Shown here in pieces: positions 1-64,000 of a DNA stretch of 64,000 bases (position 1 is its first letter; every line of letters begins with the position of its first letter). The notes below the pieces were generated by a model. That model did no database searches. It was not told the DNA's origin and saw only the letters and a program-made list of their open reading frames with translations. Source of the stretch: a virus; the IMG/VR virus record IMGVR_UViG_3300027301_000003, positions 10,423-74,422 of that record, one strand, 5' to 3'. A program made the position numbers and the translations under genes.

Positions 1-43
1 TTTCAAAGGTTCTGTTAGCATAACCCAATCGTTTATATCATGT

Positions 44-712
44 TCATTCAACATTAAACACCTCCGAGATAGCTTCAGCTACTTTCTGAGCCAGTACAAT
101 ATGCTCTAGCTGTGTACCATTAGCTTTACGTACTTCAATGTAGTGGATAAAACTACGAATGGTTCCTTGTACGTACAAACGAGACATAGTGCAACCCTCT
201 GGTAGTACAGCACGAGCTTGCTCCTTAGCGATACCATTGGCAATAGCGAAGGCATAAGCATTTTGTGCAGTCTCAATAACCTTGTTCTGGTAATTCTCCC
301 ATAGCGATTGCAATGCTAGATTTTCAGTAATAACGGAGTTCTGACGATTCTTAGGGTCTTGCAGTCGTGCTTCCCTAGTAACAAACGTCAAGTCCTTCGT
401 GGGGTCTGCATAGCGTTGACTAAACTCCTGAAATGTAAAACTGCGGTGACGTAATAGCTGACGAGCAATATCACGAGTTGTTTCAATCTCAATAGTTGCA
501 CTAGCCATTTCAAACGGACTAAAGTGCTTGTGCTTTAGCAGATAAGTAATCAGCTTATCAGAGGTTTCCATGTTCAGTTGGTTACTTGGGTTAGACACCC
601 TAGCGCAATAAGCCACAAGGTCTTTAATGGTCTTAAACTGCCCTTTGAACTCTTCGGTAGCCTGTGAGTAAGCAATTAGCTTTGCGGTGGTGTAATCTTC
701 AATCTTTTGCAT
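44..712 (-). CDS. thyX: FAD-dependent thymidylate synthase ThyX
   Basis: ThyX signature RHRSFTFQEFSQRY, HxSPFE and AKEQARAVLP; probable start MQKIED at 712. Confidence 0.95.
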   Translation of the reverse strand: MQKIEDYTTAKLIAYSQATEEFKGQFKTIKDLVAYCARVSNPSNQLNMETSDKLITYLLKHKHFSPFEMASATIEIETTRDIARQLLRHRSFTFQEFSQRYADPTKDLTFVTREARLQDPKNRQNSVITENLALQSLWENYQNKVIETAQNAYAFAIANGIAKEQARAVLPEGCTMSRLYVQGTIRSFIHYIEVRKANGTQLEHIVLAQKVAEAISEVFNVE

Positions 713-1280
713 CAATAACCTTTCTGTGTTGATCTGCTGAGTAAATATCTTCATGTTGCATAAAAGCAACTACTTCGTCTTCTGTGATGAACTTGTGCTC
801 TCCGTATAGATTATATGCGGAATCTAAGCCTACGTCAAGCATTTTTCCACGATAATCTTTAAAATTACCATGAGAATGACCATGTAGATGCCATGAACCA
901 TGACTTTGACGATGCCACGATGCAATAGGGAAGTGAAATAGTACTGTAGGAATATCCTGCAGCTTAATTTCCTTGTAATCATACCATGCTTGAATCAAGT
1001 TATCTTTTACAAGTTGATCTAGGTGCTCTCTACGATCATGATTACCCTTGATGAAAATCTTTTGACCGTTTAGCTGCTTAGTAAACTTTGCAATATCATC
1101 GTAATTTTTAGCAAAGGAATAGTCACCTAATGAGTAAACAACGTCACCTTTAGTGACTTGACTATTCCACAAATGCACCAACCATTCATCATGATTTTCT
1201 TGAGTTGTATCTACGCTTCTATTTGTAAATTCAACAATTCTTTTGTGTGCCATATGTAGGTCACTCGTAAAAATTCGCAT
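699..1280 (-). CDS. Calcineurin-like metallophosphoesterase
   Basis: Motifs SDLH, LGD, KGNHD, HFP, HGHSH; probable start MRIFTSDLH at 1280. Confidence 0.9.
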   Translation of the reverse strand: MRIFTSDLHMAHKRIVEFTNRSVDTTQENHDEWLVHLWNSQVTKGDVVYSLGDYSFAKNYDDIAKFTKQLNGQKIFIKGNHDRREHLDQLVKDNLIQAWYDYKEIKLQDIPTVLFHFPIASWHRQSHGSWHLHGHSHGNFKDYRGKMLDVGLDSAYNLYGEHKFITEDEVVAFMQHEDIYSADQHRKVIDAKD

Positions 1281-1851
1281 AATTTGCTCCATTTTGATTA
1301 CATTTATCAATGAAATATTTCCTGCATTCACTAGCAAGAATCAGTGCCAACTCTTTACCATATTTACTTATTGGAAAATGAAAGGTTATTGGTTTTCCAG
1401 ATGGAAATTCCCTGTAAGATGCAGAGTATGCATACAACACATCATCTATGTTTAACTCCGAAACTCCTGTAAAACCTGATTTATTGTTTTCTTGTAATTT
1501 TTTACCCGTGTGACTCGAACATTTTCTCATGTTTTCTGATTGATGCACTACTTCAAGATTTTCTAAAAGATTATTAAAAGGATTGTTATCAATATGATTA
1601 ATAACTAAAGCATCATCGTACTCGCTATCATACATAGCACATAAAATTCTGTGAACTTTGTAAAGTTTTCCTTGATATCGCACATCCCATGTTTTAGCTT
1701 TCAATTTATTTTCATCACTCCAAGCCTTGGAACCAGCAACATCTCCACAATTCTTTTTACCACATTTTACTAGCCAACGTAAACCGGATGGTGATTCTGG
1801 ATCATAATAAAAAATTTTATTCCACTCTATATCTGCATAATTTATCTTCAT
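1261..1851 (-). CDS. Free-standing HNH homing endonuclease with putative AP2-like C-terminal DNA-binding domain
   Basis: VHRI...INHIDNNPFNNLLENLE HNH motif followed by NKSGFTGVS; AT-rich, overlaps downstream gene start. Confidence 0.85.
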   Translation of the reverse strand: MKINYADIEWNKIFYYDPESPSGLRWLVKCGKKNCGDVAGSKAWSDENKLKAKTWDVRYQGKLYKVHRILCAMYDSEYDDALVINHIDNNPFNNLLENLEVVHQSENMRKCSSHTGKKLQENNKSGFTGVSELNIDDVLYAYSASYREFPSGKPITFHFPISKYGKELALILASECRKYFIDKCNQNGANYANFYE

Positions 1852-1852
1852 A

Positions 1853-2116
1853 TCATTCCTTAAAATCTTCTTCGATTAAGTTAGCAGTATACAAATACAG
1901 ATTATGTCTATCTTTACTAATCTCGTGCAATTCTTTGAGTAAAGTTACAACTTCTTGTATTGTTTCTTTGCGAGTTTGTTTCTGCAGCAAATCAGCAAAT
2001 ACTTTAAACTCCTGTTCATAATCACAGGACCAATCAATAGGTTCCTCTGCGTCTTCTTCTGGAGAAAAGAAACAGAAACCAGCTTCTTGTGCTAGTAGTT
2101 TGATTTTATCTTGCAT
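1853..2116 (-). CDS. Hypothetical protein
   Basis: 87 aa ORF packed in the operon. Confidence 0.7.
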   Translation of the reverse strand: MQDKIKLLAQEAGFCFFSPEEDAEEPIDWSCDYEQEFKVFADLLQKQTRKETIQEVVTLLKELHEISKDRHNLYLYTANLIEEDFKE

Positions 2117-2300
2117 TGTTACCTTTCATTTGTCCTTTAAGTCTAAGATACTCTTCGTCTTCTAGTTCACGAGCACCTACACAAGCTTTGTTAATCTGCT
2201 TTTCAGTTGCACGATTACCAAGGCGAATAAGACCACAACGACCACAGTATACAAACATACCTTTGGCGTGTAGCGTTCTGTTGAAGTTGTGACCTTGCAT
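2106..2300 (-). CDS. Small Cys/His-containing hypothetical protein
   Basis: H...CGRC...C pattern; packed in the operon. Confidence 0.65.
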   Translation of the reverse strand: MQGHNFNRTLHAKGMFVYCGRCGLIRLGNRATEKQINKACVGARELEDEEYLRLKGQMKGNNAR

Positions 2301-3179
2301 TTATGCTCCTTTTAAATTCTCAAGAATTAATCTGCGTTGTTGATCGCTCATACCTAACCAAGCATCTTTATTTATATTACTCACGATCAGGCGAGGTACA
2401 TCATACCACATCTCTGGTAGAGTATTTGCAATTTCAAAGCCGTTTTTGTACATCAATTCTACATTCTTTGCTTGCATACGCATTAGCTTCTTTTTACCAA
2501 TGTAGTAATCGGTCTTTAGTTTACAGCAGTTATTGTAATCATAAGTACCATCAGCTTGCATAGGATAAAGCATAAAGCCTTCACCACGATCTGACTTTGC
2601 GATTTCTAATGCTTGCTCTAATGTACAACGAATGGCTTCACCAAATGGAGTAAAATCACCAGTGTCTTTATTACGAGAACCTAAGAAATGCAAACCTTGG
2701 CGTTCTTGCACAATATGAGGGTCTTGTGGTAATACAACTTCAAATAAACAACTATATTGGTCATCAATCACAATATTATATAAATCATTATAATCATTCG
2801 AGATCAATTCCTTAGCCCACATAGCGTAATCACTTGTAGTAGTACCTGTAGTACTAACCAAGAGTTCACCATCATGCAGAGTAGCACAAGCCATGAAACC
2901 ATTGACTTTCTTGTACATTTCAACTGGAGTATCCAAAGGAACATCTTTCCAGTAATTGCGCTCAAGGTAATTGAAGCTTTTACGTGGAGCAGCTTGTACG
3001 AGTTCTTTCGTAGCGTTTGAATACACATGACCTCTGCACTCTAGCAGATCAGTTATTTGATACCAGAGATATTCATACATGGCTTTACGAGCGTACTTGA
3101 ACGTAGTGTACTTACCATCGTTTTTCAGAGTAGCAAGACCACGCATTACTAAATTGATTTGTTGATCATAGTTTAACAT
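2301..3179 (-). CDS. T4 Rnl1-like RNA ligase
   Basis: ECRG, KSFNYLE, KxNG motif I (KVNG), FE, EGF, KLKT; adjacent to a kinase gene. Confidence 0.8.
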   Translation of the reverse strand: MLNYDQQINLVMRGLATLKNDGKYTTFKYARKAMYEYLWYQITDLLECRGHVYSNATKELVQAAPRKSFNYLERNYWKDVPLDTPVEMYKKVNGFMACATLHDGELLVSTTGTTTSDYAMWAKELISNDYNDLYNIVIDDQYSCLFEVVLPQDPHIVQERQGLHFLGSRNKDTGDFTPFGEAIRCTLEQALEIAKSDRGEGFMLYPMQADGTYDYNNCCKLKTDYYIGKKKLMRMQAKNVELMYKNGFEIANTLPEMWYDVPRLIVSNINKDAWLGMSDQQRRLILENLKGA

Positions 3180-3190
3180 TATTTACTCCT

Positions 3191-3589
3191 TTACAGTCGT
3201 ACACTGAATTTCCTTTTCATCTGTTCGACTTTAGCATCAGGACAACCGTGAACGTTCTTACCACCGTGACGATTCTCAACAATGATACTCACGAAGTTAG
3301 CTTCAGTATCTCGTGCAATTGTAGCATAAGTTTCCACTTCCCACTCAGCGCAAGATGTATTTGATACTGCAACTGACATTCCTTCGTACAAAGCTAACCA
3401 TGTATTGCGCTTGCATTGCTGATGAGCATCTTCTAGTTTTGTAGGATCAAACTGATATACACCCGCTTCTGTAAAATAGTCATCAGCTTCATACATGCGT
3501 TGTACTAAGCGATTTTTGAATAGTTGCCAAGCAAAAGATGACTTACCACTTCCGGGTACGCCACGTATTAGATACAAAGTAGGTTTCAT
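3191..3589 (-). CDS. P-loop kinase (AAA_33 / polynucleotide-kinase-like)
   Basis: LIRGVPGSGKS Walker A, EADDYF, VSNT, NVHGCP. Confidence 0.85.
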   Translation of the reverse strand: MKPTLYLIRGVPGSGKSSFAWQLFKNRLVQRMYEADDYFTEAGVYQFDPTKLEDAHQQCKRNTWLALYEGMSVAVSNTSCAEWEVETYATIARDTEANFVSIIVENRHGGKNVHGCPDAKVEQMKRKFSVRL

Positions 3590-3795
3590 TTTATCCACCA
3601 ATGTAAAAGACCAAACAAATAGATAGCTGCAGAAGCAGCTTCCACTAAAATCAAAGCTTTATCTTTGTAGTTAAAGCCCACGATACACCAGAGTATACCA
3701 CCAATTGCACCAAAGATTAGATTCAATGGAAAAATATTTAATGCAGTTAGCAGCATACCGATCATATAGAAGATTGTACCGGACCATCTAAGCAT
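3586..3795 (-). CDS. Small membrane protein
   Basis: 69 aa with 2-3 hydrophobic segments. Confidence 0.7.
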   Translation of the reverse strand: MLRWSGTIFYMIGMLLTALNIFPLNLIFGAIGGILWCIVGFNYKDKALILVEAASAAIYLFGLLHWWIK

Positions 3796-4225
3796 GTTGT
3801 TCTACCACAACACCTGCAAGTTGCAACAGATCAGTGCCACCTTGATCACGATACGTATCTTTGTACACCAAGCGTGTAATGCCAGCTTGAATCATCATGG
3901 CAGCGCAAGGTACACAAGGAGAAAGAGTTACATACATTGTAGCACCAATACAACTTACGCCTTCACGAGCAGCTTTTAAGATGCAGTTGAGTTCAGCATG
4001 AATTACTTCTGGTTTTGTTACTAAGTATGTATCACCGTTTGAATCCCATTTTACATTTTCACATTCATTACGAAGCCCTGCAGGAGTACCGTTGTAACCA
4101 GTGAGAGTAACCCCTTGACTAGTGACTAAAACGGCTCCTACCTGTGCTCTAATGGCTTTGGATAACCTTGCATGAAGCATTGCTGTACCCATGTAGGTTT
4201 CATCTAATTGTTTTTGATCAGCCAT
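3788..4225 (-). CDS. dCMP deaminase
   Basis: GYNG, HAE and SPCxxC Zn-deaminase motifs. Confidence 0.92.
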   Translation of the reverse strand: MADQKQLDETYMGTAMLHARLSKAIRAQVGAVLVTSQGVTLTGYNGTPAGLRNECENVKWDSNGDTYLVTKPEVIHAELNCILKAAREGVSCIGATMYVTLSPCVPCAAMMIQAGITRLVYKDTYRDQGGTDLLQLAGVVVEQHA

Positions 4226-4484
4226 GTACTTTTACTACTTTCGTAGGATCAACCTTAACGTGCTCTTTTTTATTAAGTAAAGCAACAGCTTCTTCATATG
4301 TATCTAGTGTGCAGAACTTTTCTACATTACCGTAGAAGTTCCACCAGTGGATTTCATCATCATTAGCAAATGTGTGCTTTTCTTTGTACTTCCAAACACC
4401 ACCCCATTTACGTACAGCAAACTTACCATTAGCGAACTCCACAATGTGAGCTTTGAACGGATTGTATAGTTTAGGCAATTTCAT
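4218..4484 (-). CDS. Hypothetical protein
   Basis: 88 aa ORF overlapping both neighbours in the operon. Confidence 0.7.
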   Translation of the reverse strand: MKLPKLYNPFKAHIVEFANGKFAVRKWGGVWKYKEKHTFANDDEIHWWNFYGNVEKFCTLDTYEEAVALLNKKEHVKVDPTKVVKVHG

Positions 4485-4815
4485 ATTCTTTGATTCCTTC
4501 TTCAGATGTATAACGAACGATCTTTACTCCAAATCCTTTGAGCATAGCTTTGCAAGTTGGACATGGTGCAGCTACTGCCATTGTACCATCATTATGAAAC
4601 CGCTGCACAAAGATACTATGAATATTTTTGCGACCTGATGCAAGTACAGCAGAGAGTTCAGCGTGAAGTTTGTCCTTTTGTTCAGACTCTCCAGCTTTAA
4701 CTGCAAAGTGCTTCATCAAGGGATGACTACGGCTGTAATCATTTACACCTGTACCAAGCACTTTACCTTTGCGGTCAAAGCACGTAGCAACAATTTCATA
4801 GCGTTTGCGTGTCAA
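4471..4815 (-). CDS. Second cytidine-deaminase-fold protein
   Basis: LHAE and PCPTC motifs; probable TTG start at 4815 just after the upstream stop. Confidence 0.8.
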   Translation of the reverse strand: MTRKRYEIVATCFDRKGKVLGTGVNDYSRSHPLMKHFAVKAGESEQKDKLHAELSAVLASGRKNIHSIFVQRFHNDGTMAVAAPCPTCKAMLKGFGVKIVRYTSEEGIKEYEIA

Positions 4816-4816
4816 T

Positions 4817-5239
4817 TTAGCGCCCCATCTGCTTTTTAAGCTTGTGTTGGATACGTGCAAGAGCTTTGTGCCCTTTCTTAATCTTGCGTTGTTGTGTACG
4901 GTATTCATTCATTACATTGAAGTATGGTTCACTATCTTTATCATCAGGATTACTCTTTTCCCAACACTGTTGAATGCGAAGCTTTAGATTTCTTAGTTGT
5001 AGCTCATCGTTGGCTAGAACCAATGCTAGACCATCTGTTAGAAGCTGCAGTTCAGCTTGTGTAAGTTCTCGTGAAGGTCCGGGATAAAGGTATGTGTTTT
5101 TCAATAGAACAGGTTCCTGTACTGGTTTACCTTGCATTGCTCGTTCAGCTTTCTCCCATACGATTTCAGCCAGAGCTAGTTCACCATCTTCTAGACCAAG
5201 GTGGTTGATCATGTGATAGAATTCGTTCTTGAGTAGCAT
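4817..5239 (-). CDS. Hypothetical protein
   Basis: ATG at 5239 with AAGGA RBS; first gene of the leftward operon. Confidence 0.7.
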   Translation of the reverse strand: MLLKNEFYHMINHLGLEDGELALAEIVWEKAERAMQGKPVQEPVLLKNTYLYPGPSRELTQAELQLLTDGLALVLANDELQLRNLKLRIQQCWEKSNPDDKDSEPYFNVMNEYRTQQRKIKKGHKALARIQHKLKKQMGR

Positions 5240-5272
5240 GTTAGTTCCTTTCGGTTTGGTTGTGAAGGCTCT

Positions 5273-5301
5273 ACTGTAGCACAAGCTTTAGCACAATGCA
5301 A
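5273..5301 (-). promoter_or_regulatory. Sigma70-type promoter of the leftward operon
   Basis: TTGCAT-17nt-TACAGT with TG extension on the minus strand. Confidence 0.55.
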
Positions 5302-5334
5302 CAAATAATTTAAAAAATATTTTGCAGATAGGGC

Positions 5335-5363
5335 TTGACAAGACTTGCCGATGTTGGTAGAAT
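5335..5363 (+). promoter_or_regulatory. Sigma70-type promoter of the rightward replication block
   Basis: TTGACA-17nt-TAGAAT. Confidence 0.75.
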
Positions 5364-5443
5364 TCGGTTCAGGGGTCAGGGGCAGCAGAGGGACAAGCGA
5401 GAGTTGACAAGCTCAAGTTTCAAAAACTCAGTTTCAATTTAAG

Positions 5444-5469
5444 TATAACTTAAGTTATAACTGCAGTTA
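5444..5469. repeat. Chain of overlapping perfect palindromes
   Basis: TATAACTTAAGTTATA (5444-5459), AGTTATAACT (5453-5462), TAACTGCAGTTA (5458-5469). Confidence 0.8.
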
Positions 5470-5504
5470 AGCACAAGTTTAAACAGAAGGTAAAGGAGTA
5501 AGTT

Positions 5505-5741
5505 ATGAATGAAATGAATGAAAAGCCTACAGTATGCTACTTAGGAGTACCGCAGTTTTCTGATTGGGGTGAGCACAAGGTAGCACATCTGCAGTACGTC
5601 ATCGGTCATCCAGCTTTAGGTAATTGCAGCAATGTAAGAACATCAAGTGTACAGGAAGTACTAAATGATGGTACAATCATTACTCGCAATACAATCTACA
5701 AAGCAATTTCACAGGAGAAGCTCAATGCGCTTAAAAGCTAA
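5505..5741 (+). CDS. Hypothetical protein
   Basis: AAGGAG RBS; HPxLG...VRTSxV...TRNTIY pattern seen in small phage proteins. Confidence 0.75.
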   Translation: MNEMNEKPTVCYLGVPQFSDWGEHKVAHLQYVIGHPALGNCSNVRTSSVQEVLNDGTIITRNTIYKAISQEKLNALKS

Positions 5742-5898
5742 GGATGTTAAAAATATCCGTCTAACATGGCAAGAAGTCAAAAGTGATGGTACAATCTCAT
5801 CTCGTACTTACGCTTGTGATGATAAAAGTGCAAGCTGGCATCTGATGCAAATGCGTAAGAGTCCTAGCCTTCGTAATATTAAGATGGAGAAACTATGA
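5725..5898 (+). CDS. Hypothetical protein
   Basis: AGGAG RBS before ATG at 5725. Confidence 0.65.
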   Translation: MRLKAKDVKNIRLTWQEVKSDGTISSRTYACDDKSASWHLMQMRKSPSLRNIKMEKL

Positions 5899-6164
5899 GT
5901 GATATCGCAGAAGAACGTATGCAGAACTACATTGACGAACTAGAGCAAGAGAACCGTCTGTTACGTGCTCGTAATGATAGGTTAGAAGCACTGGTGGGTA
6001 ATCAACCTTCTCAAGAGCAGATTATTGCTGGTGCTAAAGCTTTGGGTAAACGATCAGCAGAAATCTGTGAAATTGATGAAGGTGATCAATGGAAGGTATA
6101 CAGTGAAGAACTCATTGAAGATGCTCGTGTAGTATTGACTGCAGCTTTTAACTTGAAAGGGTGA
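5895..6164 (+). CDS. Hypothetical protein with coiled-coil N-terminus
   Basis: ATGA overlap with upstream gene, GGAG RBS. Confidence 0.7.
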   Translation: MSDIAEERMQNYIDELEQENRLLRARNDRLEALVGNQPSQEQIIAGAKALGKRSAEICEIDEGDQWKVYSEELIEDARVVLTAAFNLKG

Positions 6165-6166
6165 AC

Positions 6167-6319
6167 ATGATCTATTATGTAACAATCAAAGTCGAAGAAA
6201 CACTTGTCATTGATGATGTGTGCAATGAAGCTGAAGCTATTAAACGAGCAATACAATGCTTTGATCCAACAGCAGGTGACCCTGAAGTTGTAGAAGTATG
6301 GGATGATAGCGATGATTGA
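6167..6319 (+). CDS. Small hypothetical protein (not in ORF track)
   Basis: 50 aa MIYYVTIKVEE...WDDSDD fills the operon gap. Confidence 0.6.
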   Translation: MIYYVTIKVEETLVIDDVCNEAEAIKRAIQCFDPTAGDPEVVEVWDDSDD

Positions 6320-6740
6320 TAAAACTCAAGTTATCATCCGTAATGCAATAATGACACCAGATGGTACTTACTTGCGTAGCTATCATCGTCATGACTATGT
6401 ACAGCATCTGGATAGATTTACAGGTGAAGTTTACATTGTAGATGGTGGTAGCAATTACTTGCGCCGTAGTTTAAATACAACACCTGCAGAAGACCTTACT
6501 GTATACCTAAGTGATCCATTTGATGTAGTGCGTGAAGCTTTCGTATGGAAGAGCTACGGTAAGAACTTTGAACATTTACCTGATGGAATTTATATTAAGT
6601 TGTGCGATATGACAACTGAACATATTCGTGCTATACTTGAGACTCAGACGCAGATCAAAGGAAGTTTCGTTGAGATGCTATTCAAGAAAGAATTGGTGCT
6701 TAGAACAGGCACTCTAACTTTAGGAGAAAACGATGAGTGA
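6312..6740 (+). CDS. Conserved phage hypothetical protein
   Basis: SYHRHDYV...VDGGxxYLRR motif. Confidence 0.75.
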   Translation: MIDKTQVIIRNAIMTPDGTYLRSYHRHDYVQHLDRFTGEVYIVDGGSNYLRRSLNTTPAEDLTVYLSDPFDVVREAFVWKSYGKNFEHLPDGIYIKLCDMTTEHIRAILETQTQIKGSFVEMLFKKELVLRTGTLTLGENDE

Positions 6741-6870
6741 TGTTGAGGCTTTTTGGGCAAAGGTAGCAGCTAAGTTTGGTGACAATCGTACTTGGCATCA
6801 GTTGAACTTAATGGAGCAACAGATGGTTATCCAAGGTATTAACATGATTTTGCAGGTGGTAGCAAAATGA
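6733..6870 (+). CDS. Small hypothetical protein (not in ORF track)
   Basis: 45 aa MSDVEAFWAK..., AGGAG RBS, ATGA overlap with the ligase gene. Confidence 0.6.
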   Translation: MSDVEAFWAKVAAKFGDNRTWHQLNLMEQQMVIQGINMILQVVAK

Positions 6871-7760
6871 TTCCAGAAGGTTTTAAACCACAGTTAGCTA
6901 TTGAGCAAACAAAAGTCAAGACACAACCTAGCAATATGTATATGTCTGAAAAGCTCGATGGTATTCGCTGCATTATCTTTGGTGGTGTAGCTTACAGTCG
7001 TAGCCTCAAGCGCATTCCTAATCTGAGCATTCAAGCTTATGTACAACATCATGCAGAAGCTATGGAAGGTATGGATGGTGAACTTATCGTTGGTGATAAG
7101 AATGCACCTGATGTATTTAACCAAAGTACTTCTGGAGTTATGCGTATTGAGGGAGAACCTGATTTTACCTTTTGGGTGTTTGATCGCTGGCATCCTACAG
7201 CTACTTGGCTTGATCGTTATGCACGTTTGGTAAACCATAGTAGACTACCTGCTCGTGTTAAACTGCTAGAGCATTTTCCAGTAGAAGAGATGTTTAACAT
7301 TGATGAATTCGAACGTGATATGCTGGCGCAGGGTGCTGAAGGTGTTATGCTGCGAGATACAGATGCTAAATACAAATGCGGTCGATCTGGTACAAAGAAT
7401 CCAGAGCTACAAAAAGTAAAACGATTTGTTGACAATGAGTTTGAAATCATTGGTTGGGAGCCTAAGTACACCAACACCAATGAAGCAAAGACCAATGAAT
7501 TAGGGCGCACAGCACGTTCTACAGCTAAGGATGGTATGGTAGCCCTAGACACAATGGGATCATTGATTCTATGCACCTCTAAAGGCGATACATTCAGTTG
7601 TGGTAGTGGCATGACAGACGCTATCCGAGAAGACTTGTGGGAGCGCAGGGAAACTTTAATGGGTCAACTTGCAAAGGTTAAGTATTTTGACGTTGGAAAC
7701 GGGTATAATGTACCTAGATTTCCGGTACTGGTTGGTATCCGGCATAAGGACGATTTGTGA
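6867..7760 (+). CDS. lig: ATP-dependent DNA ligase
   Basis: SEKLDGIRC, DGEL, FD, EGVMLR, KVK motifs and C-terminal OB domain with PRFP. Confidence 0.93.
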   Translation: MIPEGFKPQLAIEQTKVKTQPSNMYMSEKLDGIRCIIFGGVAYSRSLKRIPNLSIQAYVQHHAEAMEGMDGELIVGDKNAPDVFNQSTSGVMRIEGEPDFTFWVFDRWHPTATWLDRYARLVNHSRLPARVKLLEHFPVEEMFNIDEFERDMLAQGAEGVMLRDTDAKYKCGRSGTKNPELQKVKRFVDNEFEIIGWEPKYTNTNEAKTNELGRTARSTAKDGMVALDTMGSLILCTSKGDTFSCGSGMTDAIREDLWERRETLMGQLAKVKYFDVGNGYNVPRFPVLVGIRHKDDL

Positions 7761-7790
7761 TGTTTTGACGGAAACAGAAAAGGAGAAATT

Positions 7791-8810
7791 ATGAGTGAAC
7801 GTAAATTAGCAACGATTCGTAAGATCGCAGCTATTGAACCCATCGAAGGTGCAGATGCTATTGAAGTGGCTGTAGTCGATGGTTGGAAAGTTGTGGTTAA
7901 GAAGGGTGAATTCGCTTTAGATTCACTTGCTGTGTATTTTGAAATTGACAGTTGGATTCCGACAGAATTAGCACCGTTTCTATCCAAAGGTAAAGAACCA
8001 AGGGAATACGAAGGTGTAAAAGGAGAAAGACTACGCACTGTAAAACTACGTGGTCAACTTTCACAAGGTTTATTGCTACCAATTCCAGAAGATACAATCA
8101 AAGGTGCTGGTCATCTTATCGCTGAAGGTCTTGACGTAACTGATCATTTCGGTATCCTAAAATGGGAACGCCCAATGAATGCTCAACTCGCTGGTATGGC
8201 ACGAGGTAATTTCCCTGCGCTAGTACCAAAGACTGATCAAGAGCGTATTCAAAACTTGACTCGATCTTTTGCAGAGTACCAACTTGATACTTGGTCCATC
8301 ACTGAAAAACTAGATGGTTCATCTTGCACTTTCTATCTAGATGACGAAGGTTCATTTCACGTATGCTCACGCAACCTTGATCTGAAAGAAGACGAAGCAA
8401 ATTCATTCTGGAAAGTAGCACGTAAGTTTCAAATCGAAGATATCATGCGTAGGAACTTCATGAAAGGTATGGCTATTCAAGGTGAGATGATTGGTGAGGG
8501 TATTCAAGGCAATCAGTACAAAGTTCAGCTTGACTTCTACGTCTACGACATGTACAATACAGCTACAGGGCAATACATTTTGCCAGTGCAGCTTAAAGCA
8601 GCGTGTGAACGTTTAGGATTAAAGCACGTACCTATTCTTGCAGAAGACACTGATATTAAAGAACAAAGTATTCAGTCTATCTTGGATTTTGCAGAAGGTA
8701 AGTCTTTGCTAAACGGCAGCAATCGTGAAGGTGTTGTATTCAAGAGCAACACTGTGCATGATCGCAGTTTTAAGTCAATCTCAAATTCTTGGTTACTGAA
8801 AAATGAATAA
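7791..8810 (+). CDS. RNA ligase, DRB0094 / Rnl5 family
   Basis: N-terminal OB-like domain (IEGADAIE, KLRGQLSQG), TEKLDGSS, QGE, REGVV, FKSISN. Confidence 0.9.
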   Translation: MSERKLATIRKIAAIEPIEGADAIEVAVVDGWKVVVKKGEFALDSLAVYFEIDSWIPTELAPFLSKGKEPREYEGVKGERLRTVKLRGQLSQGLLLPIPEDTIKGAGHLIAEGLDVTDHFGILKWERPMNAQLAGMARGNFPALVPKTDQERIQNLTRSFAEYQLDTWSITEKLDGSSCTFYLDDEGSFHVCSRNLDLKEDEANSFWKVARKFQIEDIMRRNFMKGMAIQGEMIGEGIQGNQYKVQLDFYVYDMYNTATGQYILPVQLKAACERLGLKHVPILAEDTDIKEQSIQSILDFAEGKSLLNGSNREGVVFKSNTVHDRSFKSISNSWLLKNE

Positions 8811-8818
8811 GGAGTAAA

Positions 8819-10549
8819 ATGGCAGCATTCATCAAGCATACAAATTGCGATAAGTGCGGTAGCTCAGATGGTAAGGCAGTATACGAAGGTGGCTCTTCGC
8901 ACTGCTTTGTCTGTGAACATACAGTACCGTCTAGTGAATTCAAGGAGTTAAATCCCAAGAAGACAACCAAAGTAAGATCAACAGCAAAGGAAGAAAAGAG
9001 TATGGAAGTTAAACCAAGTGGTAAACCTGCAATGACACCAGATGAAAATGCAGAGATTAAATCCGTAACTGGTGTAGCTGGTAAGGGTTTCCGTGGATTA
9101 AAAGATGAAACTACAAAACCCTTTGGTGTACGGTATGCGTATGATGATGATGGTGAAGTTGAAGAGCAGTACTACCCAACTACACAAGATGGTCAAATCG
9201 TAGGATACAAAATCCGTGAAGTACCAAAGAACTTTTACTCCAAAGGCAGAACTGGTGCTGACTGCGAATTGTTTATGCAGTTTAAGTTTAACCGTGGTGG
9301 TAAATACATTCTAATCACTGAAGGTGAACTTGATGCTCTATCTGCGTATCAGATGTTTGCTGAGTACACTAAAGCTCGTAGCGGCGATTATGAGATGGCT
9401 GTAGTATCACCAACTACTGGTGCTAACTCACATAAACAAATTGCTGCTCAGTATCGCTTCTTTGATAGCTTTGATAATATTATCGTTTGCTATGATAATG
9501 ATAAAGCTGGTAAGGAAGCAACTGAAGATATAGTCAAGGCTTTGCCAAAGGGTAAAGTTAAAGTCATGCACATGCGATATAAAGACCCTAACACCTATCT
9601 TGAAGAAGGTAAACAGGATGAGTTTATTCGTAACTTCTATGAAGCTAAACGCTATACTCCAGTTGGTGTATTAGGTAGTGGTGATTTGTATGATAAAATC
9701 CTAGAGCAAGCTACAGTACCAAAAGTACCGTTTCCACCATTCATGAATACATTGAATGAAATGCTTGTAGGTGGCTTACCACTAGGACACATCATTAACG
9801 TTGCTGCAGGTACAGGTCTTGGTAAAACATCCTTTGTTAACGAAATGATTTATCACTGGATTTTCAACTCACCGCACAAAATCGGTATTGTTTCAATGGA
9901 ATTAGATTCAGGTCAATACGGTGAGACACTACTAGGTAGACACCTCAGTCGTAAGATTTCGTTGATTCAAGATGATACCGCTAAGAAAGATTTACTGGAG
10001 TCTGATCGTGTGCGTGAAAAGGCAAATGAGCTATTCTATAACTCTGATGGTCAACATCGTTTCTATCTACTCGATAACCGTGATGGTACAATCGAAGAGA
10101 TTCAAGATACAGTAGAAGAGCTTGTGGTATCATGCGGTTGCAGAATCATTGTGCTGGACCCCTTACAGGATATCCTTGATGGTCTATCCAATGAAGACCA
10201 AGCATTGTTCATGAAGTGGTCCAAGGGTATCATCAAGAGTCATAACGTAACGCTGATCTTTATCAATCACGTTCGTAAGTCAGCTTCTGGTGTACAGAAT
10301 TCTTCACAAGGTGGTGCATTCACTGAAGAGGAAATTCAAGGTAGTTCTACTATCATTAAGTCAGCTTCAGCTAACATTTTGTTAAGTCGAAATAAGTACG
10401 CAGAAGACCCAACTGAACGCAATACAACCAAAGTTGTACTAAGTAAGAATCGTATCTGTGGATTAACTGGCCCTGCTGGTAACGTCTACTATGACAACGA
10501 CACTCATACTTTGCATAACTTAGATGATTGGTTGAACAACAACAATTAA
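8819..10549 (+). CDS. T7 gp4-like primase-helicase
   Basis: N-terminal Zn finger (CDKC...CFVC), TOPRIM (TEGELDALS, YDND), Walker A AGTGLGKT. Confidence 0.95.
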   Translation: MAAFIKHTNCDKCGSSDGKAVYEGGSSHCFVCEHTVPSSEFKELNPKKTTKVRSTAKEEKSMEVKPSGKPAMTPDENAEIKSVTGVAGKGFRGLKDETTKPFGVRYAYDDDGEVEEQYYPTTQDGQIVGYKIREVPKNFYSKGRTGADCELFMQFKFNRGGKYILITEGELDALSAYQMFAEYTKARSGDYEMAVVSPTTGANSHKQIAAQYRFFDSFDNIIVCYDNDKAGKEATEDIVKALPKGKVKVMHMRYKDPNTYLEEGKQDEFIRNFYEAKRYTPVGVLGSGDLYDKILEQATVPKVPFPPFMNTLNEMLVGGLPLGHIINVAAGTGLGKTSFVNEMIYHWIFNSPHKIGIVSMELDSGQYGETLLGRHLSRKISLIQDDTAKKDLLESDRVREKANELFYNSDGQHRFYLLDNRDGTIEEIQDTVEELVVSCGCRIIVLDPLQDILDGLSNEDQALFMKWSKGIIKSHNVTLIFINHVRKSASGVQNSSQGGAFTEEEIQGSSTIIKSASANILLSRNKYAEDPTERNTTKVVLSKNRICGLTGPAGNVYYDNDTHTLHNLDDWLNNNN

Positions 10550-10552
10550 AGC

Positions 10553-10596
10553 TTGACGTAGACCTAGAGTTGTGATAGACTCTAGGTTTTCTTTAT
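10553..10596 (+). promoter_or_regulatory. Promoter overlapping an intrinsic terminator
   Basis: TTGACG-17nt-TAGACT inside hairpin ACCTAGAGT/ACTCTAGGT followed by TTTCTTT. Confidence 0.6.
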
Positions 10597-10609
10597 TGGA
10601 GAACTATAA

Positions 10610-12802
10610 ATGGATTTGACAAGAGACTGGATTTATGACATTGAAACGTACAAGTCAGCTTTTACGTTCGCTGTTGTTCGTGCAGACGGTAAACACGCAC
10701 GAGTATTTGAGGTTTCCAGCCGTACTAATGAGCTAGAGCGCATCTATGCTTGCGTTGACCATATTGAAGCCTCTACTGGTCGTTTGGTGGGTTTCAACAA
10801 CGTAGGATTCGACTATCCTATCTTGCATGAAGTTCTTTTGAATCGCAGTCGTTGGTTGGCTAAATCAGGTAAGCAAGTTGCTGCTGATGTACACAAGCTT
10901 GCACAAAAGCAGATTGACTCCTTCAAGGATAATGGTTTCGGTAATAGCATTAAGACTGAAGAGCAAATTGTTCCTCAAGTTGACCTCTATCGTATCCATC
11001 ACTTCAATAACAAAGCACGAGCCACTGGTCTAAAGATGCTGGAATTCAACATGCGTATGGATAACATCGAAGACTTACCTTATGCTGTGGATGCAGAACT
11101 AACCGCAGAAGAAATTGACAAACTTAAAAGCTATAACATGCATGATGTGCGCTGTACTCTTGCGTTTTACTTGAAGTCCATTGCTCAGATTGAATTCAGG
11201 GATAACTTGAGTATCAAACTTGGTCGTGACTTTACCAATGCTGACGATACAAAAATTGGTGCTGAGTTCTTTCAGATGAAGCTTGAGGAATCAGGTGTAA
11301 AGCTGCATAAGTTCAAAGACGGTAAGAAAGTCATGATGCAAACCAAGAGAGACAAGATCGCTATTAAAGACTGTCTGTTTGGTTATTACAAGTTTGATCG
11401 TCCAGAGTTTCAAGCAGTTTATGATTGGTTTTCTAAGCAGATCATCACTGAGACTAAAGGCGTGTTCTCAGATATTGAAGAGCACAATCTTGGTGAAGTT
11501 GCTAAGTACGCAAACCTTACTCTAAAGCGCAAGAAGTTCAAAGGTGCTCCAACTGAACGAGAAGTTGATGATTTCAAGAATGAACATCCAATGGGTTGGA
11601 TCGAAGTAGAAGAGCTTAAGGCTACTGAATATCTGTTTGATGCCAATGGTGAACATGTGCTTGAATACATACTGGATGCTGATGGTTGTCCAGACCTTGC
11701 AAAGAAGCGCAAGAAGGTCCGTGTAGCGAAGAAATCCTATTGGGGTTGCTACCGTATTGCTGAGACTCTAAATGTCCTTGTAGATGGCTATAGGATTGAT
11801 TTTGGAGTAGGTGGTGTACATGCATCTCTATCTGAGAAGGTTGCTAGTGCAGGTAAGCTGTACATGCTAAGGGACGCTGACGTAAGTTCAATGTATCCTA
11901 ACATTGCTATTTCAAATAAGATTTATCCTGAGCATCTTGGTGCAGAGTTCTGTGCAATTTATCAAGACATGTATGAGCAGCGTAAATCCTATGCAAAGAA
12001 TACACCTGAGAATGCAATGCTTAAACTTGCACTCAACGGTACATACGGTAAGAGCAATGATAAATACTCTGTGTTCTATGATCCAAAGTTTACAATGTCG
12101 ATTACCATCAACGGTCAATTGTCTTTGCTAATGCTTGCTGATCGTTTACTGCAGATTCCAAAGCTAAAGTTAGTCCAACTAAATACAGACGGTTTGACTG
12201 TAGCTATGACACGAGATACTGAAGAGCAGTACAATGCAATCTGTTTGCAATGGCAAAAGGATGTAAAGCTTGACTTGGAATTCGTAGATTATCAGAACAT
12301 GTATATTCGTGATGTGAATAACTACATTGCTTTGTACACAAATGGTAAGGTAAAGCGCAAAGGTGCTTATCAGTACGAAGATTTAGGTTGGCATCAAAAC
12401 CAAGGTGGTCTAGTGATTCCAATGGCTGCTGAAGCTGCTATGTTGCATGGTAAGGATGTACGAGAGTTCATTCAGGAAAGACTTGATCAAGGTCATATCT
12501 TTGATTTCATGCTGCGTACAAAAGTCCCTCGCAGTTCTAAACTTGTGCTAGAATTTGAAGATGGTCGTGTAGAGCAACAGCAGAACATCTGTAGATACTA
12601 CCCTTGTAAAACTGGTGGTAAACTAATGAAGTTGATGCCAGCACTACCAGATAGCGAAGACAAGAGCGATAGAAGAATGGGTATTGACACATCTTGGAAT
12701 GTAAAGACCTGCAATAACATCGCTGATTTCGGTTATGATGTAGACTTGGATTACTATGTAAGTGAAGCTGAGAAGCTAGTTATCAGAAAGGACAAAGCAT
12801 GA
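10610..12802 (+). CDS. DNA polymerase, family-B-like, with 3'-5' exonuclease
   Basis: DIETY, GFNNVGFD and YNMHD exonuclease motifs; DVSSMYP, KLALNGTYGK and NTDG polymerase motifs. Confidence 0.9.
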   Translation: MDLTRDWIYDIETYKSAFTFAVVRADGKHARVFEVSSRTNELERIYACVDHIEASTGRLVGFNNVGFDYPILHEVLLNRSRWLAKSGKQVAADVHKLAQKQIDSFKDNGFGNSIKTEEQIVPQVDLYRIHHFNNKARATGLKMLEFNMRMDNIEDLPYAVDAELTAEEIDKLKSYNMHDVRCTLAFYLKSIAQIEFRDNLSIKLGRDFTNADDTKIGAEFFQMKLEESGVKLHKFKDGKKVMMQTKRDKIAIKDCLFGYYKFDRPEFQAVYDWFSKQIITETKGVFSDIEEHNLGEVAKYANLTLKRKKFKGAPTEREVDDFKNEHPMGWIEVEELKATEYLFDANGEHVLEYILDADGCPDLAKKRKKVRVAKKSYWGCYRIAETLNVLVDGYRIDFGVGGVHASLSEKVASAGKLYMLRDADVSSMYPNIAISNKIYPEHLGAEFCAIYQDMYEQRKSYAKNTPENAMLKLALNGTYGKSNDKYSVFYDPKFTMSITINGQLSLLMLADRLLQIPKLKLVQLNTDGLTVAMTRDTEEQYNAICLQWQKDVKLDLEFVDYQNMYIRDVNNYIALYTNGKVKRKGAYQYEDLGWHQNQGGLVIPMAAEAAMLHGKDVREFIQERLDQGHIFDFMLRTKVPRSSKLVLEFEDGRVEQQQNICRYYPCKTGGKLMKLMPALPDSEDKSDRRMGIDTSWNVKTCNNIADFGYDVDLDYYVSEAEKLVIRKDKA

Positions 12803-12987
12803 GTTACGGTGGATTACCTTGGTGGATATACGAAGCAATCTATGAGCATGATATAGCACAGATGCAATGCTGCTTTGAAGATGAATGGTTTGCTGGTACA
12901 TCTAAAGTGCTACCTGAGCATGTAATTGCAATTTCAAGAGCTACTTTTAAAACACACGATATTGGAGGGTGGAATTATGACAACTGA
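12799..12987 (+). CDS. Hypothetical protein
   Basis: 62 aa ORF with ATGA overlap. Confidence 0.6.
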   Translation: MSYGGLPWWIYEAIYEHDIAQMQCCFEDEWFAGTSKVLPEHVIAISRATFKTHDIGGWNYDN

Positions 12988-13174
12988 ATCTGAGATACTT
13001 CGCAAACGCTGTGATGCTCTGCTAACTGCACTACTTGGTAAAAACCTTGTTGACAACTGGTGGAAATCACCCAACAAAGCTTTTTGCGATGATACTCCTG
13101 AAGTTATCTTTGCTGTAGCACCAAGAACAGTGTACAATTATTTGATGAAATATTACGATGCAGGTGGATCATGA
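12977..13174 (+). CDS. Stand-alone Xre/MbcA/ParS-like antitoxin C-terminal domain protein
   Basis: WWKSPNKAFCDDTP resembles the W..PN.A...TP motif of the toxin-binding domain; GGAGG RBS. Confidence 0.55.
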   Translation: MTTESEILRKRCDALLTALLGKNLVDNWWKSPNKAFCDDTPEVIFAVAPRTVYNYLMKYYDAGGS

Positions 13175-13347
13175 AGTACAAATACGAGTATAATAAAGAG
13201 TACCAGACGTTACAGCAGTTTGATGCAAACGGTGTGCTACGATCTAGCATGAGTATGCCAAAGAGTGATCTGAACTTGATTGCTCAGTTGAACATCAAAG
13301 AAAATATTTTGCGAAGTGTTGACTTGGAGTTGAAAACTGATGTATAA
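13171..13347 (+). CDS. Small hypothetical protein (not in ORF track)
   Basis: 58 aa MKYKYEYNKE...KTDV with ATGA overlap. Confidence 0.55.
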   Translation: MKYKYEYNKEYQTLQQFDANGVLRSSMSMPKSDLNLIAQLNIKENILRSVDLELKTDV

Positions 13348-13348
13348 T
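13319..13348 (+). promoter_or_regulatory. Sigma70-type promoter for the tRNA-Arg/ncRNA/NTase island
   Basis: TTGACT-18nt-TATAAT, about 11 nt upstream of the tRNA. Confidence 0.65.
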
Positions 13349-13359
13349 TGAGATATCAA

Positions 13360-13434
13360 ACGGCTATAGTATAATGGACAATGCAACAGGCTTCTACCCT
13401 GTGAATGGTGGTTCGATTCCATCTAGTCGTACCA
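13360..13434 (+). tRNA. tRNA-Arg(TCT)
   Basis: Acceptor ACGGCTA/TAGTCGT, anticodon arm ACAGG-CTTCTAC-CCTGT, T arm GGTTCGATTCC, encoded CCA. Confidence 0.92.
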
Positions 13435-13440
13435 AATTTA

Positions 13441-13612
13441 GTCCCGATCCTCTGCAGAGTTTCAAATCCCTAGAAACAATGCACGATGCGAGGTAGGTGA
13501 AAGCCCTATCACTAAAATGCAAGTACTGATGGCGTGGTACTGCAGGATTTCCAAGGCCAAAGGGTTGTCGCCCGGATGTAACAAGACACTATAATACCTA
13601 TTTAGGGATAGG
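13441..13612 (+). ncRNA. Candidate structured RNA A of unknown family
   Basis: Non-coding; helices TGCA.GTTTC/GAAAC.TGCA, GTAGG-TGAAAGC-CCTAT, AGTAC/GTACT, GATCCT/AGGATT, ACCTAT/ATAGGT. Confidence 0.55.
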
Positions 13613-13736
13613 TGGTTATAGTTCAGTATATTTCAGGTTGGGTAGACGAACGTGGTTTACTATTTGGGGTATCGAATCGTTCTGTGGTGGAATGAGGGGG
13701 CATACCTAAGATACGGAATATACTGAACTATAACTA
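13613..13736 (+). ncRNA. Candidate structured RNA B closed by an 18-22 bp stem
   Basis: Perfect inverted repeat 13615-13632 / 13717-13734 enclosing GU-containing hairpins. Confidence 0.6.
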
Positions 13737-13745
13737 AGGAGTAAT

Positions 13746-14564
13746 ATGAAAAACCTACTGATTGGTTCTCGTGCATTAGAGTACTGGAGTGCAGACTTCA
13801 AGTGCAAACCCAATGCTGATTGGGATATTATTAGTTTGCATGGAATTGAAGATGCAACTAAGCGCATTGAATGGCACGATTTCAATAAACTAGGTAACTA
13901 CGATATTGAACGGTATGCTTCTGAGCAGTCTTTTGATATATTAGGTCAGCGTGTGCACATCGTTAATCCAATTGGTCTTACGATTATCAAACGCAGTCAC
14001 CTGTGGCGTGATCTAAGCTTTCAAAAGCACATTACGCACTATCATAAGCATCTTGCAAAGTATCGCAGTATGTTTACAGCATTTGATGAACGTGTTCTGG
14101 AAAAGCGCATAGCTTATACAATGGAAGCTTACCCACAAGGTCATCCTAGTTTGAAGAAATCCGTAGAAGACTTCTTTGATGACTACGTTGAGAAGAAATA
14201 CAATCATGATTATTTGCATGAACTTGTTGCATATCACGACAAACCGTTGTATACTCAGCTTCAACGCAATGCAAGTAGTGCGTGGTGTGACGAAGACTTG
14301 TGGGATAAGCTATCAAACGATGATAAAATCAAGTGCGTAGCTGAAGAAGCACAGGTCATTGCAATCGAGCGTTTTCTTGTACCAAGCAACTGGAACTATG
14401 CACCACGACATGCGTACTTAAAAGCACTTGATAAAGTATGCACTACATTGTGCAGTGGTTGGTTTAGAGATTTTGCGATAGATAATTATCCTGAAATCTT
14501 TAATTTATGTGATACAATGAAGTTTGACAACATCAGAAAGGAACTAGAACATGGCACGAACTAA
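13746..14564 (+). CDS. Pol-beta-superfamily nucleotidyltransferase-like protein
   Basis: N-terminal IGSRAL...DWD (GS..DxD) signature; His/aromatic-rich helical C-terminal part (HDYLHE, CTTLCSGWFR). Confidence 0.65.
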   Translation: MKNLLIGSRALEYWSADFKCKPNADWDIISLHGIEDATKRIEWHDFNKLGNYDIERYASEQSFDILGQRVHIVNPIGLTIIKRSHLWRDLSFQKHITHYHKHLAKYRSMFTAFDERVLEKRIAYTMEAYPQGHPSLKKSVEDFFDDYVEKKYNHDYLHELVAYHDKPLYTQLQRNASSAWCDEDLWDKLSNDDKIKCVAEEAQVIAIERFLVPSNWNYAPRHAYLKALDKVCTTLCSGWFRDFAIDNYPEIFNLCDTMKFDNIRKELEHGTN

Positions 14565-15045
14565 AGTAGCGGAGCTAACAGTAGAGCAGCAGATTGCTCA
14601 AATTCAAAAAGAAGCTGCAGAGAAAATTAAGCAACTTCAAACGGCATTACCTTGGAATAAACGTTTCAAAAATGCGTTTGATAAATATCTTATTGGTAAT
14701 AGACCTGATATTGCCAAGTACATGACTGGTTATGAACCAGAAAGTAGCATTCAACATGATATCAATGATCACTTACGTGATGTCAATCTAAGTATTAAAT
14801 ACGATTCATCAACTTTTGATAATTCATTGTACAATCAAAGTGTAATTAACAATCTTGTTGATCAATACGACTTGACTGAATATCCAGTGTATACTATCTT
14901 TGCTGTACTTGAAGGTAAAAATATTGTTGGTTATGTTAAGATTAACTGCCAATATTCATCGTATAATGGTAATGAGTACAGTAACTTTTGTTTTGTAAAA
15001 CCACAAGAAATTACTTGTACAGTATTTAATGCTTATAACCCTTGA
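14551..15045 (+). CDS. Hypothetical protein, paralog of the downstream gene
   Basis: C-terminus YSSYNGNEYSNFCFVKPQEITCTVF aligns with the next gene. Confidence 0.75.
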   Translation: MARTKVAELTVEQQIAQIQKEAAEKIKQLQTALPWNKRFKNAFDKYLIGNRPDIAKYMTGYEPESSIQHDINDHLRDVNLSIKYDSSTFDNSLYNQSVINNLVDQYDLTEYPVYTIFAVLEGKNIVGYVKINCQYSSYNGNEYSNFCFVKPQEITCTVFNAYNP

Positions 15046-15056
15046 AAGGAAATAAC

Positions 15057-15404
15057 ATGCTTAATGATAAAGTTGTAGCTTTGCTTGCAGAAGCTGATAA
15101 TAGTGTACTCACAGATTTCTTCAATTGTGAATTTCAAGTTAAACCTTGGGATTGGGACTCAGAAGAAATCATAGAATTTCGTAATGTACTTTTAAATGCA
15201 GGTATTGCTTTTGAAGAAGTAGATCGTTACGGCGGTGAAGATCAAGGTTCTGATTACTGGTCTGTGTATTCATTCAGTGATGGTATGCAAGTTGTATTCA
15301 TTAAATTCCAAGGTTGGTACGCTTCATACGAAGGTTCCACCTATGAGGAATTTTTTGAGGTAACTCCTGTAGAGAAAACCATCACTGTATTTGAAAAGAA
15401 ATAA
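15057..15404 (+). CDS. Conserved phage hypothetical protein
   Basis: GGEDQGSDYW...GWYASYEG...VTPVEKTITVF; AAGGA RBS before ATG at 15057. Confidence 0.8.
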   Translation: MLNDKVVALLAEADNSVLTDFFNCEFQVKPWDWDSEEIIEFRNVLLNAGIAFEEVDRYGGEDQGSDYWSVYSFSDGMQVVFIKFQGWYASYEGSTYEEFFEVTPVEKTITVFEKK

Positions 15405-15407
15405 AGC

Positions 15408-15450
15408 ATCATAAATGATATCTAATGTTATCTTAGGTATTGTTTATGAT
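15408..15450 (+). other. Long hairpin, possible RNase III processing site upstream of tRNAs
   Basis: ATCATAAATGATATCTAA-loop-TTAGGTATTGTTTATGAT, 18 bp with GU pairs. Confidence 0.55.
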
Positions 15451-15456
15451 ACATAA

Positions 15457-15531
15457 GGGTCAGTAGCTTAAAGGTGAAGCCCTCGACTCATAATCGAGAT
15501 AGTGCTGGTTCAAGTCCAGTCTGACCCACCA
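15457..15531 (+). tRNA. tRNA with CAT anticodon (Ile2 or elongator Met)
   Basis: GGGTCAG/CTGACCC acceptor, CTCGA-CTCATAA-TCGAG, GGTTCAAGTCC, CCA. Confidence 0.9.
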
Positions 15532-15534
15532 AAT

Positions 15535-15625
15535 GGACATGATGTGTCAATTACCTGATGCTGGTATGAAACTTCCTAATAGCATAGGAGGGAGAAGCGG
15601 GTTAGATTCCCGTTGTTGTCCACCA
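15535..15625 (+). ncRNA. tRNA-like RNA lacking a canonical anticodon loop
   Basis: GGACA/TGTCC-A-CCA end, T arm GCGGG-TTAGATT-CCCGT, 7 bp stem CTTCCTA/TAGGAGG with 6 nt loop. Confidence 0.7.
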
Positions 15626-15645
15626 AAAATAACGTCAATAAACTA

Positions 15646-15674
15646 TTGACAAAGCATTTGCAGTTTGCTATAAT
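15646..15674 (+). promoter_or_regulatory. Consensus sigma70 promoter upstream of ssb
   Basis: TTGACA-17nt-TATAAT with TG extension. Confidence 0.85.
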
Positions 15675-15736
15675 TGCACTTCGGTCACTATCTCCGTTAT
15701 GATAGAGTCTTTTATTAATAGTCGAAAGGAAATATT

Positions 15737-16381
15737 ATGCAAAAACTAACAGGTATGCTTCTCTATGTTCAACTAAATAAGCCAGCAAAAGCTTATGTCA
15801 AGGCAGGAGAGCCAGTGAAACCAGATGAATGGAAAGCTTCAGTAGCTATTACAGATGAAGATGTAGTAGATGAGTACGAAGAGTTTGCCAAAGGTATTGA
15901 TGCCAAAACATCCATCAAGAAAGTAAAGACCACTGAATTTGAAGGTATCTACAAAGTAGCACCTCCAGAAGATGCAGGTAAGAACATTTGGGTGGTAACT
16001 CTACGCAAGTCAACTCAGCTAGGTAAAACTGGCAAAGAAGTACCTGATTTGTACAAGCCAAAAGTCTTTGAGAAAGTCGGTAAAGCACTAGTTGATGTTA
16101 CCAACAGCAAACTACCTGCGAATGGTTCTTACGGTTCAATCAGTATTGACAAGTTTGAGCGCACCAATGGTACAGCATCATTGTATCTAAAGAACGTACT
16201 AGTCACTTCAATGATTGAATACGTTGCTGAATCAGGTCCAGAATATGAACCCGGAAGCGAATTCGATGATGAGCCTAAAGCAGAAGCTGCACCAGCACCA
16301 AAAGCTAAAGCAGAAGTTAAACCCAAAGCTCGTGCTAAGGTTGAAGTTGCTGTTGAAGACGAAGATGAAATCCCGTTCTGA
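15737..16381 (+). CDS. Single-stranded DNA-binding protein (T7 gp2.5-like)
   Basis: NGS motif, acidic tail ending EDEDEIPF, position in the replication block. Confidence 0.75.
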   Translation: MQKLTGMLLYVQLNKPAKAYVKAGEPVKPDEWKASVAITDEDVVDEYEEFAKGIDAKTSIKKVKTTEFEGIYKVAPPEDAGKNIWVVTLRKSTQLGKTGKEVPDLYKPKVFEKVGKALVDVTNSKLPANGSYGSISIDKFERTNGTASLYLKNVLVTSMIEYVAESGPEYEPGSEFDDEPKAEAAPAPKAKAEVKPKARAKVEVAVEDEDEIPF

Positions 16382-16394
16382 TTGAAAGGTTGAT

Positions 16395-16604
16395 ATGACA
16401 AAACAAACTAGGGATATTATGACAATTGTAGCGTTACTTACTTTTGCCGTGTTACTGATCATCTTTGGACCTCTTGCTATCATTTGGTCGTTGAACACCT
16501 TGTTCCCGATCTTAGCAATTCCATTTGGTTTCTATCAGTGGGCAGCAGTAGTTCTATTGAACTTGACGATTTTCAGCAAAGCAGTTTTTACTCGAAAGGA
16601 TTAA
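16395..16604 (+). CDS. Small membrane protein
   Basis: Two hydrophobic segments. Confidence 0.7.
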   Translation: MTKQTRDIMTIVALLTFAVLLIIFGPLAIIWSLNTLFPILAIPFGFYQWAAVVLLNLTIFSKAVFTRKD

Positions 16605-16605
16605 T

Positions 16606-16824
16606 ATGAATCAGAAAGAAGCAATCGCAAAACTAGTTCGTATTTATACTGAAGAGCAATCACTAGCTGAAGAAGCTAAGGAAATCAAGGATGAAGCTAA
16701 AGAATCAGGTCTTGATCCAGCAATTGTTAGTGCAGTAGCAAAAGCAATCGTTAAAAATAAGGTTGATGAACTGAAAGCTAAATCAGATGAAATTCTGAAA
16801 GCTATCGACATTAGCCGAAGCTAA
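16606..16824 (+). CDS. GapR / T4 DsbA-like dsDNA-binding protein
   Basis: L.EE.KEIKDEAKESGLD...V helical pattern typical of this family. Confidence 0.6.
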   Translation: MNQKEAIAKLVRIYTEEQSLAEEAKEIKDEAKESGLDPAIVSAVAKAIVKNKVDELKAKSDEILKAIDISRS

Positions 16825-16829
16825 TATTT

Positions 16830-16860
16830 TACCCCGAGGCTAATACCCTTGGGGTTTTTC
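16830..16860 (+). terminator. Intrinsic terminator
   Basis: ACCCCGAGG-loop-CCTTGGGGT followed by TTTT. Confidence 0.8.
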
Positions 16861-16873
16861 GTTAAGGAGGATT

Positions 16874-17857
16874 ATGAGTAAAAGACTCTTAATTGTAGAT
16901 GGTGATTTAGTAGCGTACAAACATGCCGCTGCTGCTGAAACTCGATCAGTTATTGCAAAGCATTTAAAGTCAGGTAGAGAAAAAGAGTTCGGTACAAGAA
17001 CAGAATTCAAGAAGTTTTTAGCTGATAAAGAGATTGAGTTTAAACCCGAAGCTTATGAAATCACAGATCATCAACATCCTATGGATATTTCAATTGCTAT
17101 AGGTACTGCAAATAAAAGTATCAGTGCTTTACTTGAAAATACTTGGTGTGATGAACTTGAGATTTATATTGGTGGTGGTCAAACATTTAGGCATAAACTA
17201 CCTTTACCTTCACCGTACAAAGACAATAGGGACCAGTTGATTAAACCAGTGCATTTGACAGCAATTAGAAATCATCTAAGACGCAAGTACAAAGCAAAGG
17301 TTATTGAGAATGGTATGGAAGTGGATGATGTGGTTACAATACGTGCCTATGAATGCCTTCAAAACGGTCAGGAAGCGGTGTTAGCAAGCGTAGATAAGGA
17401 TAGCTATCAGTGTCAAGGAATCCATCTATTTAACTGGACTGATGACAATCCTAAGATTCACCTGATACCAACGATTGGACATTTACGTAAAGTAAAAACT
17501 ACAGTCAAAGGTGATGGTTTAATCTTCTTAGCACTGCAGGTATTATCCGGTGACTTAGCTGATACATATAAACCTTATGAATTATCCAAAGTAAGTTATG
17601 GTCCAATTAAAGCAATGAAAGCTTTAGAAGGTTGCACAACTGAACAGGAGATTTTACGAAAGGTTATTTCGGAGTTTAAACGCCTGTATCCTGAACCTTT
17701 TGATTACACTGATTGTCATGGTGTATTTCATGAAGAAGCTGATTGGTTTGATATGCTGCAGATGTACTGGACTTGTGCCTACATGAAACGCAGTTGGGAT
17801 GACGTTAGCAGCTTTATGCAGTTCGCAATGGAAAGAGGGGTTAATCCTTATGAATGA
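16874..17857 (+). CDS. 5'-3' exonuclease (T7 gp6 / FEN-like)
   Basis: VDGD, YKDNR, EVDD, VDKD, GDLAD motifs. Confidence 0.88.
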   Translation: MSKRLLIVDGDLVAYKHAAAAETRSVIAKHLKSGREKEFGTRTEFKKFLADKEIEFKPEAYEITDHQHPMDISIAIGTANKSISALLENTWCDELEIYIGGGQTFRHKLPLPSPYKDNRDQLIKPVHLTAIRNHLRRKYKAKVIENGMEVDDVVTIRAYECLQNGQEAVLASVDKDSYQCQGIHLFNWTDDNPKIHLIPTIGHLRKVKTTVKGDGLIFLALQVLSGDLADTYKPYELSKVSYGPIKAMKALEGCTTEQEILRKVISEFKRLYPEPFDYTDCHGVFHEEADWFDMLQMYWTCAYMKRSWDDVSSFMQFAMERGVNPYE

Positions 17858-18044
17858 AGAAAGTTTAGTTTATCGTTTGAGAAAACGCTCTGAGATTCGC
17901 AGAAGTATTCAGAATAGAAAGTCAGTACAAGAGGGTAAACCTGATCGTATTGCGGATTTACTTGAAGAAGCTGCCGATGAAATTGATAGGCTGGAATCAT
18001 TAGCTGATCGCTTGTATAAAAGATTGGATACAAATGACGATTGA
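17850..18044 (+). CDS. Hypothetical protein
   Basis: RLRKR.EIRR.I..RKSV.EG.PDRIADLLEEAADEI small phage protein. Confidence 0.7.
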   Translation: MNEESLVYRLRKRSEIRRSIQNRKSVQEGKPDRIADLLEEAADEIDRLESLADRLYKRLDTNDD

Positions 18045-18474
18045 CGAAAAAGAATACCAAAAATTATACAGGGAAAAGCATAAACTGAAAGCAAAAGAAT
18101 ATGCTAAACAGTACTATCTTAAAAATAAAGACACAATGCTTAAATCGAATCTTGAAAGAAAACATTCAAATCCTGAAAGAATTTTATGGCAAAGTGCAAA
18201 AGACAGATCAGTTAAATTCAACTTACCATTTGATATAGAAGTATCGGATGTGGTTATACCAAGTCATTGTAAAATACTTGGCATTCCTTTATTTAAAGGT
18301 ATTGGTAAACCAACAGCGAATTCACCTAGCTTAGACAGGATTGATCCAAAACTTGGCTATACAAAGACTAATATTCAAATAATAAGTTTTAAAGCAAATA
18401 CAATAAAGTCAAATGCTTCTAAAGAAGAATTAATTGTGTTTTCATATTGGATTTTGGAGAATTATCTTGACTGA
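18034..18474 (+). CDS. HNH-like homing endonuclease
   Basis: C.ILG...SPSLDRIDPKLGY..TN......AN..K; AT-rich. Confidence 0.8.
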   Translation: MTIDEKEYQKLYREKHKLKAKEYAKQYYLKNKDTMLKSNLERKHSNPERILWQSAKDRSVKFNLPFDIEVSDVVIPSHCKILGIPLFKGIGKPTANSPSLDRIDPKLGYTKTNIQIISFKANTIKSNASKEELIVFSYWILENYLD

Positions 18475-18979
18475 AGATTTATACAATGCATCAGATAAGA
18501 AAAGAGTTAGGGAACTACTCACAGCGGAGCAGTCCAATCTTTGTGCAATAACCGGACTACCAATTGAACCAAAACAACATATTCTAGAGCATTCACATGA
18601 TGATCAGATGTTTATAAGAGGTGTCACTAGTAGACAAGCCAACAGTGCTCTTGGTGTAATTGAAAAAATGTGGACCAGATATATGAAGTGGTGGTATAAT
18701 GGCACTCTTAGTAATTTTTTACGACAATGTGCTGACTATCTTGAAAAAGAACATGATTCTCGCTGGCGACATGATATGTGGATACGCAAAGTTAACACCG
18801 AATTTAATAAGCTAAAGGAAGCACAAAAAGATAAAGTACTGTTATCTTTAGGTCAAACAGCAGGTAAGAATGCTACTGAACGCAAGAAGTTATTTCAGAA
18901 AATGCTATTGACACGAACTCACAGTTATGATACAATCCGCAACATCATCAATAATACAAAGGAATATTATGAAGATTAA
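18467..18979 (+). CDS. Recombination endonuclease VII-like Holliday junction resolvase
   Basis: EQ..LCAI...LEHSH...IRGV...ANSALG and C-terminal helical domain; TTG start with GGAG RBS. Confidence 0.75.
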   Translation: MTEDLYNASDKKRVRELLTAEQSNLCAITGLPIEPKQHILEHSHDDQMFIRGVTSRQANSALGVIEKMWTRYMKWWYNGTLSNFLRQCADYLEKEHDSRWRHDMWIRKVNTEFNKLKEAQKDKVLLSLGQTAGKNATERKKLFQKMLLTRTHSYDTIRNIINNTKEYYED

Positions 18980-19154
18980 AATCATCAAATGCACCAATCG
19001 TTCTCTTTGGTACAATAAACACATAGGTGAAGAGTTTGAAGTAAGATTTGTCGATGATAAGTCCTACTGGACAAGAGAACGAGATGGAGTATTCAATGCT
19101 CTGAATTGGATATACAAACATGATGCAACTGTAACGGAAGGAAACTTAGAATGA
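18969..19154 (+). CDS. Hypothetical protein
   Basis: AAGGA RBS; packed in the operon. Confidence 0.65.
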   Translation: MKIKIIKCTNRSLWYNKHIGEEFEVRFVDDKSYWTRERDGVFNALNWIYKHDATVTEGNLE

Positions 19155-19363
19155 TGCGAGTTGAGCATACTATCAAAATAGTTTTATCCGAAAATAATGA
19201 AGTTGTACTAACAAAAGATCAAGCTGAAGAATTATATACAGCATTAACAAATGCTTTAAATAAAACTTCAAGTTTGTATTATCAACCAAACCATCGTGGT
19301 AACAATAACATGTTATTAGCAGGTGGACCAATCGTAGCACAAGGAGCACAAGGAGCAACATGA
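19151..19363 (+). CDS. Hypothetical protein
   Basis: ATGA overlaps at both ends. Confidence 0.65.
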   Translation: MMRVEHTIKIVLSENNEVVLTKDQAEELYTALTNALNKTSSLYYQPNHRGNNNMLLAGGPIVAQGAQGAT

Positions 19364-20319
19364 AGCATTCAGATACAATCGTAGAGCAAGTCGTAAGAAT
19401 GACAGGTGCTGGAATGAGTAGTCGATACGTTGCAGAGCAGCTAGGTATCAGTAAGACCAGTGTTAACGATATTTGGAATCGTTGGATTGCTAATCCTAAG
19501 CCTTTCTATAATGCAGAAGAAGTAGCATTTAAGCAAAAAGAAGGACCAAAGATTTTAGTATTTGATACTGAAACTGCAGCAGCTACTGCGCTTACATTTG
19601 GTCGATTCAAAGTTAATCTATCACAAGACAATATCTTAGATAATGGTGGTTGGTTACTATGTGCTTGCTGGCGCTGGTTAGGTAGCAATACTACAGAAAG
19701 TATTCACCTTACACCTGAAGAAGTACTAGAAAAAGATGACTCCAGAATTGTAGCAAAGCTGTTTGAATTGTATGAAGAAGCTGATGCGGTGTTAGCTCAT
19801 AACTCACAAGGCTTTGATCATAAGGTTGTACAAACACGAGCAGTCTACAATGGCTTTCCTCCGCTACCACAAGTTAAAGTACTAGATACTCTACAACTGG
19901 TAAAGAAGTACTTAAAGCTACCTAGTAATCGCTTGGATGCAATTGGTGAATTCTTCGGTCTAGGTCGCAAGATCAGCACTGGTGGTATTTCACTATGGCG
20001 TAAAGTTCAAGAAGGTGATGAAGAAGCGATGGAACAGATGGTAGAATACTGCCTACAAGACGTTGATTTGTTGTATGATGTTTATCTGCGTACTCGTCAA
20101 CTAGGTCGTGCAGGTTCTGATTTCAATGCAGCTTTGTACTTTGATGATGATCTTATGCGTTGTCGTGTATGCGGTAGTTCAGACGTTGAAGTTACAGGTC
20201 GTACAATCGAAACATCTTTGAATGTCTTTGATGAAGTTCGCTGTAATGAATGCGGTGCTGTACATCGTCATCGTGAATCAAAAACATCAAAACAAAAGCG
20301 AAAGAACTTGTTGATGTAA
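19360..20319 (+). CDS. HTH + DEDD/RNase H-like 3'-5' exonuclease + Zn ribbon
   Basis: N-terminal HTH, FDTET, AHNSQGFD, YCLQDV, CRVC...CNEC. Confidence 0.85.
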   Translation: MKHSDTIVEQVVRMTGAGMSSRYVAEQLGISKTSVNDIWNRWIANPKPFYNAEEVAFKQKEGPKILVFDTETAAATALTFGRFKVNLSQDNILDNGGWLLCACWRWLGSNTTESIHLTPEEVLEKDDSRIVAKLFELYEEADAVLAHNSQGFDHKVVQTRAVYNGFPPLPQVKVLDTLQLVKKYLKLPSNRLDAIGEFFGLGRKISTGGISLWRKVQEGDEEAMEQMVEYCLQDVDLLYDVYLRTRQLGRAGSDFNAALYFDDDLMRCRVCGSSDVEVTGRTIETSLNVFDEVRCNECGAVHRHRESKTSKQKRKNLLM

Positions 20320-20374
20320 CGAAACTGTGCTATACTAGCAATACAACACTTCGTTGATTACAATTTGAGTTCAC

Positions 20375-20401
20375 ACCCCGGTTAACAGCCGGGGATTTTT
20401 T
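20375..20401 (+). terminator. Intrinsic terminator
   Basis: CCCCGG-loop-CCGGGG followed by ATTTTTT. Confidence 0.8.
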
Positions 20402-20419
20402 GTCACTAAAAGGAGAAAC

Positions 20420-20923
20420 ATGATTTACGATTACAACATTTCGGATTTTCAAGATGATTGCTATGCTTTCAATAGCGTTGCAGGTAAAGATAGTCTTTGT
20501 ACTTTAAAAGATATTGAGTTTCAGTACAACTTAATCTTAGAGGAAACTAAAGAGATTAAAGAAAAAGGTATTGATCATAACAATGCCAAAGAAGTAGTTG
20601 ATGGTGTAGTAGATGTAATGGTTACTGCACTTGGATTGATGCAAAAGCTAGAGTATCTTGGTGTAGACATGAACAAAGCTATGCGAGATACGGCGTACAA
20701 TAACTTAACAAAGTATCCTTCTGATGAGTACATTGCTATTCAAACTGCACAAAAGTACGAGCAAGAAGGTAAGCAAGTTACTGTTGACTACAAAGCTGAA
20801 TATGAATTGTTTGTGATCAAAGATTTGAAAGATAAGGTAATGAAACCTATTGGTTTTGAGAGCAATGATCTGAGCAATTGCATCCCTGAAGATTTACTAC
20901 TGAATGGTTTTAAGGAGGACTGA
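20420..20923 (+). CDS. MazG-like / PRA-PH nucleoside triphosphate pyrophosphohydrolase
   Basis: EExxE...EVVDGVVD...NNLTK...KVMKP. Confidence 0.8.
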   Translation: MIYDYNISDFQDDCYAFNSVAGKDSLCTLKDIEFQYNLILEETKEIKEKGIDHNNAKEVVDGVVDVMVTALGLMQKLEYLGVDMNKAMRDTAYNNLTKYPSDEYIAIQTAQKYEQEGKQVTVDYKAEYELFVIKDLKDKVMKPIGFESNDLSNCIPEDLLLNGFKED

Positions 20924-20925
20924 AC

Positions 20926-21492
20926 ATGAGTTTCAATAATATTACAGTTATTGGTAAAGAATATACACCTGTATTGGATATAGATGGTACACAAGGTTGT
21001 TATTCATGTGCATTTCGTAATGACAGCAGAGGTTGCAGGGAGGCAAATTTGATTATGAACTGTTCAGATACTGATGCATTTTTTGTACCAGCTTCTGCTG
21101 TGGACTTACGATCAGCTACTCAACAAATGCAAGATTGGCAACCTACGAATACTGTTACAGTTACCGAAAACCAACCAGCAGGTACTAAGTATGATCAAGA
21201 TAAGTTGCAATACAGCTTAATTCCAGCGTATGCTTTAGAACAAATTGCTAAGAATCTTACAGTTGGTCTAAAGAAGTACAAAGAGCGTAATAACTGGAAG
21301 AAAGTACAGGATGCAGAACAGCGTTATCTAGATGCTCTTTATAGGCATTTAGAGGCACATAGGAGAGGCGAAGTATATGACCCTGATAGTAGCGTACCAG
21401 ATATGCCACATCTCGCTGCTGTAGCCGTTAATGCAATGTTCTTGCTTGAATTCATGCTTGACCCACAACTTAAACAAAAGGATAACAAATGA
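20926..21492 (+). CDS. DUF5664-type dATP/dGTP diphosphohydrolase with N-terminal Cys cluster
   Basis: KYDQDK.QYSLIP...GLKKY..NNW...RH......GE..D.DS..PHLA..AVNAMFL. Confidence 0.8.
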   Translation: MSFNNITVIGKEYTPVLDIDGTQGCYSCAFRNDSRGCREANLIMNCSDTDAFFVPASAVDLRSATQQMQDWQPTNTVTVTENQPAGTKYDQDKLQYSLIPAYALEQIAKNLTVGLKKYKERNNWKKVQDAEQRYLDALYRHLEAHRRGEVYDPDSSVPDMPHLAAVAVNAMFLLEFMLDPQLKQKDNK

Positions 21493-21647
21493 TCGTATTG
21501 CAAGTAATTAGTGCGTTAGTTCTAATATTTATTATCGCTATCATGTACGCAGTTGCTATTAAATTAGTAAATGAACATCGTGAACTGCAAAATAAAAAGG
21601 ATGATATTGACGATCAAGATAACCTTGATTTAACCAATAAGCAGTGA
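21489..21647 (+). CDS. Small single-pass membrane protein (not in ORF track)
   Basis: 52 aa MIVLQVISALVLIFIIAIMYAVAI...; AAGGA RBS. Confidence 0.6.
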   Translation: MIVLQVISALVLIFIIAIMYAVAIKLVNEHRELQNKKDDIDDQDNLDLTNKQ

Positions 21648-21653
21648 TATAAT
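21625..21653 (+). promoter_or_regulatory. Sigma70-type promoter of the nrd operon
   Basis: TTGATT-17nt-TATAAT with TG extension. Confidence 0.7.
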
Positions 21654-21685
21654 AGGACTCTCGTTTATTCTGAAAGGTAGTAACA

Positions 21686-22096
21686 ATGAATAAAAAACCA
21701 ACACGCCCAAATGCAATTGTAGCTTTATGTATTATTTCTGAATCGGAGATTATAAAAGTAATGCCAAATTACTCCAGTGCATTTGAGGACAAGGATGAAG
21801 AATTTAAGAACTTTCTTTATTCTTTAGGAATGAATGTAGATAGACCATACCAAAGGCAAGATGCACTACAGCACAGGAATCGTTTTAACGAAATTGTTGT
21901 ATGCAGTCGATGGGTTGGTGAGGAACGATTAGATGAAGCTTGGATTAAAAGTGGTTACGCAAGTAGACCAGCAATTGATAAAGCTAGTGGAAGTAAATTA
22001 ACAGAAGATATTTATCGTGCTCGATATGAAACTGAAGATGCTCAAGCATTGTTGGAATCCAGAGATAAATATGCTACAACAACAGAGGAAGACTAA
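21686..22096 (+). CDS. Conserved phage hypothetical protein upstream of nrd genes
   Basis: 136 aa ORF after a promoter, abutting nrdB. Confidence 0.75.
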   Translation: MNKKPTRPNAIVALCIISESEIIKVMPNYSSAFEDKDEEFKNFLYSLGMNVDRPYQRQDALQHRNRFNEIVVCSRWVGEERLDEAWIKSGYASRPAIDKASGSKLTEDIYRARYETEDAQALLESRDKYATTTEED

Positions 22097-23092
22097 ATGC
22101 TAGAAAAATACTTGTTACCTATCAATGAACGACAGGAACCAGTTGAGTTTGCAGATCAGCAATTGAAAGTATTCTGGTTACCGGATGAAATCAAAGTAGA
22201 GAAAGATATTCAAGATGTATTGGTGAACTTCACACCTGCAGAAAAACATGCAGTGATCACTACATTGAAACTATTCAGTATCTACGAAACACACGCTGGT
22301 TCAGAGTATTGGGGTGGACGGTTTAAGAATATGTTTAATGGTGCAGAGTTTCATAGAATGGCTTCGGTCTTCTCTATGTTTGAACTAGCTGTTCATGCAC
22401 CGTTTTACAATAAGATCAATCAGCTATTGCACATTGATACACCTGAATTTTATACATCGTATCTAAATGATCCTGTATTAAATCAAAGAGTAGAGCACAT
22501 TGGTGAAATCATTGATCATCCTGATGACTTAATTTCACTAGCAGCTTTTTCAATGGTGGAGGGTGTAATCTTGTATTCATCCTTTGCATTCCTAAAGCAC
22601 TATCAGTCTCAAGGTAAGAATAAGCTAATGAACATTGTGCGTGGGATTAACTTCTCAGTGCGTGATGAAAATATGCACTCTACTGGTGGAGCTTGGGCTT
22701 TCAAGTACAAGTTAGAGCAGTTAAAACAAAAGTTGTCACCTGAAGCATTTGAGTTACATAAACTAGCAATTGAAGCACAAGTTCGACTAGTAGCACAAAA
22801 GCTTTATGAGCACGAATGCCAGATTATTGCTAAGTTATTTGAGCAAGGTGAGATCAAAGGTATTACTGCACATCAGCTTGAGAACTTTGTACAATCTAGG
22901 GTTAATGAATGCTTGAAGCAATTGGGGTTTGCAAAAGAGTACGATGTGAAGTACAATCCTATTTCGGAATGGTTCTACAAGGGTATCAACGATTACACCT
23001 TCAATGACTTCTTCAGTGGTATGGGTAATCAGTATCATCGCAGTTGGGATAGTGCAGATTTTGTATGGAAAAAGGAGAATGTAAATGAGTAA
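22097..23092 (+). CDS. nrdB: Ribonucleotide reductase class I beta subunit
   Basis: FW.PDEI, E..H...Y, VEGVILYSSF, RDENMH, DFF...Y. Confidence 0.95.
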   Translation: MLEKYLLPINERQEPVEFADQQLKVFWLPDEIKVEKDIQDVLVNFTPAEKHAVITTLKLFSIYETHAGSEYWGGRFKNMFNGAEFHRMASVFSMFELAVHAPFYNKINQLLHIDTPEFYTSYLNDPVLNQRVEHIGEIIDHPDDLISLAAFSMVEGVILYSSFAFLKHYQSQGKNKLMNIVRGINFSVRDENMHSTGGAWAFKYKLEQLKQKLSPEAFELHKLAIEAQVRLVAQKLYEHECQIIAKLFEQGEIKGITAHQLENFVQSRVNECLKQLGFAKEYDVKYNPISEWFYKGINDYTFNDFFSGMGNQYHRSWDSADFVWKKENVNE

Positions 23093-23279
23093 AGTTGTAA
23101 ATAAAAATTGCATAGAATTACGCAAATCTACTAGTGGTAATTGGGTTCAAATGATTATCAATCATCGCATTGTTTTTCAAGGTCCACGTATACCTGACTT
23201 CATTTGGTTAGATGTATTGGCAGACACAAACTTTGATGTTTCAGAAACCCAATATGATCCCGAAGAGGAATTTGAATGA
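23085..23279 (+). CDS. Hypothetical protein between nrdB and nrdA
   Basis: AAGGAG RBS; overlaps both neighbours. Confidence 0.65.
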   Translation: MSKVVNKNCIELRKSTSGNWVQMIINHRIVFQGPRIPDFIWLDVLADTNFDVSETQYDPEEEFE

Positions 23280-24970
23280 GTAATATTTACAAAGAACTAA
23301 GTGAAGAGCGCAAGAAACTACAGGAGCAAGATTTAGTTCCTCAGTGGTATACAACTGCAGGTTATCAGATGTTCAAAGATAAATATGAATATCAAACTGA
23401 AGGTCGTTCTGTACGTGGTCAATTTGAGAGGATAGCCCGTACTGCAGCAAAACACGTTCCTATGCTTCCTAATGCTGAATCAGAGTTCTTTAAACTGCTT
23501 TGGAACGGTTGGTTGTCTCCTAGCACCCCTGTACTAGCTAACATGGGAACAAGCCGTGGAATGCCCGTTTCGTGCTCAGGAACCATTGCTGATGATTCGG
23601 TGGATGGTTTCTACACGAACTTGCATGAAGTTGCTATGTTGACTAAATACGGTTTTGGTACAGCAACTGACCTCAGTTCTATTCGTCCTCGTGGTTCAAA
23701 GATTAGCGTAGGTGGTAAAGCCTCTGGTGTTCTACCTGTGATTAAAGAGCATGTTAACGCTATGCGTAATATCGCACAAGGTACTGCACGTAGAGGTGCT
23801 TGGGCTTTCTATCTAGATATCGAACATGGTGACTTCAACGAAATCTCTGATCATATCTTAGCTGAACCCGATGATTTGAATGCAGGTTGGACCATTCGAC
23901 AATCATTCATTGATCGTTTGGAAGCAGGTGACCGTGATGCTATTGAACGCTTTCAGAAAGCCATGAAGATCAAGATGGTGACTGGTAAAGGTTACTTCTT
24001 CTTTATTGACAAAGCTAATGCTAAACGTCCAGTTACTTATGTAGATCATGGACTAAAGATTAATAACTCTCAGCTATGTTCTGAGATTATGCTGTTCAAT
24101 GATTTAGATCATACTTACACTTGCGTACTATCTTCAATGAATGCAGCTAAGTACAGAGAATGGCAGCACACCAATGCAGCTTATTGGGCAACAGTCTTTT
24201 TAGATTGTGTAGCTTCTGAATTCATCGAAAGAGCAGAAGGTATTAACGGTCTAGAGAAAGCTGTACGATTCACTAAGAAGAGCCGAGCACTTGGTTTAGG
24301 TCTATGTGGTATCCATACGCTGTTTATGCAAGAGATGCTACCGTTTGAAGGCTTTGATGCACATAGGTTAAGTCAAGAGATTCAAGCTAGTATTTGGGAA
24401 CAAGCTCAAGGTGCTACTAAAGCTATGGCTGCACTATTAGGTGAACCAGAGTGGTGTAAAGGTTATGGTATTCGTAATACGCACTTGATTGCTATTGCAC
24501 CAACTAAATCAACTGCTTTACTAATGGGTGGTGTATCAGAAGGTATTAACCCTGATCCAGCTATGAGTTACAATCAGATGACTTCTGCAGGTGAAATTGA
24601 TCGCTTGAATCCTGTACTACTTGAGCTAATGAAAAAGAAGGGTGTCTACACCAAGAAACATGTGCAAGAGATTACAGATAAGCAAGGTTCCGTTCAGCAC
24701 GTAGAATGGCTAACCGATGATGAAAAGCAAGTATTTAAAACTGCTTTTGAAATCAACCAGAAAGCTGTGCTAAGATTAGCATCTGCACGTAGTCGATACA
24801 TTGATCAATGGCAGTCTCTAAACCTGTTCTTTGCAGCAGATGAAGACCCTGCTTGGATCGCTGAAGTTCACGCTGAAGCTTTCCGTGACCCTAATATCTT
24901 AGCGTTGTATTATATTTATACTCAAGCTGGTGTACAAGCCAGTAAGGGTGAATGCGAAGCTTGTCAATGA
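23276..24970 (+). CDS. nrdA: Ribonucleotide reductase class I alpha subunit (short, no evident ATP cone)
   Basis: SPSTPVLAN, VSC, RRGA, SQLCSEI, IAPT, YY and C-terminal CEAC. Confidence 0.95.
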   Translation: MSNIYKELSEERKKLQEQDLVPQWYTTAGYQMFKDKYEYQTEGRSVRGQFERIARTAAKHVPMLPNAESEFFKLLWNGWLSPSTPVLANMGTSRGMPVSCSGTIADDSVDGFYTNLHEVAMLTKYGFGTATDLSSIRPRGSKISVGGKASGVLPVIKEHVNAMRNIAQGTARRGAWAFYLDIEHGDFNEISDHILAEPDDLNAGWTIRQSFIDRLEAGDRDAIERFQKAMKIKMVTGKGYFFFIDKANAKRPVTYVDHGLKINNSQLCSEIMLFNDLDHTYTCVLSSMNAAKYREWQHTNAAYWATVFLDCVASEFIERAEGINGLEKAVRFTKKSRALGLGLCGIHTLFMQEMLPFEGFDAHRLSQEIQASIWEQAQGATKAMAALLGEPEWCKGYGIRNTHLIAIAPTKSTALLMGGVSEGINPDPAMSYNQMTSAGEIDRLNPVLLELMKKKGVYTKKHVQEITDKQGSVQHVEWLTDDEKQVFKTAFEINQKAVLRLASARSRYIDQWQSLNLFFAADEDPAWIAEVHAEAFRDPNILALYYIYTQAGVQASKGECEACQ

Positions 24971-25191
24971 TTTATAAAATAATCAGAAACTCACACAATT
25001 ATGAACGGTATGATCAAAATGACGAAGAAACATTGTATAGTACCAATCATAAATCTACTTTAGTATTTGTAGGTTGTAAAATGAAAGTTGTGAAAGAAAA
25101 ACTAAAAGAGATGAAAGATGCTGAAGAAGTACATGGTGATCATCACTGTGTTTATTTTGAATTTGTAAAGGAAAACGTATGCAAAAACTAG
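24967..25191 (+). CDS. Hypothetical protein
   Basis: ATGA overlap with nrdA. Confidence 0.6.
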   Translation: MIYKIIRNSHNYERYDQNDEETLYSTNHKSTLVFVGCKMKVVKEKLKEMKDAEEVHGDHHCVYFEFVKENVCKN

Positions 25192-25421
25192 TAGTATTTA
25201 AAGCTCATTGGTGTGCTCCATGTAAAATGCTTAGTAAAGTAATCCAAGATACTGATCTAGGTATTCCAGTAGAAACAGTAGACATTGATGCTGACCCTAC
25301 AGCTACAACTGAATACGATATTCGTGGAGTACCAACTTTACTTCTCATGAGCGATAATCAAGTCATGCGGCGTAAGTCAGGTTACATGAATGCTGAACAA
25401 TTAAAAGAGTTTGTTGCGTAA
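25179..25421 (+). CDS. trxA: Thioredoxin
   Basis: WCAPCK active site and GVPT. Confidence 0.92.
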   Translation: MQKLVVFKAHWCAPCKMLSKVIQDTDLGIPVETVDIDADPTATTEYDIRGVPTLLLMSDNQVMRRKSGYMNAEQLKEFVA

Positions 25422-25432
25422 AGTACAGACGT

Positions 25433-25476
25433 AAAAATGCCCGGAGTCCTGTAAAGGATATCCGGGTTTTCTTTTT
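25433..25476. terminator. Bidirectional terminator between convergent blocks
   Basis: AAAAAT-GCCCGGA...TCCGGGT-TTTCTTTT. Confidence 0.8.
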
Positions 25477-25942
25477 ACATATGAATACCGTTTAGATACA
25501 CGGTTTTACCATTTTGTTTAACTGCTGTTAATACTTGGCATTTTAGATTGTCAGGATTATATGATACATGTACCCAACCTGAGTTTGGTAATCCTTGTGT
25601 ATAAAACTCAAGAATAACTTGCGTGAACTTAAAGTTCTCTATGATATAATTAGCAAGATCACCATTAGCCATACCTGCGATTTCAATATCAGCAGCTTGA
25701 CCTTTGCAATGATCAGAAGTAGCACTACCACCTACTGCTGTATTAACTGCAGGGGAGCGATAACCGCTATTAATCTTTAGAGGCTTACCTAGTTTTTCAC
25801 GTAATGGTTGCAATACATTATCTACTAGGATTTGCATATTAGCGATAATCTCAGGAGTTGGTGTATTATCAATACCTTTACTAATTGCAGTACCAGAGTA
25901 TGTTAGTTCAGCTAAGGAAAAGTTCTTCGACAACTGTGTCAT
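25475..25942 (-). CDS. Endolysin, peptidase M15A family
   Basis: SGYRS...N..VGG...SDH..GQAADI...WVHVS. Confidence 0.9.
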   Translation of the reverse strand: MTQLSKNFSLAELTYSGTAISKGIDNTPTPEIIANMQILVDNVLQPLREKLGKPLKINSGYRSPAVNTAVGGSATSDHCKGQAADIEIAGMANGDLANYIIENFKFTQVILEFYTQGLPNSGWVHVSYNPDNLKCQVLTAVKQNGKTVYLNGIHM

Positions 25943-25954
25943 ATATTCTTTCTA

Positions 25955-26407
25955 TTATTTTGCAGAGGATGTAGGCCATGATTGAATCAACGTTCTGGCA
26001 TCAAGGGCGTGACCATCAGCTTTTCTCGCCATTTCTTCAAGAGCAACTGAACACTCTCCGAATACGGTTGTTGCGGTTGCTGCGTAGTCTCTAACGGAGG
26101 TGCAGGTAGAACTATTGATGGTGGCACTATTACGGGTGTTGTAGTCCCGCACCCAATTAAGCTCAGACTGAGCAGCAGAGGCAGCAGCAGCGTTTTGTTT
26201 AGCTTTGACTTGTGCTTGTTGTAGTGCAGCATCTTTTTTCCTTTGCAATTCTGTTGATTGATCTAAAACTTGTTGTGTAGCGGTAGCTAAAGCTTTGGAA
26301 TGCTGAGTATGAATATCACTGATAACAGAATCCATACGCCAACCTTGGACCAAGAAACCCGCAACGAAAGCACAAGCAGTTAAGCCAGCAGTGATATAGT
26401 AATTCAT
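25955..26407 (-). CDS. Inner-membrane spanin (Rz-like)
   Basis: N-terminal TM followed by a coiled coil; next to the endolysin. Confidence 0.8.
   Translation of the reverse strand: MNYYITAGLTACAFVAGFLVQGWRMDSVISDIHTQHSKALATATQQVLDQSTELQRKKDAALQQAQVKAKQNAAAASAAQSELNWVRDYNTRNSATINSSTCTSVRDYAATATTVFGECSVALEEMARKADGHALDARTLIQSWPTSSAK
25987..26232 (-). CDS. Outer-membrane spanin (Rz1-like lipoprotein) embedded in the i-spanin gene
   Basis: Signal LLLPLLLSLSLIG-C lipobox and Pro-rich mature part in an alternative frame. Confidence 0.8.
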   Translation of the reverse strand: MLHYNKHKSKLNKTLLLPLLLSLSLIGCGTTTPVIVPPSIVLPAPPLETTQQPQQPYSESVQLLLKKWREKLMVTPLMPER

Positions 26408-26408
26408 A

Positions 26409-26747
26409 TTATTCCTTATTATCCTTATTCATAGTACCACGAATATAAGCTGTAGCTGCCATGAATGCAACAACGATAGTACCCATTGCAGCAGAGAATG
26501 TAGTTGCTAAACCCATTATTAGATTAACTTTTTCAGAACTAACAAAAGGTAGTGTCATTAATATAATAGTTAAAAATGGTAAGAATAAAGCTGCCCATGC
26601 CATTAATCGCTGTTGATCAGCTAATTTATCCATGTTATCTATTTGTAGCATTCTTTCGCTGCGATTTAATTCATCGTCAGTTACAATACCGTCATGGTCT
26701 GCATCAAATTGTTCATAAATGGAATTTGCTTCTAGTTTTTTTGACAT
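26409..26747 (-). CDS. Holin candidate with N-terminal EF-hand-like motif
   Basis: DADHDGIVTDDE loop plus two TM segments in the lysis cassette. Confidence 0.6.
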   Translation of the reverse strand: MSKKLEANSIYEQFDADHDGIVTDDELNRSERMLQIDNMDKLADQQRLMAWAALFLPFLTIILMTLPFVSSEKVNLIMGLATTFSAAMGTIVVAFMAATAYIRGTMNKDNKE

Positions 26748-26755
26748 AATGCACC

Positions 26756-27235
26756 TTAAGTCATTAATTGATATACTACCATAAATAATAGATAAGCTAA
26801 ATACAAAGCAATTGCAAGCATTGAATACAAGAATATATTTTCTATGACTTGTTTCTTGTGCGCTATTTGCAGTTTCTTATCTCTGATTCTCTTGGCTATA
26901 ATAGCTCTTCTTTCATCTATCATTTCTCGATAAGCAGCTTCACCGTAAGCCATCTTCACTAGCATCATTAACTCATATTCTTGTTTAATTACTGCTCTGC
27001 GTCTTACTAGGTTATCTAGGGCTTCTTGCTCTACGGAACCTTTGCTGATTAACTTCTTAAATATTGAAGGATTTTGTACTTCTTCTTCGGATTGCTTTAC
27101 ATCAGATACTGCAGTGAAGAATTTACCCAATGCTCCAGAAACTTCATGTAATTCTCTACCAACTTCAATACCTTGCTTTACTGCATTATAAGCAGCAGTT
27201 GCTATTGCAAAAGCACTTACCGGATCAATCATCAC
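26756..27235 (-). CDS. Membrane-anchored hypothetical protein of the lysis region
   Basis: IDPVSAFAIA N-terminus and C-terminal TM. Confidence 0.65.
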   Translation of the reverse strand: MMIDPVSAFAIATAAYNAVKQGIEVGRELHEVSGALGKFFTAVSDVKQSEEEVQNPSIFKKLISKGSVEQEALDNLVRRRAVIKQEYELMMLVKMAYGEAAYREMIDERRAIIAKRIRDKKLQIAHKKQVIENIFLYSMLAIALYLAYLLFMVVYQLMT

Positions 27236-27459
27236 ACACCCAATATAAGTTTAATTACATTAGTAATACCCATTGCTTGTGACAATACCACTACTACAGC
27301 ACCTATCGCTAAATACTTGATTTGATTTAATGTATTTTCTATACCAGTTAAGGAGTTGCGTAAATCAGTTGAAATATCCTGAAGTTTCTTTAGTTCTTCA
27401 GCATGATCTTCTACTCTTAACTCTAACTTAATAACACGGTGTTCAATTTGTTCAGACAT
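27232..27459 (-). CDS. XhlA-like coiled-coil + TM protein (holin/antiholin candidate)
   Basis: EHRV.KLE coiled coil and C-terminal hydrophobic helix. Confidence 0.6.
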   Translation of the reverse strand: MSEQIEHRVIKLELRVEDHAEELKKLQDISTDLRNSLTGIENTLNQIKYLAIGAVVVVLSQAMGITNVIKLILGV

Positions 27460-27492
27460 ACTACTACTTTCAGACTACTTAAGGATATAAAC

Positions 27493-27520
27493 GAAAATAG
27501 GCCACCCGAAGGTGACCTAG
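27493..27520 (-). terminator. Intrinsic terminator
   Basis: TAGGTCACC-TTCG-GGTGGCCTA-TTTT on the minus strand. Confidence 0.75.
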
Positions 27521-27529
27521 CAATGATTT

Positions 27530-27558
27530 ATTATATCATTAATGTTGATGAAAATCAA
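27530..27558 (-). promoter_or_regulatory. Sigma70-type promoter upstream of the lysis cassette
   Basis: TTGATT-17nt-TATAAT with TG extension. Confidence 0.65.
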
Positions 27559-27561
27559 GGG

Positions 27562-27732
27562 TTATTTATCTTCGATTACTACTTCTGGTTCAACTTTATT
27601 GAGTTGTTCTTCAGTTTGTAATTTAAACTTCATGCACAGAGGATAGACCCCGGATTTAGTTGGTAAGTCACCTAAGATTTCTAGTACTTTTTGTACGTCC
27701 TCTAGTTCTAATTGAATGTTTAATGATTTCAT
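27562..27732 (-). CDS. Small hypothetical protein (not in ORF track)
   Basis: 56 aa MKSLNIQLELEDV...LGDLP; AAGGAG RBS. Confidence 0.65.
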   Translation of the reverse strand: MKSLNIQLELEDVQKVLEILGDLPTKSGVYPLCMKFKLQTEEQLNKVEPEVVIEDK

Positions 27733-27741
27733 ATTTCTCCT

Positions 27742-28020
27742 TTAATTGGTTATATTGGCAAAAACATTTACAAACACAGTGCCATCTTCCAATGCTTCAA
27801 TTTCATGCCATTCGTTTGCGACAAGATTTACAGGCTGAGTGTCTTTAGTCATTACCAACTCACGACCCTCTTTGCGAACAATGCAACACCCTGAGTGACA
27901 CATTGTAAGGTGTGAATACAGATGTTCGTGCTTTGGTAACCCTTCGCCTTTTTTGGTGTGGTAGACATTCAGGGTTGTGCCGTTTTGTGTGACAACAAAG
28001 CGTGGGGCTACTGTGTTCAT
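27742..28020 (-). CDS. Cupin-domain protein
   Basis: GLPKHEH.YSH.T...H.IEALEDGTVFVN. Confidence 0.8.
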   Translation of the reverse strand: MNTVAPRFVVTQNGTTLNVYHTKKGEGLPKHEHLYSHLTMCHSGCCIVRKEGRELVMTKDTQPVNLVANEWHEIEALEDGTVFVNVFANITN

Positions 28021-28268
28021 AGCGTCTGAGCACCTTCCGTAACAGGCTGCACAGGCTCTGGTGGAGGGATATATTCAGCGATTGGACCATATGTTCCATC
28101 AACAATGTCTGCAAATATTGCACGACCATGTGACTCAACGTCATTTGGTGATGCAGTGAATGGTAAAACCTCATCGCCAAATTGTGATGTTGTGATTTCA
28201 CAATTTATTGCAGTGTGTTCTGCGTTGCCCCACACGGGGTTTGTCAGGGAGTTAAGTGTTGCTTGCAT
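28017..28268 (-). CDS. Tail fibre assembly / chaperone-like protein
   Basis: NPVW.NAEHTAINC...LPFTASPND...GRAIF...YGPIAEY.PP; downstream of fibre genes. Confidence 0.65.
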   Translation of the reverse strand: MQATLNSLTNPVWGNAEHTAINCEITTSQFGDEVLPFTASPNDVESHGRAIFADIVDGTYGPIAEYIPPPEPVQPVTEGAQTL

Positions 28269-28279
28269 AATTTTTCCTC

Positions 28280-28651
28280 TTAAGAAATTCTTAGCCAAAG
28301 ACTAAGCCTACCATCACCAACTGCACCACAACCTCCATCTACTACGCCAGCCGAAAAACCCATCAATCGCCATGTTCCAGCTACAGCGGGAGTTACTGTC
28401 GAACTCCCGGCGTAGTTACCACCCGCTAAAGCTGCACCACCATATCGCAAGCCAGTTCCCGCCAAAGTTGTTCCCGGTGTTCTAGTTGCGTTTGCCGCAA
28501 GATTAACATCAACCATAAACGCATACGTTCCAACTGCTCCAACAGCAGCCCCTGCGGTTGCGTTTAAAACAGTGGTTGATGTTATAGCAGTGCTCTGTGT
28601 TGTACCATCATTAAAGACAATACCATTAGTACCATTAATAGTAACTGCCAT
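28280..28651 (-). CDS. Small tail-fibre-related protein
   Basis: ING..GI.F.DGT.Q, GAVGTYA and GTWRLMG fibre-tip motifs. Confidence 0.65.
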   Translation of the reverse strand: MAVTINGTNGIVFNDGTTQSTAITSTTVLNATAGAAVGAVGTYAFMVDVNLAANATRTPGTTLAGTGLRYGGAALAGGNYAGSSTVTPAVAGTWRLMGFSAGVVDGGCGAVGDGRLSLWLRIS

Positions 28652-28652
28652 A

Positions 28653-28907
28653 TTACTCTCCAGCTAAAGCAGTAGGTATAGCAGCTTTTAGTTCTTCAGG
28701 TGTAGTTGCATATACCACAACAGGGTCAGTTGTTGCATCTCTTAGAGCTTGCTTTTTAGCTCCAATCTCAGCTTGCTTTGCTGTATCACCAGCTTCAATG
28801 GCTCTCATCATTTCGATATCAAGAGCAGCTAAAAGTGGAGCACGTTCTGCACGAATCATATCTTTTTTGATTTCCAATGCTTTTTGCATGTTTACAATAA
28901 TAGGCAT
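28653..28907 (-). CDS. Tail fibre assembly-like protein
   Basis: IRAER.PLL..LD...KQALRD. Confidence 0.6.
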   Translation of the reverse strand: MPIIVNMQKALEIKKDMIRAERAPLLAALDIEMMRAIEAGDTAKQAEIGAKKQALRDATTDPVVVYATTPEELKAAIPTALAGE

Positions 28908-28911
28908 AACT

Positions 28912-29100
28912 TTACTCCATTGTCCAAGCGTTACGGAAAGTACGATCTTGTGGGATATCTGCAGCATCTACAATTTCGTAAGGAGTACCGTGTGGTACAT
29001 CTTTGGCTGCAATTTGTTGAATAGTTAAACCAGATTCAGGTGCTGGAATGATAACCGCAACGCCTCCATCTGGTGTTTTATAAATGATTCTATTTGTCAT
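28912..29100 (-). CDS. Tail-associated hypothetical protein
   Basis: IA.KDVP.G.PY.IV....IP.DRTFRNAW. Confidence 0.65.
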   Translation of the reverse strand: MTNRIIYKTPDGGVAVIIPAPESGLTIQQIAAKDVPHGTPYEIVDAADIPQDRTFRNAWTME

Positions 29101-29132
29101 TATATTTCCTTTATGTTAAAGTTGACGATTAA

Positions 29133-29525
29133 TTAGCGGAAGATGGATATACACACAATGTTGCAGTCGATTGGACCAGACGAGTTCCCCTGCTTCCAAA
29201 ATCCACGTAGAGCACTTGTAGTAGGAGGAAAAGATGTTCTTGAGTTAAAACATTGACCACCAACCACTGTGTCAATATTGTCTCCACTCGATCCTGAAGC
29301 TGTGAAGCAATAGTTAGCATCTGTCATAGCATTAGTAAAGTTTACAGTATAATCACCAGTACCATTATCAGTAATACTACTTACATTAAAAGCTGCACGA
29401 ATAGCTACAGTACCTGTACCGTTAAAGTTAACCCAAGCTTTTGCACTACCGTTTACTACTGTACCTACCGGAACGGTCAATGTACCCGCTACGTTTTGAA
29501 GGGTGTCTGTTTTTATTGTTGACAT
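29133..29525 (-). CDS. Tail-fibre-related protein (AKAWVNF family), paralog 2
   Basis: AKAWVNFNG...NVSSITDNG.G.Y.VNF. Confidence 0.75.
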   Translation of the reverse strand: MSTIKTDTLQNVAGTLTVPVGTVVNGSAKAWVNFNGTGTVAIRAAFNVSSITDNGTGDYTVNFTNAMTDANYCFTASGSSGDNIDTVVGGQCFNSRTSFPPTTSALRGFWKQGNSSGPIDCNIVCISIFR

Positions 29526-29542
29526 TTGTTGGTCCTTTTAGA

Positions 29543-29914
29543 TTAGCGGAAGATTACAACGTTTACCTGTGGTAAGTCTTGCAGTGTGTGACCATTACCA
29601 ACTGACCATGTACCAATCCTTATCGAACTAGATGTCCTGAAATACGAAACTTCGGAACCGCTAACGAAATAACCAGAAAGAGTACCTGTTGGTGTATCTG
29701 CATTTGCCCATCCAGATACAGCATAATCACTGTCTACCATAGCATTAGTAAAGTTTACATTATAATTACCTACTCCATTATCAGTAATACTTGAAACATT
29801 ACCGGAAGCTCGTATTGTAATAGTACTAATACCACTAAAGTTAACCCAAGCTTTTGCTGTATATACCTCAACACCAGATAAATTCTGGATTGTTGTGCAT
29901 TTAATTGTTGACAT
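29543..29914 (-). CDS. Tail-fibre-related protein (AKAWVNF family), paralog 1
   Basis: AKAWVNFSG...NVSSITDNG.G.Y.VNF. Confidence 0.75.
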   Translation of the reverse strand: MSTIKCTTIQNLSGVEVYTAKAWVNFSGISTITIRASGNVSSITDNGVGNYNVNFTNAMVDSDYAVSGWANADTPTGTLSGYFVSGSEVSYFRTSSSIRIGTWSVGNGHTLQDLPQVNVVIFR

Positions 29915-29932
29915 TATTATTTTCCTTATTCA

Positions 29933-32900
29933 TTATACAACAGTCCATACAGAGCCACTTGATACAGTTACCGTAATACCACTGTTAATAGTAATAGGTC
30001 CAGCACTCATTGCATTTTTACCAGTAGCAACGGTATAGTTAGTAGTTACTGCTTGACCATTCTCATAGAAAATCTGATCAGCACCACCACCAGTTGCACC
30101 ACCTCCACTTAAACCCAATGTTCTCCATGAAGTTCCATCTGTGATTATAATACAAGATTGTCCGGGTGTCAATACCTTAGTAGCTGCACCATCAATTAAT
30201 TCTGCACTGTTGGGGTCAATAGTAATTGTACCTGTACCAGTATTAATGATACCTACAGAGAAACCGTTAGCTAAAGTAGCAGCAGCAGTTAAAGATACAC
30301 TGAATGTACCAGAGCATAAGATAACATCACCACGATCACCAACTACTACAGTATAAGCTGCAGTCTTTGCTACAGTTTGAGCAGCAATAGCACCTAAGTT
30401 TTGTAGAGCAGCAATTTGAGTCGTAGCACCTGTACCACCTGCTGCTAATGCAACAGTACCCCATGTAGGAGCAGCAGCACCACCTGAGAGCAATACTTGA
30501 CCAGATGTACCAGCGGCACTAATAGCCATTGCAGAAGCACCAGAATAGACGATACCACCGTTTACTGCAGTTAGAGAAGCGTTAGTACCACCAGCGGCTA
30601 AAGAAACGTCTGTAGCATTCCATACACCTGTAGTGATTGTACCTACTGTAGTTGCAGCAGCGGAATTGACAGCAGCAGTTGTTACAAGTTCAGATTGTAC
30701 GTTAGCTAAAAGTTTAGGTCTAACTACACCGTCTGTGCCTGTTTCTACATAATAATGGGTAGCTGCAGTTGCCGTATCTGCTGTACCAACTAAGTTTAAA
30801 CTTGTAGGATAAAAAGCACCACCGTAGTTTAAACGAGTAGTACCAGTTGGAGTTGTAGTTCCACCATCAAGTTGACCTGCAGCAGCAGTTGTACCATTGT
30901 ACTTTAAAGCACCAGTACTTGTTGAACCTGCAGTTAATGTAGTTGCAGATACAGTAGCAGTAGTTACTATCTCAGCTTGAGCATTAGCTAAAGTCTTAGG
31001 TCTAACAAAACCATCACTAGCTGTTTCTACAAAGTAGTGACTAGCTGCAGTTGCTGTATCACCAGCACCTAGTAAGTTCAAGTTTGTAGTATAAAAATTA
31101 CCTTCGTAGTTTAAACGAGTAGTATTTACTGGAGTTGTTGTACTTGCGTTAAAAGTACCCGCAGAAATCGCAGTACCTGTTACCTGTAATAAACCACCAA
31201 TTATTTGATTACCACCTAAATAAGTATCACCTCCAGCAACAAATAGTGACCAACGGCTACTAATTGTTACGTTAGTACTTGCAACAGGAGCACCAGCAAT
31301 ATATAAAGTACTTGCGTTTGTATAGGTACTAGCTGAACTAGATTGTAATGTTTCTATACCTAATGAATTTGAAGCTAAATGAGCAACAGCACCTGCTACT
31401 GTCATTGTAGTCGCAGAAGGAATAGCAATATTAATACCTGCTGTAGTAACTGGTGTAGGGATAAAACTAGAAGCGTTTGCATCCACAAATCTATTCCAAA
31501 GCATTACTGTAGTATTAAGAGTAGAAGTTCCTGTAAAGTAAGTCTTGAAACTTTTACCGGAGTTAACTGTACCTACGCTTACGTTTACAATAGCACCATC
31601 TAAGTCACCGGATGAATCAGCATCTACAGAACGAGTCAATGTCCAAGGAACTGTAGTAGAACCAATTGCTGTAACAGTATAAACACCGTTATACTTAGGT
31701 GCATCAGTAGCAATTAAACCACCTAAAGTGCGTTGATCTTTTACAAGAACTCTGTCGTTTACAGCAACAGCCACACCGTCAATTGAAAGAGCCGCAATGA
31801 CTTGTGTAAATGTAGTTGCAACAGCAGTACCAGCTACAGTAGCTGCTGCTGAAAGAACAAAAGTAGTTGCGTTCGTAATCGAAACAACGGTAGTACCAAC
31901 TGGAATATTAGCGTTACCGGATAGGACAGCACCAACTTTGATACCAGCAGTAGAAGTCGTAGTAGCAGTAGTGGAAAGAGTTGTAGTTACTGCTAGACTG
32001 AAAGTGTCATCATAACCAGTTAATACGTTAGCCGCAAAAGTACTTGCAGGTAAATCTGCAGTTGTTGCAACTCTTACGATTTTCTTATATGAAGAATCAG
32101 CAGCATGAATACTTAGATCAAAAGAAGCCCAAGTTGGAGCAGAAGCACCATTACTTTGCAGAACTTGACCAGCAGTACCAGCAGCAGTAGAAGCATAAGC
32201 AGTAGTGCTATTACCAAAGATAATACCACCTTGAGATGGTGCAGTTGTTGTACCTGTACCACCGTAACCAACGGCTACCGTATTACCGTTCCATACTGAA
32301 CTTGTAGATAATGTCTTATTGGTTAAAGTTTGAGCTTCGTCAGTATTAACTACAGTTCTTTGAACAGTACCGTTACCATAAGTAAATGCACCTGATAAGT
32401 AACCTAGTCTACCTGCAGTTGTACCAGATGCTGTACCTGATAATACTGGAGTTGTTAAAGTTTTATTGGTTAATGTTTGAGTACCACTAACTGTATCAAT
32501 ATCCACACCGTTAGCTTGAACAGTACCTGTACCTTTGGAAACTAAATCTAAACTAATGTTGGTATCACCACCTCTAGCAGCAACAGTAGGTTTTACACCA
32601 GTTGCTGCATTAATTACAGCAACATAGTTTACAGCAGAAGCATTACTGTCGAATTCCAATAGTTCATTACCAGCAGCATCAGCAATAAAACCCAAATCTG
32701 CAAATCTTGGAGCAGTCAAAGTTTTATTAGTTAAGGTATCTGTAGTAGCTCTACCAACTAGTGTATCAGTTGATGTAGGTAAAGTAATTGTACCAGTGTT
32801 AGTAATAGTTGAAATTACAGGAGCAGTGAGTGTTTTGTTAGTTAGCGTTTGAGTATCGCTAACAGTTACAGCAGCATTACCACCAATTGTAGTACCACTA

Positions 32901-33199
32901 GCAAGAGCAGTAGTACCACTAGATGACAGCGTAGTAAAAGCACCTGTTGATGCAGTAGTAGCACCAACAGAGCCGTTAATGTTGATAGAAAAAGAGGTGC
33001 TCAGAGCACCCCAAGTTGTACCGTTATATTTCTCCCAATAACGCAACGCACTATTCCATCTAATTGAGTTAGTTGGAACGTTTGTTGCCGTAGTAACTGC
33101 AGGGTCCAAACCAACGGAAAGGTCGTCAAACCTTCCGTCAAGTTCAGAAACGAAGTTTACATACGTACTGGTTGTCTGAGGCAAGTTATGATTTGCCAT
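29933..33199 (-). CDS. Long tail fibre protein
   Basis: 1088 aa, Thr/Gly/Ala rich, TQTLTNKTL repeats, DRVLVKDQ...NGVY module; downstream of the tail tip gene. Confidence 0.85.
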   Translation of the reverse strand: MANHNLPQTTSTYVNFVSELDGRFDDLSVGLDPAVTTATNVPTNSIRWNSALRYWEKYNGTTWGALSTSFSININGSVGATTASTGAFTTLSSSGTTALASGTTIGGNAAVTVSDTQTLTNKTLTAPVISTITNTGTITLPTSTDTLVGRATTDTLTNKTLTAPRFADLGFIADAAGNELLEFDSNASAVNYVAVINAATGVKPTVAARGGDTNISLDLVSKGTGTVQANGVDIDTVSGTQTLTNKTLTTPVLSGTASGTTAGRLGYLSGAFTYGNGTVQRTVVNTDEAQTLTNKTLSTSSVWNGNTVAVGYGGTGTTTAPSQGGIIFGNSTTAYASTAAGTAGQVLQSNGASAPTWASFDLSIHAADSSYKKIVRVATTADLPASTFAANVLTGYDDTFSLAVTTTLSTTATTTSTAGIKVGAVLSGNANIPVGTTVVSITNATTFVLSAAATVAGTAVATTFTQVIAALSIDGVAVAVNDRVLVKDQRTLGGLIATDAPKYNGVYTVTAIGSTTVPWTLTRSVDADSSGDLDGAIVNVSVGTVNSGKSFKTYFTGTSTLNTTVMLWNRFVDANASSFIPTPVTTAGINIAIPSATTMTVAGAVAHLASNSLGIETLQSSSASTYTNASTLYIAGAPVASTNVTISSRWSLFVAGGDTYLGGNQIIGGLLQVTGTAISAGTFNASTTTPVNTTRLNYEGNFYTTNLNLLGAGDTATAASHYFVETASDGFVRPKTLANAQAEIVTTATVSATTLTAGSTSTGALKYNGTTAAAGQLDGGTTTPTGTTRLNYGGAFYPTSLNLVGTADTATAATHYYVETGTDGVVRPKLLANVQSELVTTAAVNSAAATTVGTITTGVWNATDVSLAAGGTNASLTAVNGGIVYSGASAMAISAAGTSGQVLLSGGAAAPTWGTVALAAGGTGATTQIAALQNLGAIAAQTVAKTAAYTVVVGDRGDVILCSGTFSVSLTAAATLANGFSVGIINTGTGTITIDPNSAELIDGAATKVLTPGQSCIIITDGTSWRTLGLSGGGATGGGADQIFYENGQAVTTNYTVATGKNAMSAGPITINSGITVTVSSGSVWTVV

Positions 33200-33212
33200 T
33201 GATTTCTCCTAT

Positions 33213-36200
33213 TTAATAACCTCGTACAGTCCAAGATATTGTTCCACCTACATTTGCACCTGCTGAATTGTAGTTAAAGATGTTAAACCTAGTAGGATAA
33301 GGTTTATCAAAGAAATCTACAACAGTTGTTGTTGGGTTAACACTATTTGGAGTTGTTGTAATAGATGTAACATCTACATAATCTATATTAGGTACTACAG
33401 TAGCACCATAATCGTTTGTGCATTTCAATAGATACGAAATCTTTGAAGCTGCGTCTGCTGCATCGCATTGGATAACAACTGGTCTAGCCATGAATTGAAC
33501 TTGTGTACCTGTTCCTGTTGGGTTATTCCAATGAAAACATCTTTGCATAGTCTGAAGAGCACCTGCTGTAAACTTATAACTTGTAGCAGAAACAACCTTA
33601 GTTCCTGACATATTATAAATACCAGAGATGCCACCATCAACAGTACCATAACTAGATGGATAGACATAACCAATCAGTAAATACCAAGTATTCAATGCAG
33701 GTAAATCTCCAGTCCAGAAATATGGGTTAGCATTCACAGTTCCAGCTAAGTTAGATATGGAATTATTATTAGCTGTACCAAAATAGCTAACACCATTATT
33801 TGTAGTTGTTTTCACAAATACAGCAAACATGTAACCTTTAGTTGAATCAATATCTGAATAAATACTCTGGAAACCACCATCATCATTTAATGAAGTGTCT
33901 GCATCAATACAAGTCCAGATATTTTCATTACTTGTACTTGGCCCACTAGCTGTAATAATTGTATTTTCAGCAGCAGTACCAATTAAAGTATAACCAGAAG
34001 GTGGCATTGTCATACCAGCAGTCCATGTATAATAATCAGGAATAACGCTTCCTTGAGCATGTGATCCACCGATTGCCAATACTGAGGAACCCGAATCAGT
34101 TTTCTGTTTAGCATCAAGTCTTACAACTAAACCGCTAATACTATAAATATTACCTGAAGTAACTTGTGTTGCGCTTACTCTGACTTTAATATATCTAAAG
34201 TTAGTAGCGAAAGCACTTGTACCTGCAGGGAATGAAGTATATGTACTACCGTTCAATGAAGAACTAATTGTAACAGAAATATCAGGAGAACCTGCAATAT
34301 TTACACCAGAAAGAGATACTGTAATCTGACTACTACCAAGAGTTGTTCCATAGTCAAAGACTTCTTCATAGTAACCAGAGGTAGTTCCCGGTTGAATATA
34401 AATTGGAAAACCTGCATTGATTTGATCAGTAGGAGTATTCCATGATCTTGTTGTAAAGTGTCCTGAGAAACTTTCAACAGTATCAACTGGTAATACTAAA
34501 TATCCTGTGTTAGCCTCTATTATAGCATTAGATTTGGTTCCTGTAAAGGTGCTAATGTACTCTGCGTTAAAAATATAATCAGGAGGTTGTGAAACAGTAG
34601 CAGCTAAACTAATAGGAATGGACTCATTGTTATCGGTATCTACTACAGCAATCCAATATGTGTATAAACCACCTTGAAGTTCTGTAACAGTAGTGAATGT
34701 ACCAGACTTAGTACCGATTATACTTGCTGTATTCCAAGTAGCACCCTTCTTAATAAGAACGTGTGAAATTGGAAGCGATGTAATCTGAGGTAAGTCCCAA
34801 TACAACAATACGGTATTATCAATAACCTGTGCTTTTAAGTTACTAGCAGCATGAGGTGTTTCTTTAGTTACACTGATAGGAGTTCCTGTTGATTTATTAC
34901 CGATTAAGTCCACTGTTCTTACTGTATAAATCTTATCACCTAACCAATCAGCGTCTTGCGTTATTGATGTAGAATTTGAGTAATTGATATTATTGTAGAC
35001 AGTACCAACGGAAGTACCAGCAAGAACACCAGCAGCATTATCAATATACAATTGAGTTGCGCTAATAATCTGAGTAACTTTTCTACCTGCAGGAATGTTT
35101 GCATTACCTGATAGAACATCACTTACAAGAATACCTTTAGTACTTGTTAGAGTTAATAAATTACTGTTTGCAGTAGTAGTAGTGGGTACAGACAATGCAC
35201 CTGTAATTTCATAATGCTTTAAACCAAAAGTAGGAGAAGTATCTAACCATCTTAAAGATACAGTAGCACTTGTTAGACTTGTATCAACGAACTGATAAGT
35301 TATACTTGCAGTATTTACAGGTGCAGCTACAGTGTATTGAAATAGTCTAGAAGATGAACTATATCTATTATCTGAATCATACGCTCTTAGATACCAGCTT
35401 GAAGTAGTACCGCTTGTAATACCAACCATATCAACAGAAGTATTAGATGCAGAACCTTTCCAAATAAAACCAGTACCACCCCAATTAGTATCAGAACTTC
35501 TTAGTTCATAACCAACAATAGGTAGTGATGTTTTAATATTGTCAGGCCAATCCAAAGATAACGCAGTACCTTTAATACCGGGAGTTAAAAATGCTCCGGG
35601 TTGATTTGGAACAACTTTAGCTAATACAAAAGTTTGTGCAAGTGAAGCAAAACCAAGGTTATCGTAAGCAGTTACAGACAAAGTAGCATTACCTAACCAA
35701 TCAGCAGGTACAGCCCAATCAGTAGTGAGTCTAGTACTATTAATTGTTCTAACAGGATCAGTTGTAGTTAATGAAACTTCGTATCTTTCAATACCAAATA
35801 CACTGGTTGATGGCTTAACCCATTTGAATTCAGCTAAGGAGTTGGTCAATGAAGTATTAAACGCTCCAGATAAAGTCTGCGGATTACTTGGTCTTACAGT
35901 AGTATAACTAACTGGACGAGCAACAAGTGAATAACGCAAGTCAGTATCAAATGCCCATAAGTCCCAAGTGTTAGCACCTAGAACTAGATTTGAAACAGTA
36001 ACAGATGAAGCTGTACCTTTCCAAATGTAATCAGTACCTCCGGGAGAACTACCAGTTGCTCTTAGTTCATAACCAGCAATTGGTAAACTACCTTTAACAC
36101 CTTCGTTCCAAGCAATTGTTAAACCAGTTGGTGAAGCAGTTGTTGTAACAGTAGTCGGTGCAACAGGTCGAGTTTTACCTATGGTAGAACTGAAGTTAGC

Positions 36201-39200
36201 ACCTGCGTTGTTAGAGGTATCTACAGCGACAATATCTAATGTAGCATCACCTAACCAATCAGCAGCGGTTGTAAAGGTGTTAGCTGAGACATTAGCGGTT
36301 ATTACAATACTTCCGGGTTTAGTGAGAGTAATATTATAAGACGAAATATCAAAAGTACCTTTGTTTCCTGTCCACTTAAAAGTAACTGTTGTACCACTTG
36401 TAGAAGTGTTAGCATAAGTTGTGACCAGAGAATCGGAAGCCAATGGTGCATTAACTACTAGATCAAAAGAAGTAGCCAATGTACTATAAACACCTTCTGT
36501 ATCAAAAGCTTTAATATAGAAAACATTTGAACCAGTGCTGAGAGAACCAATTGATGTAGTATTTGTTGCACCTCTCCAAGTTAAACCTGTTGAAGTACCC
36601 CAACCTGTGTCATTAGCTCTAATTTCATAACCAGCAATTGGAAGAGTTGTTTTAGCAATTGGTGTCCACTTAACAACCATTTCATTAACTGAAGGTGTAA
36701 AAGTAACAGTCCCTACGTCATTAGGTGCTGATTTTACTACGTTTAAAGTTGCATTGGTAGCTGAAGAAAAGTCCAGCATGTCAACAGTGGTTATTGCTAA
36801 AGTTGCAGTACCTGTCCAATCAGCAGCAATTGTCCAAGTAGTTGAATCCAAAGATGCTGTTACAGTACCACCAGCGGGTTTAGTTAATGTAGCAATGTAC
36901 TTTTTAATTCCAAAAGTTGTAACTGCAGGAGCTATCCAATCAAATTTTACAACAGCACTGGTTGTTGAAGTATCACTAAATGTAGCAGTTAAACTTGTTG
37001 CAATCGCAGGTCTTTGTACAGTATAAGTAATCAGTGTACCAGAAGATGCATAAACATTATCAGTATCAAAAGTATTGATGTACCAGTTATTTGCACCAGC
37101 GATTAAACCCTTTAAAGTAGCATTGGATACAGAACCTCTCCATACAAAGTTAGTGTCATTTGTACCCCAACCTGTGTTATTCTTTCTGATTTCATAACCA
37201 GCAACAGGAAGAGTTGTCTTAGCAACATCTGCCCAATCAGCATAAACTTGTGAGTCAGATATCGTAAAGGTAACAGAAGCTGGAGCAGTTGGTCTTGATT
37301 TAGCAATTACTACACCAGTAGATGCAGCAACGGATTTATTACCAAGAATATCAATTGATTTAATTGTAACAGTAGCATTACCTACCCAATTGGCTAAAGT
37401 AGTCCAAGTTAATCCTGAGATTTCTTGCACAACGGTAGCACTAGGTTTAACAATAGTAACTTCATACTTATTAATTGCGAATACACCTGCTGGCGCTGCT
37501 GTCCAATTTAATGTAACAGTAGAGTCAGTTGTTGATGTATCTGCATATGATGATGTAATTGTACCAGTGTAAGTTGCTGGAGCAGTTACAGTATAACTTG
37601 CTGAAACAGAAGCAACACTGTATTTTTTACCAAAATCCAAGGCTCTTACATAAAATGTTCTAACTACATTTAGGGCAGCGGGATTAGTAGTACAAGTATT
37701 AGTTGCGCCTGAGAATACTAAAGCAGAGTTATTAACTCCCCAATTTGCATCTTCAGTTCTAACTTCATAACCCTTAAGATCAATTTCAGTATTATCATCC
37801 CACTTTAGGATTAATTTACCTGTTAAACTATCTGCAGTGATTGTCAAACCTGTAATATTTGCAGGTGGTACAGTCTTACCTAATACAGTATGCGTTACAA
37901 TAGGGGACCATGCACCAACTTTACCATCATCAGAAATATATCTGACTCTGATATCATAAGAAGCACCTTCTACAACAGAAGTAAATAATATACCTTTATC
38001 TTCTATTTTGGTGTTAATAGCATTCTGCCAAACTTTACCAGTACTAAGTTTAATTTCACCTTGTAGATATTTAATCTTTTGTAAAGAAGCATTTGTAGTA
38101 TTTAAAGGTGTAATTGGTACTAGCATCTTATAGATAAAACTACTAGGTCCAACTTTTTCCATTACTTTATCATCACTAACAATCTTAGTTGATTCTATTG
38201 TAGGAATATAAGTAATTACACTTTCTAATGAACCAGCGGGTTTTGTTATTTGACTATTAAATGCAGGGATAACTTCTGAATCTGAATTATAGATAGCTGG
38301 AGAATAATCAACTAGCGTTAATCTAGCAGACATATTATCAGATGGTTCAATTGACTGAACAATTAGATCAACTGATTCTTGATTATATTCACCAAATAAT
38401 AATAAATCATCAGGATTTAAATTATCGGAAGTTGCATCATAAGCAGTAAAAACACCACCAGAATAATTTACTAATTCTAATTCCTCATAATATTCGCTTA
38501 AACCAACAGGTCTTACTGTTTTAACAAAACTAGAATTTGATTGAGTTCTAATCCTTACAGCGTAAATAGTACCAGCAACCATTGGTAAAGCTTCATCTAA
38601 TACAAGCCTTGTACCAACAGTACCAGTGTAAGCAATGACAGAAGTTATTCTACCAGAACCAACACCCCAAGTTGGAACATCATGCACTACCTTTACTCTA
38701 TCACCACGAGTACAAATAACGTGCTCAATATCTACGTTCAGTGTATAGATTTCTGGTCTTAACTTTAATTGAGCAAGATGGAATCTAGCATGTTTGTAGA
38801 TATTCTTTGGTTCAGTAACTCCGGGTAATTCAATTGTTTCAAACAATGTAGAATTAGCGGAAGTATAACCATCATTATATACAATCATTTCATCAGCTTG
38901 CCAACCCTTTTCAGAATTGTTAAAGTTTACTCTGAATGCATGTGGAAGTTGAGGGAACGATCTTGTACCTTCAAAACCCCAAGAATTGTGCGGTGTAAAA
39001 TGCTGTGCGATTGTTTCTTTTGGTACATCAACAACAACAGACCATTTACCATCAACCATTGTAGGTGAAGCTCTACCAGCAGCAGCAATGTCCTTTAATA
39101 CTTCAAGTAAAGAATTTGGTTCTAAAATAATCTTGTCAAAGTTAAAAGCATTAGTCTTACAATATGTATACCAAGCATTAATTGCTGCATCGTCAATTAG

Positions 39201-41822
39201 TACTGAAGAAGCTTTTGCGTTACCTTGATGCTTTAGAACGTGCCTAAACAAAGCTGCAGGGTTTCTAATAGGTTGATTTGCAACCCATACTCCACCTTGG
39301 AAATCTTCACCAAGAGTCTGTACAGTAGCAGTAACACCTTCAACTAAACCGTTGATTTGACCAGTTGAACGAATCTTCAAAGCAGAACGTGCTAATTTAA
39401 TTGGACTATTGTAACTATCTTTAGGTAAAACAATAGGTCTAGTATTTGTGTAACCTGTAATAGAAGATAATATGCAGGTATCTGATGTTGTATCCGTGAT
39501 GTAAGTATTGGAATTTGTTCGTTTTACTCTAACTTCATAATTTGCTCGTGATACATTAAAAGATATAGTTTTAGAATAACCGTACTTAATAATATCTTTC
39601 AAGAAAAAAGTACTCTTTGTAAGATCAAAAGTAGGATCGTTTTCAGAAATTCTAATAATAACACCACTGGCTACACTGAAAAATCTTGCAGCAGATAAAC
39701 CAGTACCCGCAGCAATATTACTTGCACAACCTGAAGAAATAACACCAGAACGAGTATCCACTACATCTGTAATTACATTACCATAAACACAAACTTTATA
39801 GATTGTTTCTTCTTGAGATAATACAGCAGGTAAGTATTCAAAAGTAGAATTAAAACCTACACCAGAAGCCTGTTGTAATCTAGTTAATAAAGTTCCACTT
39901 GGATTTGCATTTTTATTATTAGTTATGGAACCAGAACGCAGTACTAATTTACCTTCTGAAGTAACATTAACATAATGCCACTGATAGACGGATTCTAATT
40001 CTGCATCATTGTCAATATTATAATAAGCAGAAGATAATGTAAAGCTATCATTATATACTGTTTCAAATGCTTCATTCCAAGTTGTCTCACCCACGGGTCG
40101 TAATTGAATAGAAACACTTACTTCTCTTTGTGCGTCATCACCTCCACTGGTTAGACCATATAAACCTTGTGGGAAATTTAAAGTTACACCAATGCGATCA
40201 ACTTCTTGACCAATAGTAAATTCACTCCAAGGGTTACCACCTGTGAAATATGCTGTGTCACCTGAACCAAATGGATTATACGAACTTTGTGGATATGTAC
40301 CGTTTGTATAACTACCAGTAGACACTTGGCATTTAAAAACTGTTTCACTAATAATTTGAGTTACTATTAAATCTTTAATATCAATAATTTCATTAACTTC
40401 TTGAGTGTATGTACCACCATCGAGAGGATCAATAACATTTATTAAAACAGTTGCACCATTCCAAAAACTAAGAGTCTGAATGGGATCACCAACTTGTAAA
40501 TCATGTACTTTATCTTTACCTCGTTGATCTACGGTAACTTGAAAAGTATTACCACCAGTAACAATAACTTCTGTAAGGTACTGACGTTTGCACTCAAGCT
40601 CTAAGTTAGGATTTTGCTGAGTTACATCTTGACCATAGATAGCATTGAACTTATTAATATTGGCAGAAGTGTCTTCAGCAGTACCATATAGCGTTTGATG
40701 TTCAATTTCATCATATGAAGATAAAGGAACATTGCCTAATTTTACATCAGTAACTTGTAAAGGACCATATCCCCAAATAGCAAGCATTCTTAAATAACTG
40801 GTATCACCATCGTTCTCAACGAAAGTTTTAGCGCCAACTGGAGGGGTATAACGTAATCTTCCTAGTACAACAGGGATTGAACCGTATTGATTTTCTCTGT
40901 TTGATCCACCTTGAATTAAGTTGGTGTTCTTGAAAGCACTAGCATTACCACCACCTTGCTCTGGTGGCCTAATTGGAAATAGTGCATTGACTAGTAAACC
41001 ACCAACTATATTTACACCAGCCATAGCAATAGAAGCTGTTAAGGCCATAGTTGAACCAGCACCTGACGCAGCAACACCAGCCCAACCAGCTGAACCAAAA
41101 GAACCAGCCCCTGCCAAATATGGAGCAACATACCATGCTACAACCATAATAGCTAGTGTAGCTAATAGTCTACCAACACCACTACCTGTTGGTACAACAC
41201 GATAGTCTACGTGCTGACCTTCTTTTAGAATAGTAGTTGCCCATTGTGTTTTGGATACAGGATAACCATCTAAGAATAGAACATGATTAACGAATATTTT
41301 TGGATCAAGTTTTTGTCTTGTTTGTAGACCATCTACAATATCTTGTAAGCTTTGACCGGGATGTACAACAAGATCAAGTCTTAATGTTTTTAGTGGATTT
41401 ACAACAGCATGAACGTATGACTCTACTTTACTTGTGTACTTATAGACACCTACAAGTCTTCTGCGCCATTGAGCAGAATCAAGTTTTTCAATTGTTACAC
41501 TGTTACCTTCTCGGGCATGAATGAATTTATTGTCATCAATGATAACGCCTACGTGTGACTCTGAACCATTGATTCTAAATAAAGCTACATCACCTACAGT
41601 GTAATCATTGGATAAAGACCAACCTTCTTTATTTCGTGCAATAACCTCTTCATTATGACGAACATCATCTGAGTTTAAATATTCTTCAGAAAAACTAGGA
41701 AGATCAATATCTTTTTGCTCTTTGTAAATTAGGCGCACCAATCCCCAACAGTCTAAACCGTCTTCATCTCTGCCGTGTAATTTGTAGGGAATACCTACAT
41801 AATCATTCCACATTTTTTTCAT
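33213..41822 (-). CDS. Giant tail tip protein: NlpC/P60 + ubiquitin-like (gpI-like) + gpJ-like with FN3-type repeats
   Basis: DCWGLV...HVGV...HA at the N-terminus, IPVVLG, NPA, gpJ core and repeated LPxxGYExR...WxG units. Confidence 0.88.
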   Translation of the reverse strand: MKKMWNDYVGIPYKLHGRDEDGLDCWGLVRLIYKEQKDIDLPSFSEEYLNSDDVRHNEEVIARNKEGWSLSNDYTVGDVALFRINGSESHVGVIIDDNKFIHAREGNSVTIEKLDSAQWRRRLVGVYKYTSKVESYVHAVVNPLKTLRLDLVVHPGQSLQDIVDGLQTRQKLDPKIFVNHVLFLDGYPVSKTQWATTILKEGQHVDYRVVPTGSGVGRLLATLAIMVVAWYVAPYLAGAGSFGSAGWAGVAASGAGSTMALTASIAMAGVNIVGGLLVNALFPIRPPEQGGGNASAFKNTNLIQGGSNRENQYGSIPVVLGRLRYTPPVGAKTFVENDGDTSYLRMLAIWGYGPLQVTDVKLGNVPLSSYDEIEHQTLYGTAEDTSANINKFNAIYGQDVTQQNPNLELECKRQYLTEVIVTGGNTFQVTVDQRGKDKVHDLQVGDPIQTLSFWNGATVLINVIDPLDGGTYTQEVNEIIDIKDLIVTQIISETVFKCQVSTGSYTNGTYPQSSYNPFGSGDTAYFTGGNPWSEFTIGQEVDRIGVTLNFPQGLYGLTSGGDDAQREVSVSIQLRPVGETTWNEAFETVYNDSFTLSSAYYNIDNDAELESVYQWHYVNVTSEGKLVLRSGSITNNKNANPSGTLLTRLQQASGVGFNSTFEYLPAVLSQEETIYKVCVYGNVITDVVDTRSGVISSGCASNIAAGTGLSAARFFSVASGVIIRISENDPTFDLTKSTFFLKDIIKYGYSKTISFNVSRANYEVRVKRTNSNTYITDTTSDTCILSSITGYTNTRPIVLPKDSYNSPIKLARSALKIRSTGQINGLVEGVTATVQTLGEDFQGGVWVANQPIRNPAALFRHVLKHQGNAKASSVLIDDAAINAWYTYCKTNAFNFDKIILEPNSLLEVLKDIAAAGRASPTMVDGKWSVVVDVPKETIAQHFTPHNSWGFEGTRSFPQLPHAFRVNFNNSEKGWQADEMIVYNDGYTSANSTLFETIELPGVTEPKNIYKHARFHLAQLKLRPEIYTLNVDIEHVICTRGDRVKVVHDVPTWGVGSGRITSVIAYTGTVGTRLVLDEALPMVAGTIYAVRIRTQSNSSFVKTVRPVGLSEYYEELELVNYSGGVFTAYDATSDNLNPDDLLLFGEYNQESVDLIVQSIEPSDNMSARLTLVDYSPAIYNSDSEVIPAFNSQITKPAGSLESVITYIPTIESTKIVSDDKVMEKVGPSSFIYKMLVPITPLNTTNASLQKIKYLQGEIKLSTGKVWQNAINTKIEDKGILFTSVVEGASYDIRVRYISDDGKVGAWSPIVTHTVLGKTVPPANITGLTITADSLTGKLILKWDDNTEIDLKGYEVRTEDANWGVNNSALVFSGATNTCTTNPAALNVVRTFYVRALDFGKKYSVASVSASYTVTAPATYTGTITSSYADTSTTDSTVTLNWTAAPAGVFAINKYEVTIVKPSATVVQEISGLTWTTLANWVGNATVTIKSIDILGNKSVAASTGVVIAKSRPTAPASVTFTISDSQVYADWADVAKTTLPVAGYEIRKNNTGWGTNDTNFVWRGSVSNATLKGLIAGANNWYINTFDTDNVYASSGTLITYTVQRPAIATSLTATFSDTSTTSAVVKFDWIAPAVTTFGIKKYIATLTKPAGGTVTASLDSTTWTIAADWTGTATLAITTVDMLDFSSATNATLNVVKSAPNDVGTVTFTPSVNEMVVKWTPIAKTTLPIAGYEIRANDTGWGTSTGLTWRGATNTTSIGSLSTGSNVFYIKAFDTEGVYSTLATSFDLVVNAPLASDSLVTTYANTSTSGTTVTFKWTGNKGTFDISSYNITLTKPGSIVITANVSANTFTTAADWLGDATLDIVAVDTSNNAGANFSSTIGKTRPVAPTTVTTTASPTGLTIAWNEGVKGSLPIAGYELRATGSSPGGTDYIWKGTASSVTVSNLVLGANTWDLWAFDTDLRYSLVARPVSYTTVRPSNPQTLSGAFNTSLTNSLAEFKWVKPSTSVFGIERYEVSLTTTDPVRTINSTRLTTDWAVPADWLGNATLSVTAYDNLGFASLAQTFVLAKVVPNQPGAFLTPGIKGTALSLDWPDNIKTSLPIVGYELRSSDTNWGGTGFIWKGSASNTSVDMVGITSGTTSSWYLRAYDSDNRYSSSSRLFQYTVAAPVNTASITYQFVDTSLTSATVSLRWLDTSPTFGLKHYEITGALSVPTTTTANSNLLTLTSTKGILVSDVLSGNANIPAGRKVTQIISATQLYIDNAAGVLAGTSVGTVYNNINYSNSTSITQDADWLGDKIYTVRTVDLIGNKSTGTPISVTKETPHAASNLKAQVIDNTVLLYWDLPQITSLPISHVLIKKGATWNTASIIGTKSGTFTTVTELQGGLYTYWIAVVDTDNNESIPISLAATVSQPPDYIFNAEYISTFTGTKSNAIIEANTGYLVLPVDTVESFSGHFTTRSWNTPTDQINAGFPIYIQPGTTSGYYEEVFDYGTTLGSSQITVSLSGVNIAGSPDISVTISSSLNGSTYTSFPAGTSAFATNFRYIKVRVSATQVTSGNIYSISGLVVRLDAKQKTDSGSSVLAIGGSHAQGSVIPDYYTWTAGMTMPPSGYTLIGTAAENTIITASGPSTSNENIWTCIDADTSLNDDGGFQSIYSDIDSTKGYMFAVFVKTTTNNGVSYFGTANNNSISNLAGTVNANPYFWTGDLPALNTWYLLIGYVYPSSYGTVDGGISGIYNMSGTKVVSATSYKFTAGALQTMQRCFHWNNPTGTGTQVQFMARPVVIQCDAADAASKISYLLKCTNDYGATVVPNIDYVDVTSITTTPNSVNPTTTVVDFFDKPYPTRFNIFNYNSAGANVGGTISWTVRGY

Positions 41823-42331
41823 TAAAATAATCCCGGAAAAGAACTTGGTAAAAATGAATGCGATGGAAAAGGTTCTGTGTCTAATCCATCAACAACAAGT
41901 TGACCAGTGATTGAATCTTTAGTGTAAGTTACACCTGCTAATTTTAGACCTGCGAAATCAGCTTCTAATGTATTAACGGATGTACTCAATACTAACTCTA
42001 TTAAAACTGAAGGTGGTCCTGTTAGTTGCCTAAGTTGAGGCATCACATGTCTTGTAACATCATATATTGTGATGTTTGCTCTAGGTAAAGAACCACTCTC
42101 TTCATTTGGTAAGTTAATTTGCATTGGTAAAAACGTATATGTATTACCTCGGCTGATAACCCCATAGGTTTGATCATCAGCAGTTTCGCTGATTCTCTGT
42201 GTGTAGTTATCGCAAAGCCTGATAGGAGTAGTAATACCCCCACCAGTCAATGTCAATAAGATAATTAGTGTAGAATCACTATTCGGTGATAATACAGCTT
42301 TAAGAGCATTTGTACTTAATGCACGACTCAA
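41822..42331 (-). CDS. Minor tail protein (DUF1833 / gpL position)
   Basis: Synteny; C-terminal EPFP...F.P..FPGLF. Confidence 0.75.
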   Translation of the reverse strand: MSRALSTNALKAVLSPNSDSTLIILLTLTGGGITTPIRLCDNYTQRISETADDQTYGVISRGNTYTFLPMQINLPNEESGSLPRANITIYDVTRHVMPQLRQLTGPPSVLIELVLSTSVNTLEADFAGLKLAGVTYTKDSITGQLVVDGLDTEPFPSHSFLPSSFPGLF

Positions 42332-42693
42332 GGTAATACCTCCATACTTAATGAAACAGACCAGTAACCGGGAGATAAATATTTGATATCATAAAGTTGA
42401 CCATCACCAGAAGGTATTAGTCTAACTTCAACGGAAGTATTTGTTCTAGGATGAGTAAAACCAAATCTAGCTACACCATTGATTGTACTCTTAACAAATG
42501 TTTCCAGAGTAACAACTTGTGCATCCGTCATATCAAAATTTAAACTTAAAGTCTGAGGTCTGTTTCCTCTTTTGCGTTGTTTTGCAGGTCCAGAATCCAT
42601 AGGTGATCTAACAACTAAAACACCTCCAGATTCTGAATAATTTGTATTAGGTTTCTGCGGTAATGATATGGGCCAGATATATGATACTGCCAT
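42328..42693 (-). CDS. Distal tail protein
   Basis: WP.SLP...RSPMDSGPAKQR; directly after the tape measure gene. Confidence 0.75.
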   Translation of the reverse strand: MAVSYIWPISLPQKPNTNYSESGGVLVVRSPMDSGPAKQRKRGNRPQTLSLNFDMTDAQVVTLETFVKSTINGVARFGFTHPRTNTSVEVRLIPSGDGQLYDIKYLSPGYWSVSLSMEVLP

Positions 42694-42695
42694 GA

Positions 42696-45600
42696 TTATC
42701 TCCTTACGAGTTGATTACGAGAAGAGTTAACTGCCGTATTTACAGCACTACCTTTTCTATTAACTTCAGCAGCAACCATGTCACCAATGGTAACTTCAAT
42801 TCTACGATTACCACGACTATCTACAGTTTCTTGAGTAGTTGCAGTAGCATTGCTATTGTTGTTAACTACAACCTGTACATTTGAAGAAGCACCAGCAGCT
42901 ACAACACCTAGAGAACCATCAGCACCCCTGCGTAGAGGCATGATAGCTTCAGGTCCAGCTTCACCCATTAGACCTGTACCTTTAGCGAATTTGAACATTG
43001 TAGGGCTATCTACGATACTATTTGTGAAAGCACCACCTTTAGCGAAACCCAATGATCCAGCAAGTTCCATTCCACCTGCATCGTTCATGAAACCACCACC
43101 ACCAGTAATCATGTTCATGATACCACCGAAACCACCAAGACCTTTGTAGATGCTAGACATTTGCATCTGCATTTCCATCCTGATTAAGTCAGCTATAATT
43201 GATTTCGTTAGATCACCAAATGATGTTTTACCAGTTAAGGCAAAGTCAGCAATAGCATCTGCCATACCTTTGAATACATTTTCAAAAGCATTAGCATAAG
43301 CTTGTTGACGCTTGTAACCATCGCTTAGTAAATATTCTTCTCTTTTATAAACATCGTCAGCTAAAGCTTTTTTAGCATCAGCTTGTTTTTTGTACATTAA
43401 CCATTCAGAATAAGTAGTCTCTTCAGTTGCTGCAGCAATTTGTTTTTCATACTCAGCATCAGCTTGTGAAATTTTCTTTTTGTAATCAGATAGATTTTTA
43501 ATTGCAGCTTTTTCATCAGCAGTTTTAAAGTCACCACCATATTGATCAGCAACTCCAGTGCGTTCAGCAGCAATACCAGCCATTACTTTAGCATTCTCAG
43601 CTTGAGCAGCAGCAAGTCTCTTAGCTTCTGGAGTAGTAGCTTCTAATGCAGCTTTTAGTTGTAGAACTTCATCTGCACCGAATCGACCCTCTTTAGCATA
43701 CTTATTAATAAGATCAATAGTTTTGTAATATTCTTTACCAAGATTTTCAGATTTACCAAGTAGTCTATTTTTTAGTTCCAATGCGTCTTCTGCTTCTTTT
43801 TCAGATTTAACTAATTTTTCATTAGCATTAGCTTGTTGATAAATAGCGTCAATTTGTTTCTTCTGTTCATCATTGAATGACTTATAAACATCACTTTCTT
43901 TTACCTTATTCAAAGCTATTTCGGATTTTGTTAAATCCTCAACGGCTCCAATTTGAGTTTGATAAAATTTATTAGCTGTTTCAAGAGCGTTTGCAAAATC
44001 TTTTTCAGATTTTACTAATTTTTCATTAGCAGATGCAGCACCATATAGTGCCTCAATTTGATCCTTAATAACTTGTGGAGTTTTTTCCCAAAGTGGATCA
44101 GTACGCAACTTTAATAAACTAACTTCAGCTTTAGTCAAATGATCAAGAGCGCCAATTTGTGTAAGATAAGCTTCAGTAGCTTGCTTTACATTCTTTTCAT
44201 CGAAGCCTTGTTGAGCTTTGATTCCTTTATTTTCATCCTTTAGACCTTTTTCTAACTTAGTAACATCAGCAGTATTCTTAGCTTTTTCATCACCAAGTTT
44301 TTTCTGAGCAGCAAGTTGTTTCTCAATACCTTCAATAACTGCTTTAGCACCTTGAATAGAATTCTTACGGTACTGATCAGTCATAAATCCATCACCAGCT
44401 TCTAAAGACCTTAATTCTTTTTGAGCTTCTGCTAATTGTTTAGCAAGAGGTACTGCACGACCGATGTTTAAAATTTCATTCCATACCATCTTAGCACCTC
44501 TGGCTACATGGAAGAAGAAATCTTCAAGAAAACCCATATCTTGTTTGATTGCTTTAGAAGCATCTCTTAAAGCACCAGCGTATGCTTCGGTTGCTACTTT
44601 AGCAGCTTCGGTATATTTTCCAGCACGTTCTAACTGTTGAATATGTCTTAGTACTGAAACATTTATTGTTCCTAATTCTTTAGCAAAAGGAATTAAACCT
44701 TCAAGTGGTTTCTCTGATATTTTACTGAAGTTTTTAGCAAGTGTTTCTGAGCTAATACCTGTTATTCTACTGACTTCAACAATTGTAGTAGCTACTGTTT
44801 TTAAGTTATTAGATGTAATACTACCTGCTTTAGCAATATCGGTGATAGCAGTAACATAAGCTCCTACATTACCTTTTGAACCAGCAAATGCTTCAGATAA
44901 AGCAAGAGCAGAATCTGTAGTAAGACCAAGCGAACCACCTGTAAGATTTATAGATTTAGATAGTGCTGATTCTTCTGCAATAACTTGTTTGAGAGCAACA
45001 CCGTATGCAATGAAAGCAGCGATAGCACTAAAAATAGCTGTAGCAACAATACCTGTTACTATAGTACCCATAGTCATAAAGCTTTTCATTAAAGTACCAT
45101 TAGAACCATCTAGCAATGCAATTTGATATCTTACATATTCTAGAGCAGAACTTGTACCCGTAATGTCCATGATGAATGTCTTAACTGATTTACCAGCAGC
45201 CATGAATGCACCAACTAATGCACCACCTACAGCAACACCTACATCTTTAACGCTACTAACCATACCTAGTGTAGCTTTAGTAAGCATGTCACCCATGTCT
45301 TTACCAGCAACACCAGCCAAAGCAAACTGATCTCGTAACTGACCACCCTGTTGTAACAAGATAGTTAAAGGTGCTTGACCTGTGGCTAAACCAACTGCAA
45401 TGTCGGTAATCTGTGGACCTAGTGCTCTTGATAGATAATCAACTTGACGATTACCTGCAGCTTTTTGAGTAGCCATCAAAGCGTTCTTATAAACTTCAAG
45501 TTGTGTAGTTACTTCAGCAGCAGTTCTACCAGATGCTCTTAATGATTGTTCAAACTTAATCAATCTATTATTAGTTGCGCTAGTTATATCACCATTGGAT

Positions 45601-46373
45601 GCAGTCAACCGAGTAACTCTTTCCATTTCATTAGCAATAAACTCATTAGCTTTAGCAGCATCATTTTGTGATTTAATCTGAGCTTTTAAAACATCATTGC
45701 GTCCCTGTTCTGCAACTTTTAAAGTATTTACACTATTTGCAACACCTAGATACAAATCTTGTTGTATTTTTAACTCGGAGTTAAATTTAGTAAGACCTTC
45801 ACCTTGTGTTGGATCAAGACCAACAGCCTTTACCTTACCTTTAATCTCACTAGCAATTTTACTGTACTCTTTTAATTGATTAGTAGTTAAAAAGATACCT
45901 TTGGCAGCAAGTTCAGAACGATAATTTAAACTATCATATTCTTGTGTAATAGACCTAACTGAACCGATTGCGGAATCAAAAGGAGATTTAGATAGTTCTC
46001 TAATATTTTCTAAGATAGCTTTATAAGGTTTTAAAGCTTCTTCGGTTGTTGCACCAAGACTTCTAGCCAACTGCAATACACCAGCTTCAGCAGATGTACT
46101 ACCTTTAGCCATATCGGTATAACGATTCGTTAACTTGTCAAGTAGACTGTCTAACTTAGATGAGCTATCAGCTACCTTAGTGTCTCCTTTTACTTTATTT
46201 TCATTAGCTTTACTTGCTTTTTCTGTCGCAGTAGATACTTTAGCAGTATTAGTAGCTAAGTCTTGCATTGGCTTATTCAATTTAGATACTGCTGTACCTA
46301 ATTCTGCAACTCTAGTAGCTGCTTCTTTTAATTGTGTCGTATCAACTACGAACTTTAATTCTGCTAAATCCAT
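42696..46373 (-). CDS. Tail tape measure protein
   Basis: 1225 aa helical protein with QITDI..GL..GQ.P....LQQGGQLRD and C-terminal FAKGG...GEAGPEAIMPL. Confidence 0.93.
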   Translation of the reverse strand: MDLAELKFVVDTTQLKEAATRVAELGTAVSKLNKPMQDLATNTAKVSTATEKASKANENKVKGDTKVADSSSKLDSLLDKLTNRYTDMAKGSTSAEAGVLQLARSLGATTEEALKPYKAILENIRELSKSPFDSAIGSVRSITQEYDSLNYRSELAAKGIFLTTNQLKEYSKIASEIKGKVKAVGLDPTQGEGLTKFNSELKIQQDLYLGVANSVNTLKVAEQGRNDVLKAQIKSQNDAAKANEFIANEMERVTRLTASNGDITSATNNRLIKFEQSLRASGRTAAEVTTQLEVYKNALMATQKAAGNRQVDYLSRALGPQITDIAVGLATGQAPLTILLQQGGQLRDQFALAGVAGKDMGDMLTKATLGMVSSVKDVGVAVGGALVGAFMAAGKSVKTFIMDITGTSSALEYVRYQIALLDGSNGTLMKSFMTMGTIVTGIVATAIFSAIAAFIAYGVALKQVIAEESALSKSINLTGGSLGLTTDSALALSEAFAGSKGNVGAYVTAITDIAKAGSITSNNLKTVATTIVEVSRITGISSETLAKNFSKISEKPLEGLIPFAKELGTINVSVLRHIQQLERAGKYTEAAKVATEAYAGALRDASKAIKQDMGFLEDFFFHVARGAKMVWNEILNIGRAVPLAKQLAEAQKELRSLEAGDGFMTDQYRKNSIQGAKAVIEGIEKQLAAQKKLGDEKAKNTADVTKLEKGLKDENKGIKAQQGFDEKNVKQATEAYLTQIGALDHLTKAEVSLLKLRTDPLWEKTPQVIKDQIEALYGAASANEKLVKSEKDFANALETANKFYQTQIGAVEDLTKSEIALNKVKESDVYKSFNDEQKKQIDAIYQQANANEKLVKSEKEAEDALELKNRLLGKSENLGKEYYKTIDLINKYAKEGRFGADEVLQLKAALEATTPEAKRLAAAQAENAKVMAGIAAERTGVADQYGGDFKTADEKAAIKNLSDYKKKISQADAEYEKQIAAATEETTYSEWLMYKKQADAKKALADDVYKREEYLLSDGYKRQQAYANAFENVFKGMADAIADFALTGKTSFGDLTKSIIADLIRMEMQMQMSSIYKGLGGFGGIMNMITGGGGFMNDAGGMELAGSLGFAKGGAFTNSIVDSPTMFKFAKGTGLMGEAGPEAIMPLRRGADGSLGVVAAGASSNVQVVVNNNSNATATTQETVDSRGNRRIEVTIGDMVAAEVNRKGSAVNTAVNSSRNQLVRR

Positions 46374-46462
46374 AGCATTTTCTCCTGTTGTGGATGTAAA
46401 TTTCTATGTGTATAAACTACACCAATTCGTACACATAGAAGCCCTCGTTAGAAGGCTACTAT

Positions 46463-46855
46463 TTATTTCTTAGAAGCTTTCTTGCGTTCTAGTTCTGCTT
46501 CTTTTGCGTAAGAGTTCAACGCTTCCATATCGAAACGTTTGAGTAATTCAAGTTCCCATTCTTCAATCTCTATATGTATTAGATCAAGATAGGATTTGAT
46601 ATCTGAATATGATATTGGGTTAACTCCAAAACCATTTGATGATCTGGAGTTATTAAGATCAATGAACCATTTCCAAACTTGGCTGCAACTCTGAGGTAAC
46701 TCTTTAAGTTCTTCTAGCTCTTTGGGTTTTACACCAGTTTGTCTCCATACGGAATTTAACTGATCACGAAGACTACCTGAATTACCGGACTTTCTACCAA
46801 GCTCAAACTCTTGTTTAGCAAAAGTTATAGCATCATCTAGTTCACTCTGATCGAA
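46463..46855 (-). CDS. Frameshift extension of the tail assembly chaperone (gpGT-like, +1 frame)
   Basis: 130-codon open frame with no early start, overlapping the chaperone end; W.WF.DL...R..NGFG.NPISY.DI motif. Confidence 0.8.
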   Translation of the reverse strand, partial: FDQSELDDAITFAKQEFELGRKSGNSGSLRDQLNSVWRQTGVKPKELEELKELPQSCSQVWKWFIDLNNSRSSNGFGVNPISYSDIKSYLDLIHIEIEEWELELLKRFDMEALNSYAKEAELERKKASKK

Positions 46856-47255
46856 AGTTTAGCAGTTGACCCGCTTCCTCCATTACTTGGTCTTTAATCC
46901 AAGAATATTCTTTGAAGATGCGTTCTGCATTTTCTTTTGTAAAAGGTACTTCTTTACCATTTTCAGTAATGTTCTTCCAAGAGATAACTCGCACAATAGC
47001 TGATTCTACGCTTAGTTCTTCAGCTTCCTCTAGTGTCATATCATCTACGTCTTTACCACGGCGTTTAGCTTGCTGTTCACGTAGTTTAAATTCACTGTAC
47101 TTCTTGCGACCAAATGCTTTTACTGTCTTGGATTGATCACCACGTACTGTAATAAATACTCCAGTACCTTCGCCTGTACCGGGAAGCTTTAGTTCAAATT
47201 CAAAACCAGCTTCTGCAATCTCTGTGTAATTATGTTTTGCCAAATCAAATGTCAT
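46842..47255 (-). CDS. Tail assembly chaperone (gpG-like)
   Basis: Between tail tube and tape measure genes; ends W...QV......NF. Confidence 0.85.
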   Translation of the reverse strand: MTFDLAKHNYTEIAEAGFEFELKLPGTGEGTGVFITVRGDQSKTVKAFGRKKYSEFKLREQQAKRRGKDVDDMTLEEAEELSVESAIVRVISWKNITENGKEVPFTKENAERIFKEYSWIKDQVMEEAGQLLNFRSE

Positions 47256-47287
47256 AATAGTTCCTTTCTATTGTTAATGAAGTACTG

Positions 47288-47316
47288 ATTATAGCATATT
47301 TTTTAGGATAAATCAA
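47288..47316 (-). promoter_or_regulatory. Sigma70-type promoter upstream of the chaperone
   Basis: TTGATT-17nt-TATAAT with TG extension. Confidence 0.7.
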
Positions 47317-47331
47317 GAGGTTGTAATAAAG

Positions 47332-47362
47332 AAAAAACCCCTCGGCTTTTGACCGAAGGGTT
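47332..47362 (-). terminator. Intrinsic terminator after the tail tube gene
   Basis: AACCCTTCGG...CCGAGAGGG followed by TTTTTT. Confidence 0.75.
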
Positions 47363-47386
47363 ATATTCTCAAGTGAGTCTTAGCGA

Positions 47387-48592
47387 TTAAGCAGCAGAAT
47401 CTTGAATCTGAATTGTAGTAGCAGGTAGACCTGCAGTAGTAACATCATTCAATAGAGCTTGGAAGCTAGAAGATGCAACAATACCTAGTTCACCGTCATC
47501 TTTAGAGAAGCTACCTAGTTTAACTTTTGGTAGAGTAAAGGCAATGAAGTTAGCAGTAGCAGAACTATCAGCAGTCATTGTTAATACAATACTAACAGGA
47601 GTTTCATCATCAAAGTAATCTCTGAAATCTGCATCTTGGAAGTAAACACTCAAGTTACCAGTAACACGAATACGACCAGTGAAAATGTCAGCAACAGAGT
47701 TGGAACCAACTACGTTTGCATTCTCAGTTGCTCTTTCGATTGCGAAATCAGCAGAAGTAACCAAAGCTACAGGAGCACCGTTAACTAGCATCACACCGTT
47801 TACAGCAGCAAAGATACCATTGTTACCTTGAGCAGTTGGTGAAGTGAAGTATTGTGATGTACCATTTAGAGCAAGGTCTTTACCAGCAAAACCGATATCA
47901 ACAGTGCTTAGACCAGTTGCTGGAAGTTGAACAGCAATGTTGTTAACTTTCATACCAGTGTAAACTTCTGATTGAGCAATATCAGAATAGAACTCTTCTA
48001 CAGTATAGGAATCATCGGTGTGACCTGTAGCTGGAACGAATGTTTGCTTACCGGGAGCAGTAATAGTTACGCTTGTACCAGTACCTTGAGCAGTTAGTGC
48101 TACACCATTCAATGGTACAACGACTAAGTTAGTAGCGGTGATGCTTGCAACAAGTAGATTTCGTGCGTTATCTGCAACAGTTGTTAAACCAGCAGCACGA
48201 ACTACCATACCAACTTTGACACCATCAGTAATCCAAGAACCAGTTGAACGAACGATTGTGTAAGTTGTACCTGAAACAGTAACTGTACAGCTTACAGCAG
48301 AACCAAGAGTTACTGCAGCAAAATCTTTACCTACAACAGAACCCATGAAATCAGCATAAGAAGCTGCGGATAGTTCACCGTTTAAGCTACCTTCTGCAGA
48401 ACGCACACCATGACGAAAATCAGAAACTTGACGATCAGTACGAATTTCACCTGATTCATAAGCTTCTTTTGCTAGGTTAAAACTAGCAGTAACTCTACGA
48501 AGTAGTTTACCAGATGTATTACCTGCTAAAACACCCCATGTAGTTTCCTTTTTGTAACCAACTTGTTTGGCTGTACCTTTGGAGATTGGCAT
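47387..48592 (-). CDS. Major tail tube protein
   Basis: ETTWG...S.EIR.DRQ...G..NGELS; non-contractile tail tube family; synteny. Confidence 0.85.
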   Translation of the reverse strand: MPISKGTAKQVGYKKETTWGVLAGNTSGKLLRRVTASFNLAKEAYESGEIRTDRQVSDFRHGVRSAEGSLNGELSAASYADFMGSVVGKDFAAVTLGSAVSCTVTVSGTTYTIVRSTGSWITDGVKVGMVVRAAGLTTVADNARNLLVASITATNLVVVPLNGVALTAQGTGTSVTITAPGKQTFVPATGHTDDSYTVEEFYSDIAQSEVYTGMKVNNIAVQLPATGLSTVDIGFAGKDLALNGTSQYFTSPTAQGNNGIFAAVNGVMLVNGAPVALVTSADFAIERATENANVVGSNSVADIFTGRIRVTGNLSVYFQDADFRDYFDDETPVSIVLTMTADSSATANFIAFTLPKVKLGSFSKDDGELGIVASSSFQALLNDVTTAGLPATTIQIQDSAA

Positions 48593-48660
48593 ATTATTTT
48601 CCTTAATTTAAATTATCAACATTTGCAAATGTACTGATTTAGGTTCAGCAACCTTGATTA

Positions 48661-49065
48661 TCAAGAGTATACCTCTGCCACCAATTCAATTAGTACAGGA
48701 CAAATCACTCTTTCAGATACAACCGTATTGCCAGCAATTTGCGGTGTTCTTAATACGTGTATTTTTACACTACCTTCATTTAGTACTAAACCTTTTGCAA
48801 AATGCGCTCTGATTAATTCAGCACGATTTATAACTTCGGAAGTTCCCTTGTTTGCAGCACCAACAACAAATACCTGCATTGTCATTCGTTCTCTGTGAAA
48901 GCCTGTACCAAGCACAGGATCATCTGGAGTTTGAAGAGTAAATTGCACTCTTTGGTATATTGTATTGGGTGGAGTAAAACTAACACCTTCCCATGCTGTT
49001 GTTACAGTAGGAGTTAATGCGTTTAGTCTTCTTTCGGCTGCTCTTTTAATTTCTATGATTGCCAT
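48661..49065 (-). CDS. Tail terminator protein
   Basis: AWEGV.FTPP motif; synteny. Confidence 0.7.
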   Translation of the reverse strand: MAIIEIKRAAERRLNALTPTVTTAWEGVSFTPPNTIYQRVQFTLQTPDDPVLGTGFHRERMTMQVFVVGAANKGTSEVINRAELIRAHFAKGLVLNEGSVKIHVLRTPQIAGNTVVSERVICPVLIELVAEVYS

Positions 49066-49607
49066 TAACTTGCCTCATAATATTTGTTTAGTGAAGATGC
49101 ATATATACCATAGATAGCATGTAATGTAGGTTCCATAATACCATAAGGTGCTTGTTCCGATGCACCACTTTCTAGTGATCTAACAGGAGCACCATTCTTG
49201 TATGTTTCGTAAGGCCAACCATCTGAAGCAACATATCTAACACTGTTCATTATGTAAACATCATCGCCAAGTTTATACTTTTGACTATCATTATCAGCAT
49301 TGCTTTTAATATTCAAAGCATTTTCATCAACAGCTCTCTCAGGAAATATAATCTTAGTTGGACCATTGAAAGATATTGTCCAACCACCTTTAGCTGAACC
49401 TGCCTCCGGTGGTAATGTTTTCAATCTAATGAAATTATTATATAACTTACCATAATCAGTTATATTACCAAAAGGAGTGTTCTCAATAGCTTCAAAGGTT
49501 ACCTCGTAAGTAAAGATTTTCACCATACCTTCCATCTTACGAACAGCTTCTTCATGGAACTTCTTTAGGCTTTCTTCTAGTTTTGAAGTATCGCATGTAA
49601 CTTGCAT
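49065..49607 (-). CDS. Neck / tail completion protein (HK97 gp10-like)
   Basis: TP...G.AKGGW...N...Y...LE.G.S.QAP.G. Confidence 0.7.
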   Translation of the reverse strand: MQVTCDTSKLEESLKKFHEEAVRKMEGMVKIFTYEVTFEAIENTPFGNITDYGKLYNNFIRLKTLPPEAGSAKGGWTISFNGPTKIIFPERAVDENALNIKSNADNDSQKYKLGDDVYIMNSVRYVASDGWPYETYKNGAPVRSLESGASEQAPYGIMEPTLHAIYGIYASSLNKYYEAS

Positions 49608-49609
49608 GA

Positions 49610-49966
49610 TTAACCCTTAACGGTTAGAATCTTGTATAGAATCACAAGACCATCTGCAGCGTGTTCTGTAATGGAATCTACAGTATATGTAATACTATCA
49701 ATAGTAATCTTATCTTTAACTGCAGGTACAAAACTTAAATTGTTATTAGCTAAATAAAATAAAGCAGAATCTCTGCCGATCATATTTGGAAAGTTATACT
49801 GACTAGCTCTGATGTGTTTCTTGTACATTTTAACAGAATGCGATGTTTCCGTATTGGTTGTACTACCCGTTTCAATATCATAAGTACCTTCAGTTACAAT
49901 AACATAACTGCAGGTTTTACCATGCGTATTAATTGCTTTTAGTGCTATTGCTAAGTATTTATCCAT
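49610..49966 (-). CDS. Head closure protein
   Basis: G.YD..TG motif; synteny. Confidence 0.7.
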   Translation of the reverse strand: MDKYLAIALKAINTHGKTCSYVIVTEGTYDIETGSTTNTETSHSVKMYKKHIRASQYNFPNMIGRDSALFYLANNNLSFVPAVKDKITIDSITYTVDSITEHAADGLVILYKILTVKG

Positions 49967-49980
49967 AGTGTTTCCTTGGC

Positions 49981-50388
49981 TTAAATACCGAATGAACTAG
50001 GACGATAAGTGAATGTCTCAGCTTGTGGGTCTTTTACGATGTTGTTATCTAAGTTAGAATCATTGGCTAACATATCTTCTTTTGAGATACCGCCAGCATA
50101 ACCTTGTACTTTTTCGTACATTGCATTGAGGTCAGGATTCTTGATATACATCTGCAAAGCTTGCATGTAATTCTTAGCTGCAGAAGCACCTTTGATACTA
50201 AAGATGTCAACTGTTTCGTCAGTACGCATGGAAAGCTTGAGCATGATACTCTTAGCTGCATCCATTGCTGAACGATGTAAAGCATTTGAGTTTTTAGTTA
50301 AAAAGTACGTATACTCAGCATCACTCATAATAGGGAATTCGGCTGAAGTATCACCTAGTTCATAGCGAAGGTCTTGAATTGTAGCCAT
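49981..50388 (-). CDS. Head-tail adaptor protein
   Basis: LR..LGD......SD.E..YFL; directly after the capsid gene. Confidence 0.7.
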   Translation of the reverse strand: MATIQDLRYELGDTSAEFPIMSDAEYTYFLTKNSNALHRSAMDAAKSIMLKLSMRTDETVDIFSIKGASAAKNYMQALQMYIKNPDLNAMYEKVQGYAGGISKEDMLANDSNLDNNIVKDPQAETFTYRPSSFGI

Positions 50389-50469
50389 TTATTATTCCTT
50401 GTATTATAAAATATCTAACATTAATCCTGTATTCTAACATGCGTAATGTTACAAAGCAAGACTAATGTT

Positions 50470-50489
50470 AGAAAGCCCCCGAAGGGGCA
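50470..50489 (-). terminator. Terminator-like hairpin after the capsid gene
   Basis: GCCCC-TTCG-GGGGC-TTTC on the minus strand. Confidence 0.7.
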
Positions 50490-50506
50490 ATCTAAGTATC
50501 TAACGA

Positions 50507-51520
50507 TTAGTTAGAAGTGGTTAGCTGAACAACAGCTTGTGGGCGGCGAATCAAGTTCAAGAAGTTAGCTTCTGATTGAATCTGAATTTCGCTGTCTTTT
50601 GGATCACGGTAAGTGAATACATAAGCTTGCTCACCAATGGTGTTAACATGTGAGAACTTGTTAGCAGGGCTAAAGTAAGTCTTGAACATGTCAGCAGTAC
50701 CTTGTGGTAGCATGTAAGCTTCACCAGCAGGGATCAAAGCAGTACCGTTATAAGAACCACGGTATTCGATGTACTCAACACCACCGTGTACGAAACGGCG
50801 ATATACACCAGAACCTAGACGGTTACGGAGAGGCTCTTGAGTGCTTGTGTAGTACTTGTAAGCTTCTTTAACAGTAGCGTGGTTGATTAGCTTACCGAAG
50901 AATGCAGGTGAGCATAGTACGATAATGTTGCTAACAACTTCACCACTCTGGATTGTATCCTGAATGTGAGCGATACCTTCTTCTGACTTAGCGTTTAGGT
51001 CAGTGGTAGAAGTACCGAGTACGAAGTCGATGGACTTACGGGTGATACCGAAATCAGTGTAGAAGTTACCAGCTACAGTACCGTTAGGAGCATAGATAGC
51101 ACCAACAGTGATAGCGTAGGCACGAGCAGCTTCTAGAGTTACTGAGTGGTTCATACGGATGCGCTCTAGCTTACGAGCGATAACAGCGGCTTCAGTTTCA
51201 GCTTGATCAGCAGAACCGTAAGCACGTTTACCTTGTACATCTTCAGGCTTAACAGCATCATCCATTGGGAAGTGAGGAATAGCGAATGAACGTAGAGCAC
51301 GAGTGTCGCTCTTAGCTACGTTGTTGCGCTCACCACGGATTTTGTCGGTAACTAGACCGAGTGTACCTTCGCTGGATTCAACGGTAACGCTGTGTTGAGC
51401 TACGCCTTCTTCACCGAATAGACCTAATTCATTGATCAAGCCCCATTTATTAGGAACTAAGAGTAGTTCTTCTGTGTAATCGACTAGCTCAAATGGTTTT
51501 TCAAAACTACGAGTTTGCAT
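50507..51520 (-). CDS. Major capsid protein (lambda gpE-like)
   Basis: 337 aa with F.IPHF..DD and F.T.F.PA...VNT.G; strong codon bias; follows the decoration gene. Confidence 0.9.
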   Translation of the reverse strand: MQTRSFEKPFELVDYTEELLLVPNKWGLINELGLFGEEGVAQHSVTVESSEGTLGLVTDKIRGERNNVAKSDTRALRSFAIPHFPMDDAVKPEDVQGKRAYGSADQAETEAAVIARKLERIRMNHSVTLEAARAYAITVGAIYAPNGTVAGNFYTDFGITRKSIDFVLGTSTTDLNAKSEEGIAHIQDTIQSGEVVSNIIVLCSPAFFGKLINHATVKEAYKYYTSTQEPLRNRLGSGVYRRFVHGGVEYIEYRGSYNGTALIPAGEAYMLPQGTADMFKTYFSPANKFSHVNTIGEQAYVFTYRDPKDSEIQIQSEANFLNLIRRPQAVVQLTTSN

Positions 51521-51556
51521 TATAATTTCCTTGTTTTATTGTTCGGTAAGTTAGTA

Positions 51557-51952
51557 TCAGACTGCATCGTTGCAGAGAATACCCTTGGCTTCTAGAGCAG
51601 CGTATACAGCATCTTTTTCAGCAGTTAGGTTGTAGGTTGCATCTAGAACTAGACCATCCTTAGATACAATAGCTGGACCACGTACTAGGCATAGAACCTT
51701 AGTGTCGGTAGTAGCAGCAACAGCTTGCTCAACCATTACGATAGCGTCAGCAACTTCTGAACCATCGGTAGCAGTTTGTACGGCGATTTTGTATTTACCG
51801 CCAGTGGTTACCTTACCGAGAACAGTACCGGGAACTAGAGTGGCAGCAGTACCATTATAGGTAACAGCTACACGGCAGTATGCAGACTCAGGGAAGAGTT
51901 CTTGCTTGACAACGTTAGAAAGACGTTTTGCTTCAGTTGCGATTAGTGGCAT
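51557..51952 (-). CDS. Head decoration protein (gpD-like)
   Basis: GTVLGKVT..GKY....A.DGSE. Confidence 0.8.
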   Translation of the reverse strand: MPLIATEAKRLSNVVKQELFPESAYCRVAVTYNGTAATLVPGTVLGKVTTGGKYKIAVQTATDGSEVADAIVMVEQAVAATTDTKVLCLVRGPAIVSKDGLVLDATYNLTAEKDAVYAALEAKGILCNDAV

Positions 51953-51967
51953 TTTATTTCCTTTTTA

Positions 51968-53191
51968 TTACTTAGTTACTTGCTTGGCTTTAAGTAATTT
52001 TGCCACAGCAGATTCTTTAACAGCGGTTTCTTCTTGAACGGAAGCACCTTTTTCTACGAACATCTCAGATTTTTCAACAGTAGTCATCATTGCTTCCATA
52101 GCAGCGAGGAATGCTGTAAAATCATCTTCGGATTCTAGAGATAGAGCAGCCTTAGCGATTGCTTCTACCTTGCTCTCGTCTTTAACGATTGCTTTAACTT
52201 TTTCAGTTTTCGCTTTATTGATAGCTTCTTTTTTCTCAGCTTCAAATTGAGCGATTGTTTCCATAGCTTTTTGTAGTTGTACCTTCTGCTCATCTAGAGC
52301 TTTTTGTACAAGTTCAAATTGAGCTTTTTCAACGGTTTCGACTTTAACTTCGTCTTCCATCTTGGTTTTCTCCAATTCTTCTTTGTTAACAGAGGTAGAC
52401 ACCCCTTCAATATTCTCAACGCCAGCGTTTGTTGAGGTATCATTACCGTCTGCGGAAGCAGCAGGTGCAGATTCTTTTGTAAGAGACTTCTTGATCTTAG
52501 TAAGAGTACTAGCCTTGTGACCAACCAAAGTTTCAGTAGGTTCACCATCTCTGTAAATTCTAATTAGAGCAGCAGGGTTCTCTGCAGTAGCATTAATGCT
52601 AAACTCAGTACCGGGAACACCCAAAGTACCTTCGGTCATTACATGTTCAATTTTACCACTGGCTTTACCACCACTTGAGTTCCATTGCACCATGTCACCA
52701 GTTTTAGGCTTATATGCTTTTTGTAATTCTTCAAATGCTTTTTCGACTCGCTCTTGGTCGTTGAGCATTGCTAGATATTCTGTTTCATCCAAAGAAGATA
52801 GTACATCAGCTAGACTTTCAGCTTCATGTGCGGATTTCAAAATCTCGAAAGCTTCCATCTTGGACTGAATGTAATCTTCGTAGCTTTCCATTGGTTCAGA
52901 ATAGTCTTCAGATTCAGGCTTCTCGTAACCCATCATACGAGCTAGGACTTCAACGTCATCACCGTACATTCCAAAGAACTTACGCAAGAAATCAGGTAGT
53001 TCCATAGTTACACGAACTTGTTGCATCTTTTGTACAAACTCTTCACTGAACTTATTGCTTTTTAACACAAGTGCATAGTCGTGTGTATTAGCTGGACCAC
53101 CTTGTTGCTTTGAAGTCAGAGCTACGTGAGCACCTTCTTTTTCAAAACTAATATCGGATAGTTTTCTTTTAGCTTTTCGTTGTGTTGCCAT
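51968..53191 (-). CDS. Scaffold-like head protein with inserted Tudor-like (HVA1/DUF2945-like) domain
   Basis: Acidic coiled coil; internal GDMVQWNSSGGKASGKI...VGHK...L. Confidence 0.65.
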   Translation of the reverse strand: MATQRKAKRKLSDISFEKEGAHVALTSKQQGGPANTHDYALVLKSNKFSEEFVQKMQQVRVTMELPDFLRKFFGMYGDDVEVLARMMGYEKPESEDYSEPMESYEDYIQSKMEAFEILKSAHEAESLADVLSSLDETEYLAMLNDQERVEKAFEELQKAYKPKTGDMVQWNSSGGKASGKIEHVMTEGTLGVPGTEFSINATAENPAALIRIYRDGEPTETLVGHKASTLTKIKKSLTKESAPAASADGNDTSTNAGVENIEGVSTSVNKEELEKTKMEDEVKVETVEKAQFELVQKALDEQKVQLQKAMETIAQFEAEKKEAINKAKTEKVKAIVKDESKVEAIAKAALSLESEDDFTAFLAAMEAMMTTVEKSEMFVEKGASVQEETAVKESAVAKLLKAKQVTK

Positions 53192-53193
53192 TA

Positions 53194-53994
53194 TTAATCA
53201 TCCTCTTCGATTGATTCGACAGATGCTAAAGCACCAATACTCAAACCATTAATTTCACCAGACTTGATTAATTCCCATAGATTATCATCTAAGGATTGAA
53301 TAGTAGCTAACCAAGTACCTTTTTTTACGAATTTATCACCCAATACAAAGTCAGTTGGGCAGCAGTAACTTTCACAGAATTCAAAGGTATCGGTTTCAAC
53401 TAAATGAAACAAGTTAGCTTTCATGCTGTATTTATTAAAGTTATGACAAGCTTTACGAACTTCAGCTTCACTGGTTACATCACCGTGAGCATCAATTTCC
53501 TCTGGAACCATTACAATAAATGTAGCTTGCCTTAGTTCCTCATCAACTGCTTTTGTAATCGGAAGCTTTACTCCCGGTAGTTGATCTTCTGCATTAACTT
53601 CTTCGTCTGTAATCTCTTTGATGTAACTCTTTAAGATTTCTTCTTGTTTTAATACTCGTCTAGCAAAAGCTAAACCAGCAGAACCACCCCAAAGTAGCCA
53701 AGCGATAGTACCAGCGGTAGGTCCACCATCTGCTTCTTTTTTCTTAGGAGCATAATTCTTTTCGTGTCTGCTAAAGAAAGCGTACATGCGTTTAATGGTA
53801 TCTAAGCTTAAGTTACCATTAATGATATCTCTTGCTCTAGCTACACCAGAACCTACACCTTCGCTCTTAGCTTGAGAAGCGTCTAAGCCACCACGATTCC
53901 ATTTCTCTCGTAGTGCCAAACCTCTTCTTGCATTATTTCGCATTGCATCTGTGGGAGCAAAACTTTTAGCTTTGTTAATTTTATCCATGCTCAC
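53194..53994 (-). CDS. XkdF-like prohead serine protease with extra N-terminal domain
   Basis: DAHGD...N..H...GTW...W..IKSGEINGLSIG. Confidence 0.75.
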   Translation of the reverse strand: MSMDKINKAKSFAPTDAMRNNARRGLALREKWNRGGLDASQAKSEGVGSGVARARDIINGNLSLDTIKRMYAFFSRHEKNYAPKKKEADGGPTAGTIAWLLWGGSAGLAFARRVLKQEEILKSYIKEITDEEVNAEDQLPGVKLPITKAVDEELRQATFIVMVPEEIDAHGDVTSEAEVRKACHNFNKYSMKANLFHLVETDTFEFCESYCCPTDFVLGDKFVKKGTWLATIQSLDDNLWELIKSGEINGLSIGALASVESIEEDD

Positions 53995-54018
53995 CTCTTT
54001 ATAAACATATTAAACATA

Positions 54019-54047
54019 ATTATATCACATTTTTTAAGTAAAATCAA
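54019..54047 (-). promoter_or_regulatory. Sigma70-type promoter upstream of head genes
   Basis: TTGATT-17nt-TATAAT with TG extension. Confidence 0.7.
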
Positions 54048-54066
54048 GTACAAATATTTAAAAACA

Positions 54067-54237
54067 TCATATGTTAATTATATCGTAGTTTTCTTCCGGG
54101 TTTAAAAGTCTAGGATCAACCAAAGGATCGTCTTCAACAGATAGAATTTTCTCTACACCTGATGGAGTAAAATACTTCAATAACTCCTCTGCTGAAGTCC
54201 AGAATATGTCAAGTTGTTGTACTGTTAAATCTGCCAT
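54067..54237 (-). CDS. Small hypothetical protein (not in ORF track)
   Basis: 56 aa MADLTVQQLDIFW... Confidence 0.55.
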   Translation of the reverse strand: MADLTVQQLDIFWTSAEELLKYFTPSGVEKILSVEDDPLVDPRLLNPEENYDIINI

Positions 54238-54238
54238 A

Positions 54239-55282
54239 TTAACTTGTCTTTAAAGCTATACCGTATCCAGTTCCGCAGTTAAAAAATGTATAAACATCTC
54301 CACTAATTAACATGCTATCCCCTGTAAAACCAGCATTTGGTCTTGTCCAATAAATGTCAGTAGTACCCGTAACTGATTGAATCGGATGACCCAATGCTCC
54401 TATTTGTAAAAATACTGGAGTTACCTGATAACGTGGTGACCCAATTGAATCAATGGAGTTATTACGTAAATTGTTTGCAGTTTGAAATAAGGAACCAATA
54501 TTTAAAGTAGGTAAGTTAGATACTATGTTACCCGGACTATATGTACCGTAAAAAGTACCCGTATTCACATCAGTAACACCGAATACAGCACTCATCATAG
54601 TTCTAGTTAATACACCAGTAGTTGATGTAGGAATGATAATTGTTTCAGAGGTGAAATTGGAAGAAGTAGCATGACAATATTGTACAAATGGAGCCGTACC
54701 ATAAAAACGGTTAACATCAGACATTGACATTTCCCACACGGCTTGCATACCACGAGCTTCGTTAACTATAGTGATTCCACGAGGTGTAGCAATAACATGA
54801 ATAATATCATTAGCTGCTACCCGTAAAGCTACAGTTAATGTATCATTACTACCGTTAGCTGCAGGGGAAAAGTACCTTGGACCCTCATTGGTTAAAACAC
54901 CCAAAGAAGTAGCTGACGTAGCTCCTGTCATTGTAAATAAAGTAGTGCTTGCTGATTGTGTTCCAATATAGCTAGTACTGAGTGCTACGTATTTTAATGC
55001 AGAAGTTTCTAAACAAGGCGCACTAATTACTAAGTTACATTGGGAACCTGATGCTGTAAATCCTGTAACACCAATAGCAGCAACGGTTGGTCTATCATTA
55101 GCATTGTTACTACCAACATAAGTCCAACCTGCTGGATTATTATCAATAATAACTGAAGATGATGTACTAAAAGCTCCAAGTAAAGCAGTGGTTGGTGTAC
55201 TAGAAGTACATAACCTAACAATATCTCGCATAGCTTGTACAGCAGGGATACCAGTAGAACCAACTACAAGTTTTGCATACAT
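54239..55282 (-). CDS. Putative virion structural protein
   Basis: 347 aa, Thr/Ser/Gly-rich, predicted beta; in the head module. Confidence 0.55.
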   Translation of the reverse strand: MYAKLVVGSTGIPAVQAMRDIVRLCTSSTPTTALLGAFSTSSSVIIDNNPAGWTYVGSNNANDRPTVAAIGVTGFTASGSQCNLVISAPCLETSALKYVALSTSYIGTQSASTTLFTMTGATSATSLGVLTNEGPRYFSPAANGSNDTLTVALRVAANDIIHVIATPRGITIVNEARGMQAVWEMSMSDVNRFYGTAPFVQYCHATSSNFTSETIIIPTSTTGVLTRTMMSAVFGVTDVNTGTFYGTYSPGNIVSNLPTLNIGSLFQTANNLRNNSIDSIGSPRYQVTPVFLQIGALGHPIQSVTGTTDIYWTRPNAGFTGDSMLISGDVYTFFNCGTGYGIALKTS

Positions 55283-55285
55283 ATA

Positions 55286-55480
55286 TTATTCTCCCATAAT
55301 AAGTTGAGCTTTAGAATCCGTAACGGCATCAATAGCTACAAAATAAATAACATCCGAAACAATAATATAATTGAAACTATTGTTTGTTGATTCTTGAATT
55401 TGCTTTAATTCAGAAAGAGAACCTGAGTATTTATAAACGTTGTTGTGTCCGAAATAAGAAAAAATTTGTTCATTGCTCAT
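55286..55480 (-). CDS. Hypothetical protein
   Basis: ATGA overlap; packed in the operon. Confidence 0.6.
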   Translation of the reverse strand: MSNEQIFSYFGHNNVYKYSGSLSELKQIQESTNNSFNYIIVSDVIYFVAIDAVTDSKAQLIMGE

Positions 55481-55950
55481 TGTAATCCTGCGAAATAAGT
55501 AAATTGAAGACCGAAACCACGACCCGGACCAACACTACCAATTTGTGTTATGTCTACGTAGATGCTATTATTAGAAGGTACGGTAATTACTGTTGTTAAT
55601 AGTTTTTGCTTTACATTGGGTAGAAGTTCATCGCTTAAAATTATAGTAGATGTATCGTAACTTGTTCCTACTCTTAAATCAAACTTCAATGGTTGACCTG
55701 ATGCTGCGGTGGTTAAAGAAACAGTAGTGGAGGTAATTACTGCTCCAGATATAAATCTTAAACCCTCCATCTTACCACCTAAGTTATTAGTAATTCTTGC
55801 GGCAGTAATAACCCTATTGGCAATACTTGCACTTAATAATCTTGTACCAGCAATTAGTTTAGAAGGATCAGTTGGTGTAATTTGATTTGTATTAGTAAAT
55901 ATTTTACCAATACTTGCATCCACCAGCATACTTCTTGTTCTTCTTGTCAT
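55477..55950 (-). CDS. Putative virion structural protein
   Basis: VDITQIGS..PG.G beta-sandwich-like C-terminus. Confidence 0.55.
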   Translation of the reverse strand: MTRRTRSMLVDASIGKIFTNTNQITPTDPSKLIAGTRLLSASIANRVITAARITNNLGGKMEGLRFISGAVITSTTVSLTTAASGQPLKFDLRVGTSYDTSTIILSDELLPNVKQKLLTTVITVPSNNSIYVDITQIGSVGPGRGFGLQFTYFAGLQ

Positions 55951-55951
55951 A

Positions 55952-58081
55952 TTATACCTCTAAAATAGTTATTGCACATTTCCAAGAAATTGTTTTGCCA
56001 GTACTTCCTGTAACATAAACATTGATGGTATCATTAGTATTATCTGATCGAATATCTACACCAAAAGAAGCATCTGTTTTAGCAACTGAAACTTCATAAA
56101 TTAAACCAATATCGGATACTGTTCCGCTTGAATTAGTTGCTACACCTTTTATTGAAAAAGCAGCATGATCACCAGAAGCATCTGTTCTTCTGCAGACAAT
56201 TTCTGCAGTATAATAAACTGTTTTATTTAATGGAACAGATATTCTTGAATTCGATAAACCATTTACAAAGATTTCAGTTTCAGTAGCATTAGTGGAAACA
56301 CCGGATAAATTATACTCAGCATCATAAATGGAAGTACTGGAACCTCCACCTCCACTTCCTGATACATCTGTTCCCCATACAGGTAAACCTGAAGCATCTA
56401 CTTTTAAAACCTCACCAACAGAACCAATACCTAGTTTAGATAATGTATTTGTAGCAGAAGCATATAAGATATCACCTGCTGAATAAGTGGTTAATCCTGT
56501 ACCTCCATTTGTTGGAGAAACAGTTCCTGTTACATTACTGGCTGTACCTGTTGTATTTTGATTCAGTGTAGGAATATCAGAAGCTACTAAACTTCTAAAA
56601 GTAGGTTTACCGCTTGCTGCATTTGGAGAAGCTAGAACTAAATTCGCAGACTGACTTTGAAAATCTGAAGGTAAAACTTCTAACTGACCACCAAGGGTTA
56701 GATCACCAGTTGAAGTTACGGAACCAGTCAATGTTAGACCACTGATAGTACCTGTACCACCTACGGAGGTTACACCTGAACTTGTAGCATAAGTAGTTGT
56801 ATCCAAAATCCATGTATCTGCTGCTGTTTTCTTAAGTAAACCAGATGTTCCTGTTAAAGCAGCAATTGCAGTTAAGTCAGCATCCAACGGTTGCTTTGTT
56901 GAGTCAGCAATGGTAATATTTTCAGAACCATTAAAAGAGACACCGTTGATTAAACGAGCATTGGTTAGAATAGCTGCACTAGCTACACTTTTTGCTGAAT
57001 CAGCAGTATTATCTGCATTAGATAATCCAACATCTGCTTTTTCTAAAGTTACTGCTCCAGTTTTACCAGCAACAGAAGTTACACTTGAAGTTCCACCAGA
57101 AGGTGCATTTACGTTTTTCCACAAACTTGAAGCAGCATCATATGCAATTATCTGACCATCTGTAGGATTAACAATCTGAACATCATGAATTTCATCTAGT
57201 TCATAACCGTTTTGAACTTTAACTTCAATAGTACCTTGATTCTGATGACTCCTAGTTACAACACCAATATAAACAATGTGATCAGGAGCATGTGGTTTTG
57301 TTGCAGTATATGTACCAGCAGTAGTAGGACTTAAATATAACTGCGTACCTTCTGCAAAGGCTAAAGTATCTAAACCGGAAACAAGACCTACAATTGTTAC
57401 ATAACCATTTTGGTTTGTAATAATATCTGAAGTTACTAAACCAAGTGTCTGTGCAGAAGTTGGATCAGAAGTAGCAAGAGCTTTACTAACTAAAGCTTTA
57501 TTTCCAGAAGCACCACTTATATAAACAGCGGTTCCTTTTGTTAAAGTAGCACCTGTTTGGTTTCTTACTTGAATAACTAAAGTTGCTGTAGGAGCAGATG
57601 CTGCTACTGATAAGTCAAAATTCTGACCATCTTGAACAATACTTATGCTTTCATTTGAAGAGAGCAACTGAACATTTGGAGCAATTGCAATATTTTGTTC
57701 AATATTATTTTGAACTGTATTTTTACTTGTGATCTTTTTACCATTTGATAGAGAAAGCACTAAGCGACCATCTTTATCAAATTCTGCAGTTTTTATATCA
57801 GAAGTAGGTGACGGTAATTCTGCTTCAGCTTTACTTACAACTTCAAACGGATTAGTATAACTTCTTAAGGATTCTACATGCGATGGTAACTTAGGAGGTT
57901 TAACCTTAGCTGGTTGATTCTTGCGCTCTTCTATTTTTACAGCATTAGTTCCAGCGAAGATTGATTCTTCTTGTGAGAAACCTTTATCCAAGGAAGCATT
58001 GGCTACTTTTGCAAATAATTCTCTTAATTTTAAAGATTTACTTTGTATAGTAGATGGTGTATTATCTGCAGTCCATTGCAT
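55952..58081 (-). CDS. ChaB-like domain fused to a fibre-like structural protein
   Basis: ChaB-like N-terminus; VRNQTG.T..KGT.VY module; VTSVAGKTGAVTL and PTFRSLV.SDIP fibre motifs. Confidence 0.65.
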   Translation of the reverse strand: MQWTADNTPSTIQSKSLKLRELFAKVANASLDKGFSQEESIFAGTNAVKIEERKNQPAKVKPPKLPSHVESLRSYTNPFEVVSKAEAELPSPTSDIKTAEFDKDGRLVLSLSNGKKITSKNTVQNNIEQNIAIAPNVQLLSSNESISIVQDGQNFDLSVAASAPTATLVIQVRNQTGATLTKGTAVYISGASGNKALVSKALATSDPTSAQTLGLVTSDIITNQNGYVTIVGLVSGLDTLAFAEGTQLYLSPTTAGTYTATKPHAPDHIVYIGVVTRSHQNQGTIEVKVQNGYELDEIHDVQIVNPTDGQIIAYDAASSLWKNVNAPSGGTSSVTSVAGKTGAVTLEKADVGLSNADNTADSAKSVASAAILTNARLINGVSFNGSENITIADSTKQPLDADLTAIAALTGTSGLLKKTAADTWILDTTTYATSSGVTSVGGTGTISGLTLTGSVTSTGDLTLGGQLEVLPSDFQSQSANLVLASPNAASGKPTFRSLVASDIPTLNQNTTGTASNVTGTVSPTNGGTGLTTYSAGDILYASATNTLSKLGIGSVGEVLKVDASGLPVWGTDVSGSGGGGSSTSIYDAEYNLSGVSTNATETEIFVNGLSNSRISVPLNKTVYYTAEIVCRRTDASGDHAAFSIKGVATNSSGTVSDIGLIYEVSVAKTDASFGVDIRSDNTNDTINVYVTGSTGKTISWKCAITILEV

Positions 58082-58089
58082 ATTGTTCC

Positions 58090-58305
58090 TTATTTTAGAT
58101 ATTTATTTTTAATAATATCCTCTACGGATTTCTTTACTTTATTAGCTTCTTCTGCATTCTTCATAGCAGCTAGGGAAGCAATACGAGCTTTCTCTTCAGA
58201 ACCTGTATCTTTCAAAGTTTGATTAAAAACTCTAATGGCTACTTCTTGAACTGACTTAGACTTCTTGTTAGCCCATTGTGGGACATTATCGGCTGAGTAC
58301 GGCAT
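58090..58305 (-). CDS. ChaB-like protein
   Basis: MPYS...P.......Q......FN......SEE.A...A..AMK; start at 58305. Confidence 0.65.
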   Translation of the reverse strand: MPYSADNVPQWANKKSKSVQEVAIRVFNQTLKDTGSEEKARIASLAAMKNAEEANKVKKSVEDIIKNKYLK

Positions 58306-58645
58306 TTTTCTTCCTGTGTATAATTTGTAAAGCACTTTGTGATAACTTACCACCTTGTGCTGAATTCCATCCCATGTATTCAAAAGGGCGAAACATCTTT
58401 TCTAGTTCATATGCTTCTTTTTCAGTACAAACACAAAGTCTAGTTACTACGATATTTTCTATACCATGTTTAGCAAAAGCTAGATGCAATGGATTATAAG
58501 GATTGTAAGAATTATAGAATCTACCGCAATGCTCCTTAAATCTAATCTCGATTAAACGAGTAGTGACACCAACATATCCTTGTGTGAATACATCGGTGTC
58601 ATCTTTTAAGTGCATCCAATAAAGAACAGCGGTCTTATGCAGCAT
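58286..58645 (-). CDS. GIY-YIG-like homing endonuclease
   Basis: VLYW...GYVGVT...RF.EH...E...GWN...GG. Confidence 0.75.
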   Translation of the reverse strand: MLHKTAVLYWMHLKDDTDVFTQGYVGVTTRLIEIRFKEHCGRFYNSYNPYNPLHLAFAKHGIENIVVTRLCVCTEKEAYELEKMFRPFEYMGWNSAQGGKLSQSALQIIHRKKNAVLSR

Positions 58646-60110
58646 TCTCTAGGTTACCAGAACTGGTATCGTTACCTGAAGGACTAGTTGCTGTGCCTTC
58701 ACCTGCTGTCTTAAAACCATCACCACTTCTGGAGGTCATAGCAGGTAGCAAGTTCTGGTTTGGTTCCTGATCTTGAGGAAGAGCATCAACTCCAATACTT
58801 TCACGAACTCTATTGAGAACAGCACGATCAACTTCAATAACGGATGTACTAGCGAAACGCTGAACAGCTTTAGAGAAGGATTCTAGGTCTTCGGATTCTA
58901 GATTGTCAAAGTCCATGTGACCCATTCTAGAAGTATCCCAACCATTTAGTTCGTATGTCTGTTTAATCAAATCTTCATTGATAACATCACGAATCTTACG
59001 TAGCATTGCTTCTGCAGCAGTAGCAGAAAGTGAATTCTTAACTTGACCCAAAGCGTTGGAGCCACCACCGGATTGACCTAAGACTAGAATATCAGCAAAT
59101 AAAGAAGTTAAGATTAGATTCTTGTAGTATTCTTTAATCTTGGAAGTATCCATTGCTTTACTACCGTTTAGAGATAGTAACTCTAGCTCGAACATTGGTT
59201 GCTTGGAGTCAGGATCATGAGCTTGTGGTAGAATCAAAGCTGATTGTTGGTTTAGCTGCAAGTTACGCATTACGTTTTCATAGTAAGCACGAATTGCCTT
59301 TTGATCAGGAGATGCCTCTGAAGAAAGATACTGCGGAGGAAGCTTTAATACTGGTAGACCAGCTAAATCCTTAGCTACACCGTTTGCTTCAATCTCTTCG
59401 ATTACGCTTAGGAATCTCCAAGCTAGATACGCATCACGAAGCATGGACTTACCGAAAGGATCACCCTTGTGCTTACCTGCACGAAATAGCATTACTTTAC
59501 TACGAGGTAAAATCACTTCATTATTAGTGCGACTTGAGTAGCGGTTGTACACATCAGATACAGCAGAAAGGTTTTGCTTTACACCCTTTACTTCATTACC
59601 GTCTTCACTGAAGATAAACTTCTCTATTGTCTCTTGATTGCGAATTGGTAGCTTTTTCCAACCGATAAGACCATCGTTGTACTTAGAACCATTGGCTTTC
59701 AAACGTCTGCGGTATACTTTCTCTTGTACTGAAAAACCATACATATTAGCTGACATTGCTTCTGAGATAAACTCCGACCAGTTCTGATCAGTAAGGTCTT
59801 GCATCATTTCATTGATAATCTCAGCTTGTCTTAATTCCTCTTGGTTGGCATCTTTAATGGGTTTGAAACTCCAATCAACTTTACCAATCAGGTTCTCGTA
59901 CAATGTCAAAGCTGCATTAATTGTACCATGATAAGACATTTGCTTATAGGTATTAACGCTATTAGGGAAGTTTAACTCTCGCTTTAATTCATCGTTGGAT
60001 ACACCATTAAAGACGTTTAAACCTAAGTATCCTGATTCACTTAATTTGAAGCGATCTGGCGTATCATCCACTGCTTTTTGTATGGTGTTATTTTGTGATT
60101 TACGTGCCAT
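58635..60110 (-). CDS. Portal protein
   Basis: YGFS..EKVY and P.G.S.L..AY..W motifs; follows terL. Confidence 0.88.
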   Translation of the reverse strand: MARKSQNNTIQKAVDDTPDRFKLSESGYLGLNVFNGVSNDELKRELNFPNSVNTYKQMSYHGTINAALTLYENLIGKVDWSFKPIKDANQEELRQAEIINEMMQDLTDQNWSEFISEAMSANMYGFSVQEKVYRRRLKANGSKYNDGLIGWKKLPIRNQETIEKFIFSEDGNEVKGVKQNLSAVSDVYNRYSSRTNNEVILPRSKVMLFRAGKHKGDPFGKSMLRDAYLAWRFLSVIEEIEANGVAKDLAGLPVLKLPPQYLSSEASPDQKAIRAYYENVMRNLQLNQQSALILPQAHDPDSKQPMFELELLSLNGSKAMDTSKIKEYYKNLILTSLFADILVLGQSGGGSNALGQVKNSLSATAAEAMLRKIRDVINEDLIKQTYELNGWDTSRMGHMDFDNLESEDLESFSKAVQRFASTSVIEVDRAVLNRVRESIGVDALPQDQEPNQNLLPAMTSRSGDGFKTAGEGTATSPSGNDTSSGNLENAA

Positions 60111-60125
60111 CAACGGCTCCTTTGA

Positions 60126-61595
60126 TTATGAAACTAATGAACTTTGAAATGTAGGAATGTTGGAACCTGTAATGCTTCCATCAAATGGATTGCTACCTGT
60201 AAAATCCGGTAATGAAAAAACTGGCAGTTGTGTATCTTTGTTTAGCAAAAGCATTGCATCAGAGCAGCAGTCAACTTGGTCATCTTTCTTCTTAGGATCA
60301 CCATCGAAGACTTCTAACTCATCAAAGAAATCTTTGTTCCAATTTGCTTTGACTACGTTTACGAAACCAGCTTGTGCTATACTTGAGAAAGGAGCGAAAC
60401 GAGTAATCTTGGATTTAACAGGCTTCGTAAGCTTTACGCTAAAACCCATCTCAGCTAACTTGCGCTGTAAGTCCTTGGCATAAGCACCAGCGGCTGCAGC
60501 AGGGTCCAATGGGATGCTGATAATCACATCTTGACCATCGTGAATAGCTGTATCAAATACTAGCTTTTCTACTTCGTGTACCCTATCTCTCATGGATACT
60601 ACATCTTCTACAGTGTATAAATTATTGGGGTCTTTGGAGATTAGAACACCACGAGTCCAGTCTGGATTTGGATATTGCTCAGAAGGTTTACTGAAAGCAA
60701 AGTCCCATGCTCTTATTCTTTTTCTTGCTCTACCGTTAGCATGATCAACTAGACCAACCCACTCTCGTTTGAATAAACCTGCGGATTCTTGACGAGCAAA
60801 CCATGAACCATCGAGTAGTCTTTCTTTCTCTACCCTTGGTAAAGACATTAATCTGCTGATATAATCAGGTTGTGCTTTAAGTAGTGGAGGGTTATCTCGG
60901 CAGGTAGCACCAATGAAAGTAAATGATGAGATACCGGATTCATCACCAACACCGTGAGCAGCTTCAGCTTCTTCTAGGCTGTTGTACCAAAGCATGGTGT
61001 TACCTTGACGAAAGAAGTAGCGTTGGTGTCCTGTTTTCTCAGGAAGAGGGATACCTGTATTGGGATCAAGATAGTAATCTTCAATCCATGATCTTAGGAA
61101 AGAATTGTAATCAGGGTTAGTCATCATAAACATCTGTGGTTTATAATCGACATAAGCGTTACGCATACGAGATAAGAGGTATACTACCATCTCTTCGTCA
61201 AAGTCCGTTGCTTCATCGAAAATAACCAAAGAGTACTGACCACCTTTGTGATCGTACATGTTAGTTGCGTGTTGCATGTGACTGAACTTCAGTAGTGCTC
61301 CATTTGGGAATACTAGCTCTAGTTCTCTGCTTCTGATTCTTAAGTTAGGATAAATGCTTGTGTACAAGTGAACTGCTTCATGCCAGATTGAACCGGGAGC
61401 AGTAAGCATCTTGGAAGTTCTACGAAAGATTACACCCGTAGCTCTAGGGTGTTGCATGAACTTTAAAGCGATCAGCAAGGAAGTGTATGTTTTACCAGAA
61501 CCAGCAGCACCACCCGCCAATGTAATAGTAGCTGGACTATTTAAGAACATCTCTTGCTTTTTGGAAGCAGGTGCTATTGTAATTTGTTCTGACAT
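60126..61595 (-). CDS. terL: Terminase large subunit
   Basis: GGAAGSGKT Walker A, FDEAT Walker B, TNP, WD, DDQVD nuclease motif. Confidence 0.95.
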   Translation of the reverse strand: MSEQITIAPASKKQEMFLNSPATITLAGGAAGSGKTYTSLLIALKFMQHPRATGVIFRRTSKMLTAPGSIWHEAVHLYTSIYPNLRIRSRELELVFPNGALLKFSHMQHATNMYDHKGGQYSLVIFDEATDFDEEMVVYLLSRMRNAYVDYKPQMFMMTNPDYNSFLRSWIEDYYLDPNTGIPLPEKTGHQRYFFRQGNTMLWYNSLEEAEAAHGVGDESGISSFTFIGATCRDNPPLLKAQPDYISRLMSLPRVEKERLLDGSWFARQESAGLFKREWVGLVDHANGRARKRIRAWDFAFSKPSEQYPNPDWTRGVLISKDPNNLYTVEDVVSMRDRVHEVEKLVFDTAIHDGQDVIISIPLDPAAAAGAYAKDLQRKLAEMGFSVKLTKPVKSKITRFAPFSSIAQAGFVNVVKANWNKDFFDELEVFDGDPKKKDDQVDCCSDAMLLLNKDTQLPVFSLPDFTGSNPFDGSITGSNIPTFQSSLVS

Positions 61596-61605
61596 AATTT
61601 CCTTA

Positions 61606-61950
61606 TTATTCTTCGTTTACAACTTTGAGGCTGAAAACGGCTGCGTTTTGTTGTTGAATCTCTGTGCCTTCTTTATCAGCCACTTCTTCACCATCGTAAA
61701 CATCTAGAACTAATCTGCGGTAGTTATCCAAGAGGATAGTTGCAGCTTTTAGTTGGTTTTGATGACTAGCTTCTGCATTCTTCATAATTTCAGCAGCAGT
61801 GATAATAGCGTCAGCTACTTGCGGCTTGATCTTACGAAGTAGCATGATTAACTCACGCTCTTTCAATGAACGATTTGTAGGCTTGTCTAGTAGTGATTGA
61901 TTCTTAGGGCGACCATTGGGGTTACCTGATTGACCTTTTGCGAATGTCAT
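61606..61950 (-). CDS. terS: Terminase small subunit candidate (DUF5681-like)
   Basis: F.KGQSGNPNGRPK N-terminus; directly upstream of terL. Confidence 0.7.
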   Translation of the reverse strand: MTFAKGQSGNPNGRPKNQSLLDKPTNRSLKERELIMLLRKIKPQVADAIITAAEIMKNAEASHQNQLKAATILLDNYRRLVLDVYDGEEVADKEGTEIQQQNAAVFSLKVVNEE

Positions 61951-61969
61951 GTTATTTCCTTATAAATTA

Positions 61970-62225
61970 GTCCCGCTTACGATTGCGGGGTAGCCTTTTC
62001 GTATCTACCGCAGATAATACGCTGTGTCCTTTGCATGAGCACTTGGCTGTACTCACCTGAAGTATCTAACTTCATGTTACCACGCAACAGATTCGTGGGA
62101 CGCCTAAAACCGAGGTGACTTCGGACCCAAGGTAGGTTCTTTAATGTAAGGTATGCGTTTTAACTTATAGCGTAGGGCGCATCCCCTGCTACTTCCCGTA
62201 ATAGCCGAAGCTATCTCTCGAACGG
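61970..62225 (-). ncRNA. Candidate large structured RNA C of unknown family
   Basis: About 255 nt non-coding, GC-richer than flanks, about 8 consecutive hairpins including a C(UUCG)G tetraloop. Confidence 0.65.
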
Positions 62226-62229
62226 TTTG

Positions 62230-62316
62230 TGGTGGACACTTATGGTAACGATCCATACGAGCTGTATTAGCGCTGGTTTTACAGACCAGACCGTCTCCTT
62301 AACGGTATACGTATCC
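62230..62316 (-). tRNA. tRNA-Tyr(GTA)
   Basis: CTGGT-CTGTAAA-ACCAG anticodon arm, long variable arm, encoded CCA; atypical T loop ATCGTTA. Confidence 0.85.
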
Positions 62317-62322
62317 TAATTG

Positions 62323-62393
62323 TGGAAGCGGGTGAAGTACTCGAAACTTCTGCGTAGAGCTTATGAGACTTACGGATGCCCTGAATACCCGCT
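62323..62393 (-). tRNA. Atypical tRNA(CAT) with shortened D arm
   Basis: AGCGGGT/ACCCGCT acceptor, CTCATAA loop, T arm GAAGT-TTCGAGT-ACTTC, CCA; 71 nt. Confidence 0.65.
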
Positions 62394-62401
62394 ATTTATT
62401 C

Positions 62402-62476
62402 TGGTACTACTACGGAGAATCGAACTCCGCTTACCGGGATGAAAACCCGGTGTCCTAACCGATAGACGATAGTAGC
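62402..62476 (-). tRNA. tRNA-Glu(TTC)
   Basis: CCGGG-TTTTCAT-CCCGG anticodon arm, GTTCGATTC T loop, CCA. Confidence 0.93.
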
Positions 62477-62485
62477 AATTAAATT

Positions 62486-62513
62486 ATTGTAACACTAATT
62501 CTACCGTTGTCAA
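62486..62513 (-). promoter_or_regulatory. Sigma70-type promoter of the tRNA cluster
   Basis: TTGACA-16nt-TACAAT with TG extension, about 10 nt upstream of tRNA-Glu. Confidence 0.7.
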
Positions 62514-62518
62514 TACCT

Positions 62519-62725
62519 TTAGATAGAATCTCTGGTATCCATCTCAGGATCATATTCATCATAGAATACAGGATTAGTCTTACCCGAAGGATTTCTCAGT
62601 AGCTCTACGTCTACTTGTACTTCGGAATCTAAATCCAAGAAAGCACGATCTAAGCAATCTTCGCATTCAGCACTTTTGTTGAAAACGTTTTGCTTGAAGT
62701 AGCGGTTACATGTAATGCAGTTCAT
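62519..62725 (-). CDS. Small Zn-binding hypothetical protein
   Basis: CxxC...CxxC. Confidence 0.65.
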   Translation of the reverse strand: MNCITCNRYFKQNVFNKSAECEDCLDRAFLDLDSEVQVDVELLRNPSGKTNPVFYDEYDPEMDTRDSI

Positions 62726-63015
62726 TTGTTGTATTATTCTTTTTGTTAACCATTATAGACAATCACTGTAGTTTTGTCTACAATGAGATACGATTTTGAA
62801 ATTAGTGCTTGACTAATGAGCGAAGCGAATTAGTGCTGGTTACTTATCCAGCTTGTACTGAAATACTTGGCGTTGAAAGGAGTAAAGATACAACCAAGCG
62901 AACATACAAAGGTTTGTATCCAGCAGGGTTAAACCGATCAATGTCCTATGCAGGGTCGTTGCGCTTAATACAACGATTTACTAAAGACTACAAGTTTAAT
63001 TTACATAGATGCTTG

Positions 63016-63044
63016 ATTATATCATATAAAATTAGTAATTTCAA
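63016..63044 (-). promoter_or_regulatory. Sigma70-type promoter upstream of a structured non-coding region
   Basis: TTGAAA-17nt-TATAAT with TG extension. Confidence 0.65.
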
Positions 63045-63081
63045 GCGTAAAATCAATCGAACATACTGATGTCTTTAACTT

Positions 63082-63564
63082 TCAGTCAAATACACAATAC
63101 TTGTTCAAAATCTTAGCGTACTTTAGCTGAAGCTTATTGTACATCCTTTTCGCTACTACTATATCTTGTACAACTAAAATTCTGTCCTTACCGCTTTCTT
63201 TCCAGATTAGCACATAGGAGAACATATCCTTTTGATGCGGTTGTATCTTTAAATATCCTGATAAATTACGATAAGCTTCTTTTATGCTATTGTAGGTTTT
63301 CTTAGATAACAATCTTAGGTTACAATATCTGTAATCAGTTTCATTTAAGTTTTTATGTAATACCACTTTATCTTTTTGTACAACAATATTTTGTACCAAC
63401 TCAATAGCTGATTTATTAGCTTTAAGTTTTATTCTTTTGCTATCTTTATAAAATACAATATAACCATCTTCATTAGGAAATATCTTTCTGTATCTCTTAT
63501 TGTTCTTTAATATAAAGAAGTCACCAGTTAATATATCATAATCAATTAAATCTTTTACTTGCAT
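63082..63564 (-). CDS. Degenerate HNH-like protein
   Basis: YD..TG.F...GY...VLHKNLNETD.RYCNL, but the final HNH Asn/His is not evident. Confidence 0.5.
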   Translation of the reverse strand: MQVKDLIDYDILTGDFFILKNNKRYRKIFPNEDGYIVFYKDSKRIKLKANKSAIELVQNIVVQKDKVVLHKNLNETDYRYCNLRLLSKKTYNSIKEAYRNLSGYLKIQPHQKDMFSYVLIWKESGKDRILVVQDIVVAKRMYNKLQLKYAKILNKYCVFD

Positions 63565-64000
63565 AACTATACTTTCTTAAAGTTGACCTTCTAATCTTTT
63601 TGTACAACAAACATGAAGAATTGCTAGAACGCTCTATATGCTCGTTTTGGACCTTCAGGCTACATACCCCTAGACTACTTGAAATTGACAGCTTGTAGAG
63701 CCTTCTAGGGGCTTTGCTGAAGGTTTTAACTGAGCAGCTTTAGTGAAAGGTACAACGAACCGTCCGTAGGACAGGCATAGCGCCTTTAGCGTCTAAAGTT
63801 TGAAGTTATAATAAAATAAATCAATAAATTAAAAAAATCTAATATAGGTTATAATATAGATTATAATTAAAGTAGTTAATGTTAACTACTCTGAGTAGAA
63901 TCTATATTACATCCTATATTAATCTTAAGTTAATTACATCTTATTTATTTATCAATTAAAATAACTAGTATATTTAATGTTAACATCAGATGTTAATATC

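What the first reader, a model, noticed from the sequence alone, without database searches (positions are those of the whole stretch)
13319..15625. Candidate new system: ncRNA(s) + nucleotidyltransferase + two paralogous partner proteins in a tRNA-flanked island
Seen: a unit between two sigma70 promoters (13319 and 15646) with the order tRNA-Arg, RNA A, stem-closed RNA B, a GS..DxD protein, two partner ORFs, an 18 bp hairpin, tRNA(CAT) and a tRNA mimic. Established: GS..DxD is the Pol-beta superfamily catalytic signature (CCA enzymes, MNTs, AMPylators, CD-NTases). Inference: the enzyme, its partners and the RNAs form one functional module. It could tail or repair tRNA/ncRNA 3' ends, nucleotidylate the Tyr/Ser-rich partners, or make an RNA-dependent nucleotide product for counter-defence. 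I know of no characterised system with this layout.
Basis: partly seen in the sequence, partly recalled or inferred. Interest (0 to 1): 0.8.

Follow-up and report, generated by a model that had tools for sequence, protein, structure and literature searches.

The report
Phage nucleotidyltransferase–partner cassette in tRNA/sRNA operon
A freshwater phage carries, inside a short operon of two tRNAs and three previously undescribed structured small RNAs, a two-gene cassette of unknown function (a MenT/AbiEii-like nucleotidyltransferase plus a small acidic partner). The protein pair is conserved across many phages, but its link to the RNAs holds only in this phage lineage.

Summary
The window is a ~74-kb phage related to Limnohabitans phage DC31.

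**The enzyme.** ORF 13746-14564 belongs to Pfam DUF7277+DUF7275, a family of unknown function. G7-S8, D25xD27 and E42 are invariant among close relatives. The GS and DxD positions stay at least 90% conserved in homologs sharing only 27-48% identity. A confident AlphaFold model has only nucleotidyltransferase folds as its ten best structural matches: MenT1/3/4, the AbiEi C-terminal domain, ANT(2''), JHP933 and LnuA, at Z 5-7.4.

**The partner.**
- The two downstream ORFs share one small acidic alpha+beta domain.
- A partner gene lies directly downstream in 31 of 33 lineages of this clade.
- It is also adjacent in about 12 of 70 distant phages, including a Streptomyces phage.
- One relative encodes both proteins as a single reading frame.

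**The RNAs.**
- "RNA B" and the CCA-ended tRNA-like RNA have covariation-supported structures.
- "RNA A" shows a discrete, very abundant ~110-135-nt signal in contigs of four river metatranscriptomes.
- None matches an Rfam family.
- The RNA modules change position between relatives. They and the tRNAs are absent next to distant homologs.

**Verdict.** The conserved unit is the enzyme-partner pair. The RNA linkage is specific to this lineage, and the biochemical function is untested. This is a new variant of a known kind.

The parts
13319..13348 (+). Sigma-70-like promoter (TTGACT-18-TATAAT) at the head of the unit. A second 11/12 site lies at 13348-13375.
   Evidence: conserved in DC31.
13360..13434 (+). 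tRNA-Arg, anticodon TCT, with CCA encoded.
   Evidence: ARAGORN; Rfam tRNA 60.5 bits. Present next to the gene in most clade relatives.
13435..13600 (+). RNA A: a structured non-coding region made of at least two sub-modules. An abundant discrete RNA maps to about 13455-13588.
   Evidence: Conservation, modularity, compensatory pairs and G-U pairs that favour the + strand. Metatranscriptome contigs are 2-40x deeper than the flanks, with adapter sequence abutting at 13455/13469/13474 and 13577-13588. No Rfam family.
13601..13745 (+). RNA B: a 21-bp closing stem (13614-13634 with 13714-13734) around two covarying helices and a variable apical hairpin. It ends 11 nt before the start codon, just ahead of the Shine-Dalgarno sequence.
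   Evidence: The covariance model R1 finds it once in the window and only in close relatives.
13746..14564 (+). Nucleotidyltransferase-like protein of 272 aa: DUF7277 (N-terminal NTase core) plus DUF7275 (helical domain).
   Evidence: Pfam 200.9 and 27.2 bits. Invariant G7 S8 D25 D27 E42. AF2 model pLDDT 91. All top-10 structural matches have an NTase fold.
14551..15045 (+). Partner paralog 1 (164 aa). Its start overlaps the NTase stop by 14 nt. It is absent in DC31.
   Evidence: partner HMM E 4e-8.
15057..15404 (+). Partner paralog 2 (115 aa from the ATG at 15057; the longest ORF starts at TTG 15042). It is acidic (pI ~4.05) and folds as three helices plus a four-stranded sheet.
   Evidence: phrog_8206.
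15405..15456 (+). Hairpin of 18 pairs, 3 of them G-U. It is lineage-restricted and its role is unknown.
   Evidence: Sequence. Found in 4 related loci besides the window and deleted in DC31.
15457..15531 (+). tRNA with anticodon CAT (elongator Met, or Ile2 if lysidine-modified), with CCA encoded.
   Evidence: Some relatives carry tRNA-Ile(TAT) in the island instead.
15535..15625 (+). tRNA-like RNA: an acceptor-like stem with an ACCA end, a T-arm, a 4-bp stem with an invariant 7-nt loop, and a 7-bp hairpin.
   Evidence: In some relatives it lies upstream of the gene.
15646..15674 (+). Consensus promoter (12/12 with TG) of the next transcription unit. It marks the downstream border.
   Evidence: High metatranscriptome depth begins just behind it in run X17.

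Best explanation
**What it is.** The region is a short phage operon in the replication-gene neighbourhood. It makes two decoder tRNAs (Arg-TCT for AGA; CAT for AUG or AUA), three stable structured RNAs (RNA A, RNA B and a CCA-ended tRNA-like RNA), and a conserved two-gene protein cassette.

**The cassette.**
- The first product is an intact Pol-beta-superfamily nucleotidyltransferase of the MenT/AbiEii/JHP933 structural class.
- It is translationally coupled to one to three copies of a small, very acidic alpha+beta protein.

**How it most likely works (inferred by analogy with MenT/AbiEii enzymes).** The enzyme probably transfers nucleotides onto RNA 3' ends of the tRNA-acceptor type. The partner probably binds and controls it, as an inhibitor, an antitoxin-like regulator or a specificity factor.

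**What is shown.** The fold class, the conserved catalytic motifs, the enzyme-partner linkage, and that the RNAs are real and structured.

**What is inferred.** The substrate, the physical binding of the pair, and any functional tie between the cassette and the neighbouring RNAs. That last tie is lineage-specific and may reflect only co-transcription in an accessory hot spot.
For: **Fold and motifs.**
- Pfam DUF7275 and DUF7277 match.
- G7, S8, D25, D27 and E42 are invariant in 44 homologs. G7 is invariant and S8/D25/D27 are at least 90% conserved down to 27% identity.
- The model has pLDDT 91.
- The VIA-align top 10 are all NTase folds: MenT1 Z 7.4, AbiEi C-terminal domain 7.3, MenT4 7.1, TglT/MenT3 6.9, ANT(2'') 6.3.
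- One relative hits Pfam AbiEii at 1.6e-4.
- MenT3 adds nucleotides to tRNA 3'-CCA ends (PMC7450476).

**Partner linkage.**
- A partner gene lies within 700 nt downstream in 31 of 33 lineages clustered at 80% identity.
- It is adjacent in 12 of 70 distant loci, including contigs of 89-291 kb, and once lies upstream.
- In Streptomyces phage Circinus the ORF directly downstream matches the partner profile (hhalign probability 90.8%).
- The start and stop codons overlap.
- One relative (L078:2133-3281) encodes both as a single 382-aa frame. It differs from the split form in L082 by a 2-nt insertion.

**The RNAs are real.**
Against: - No activity was tested.
- Structural Z-scores of 5-7.4 are in the range where only the general fold can be trusted. 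The Pfam AbiEii model does not match the window protein itself.
- The enzyme is not basic overall (pI 6.2), unlike many RNA-binding enzymes.
- Most distant homologs of ~300-330 aa have no detectable partner, so the partner is not universal.
- The fusion is a single observation, on a contig that also carries a second, unfused cassette. A search for longer proteins containing the partner domain found none.
- The structural neighbours include small-molecule NTases (ANT(2''), LnuA), so an RNA substrate is not favoured by fold alone.
Confidence: 0.42

Rival explanations
1. One integrated RNA-protein system. The co-transcribed tRNA-like RNA, RNA A and/or RNA B are the enzyme's substrates, primers or guides, and the whole island works as a unit, for example in tRNA-type 3'-end tailing or repair, or in counter-defence.
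For: - All parts lie between two strong promoters, with no convincing terminator inside.
- Within the clade a tRNA lies within 2 kb in 19 of 26 lineages, even though the order is rearranged: flanking, both upstream or both downstream.
- The gene is usually preceded within ~20 nt by RNA B or by a tRNA.
- The tRNA-like RNA offers exactly the acceptor/T-arm/ACCA end that MenT-type enzymes use.
- RNA A is very abundant.
Against: - RNA B was found only in the closest relatives.
- The RNA modules shuffle independently of the gene.
- Only 5 of 70 distant loci have a tRNA within 2 kb.
- JS10, mobillu, phiPsa374 and ESCO5 show no annotated tRNA within 4-5 kb and no partner match.
- The island also takes up mobile genes (an HNH ORF in DC31), as expected for an accessory hot spot.
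Confidence: 0.18
2. Protein nucleotidylation. The enzyme AMPylates or UMPylates the partner on its invariant Tyr/Ser (Y88, S90 in the YxSYxG motif), as MNT antitoxins AMPylate HEPN toxins or GlnE/GlnD modify tyrosines. (Those comparisons come from my own knowledge of the families.)
For: - Y88 and S90 are the only invariant residues across 37 partner sequences. A Gly-rich GGEGQG loop is nearly invariant.
- Both residues are kept in the Streptomyces phage partner.
- Adjacency is tight and one fused form exists.
Against: - The partner is not a HEPN domain: it has three helices plus a four-stranded sheet and only weak NTF2-like resemblance, Z at most 5.
- Many homologs lack a partner yet keep the catalytic motifs, so the partner cannot be the universal substrate.
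Confidence: 0.12
3. Small-molecule nucleotidyltransferase or signal-handling pair. The enzyme modifies a small molecule (an antibiotic-like compound or an immune-signal nucleotide), and the pocket-forming partner binds the substrate or product.
For: - The structural neighbours include ANT(2''), LnuA and ANT(4').
- The C-terminal domain carries an invariant His/Asp/Glu set (H85, H154, D155, H158, E200, E201) that could form a ligand or metal site.
- The partner has a curved-sheet, NTF2-like shape typical of ligand binders.
- NAD-salvage NAMPT genes recur near distant homologs in 7 lineages.
Against: - All these resemblances are weak (Z 3.8-6.3).
- No defence or counter-defence model matches (PADLOC).
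- The NAMPT proximity may be plain synteny of accessory regions in large phages.
Confidence: 0.12
4. No joint function. The unit is a hyperplastic accessory region in which unrelated cargo (tRNAs, decaying tRNA copies, a selfish two-gene cassette) has accumulated, and the adjacency is inherited synteny.
For: - In T4-like phages the gene sits in the variable region near e and nudE.
- DC31 has an HNH endonuclease ORF and lacks partner 1 and the hairpin.
- The order of modules varies freely.
Against: - RNA A, RNA B and the tRNA-like RNA are under structural selection rather than decaying, and RNA A is highly expressed.
- The enzyme-partner linkage spans very distant phages.
Confidence: 0.16

Closest known systems
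MenT/AbiEii (DUF1814) nucleotidyltransferase toxins with MenA/AbiEi antitoxins
   Same: A bi-lobed NTase with an N-terminal Pol-beta core (GS, DxD) and a helical C-terminal lobe. These are the best structural matches (MenT1 Z 7.4, MenT4 7.1, MenT3 6.9). Both are encoded as two-gene units with a small cognate protein.
   Different: The Pfam AbiEii model does not match the window protein. Here the partner is encoded downstream, is an acidic alpha+beta protein unrelated to MenA/AbiEi, and occurs in 1-3 copies. The host is a phage of lytic-phage gene content rather than a bacterial defence or TA locus. Neither toxicity nor tRNA modification has been shown.
Pfam DUF7275 / DUF7277 (PHROG 2141, 6944)
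   Same: The protein is a clear member (200.9 bits against a cut-off of 27). The family is found in large phages and in giant viruses such as Sylvanvirus and Satyrvirus.
   Different: These families carry no functional annotation, and no paper in the searched library mentions them. The NTase assignment, the partner linkage and the RNA context are not part of the family descriptions.
MNT-HEPN type VII toxin-antitoxin pairs
   Same: A minimal NTase paired with a small protein that has an invariant tyrosine.
   Different: The partner is not a HEPN domain. The enzyme has a large extra helical domain, and no AMPylation has been shown.
Phage T4 tRNA gene cluster with its co-transcribed stable RNAs (rnaC, rnaD) and small ORFs (my own knowledge, not checked here)
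   Same: A phage operon that mixes tRNAs, stable small RNAs of unknown function and small ORFs, all released by processing. Homing-endonuclease genes insert into it.
   Different: The RNAs are unrelated in sequence (no Rfam match). T4's cluster is not known to hold an NTase-partner cassette. In T4-like phages the DUF7275 gene lies in the variable region near e and nudE, with no tRNA annotated within 4 kb.
Aminoglycoside and lincosamide nucleotidyltransferases (ANT(2''), ANT(4'), LnuA)
   Same: A small NTase core plus a helical substrate-binding domain. Structural matches are Z 5.0-6.3.
   Different: There is no sequence-family match, no resistance context, and those enzymes have no partner protein.

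Membership tests
Pol-beta nucleotidyltransferase superfamily | hG[GS] motif followed by the [DE]x[DE] metal-binding pair | tested here: met
   LIGS(7-8) and D25-W-D27. Both are invariant in 44 homologs and at least 90% conserved in 50 homologs at 27-48% identity.
Pol-beta nucleotidyltransferase superfamily | Third catalytic carboxylate on a later strand | tested here: inconclusive
   E42 lies on strand 41-45 and is invariant in the close set. It is not listed as invariant in the wider sets, and its position relative to D25/D27 in the model was not measured.
Pol-beta nucleotidyltransferase superfamily | Alpha-beta-alpha-beta-alpha-beta NTase core fold | tested here: met
   The model has pLDDT 91. 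All ten best VIA-align matches are NTase folds at Z 5.0-7.4 over residues 1 to ~126 or ~246. The Foldseek top hits agree but are weak (E 0.05 or worse).
DUF1814 / AbiEii / MenT | Match to the family profile (Pfam PF08843) | tested here: not met
   The window protein has no match. One of 50 relatives matches at E 1.6e-4.
DUF1814 / AbiEii / MenT | C-terminal motifs III (Lys) and IV (Asp), as defined in PMC7450476 | tested here: inconclusive
   Candidate residues exist (K82/R83; D146/D155, invariant or nearly so). No residue-level superposition was possible.
DUF1814 / AbiEii / MenT | Nucleotide addition to tRNA 3' ends, and toxicity neutralised by a cognate antitoxin | not testable with these tools
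   This needs biochemistry and expression assays.
Pfam DUF7275 + DUF7277 | Score above the curated cut-off | tested here: met
   DUF7275 scores 200.9 bits against 27. DUF7277 scores 27.2 bits against 27, matching only profile positions 2-31 of 87.
CCA-adding enzyme / poly(A) polymerase (class II tRNA NTase) | Match to the PolyA_pol head-domain family | tested here: not met
   No such Pfam or NCBIfam match at E up to 0.1-5.
MNT-HEPN | The partner is an all-helical HEPN domain | tested here: not met
   The partner model (pLDDT 95) has three helices and a four-stranded sheet.
tRNA (for 15535-15625) | Recognised by tRNA detectors, with a canonical D arm and anticodon arm | tested here: not met
   ARAGORN does not call it. 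Only tRNA-Sec matches, at 13.1 bits against a cut-off of 47. The candidate loops lack U33 and a purine at position 37.
tRNA-like element (for 15535-15625) | Acceptor stem with NCCA end plus a T-arm with a 7-nt T-loop | tested here: met
   97.7% of cells are paired and the T-arm and stem 2 carry compensatory changes. The covariation score is 0.276, against 0.131 in shuffles and at most 0.106 when slid. The sample is small: 10 distinct sequences falling into a few groups.
Any Rfam family (RNA A, RNA B) | Covariance-model match | tested here: not met
   Nothing reaches a gathering score. The best chance-level hits have E 1.9-6.9.

The most novel reading that the evidence does not exclude
The nucleotidyltransferase, controlled by its acidic partner, acts on the co-transcribed CCA-ended tRNA-like RNA and/or the abundant RNA A. 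It might, for example, extend or repair their 3' ends or make an RNA-linked product. The island would then be a phage RNA-protein system that protects or reprograms translation, or counters tRNA-targeting host defences. No such system has been described.
Probability: 0.12. Interest if true: 0.85.

Novelty: new variant of a known kind. Interest (0 to 1): 0.55.

Why it matters
**The protein family.** DUF7275/DUF7277 is a large family of unknown function: more than 1,300 clusters at 50% identity and 736 phage records. It occurs in T4-like, jumbo and actinobacterial phages and in giant viruses.
- Placing it in the MenT/AbiEii structural class of nucleotidyltransferases, and showing that one subfamily always travels with a small acidic partner, gives a concrete and cheap test. 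Express the enzyme with and without its partner, then look for RNA 3'-end, protein or small-molecule nucleotidylation.
- If the enzyme acts on tRNA ends, this would be a phage-side counterpart of a bacterial toxin and defence mechanism.

**The RNAs.** Three new structured phage RNAs are defined here, independently of the proteins. One is very abundant in river metatranscriptomes, and phage small RNAs are still poorly catalogued.

Tried and rejected
- **Complex prediction** of enzyme plus partner 2 returned "no answer" (score 0.18, mark 0.32). It is not used as evidence either way.
Contexts of distant homologs came from IMG/VR loci and annotated phage records instead.
- **Sequence searches without a functional name.** A profile search of the Protein Data Bank, NCBIfam and PADLOC, and a literature search for the DUF and PF numbers all found nothing. 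Two further literature searches found nothing on this family in phages.
- **Foldseek against the PDB** gave only weak hits for both models: E 0.05 or worse and 0.013 or worse.
- **The partner's fold** has no significant match. The best is Z 5.0, with NTF2-like or cystatin-like shapes at Z ~4.
- **Partner profile against ORFs near distant homologs.** hhalign against the ORFs downstream of the homologs in ESCO5, phiPsa374 and JS10 found no relationship. The same holds for DUF7276-containing P0218, for P0147 and P0170, and for the recurrent 220-aa upstream family. P0147's C-terminus has a faint look-alike (probability 1.2%), which I do not count.
- **Search for longer proteins** holding the partner domain found none; this is weak evidence.
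- **The protein atlas** gave only unnamed clusters and a 15% DUF6036 lead.
- **Single-sequence folding.** 13455-13588 folds no better than shuffles (z +0.75). 13435-13745 gives z -2.95, driven mainly by the RNA B stem. The structural claims therefore rest on covariation.
- **A Y-RNA/YrlA-like reading of RNA B** was considered because of its long closing stem. It was dropped: there is no Rfam match, and I did not look for a Ro/Rsr gene.
- **A riboswitch or attenuator reading of RNA B** was rejected as the sole role. In several relatives a tRNA lies between RNA B and the gene, and the Shine-Dalgarno sequence lies outside the stem.
- **RNA B and the tRNAs** showed no raised depth in the metatranscriptome contigs. 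Contigs cannot show absence, so this is not used.


Full report
**1. Source and layout**

The window is part of a 74,422-bp virus record, about 95% complete. Its nearest named relative is Limnohabitans phage DC31, about 85% identical in DNA over this region.

The finding lies between a family-B-type DNA polymerase gene (10610-12802) and a 5'-3' exonuclease gene (16874-17857). It is therefore in the replication and early-gene neighbourhood.

**2.

- The two strongest sigma-70-like sites in the region are at 13319 and 15646. Both are conserved in DC31.
- ARAGORN and Rfam confirm tRNA-Arg(TCT) at 13360-13434 and tRNA(CAT) at 15457-15531.
- Between tRNA-Arg and the first ORF lie 311 non-coding bases.
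- The ORFs at 13746-14564, 14551-15045 and 15042/15057-15404 are as described. The last two share a C-terminal domain of about 70 residues.
- The hairpin at 15405-15456 and the CCA-ended element at 15535-15625 are present.

**3. The enzyme**

*Family and motifs.*
- The 272-aa protein matches Pfam DUF7275 at 200.9 bits and, just at threshold, DUF7277. It also matches PHROGs 2141 and 6944. All are of unknown function.
- The family is large. There are 741 clusters at 90% identity in a word-seeded search, 1,375 representatives at 50% identity and 736 phage records.
- It occurs in T4-like, Acinetobacter, Aeromonas, Pseudomonas, Vibrio, Gordonia and Streptomyces phages, and in giant viruses. It is absent from 14 control bacterial genomes.
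- In 44 homologs of 51-90% identity, G7, S8, D25, D27 and E42 are invariant. So are a KRSH motif (82-85), H154-D155, H158, E200-E201 and E208-R209.
- At 27-48% identity G7 is still invariant and S8, D25 and D27 are at least 90% conserved.

*Structure.*
- An AlphaFold model built on this alignment is confident (pLDDT 91, pTM 0.87).
- A Foldseek-independent scan of 48,161 PDB representatives gave ten best matches that are all nucleotidyltransferase folds:

| Match | Z |
|---|---|
| MenT1 | 7.4 |
| AbiEi C-terminal domain | 7.3 |
| MenT4 | 7.1 |
| TglT/MenT3 | 6.9 |
| ANT(2'') | 6.3 |
| A fungal NTase-like protein | 6.0 |
| JHP933 | 5.5 |
| TM1012 | 5.1 |
| Rv2827c | 5.0 |
| LnuA | 5.0 |

- These Z values are moderate. 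The uniform fold class and the matching motifs make the NTase assignment sound.
- One relative also hits the Pfam AbiEii model at 1.6e-4, and another hits NTP_transf_2 at 0.012.
- MenT-type enzymes add nucleotides to tRNA 3'-CCA ends (PMC7450476). That is the basis of the mechanistic analogy, and it is not proof.

**4. The partner**

*The protein.*
- Partner 2 (115 aa) matches no Pfam family, but it does match phrog_8206.
- Its relatives found by sequence are all at least 57% identical.
- The conserved core reads D.YGGEGQG..YWSVY.F..G.E.VYVKF.GWY.SY.GSEY..F.FV.P.E.T.TVY. Y88 and S90 are the only invariant residues.
- The protein is very acidic: median pI 4.3 and median charge -13.
- Its model (pLDDT 95) has three helices packed on a four-stranded curved sheet. 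It has no significant structural relative; the best is Z 5.0, with NTF2-like shapes near Z 4.

*Linkage to the enzyme.*
- I scanned 80 IMG/VR loci whose enzyme is 49-94% identical to the window's with a partner HMM.
- After clustering the enzymes at 80% identity, 31 of the 33 lineages with enough downstream DNA carry a partner gene within 700 nt downstream. They often carry two or three paralogs.
- In a second, much more diverse set of 80 loci (enzymes 26-38% identical to a distant query, contigs up to 597 kb), 12 of 70 loci with full flanks have an adjacent partner. In one of them it lies upstream.
- In Streptomyces phage Circinus the ORF directly downstream matches the partner profile (hhalign probability 90.8%, E 1.2e-6, with Y88 and S90 kept). 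A second copy lies 2 kb away.
- One contig (L078) encodes enzyme and partner as a single 382-aa frame. Compared with the split arrangement in L082, it has a 2-nt insertion at the overlap of the two genes. This is one observation, on a contig that also has an unfused second cassette, so it is supportive and not decisive.
- Most ~300-330-aa homologs, including those of JS10, mobillu, phiPsa374 and ESCO5, have no detectable partner.
- The pair therefore defines a subfamily and not the whole family.

**5. The RNAs**

*RNA B (13601-13745).*
- It aligns across 22 loci. It has a 21-bp closing stem in which the only changes are to G-U pairs, which fits an RNA read from the + strand.
- It also has a 7-bp hairpin and an 8-bp helix, both with compensatory changes, and a variable apical hairpin.
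- Formally, 98.1% of cells are paired. Eleven pairs have a change on both sides, and the covariation score is 0.229. Shuffles give 0.100 (0/500 reach the observed value) and slid controls give at most 0.059.

*The tRNA-like element (15535-15625).*
- It has an invariant 5-bp acceptor-like stem followed by ACCA.
- It has a T-arm whose stem covaries (CGGG/CCCG, GGAG/CTCC, GAGAG/CTCTC) around a T-loop-like UUNRAUU.
- It has a 4-bp stem that covaries (UACC/GGUA against CAUC/GAUG) under an invariant 7-nt loop, and a 7-bp hairpin.
- It is not a canonical tRNA.

*RNA A (13435-13600).*
- It contains at least four hairpins with compensatory and G-U changes.
- In contigs of four river metatranscriptome runs from four studies, only the interval of about 13451-13588 is covered by short contigs of much higher depth than the long contigs beside it:

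| Run | Short-contig depth | Neighbouring long-contig depth |
|---|---|---|
| X16 | 2,880-3,787 | 88-218 |
| X18 | 1,118-1,303 | 31-37 |
| X17 | ~1,470-1,500 (bin depth) | 106-147 |
| X11 | 150 | 43-76 |

- Illumina adapter sequence abuts directly at 13455, 13469 or 13474 on one side and at 13577-13588 on the other. The same positions recur in different studies.
- This is best explained by an abundant, discrete RNA of about 105-135 nt.
- Several caveats apply. These are contigs and not reads. The strand is inferred from the G-U pairs. No DNA run was laid as a control. Collapse of sequence conserved among co-occurring strains could inflate depth, although the equally conserved tRNA and RNA B segments are not inflated.
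- In run X17 the gene behind the 15646 promoter is also at very high depth, so the signal behaves like transcription.
- No Rfam family matches RNA A or RNA B.

**6. Are the RNAs part of the system?**

*Within the clade.*
- tRNA-Arg(TCT) and/or tRNA(CAT) lie within 2 kb of the gene in 19 of 26 lineages with full flanks, and within 1 kb in 17.
- This holds although the arrangement differs: tRNAs flanking the cassette, both upstream, or both downstream.
- The gene is usually preceded within about 20 nt by RNA B or by a tRNA.

*Arguments against a fixed unit.*
- The RNA B model finds nothing outside the closest relatives.
- RNA A's halves and the tRNA-like RNA occur at different positions in different relatives.
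- In several relatives a tRNA sits between RNA B and the gene.
- DC31 has an HNH endonuclease ORF where the window's tRNA-Arg lies. It also lacks partner 1 and the hairpin.
- In the diverse set only 5 of 70 loci have any tRNA within 2 kb.

The conserved unit is therefore enzyme plus partner. The tRNA and small-RNA company is a property of this phage lineage. It could still be functional there, but comparative data do not require it.

The two tRNAs read AGA and AUG/AUA. Some relatives carry tRNA-Ile(TAT) instead. From general knowledge, this fits ordinary rare-codon supply for an AT-rich phage.

**7. Other context clues (weak)**

- In Streptomyces phage Circinus the cassette lies between genes annotated as RNA ligase, polynucleotide kinase and a second RNA ligase.
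- Across the diverse set, recurrent neighbours are an unknown 220-aa family (14 lineages), NAMPT (7), ClpP (5) and a metallophosphoesterase (5).
- None of these is close or constant enough to name a pathway.

**8. Conclusion**

- The best reading is a MenT/AbiEii-like nucleotidyltransferase with a cognate small acidic partner, embedded in a lineage-specific tRNA and small-RNA operon.
- The RNA 3'-end substrate and the regulatory role of the partner are inferences (confidence about 0.4).
- The rivals are an integrated RNA-protein system, partner nucleotidylation, a small-molecule substrate, and mere co-location. They remain open, and the assays listed under decisive next steps would separate them.
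- First-stage readers of this scan had already noted the same elements in an overlapping window of this genome. Their notes agree with what I found but had not been followed up.

Noticed in passing
window 15737-16381 (+): This 214-aa ORF lies behind the consensus promoter at 15646 and has no Pfam or PHROG match. It ends in an acidic ...EDEDEIPF tail, like the C-terminal tip of bacterial single-stranded-DNA-binding proteins (my own knowledge). It sits at very high depth in metatranscriptome run X17 (1,340-2,440 against ~130 in the flanks).
   Followed up: partly
L001 (Limnohabitans phage DC31) 4670-4954 and flanks: Where the window has tRNA-Arg, DC31 has an HNH-type endonuclease ORF. It is followed by a sequence with a TCT anticodon-like arm, a T-arm and an acceptor end that ARAGORN does not call. 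This may be a disrupted or intron-bearing tRNA-Arg.
   Followed up: no
window 13580-13595 (+): A GACACTATAAT motif, with a -10-like TATAAT, is conserved in most relatives between RNA A and RNA B. The mapped 3' ends of the abundant RNA A (13577-13588) fall just before it. It could be an internal promoter or a processing signal.
   Followed up: no
L078 2133-3281 and 4995-6210: One IMG/VR contig carries two enzyme-partner cassettes, one fused into a single 382-aa frame and one split.
   Followed up: partly
L086 (Streptomyces phage Circinus) 1-10378: The distant homolog and its partner-like ORFs lie between genes annotated RNA ligase, polynucleotide kinase and RNA ligase, which is an RNA-repair neighbourhood.
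   Followed up: no
L159-L238 (diverse IMG/VR loci): Genes that recur within 3.5 kb of distant DUF7275 homologs are an unknown 220-aa family (14 lineages, upstream, same strand; weak phrog_899 match), NAMPT-type phosphoribosyltransferase (7 lineages), ClpP (5) and a metallophosphoesterase (5).
   Followed up: partly
P0206, P0218, P0220, P0232, P0233, P0235, P0258, P0260: Long forms of the family (508-756 aa) carry extra C-terminal regions, DUF7276 in P0218. BFVD matches include proteins of 508 and 571 aa from the giant viruses Sylvanvirus and Satyrvirus. The extra regions have no named relatives.
   Followed up: partly
window 62402-62476 (-): A third tRNA, Glu(TTC), lies far from the island on the opposite strand.
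   Followed up: no
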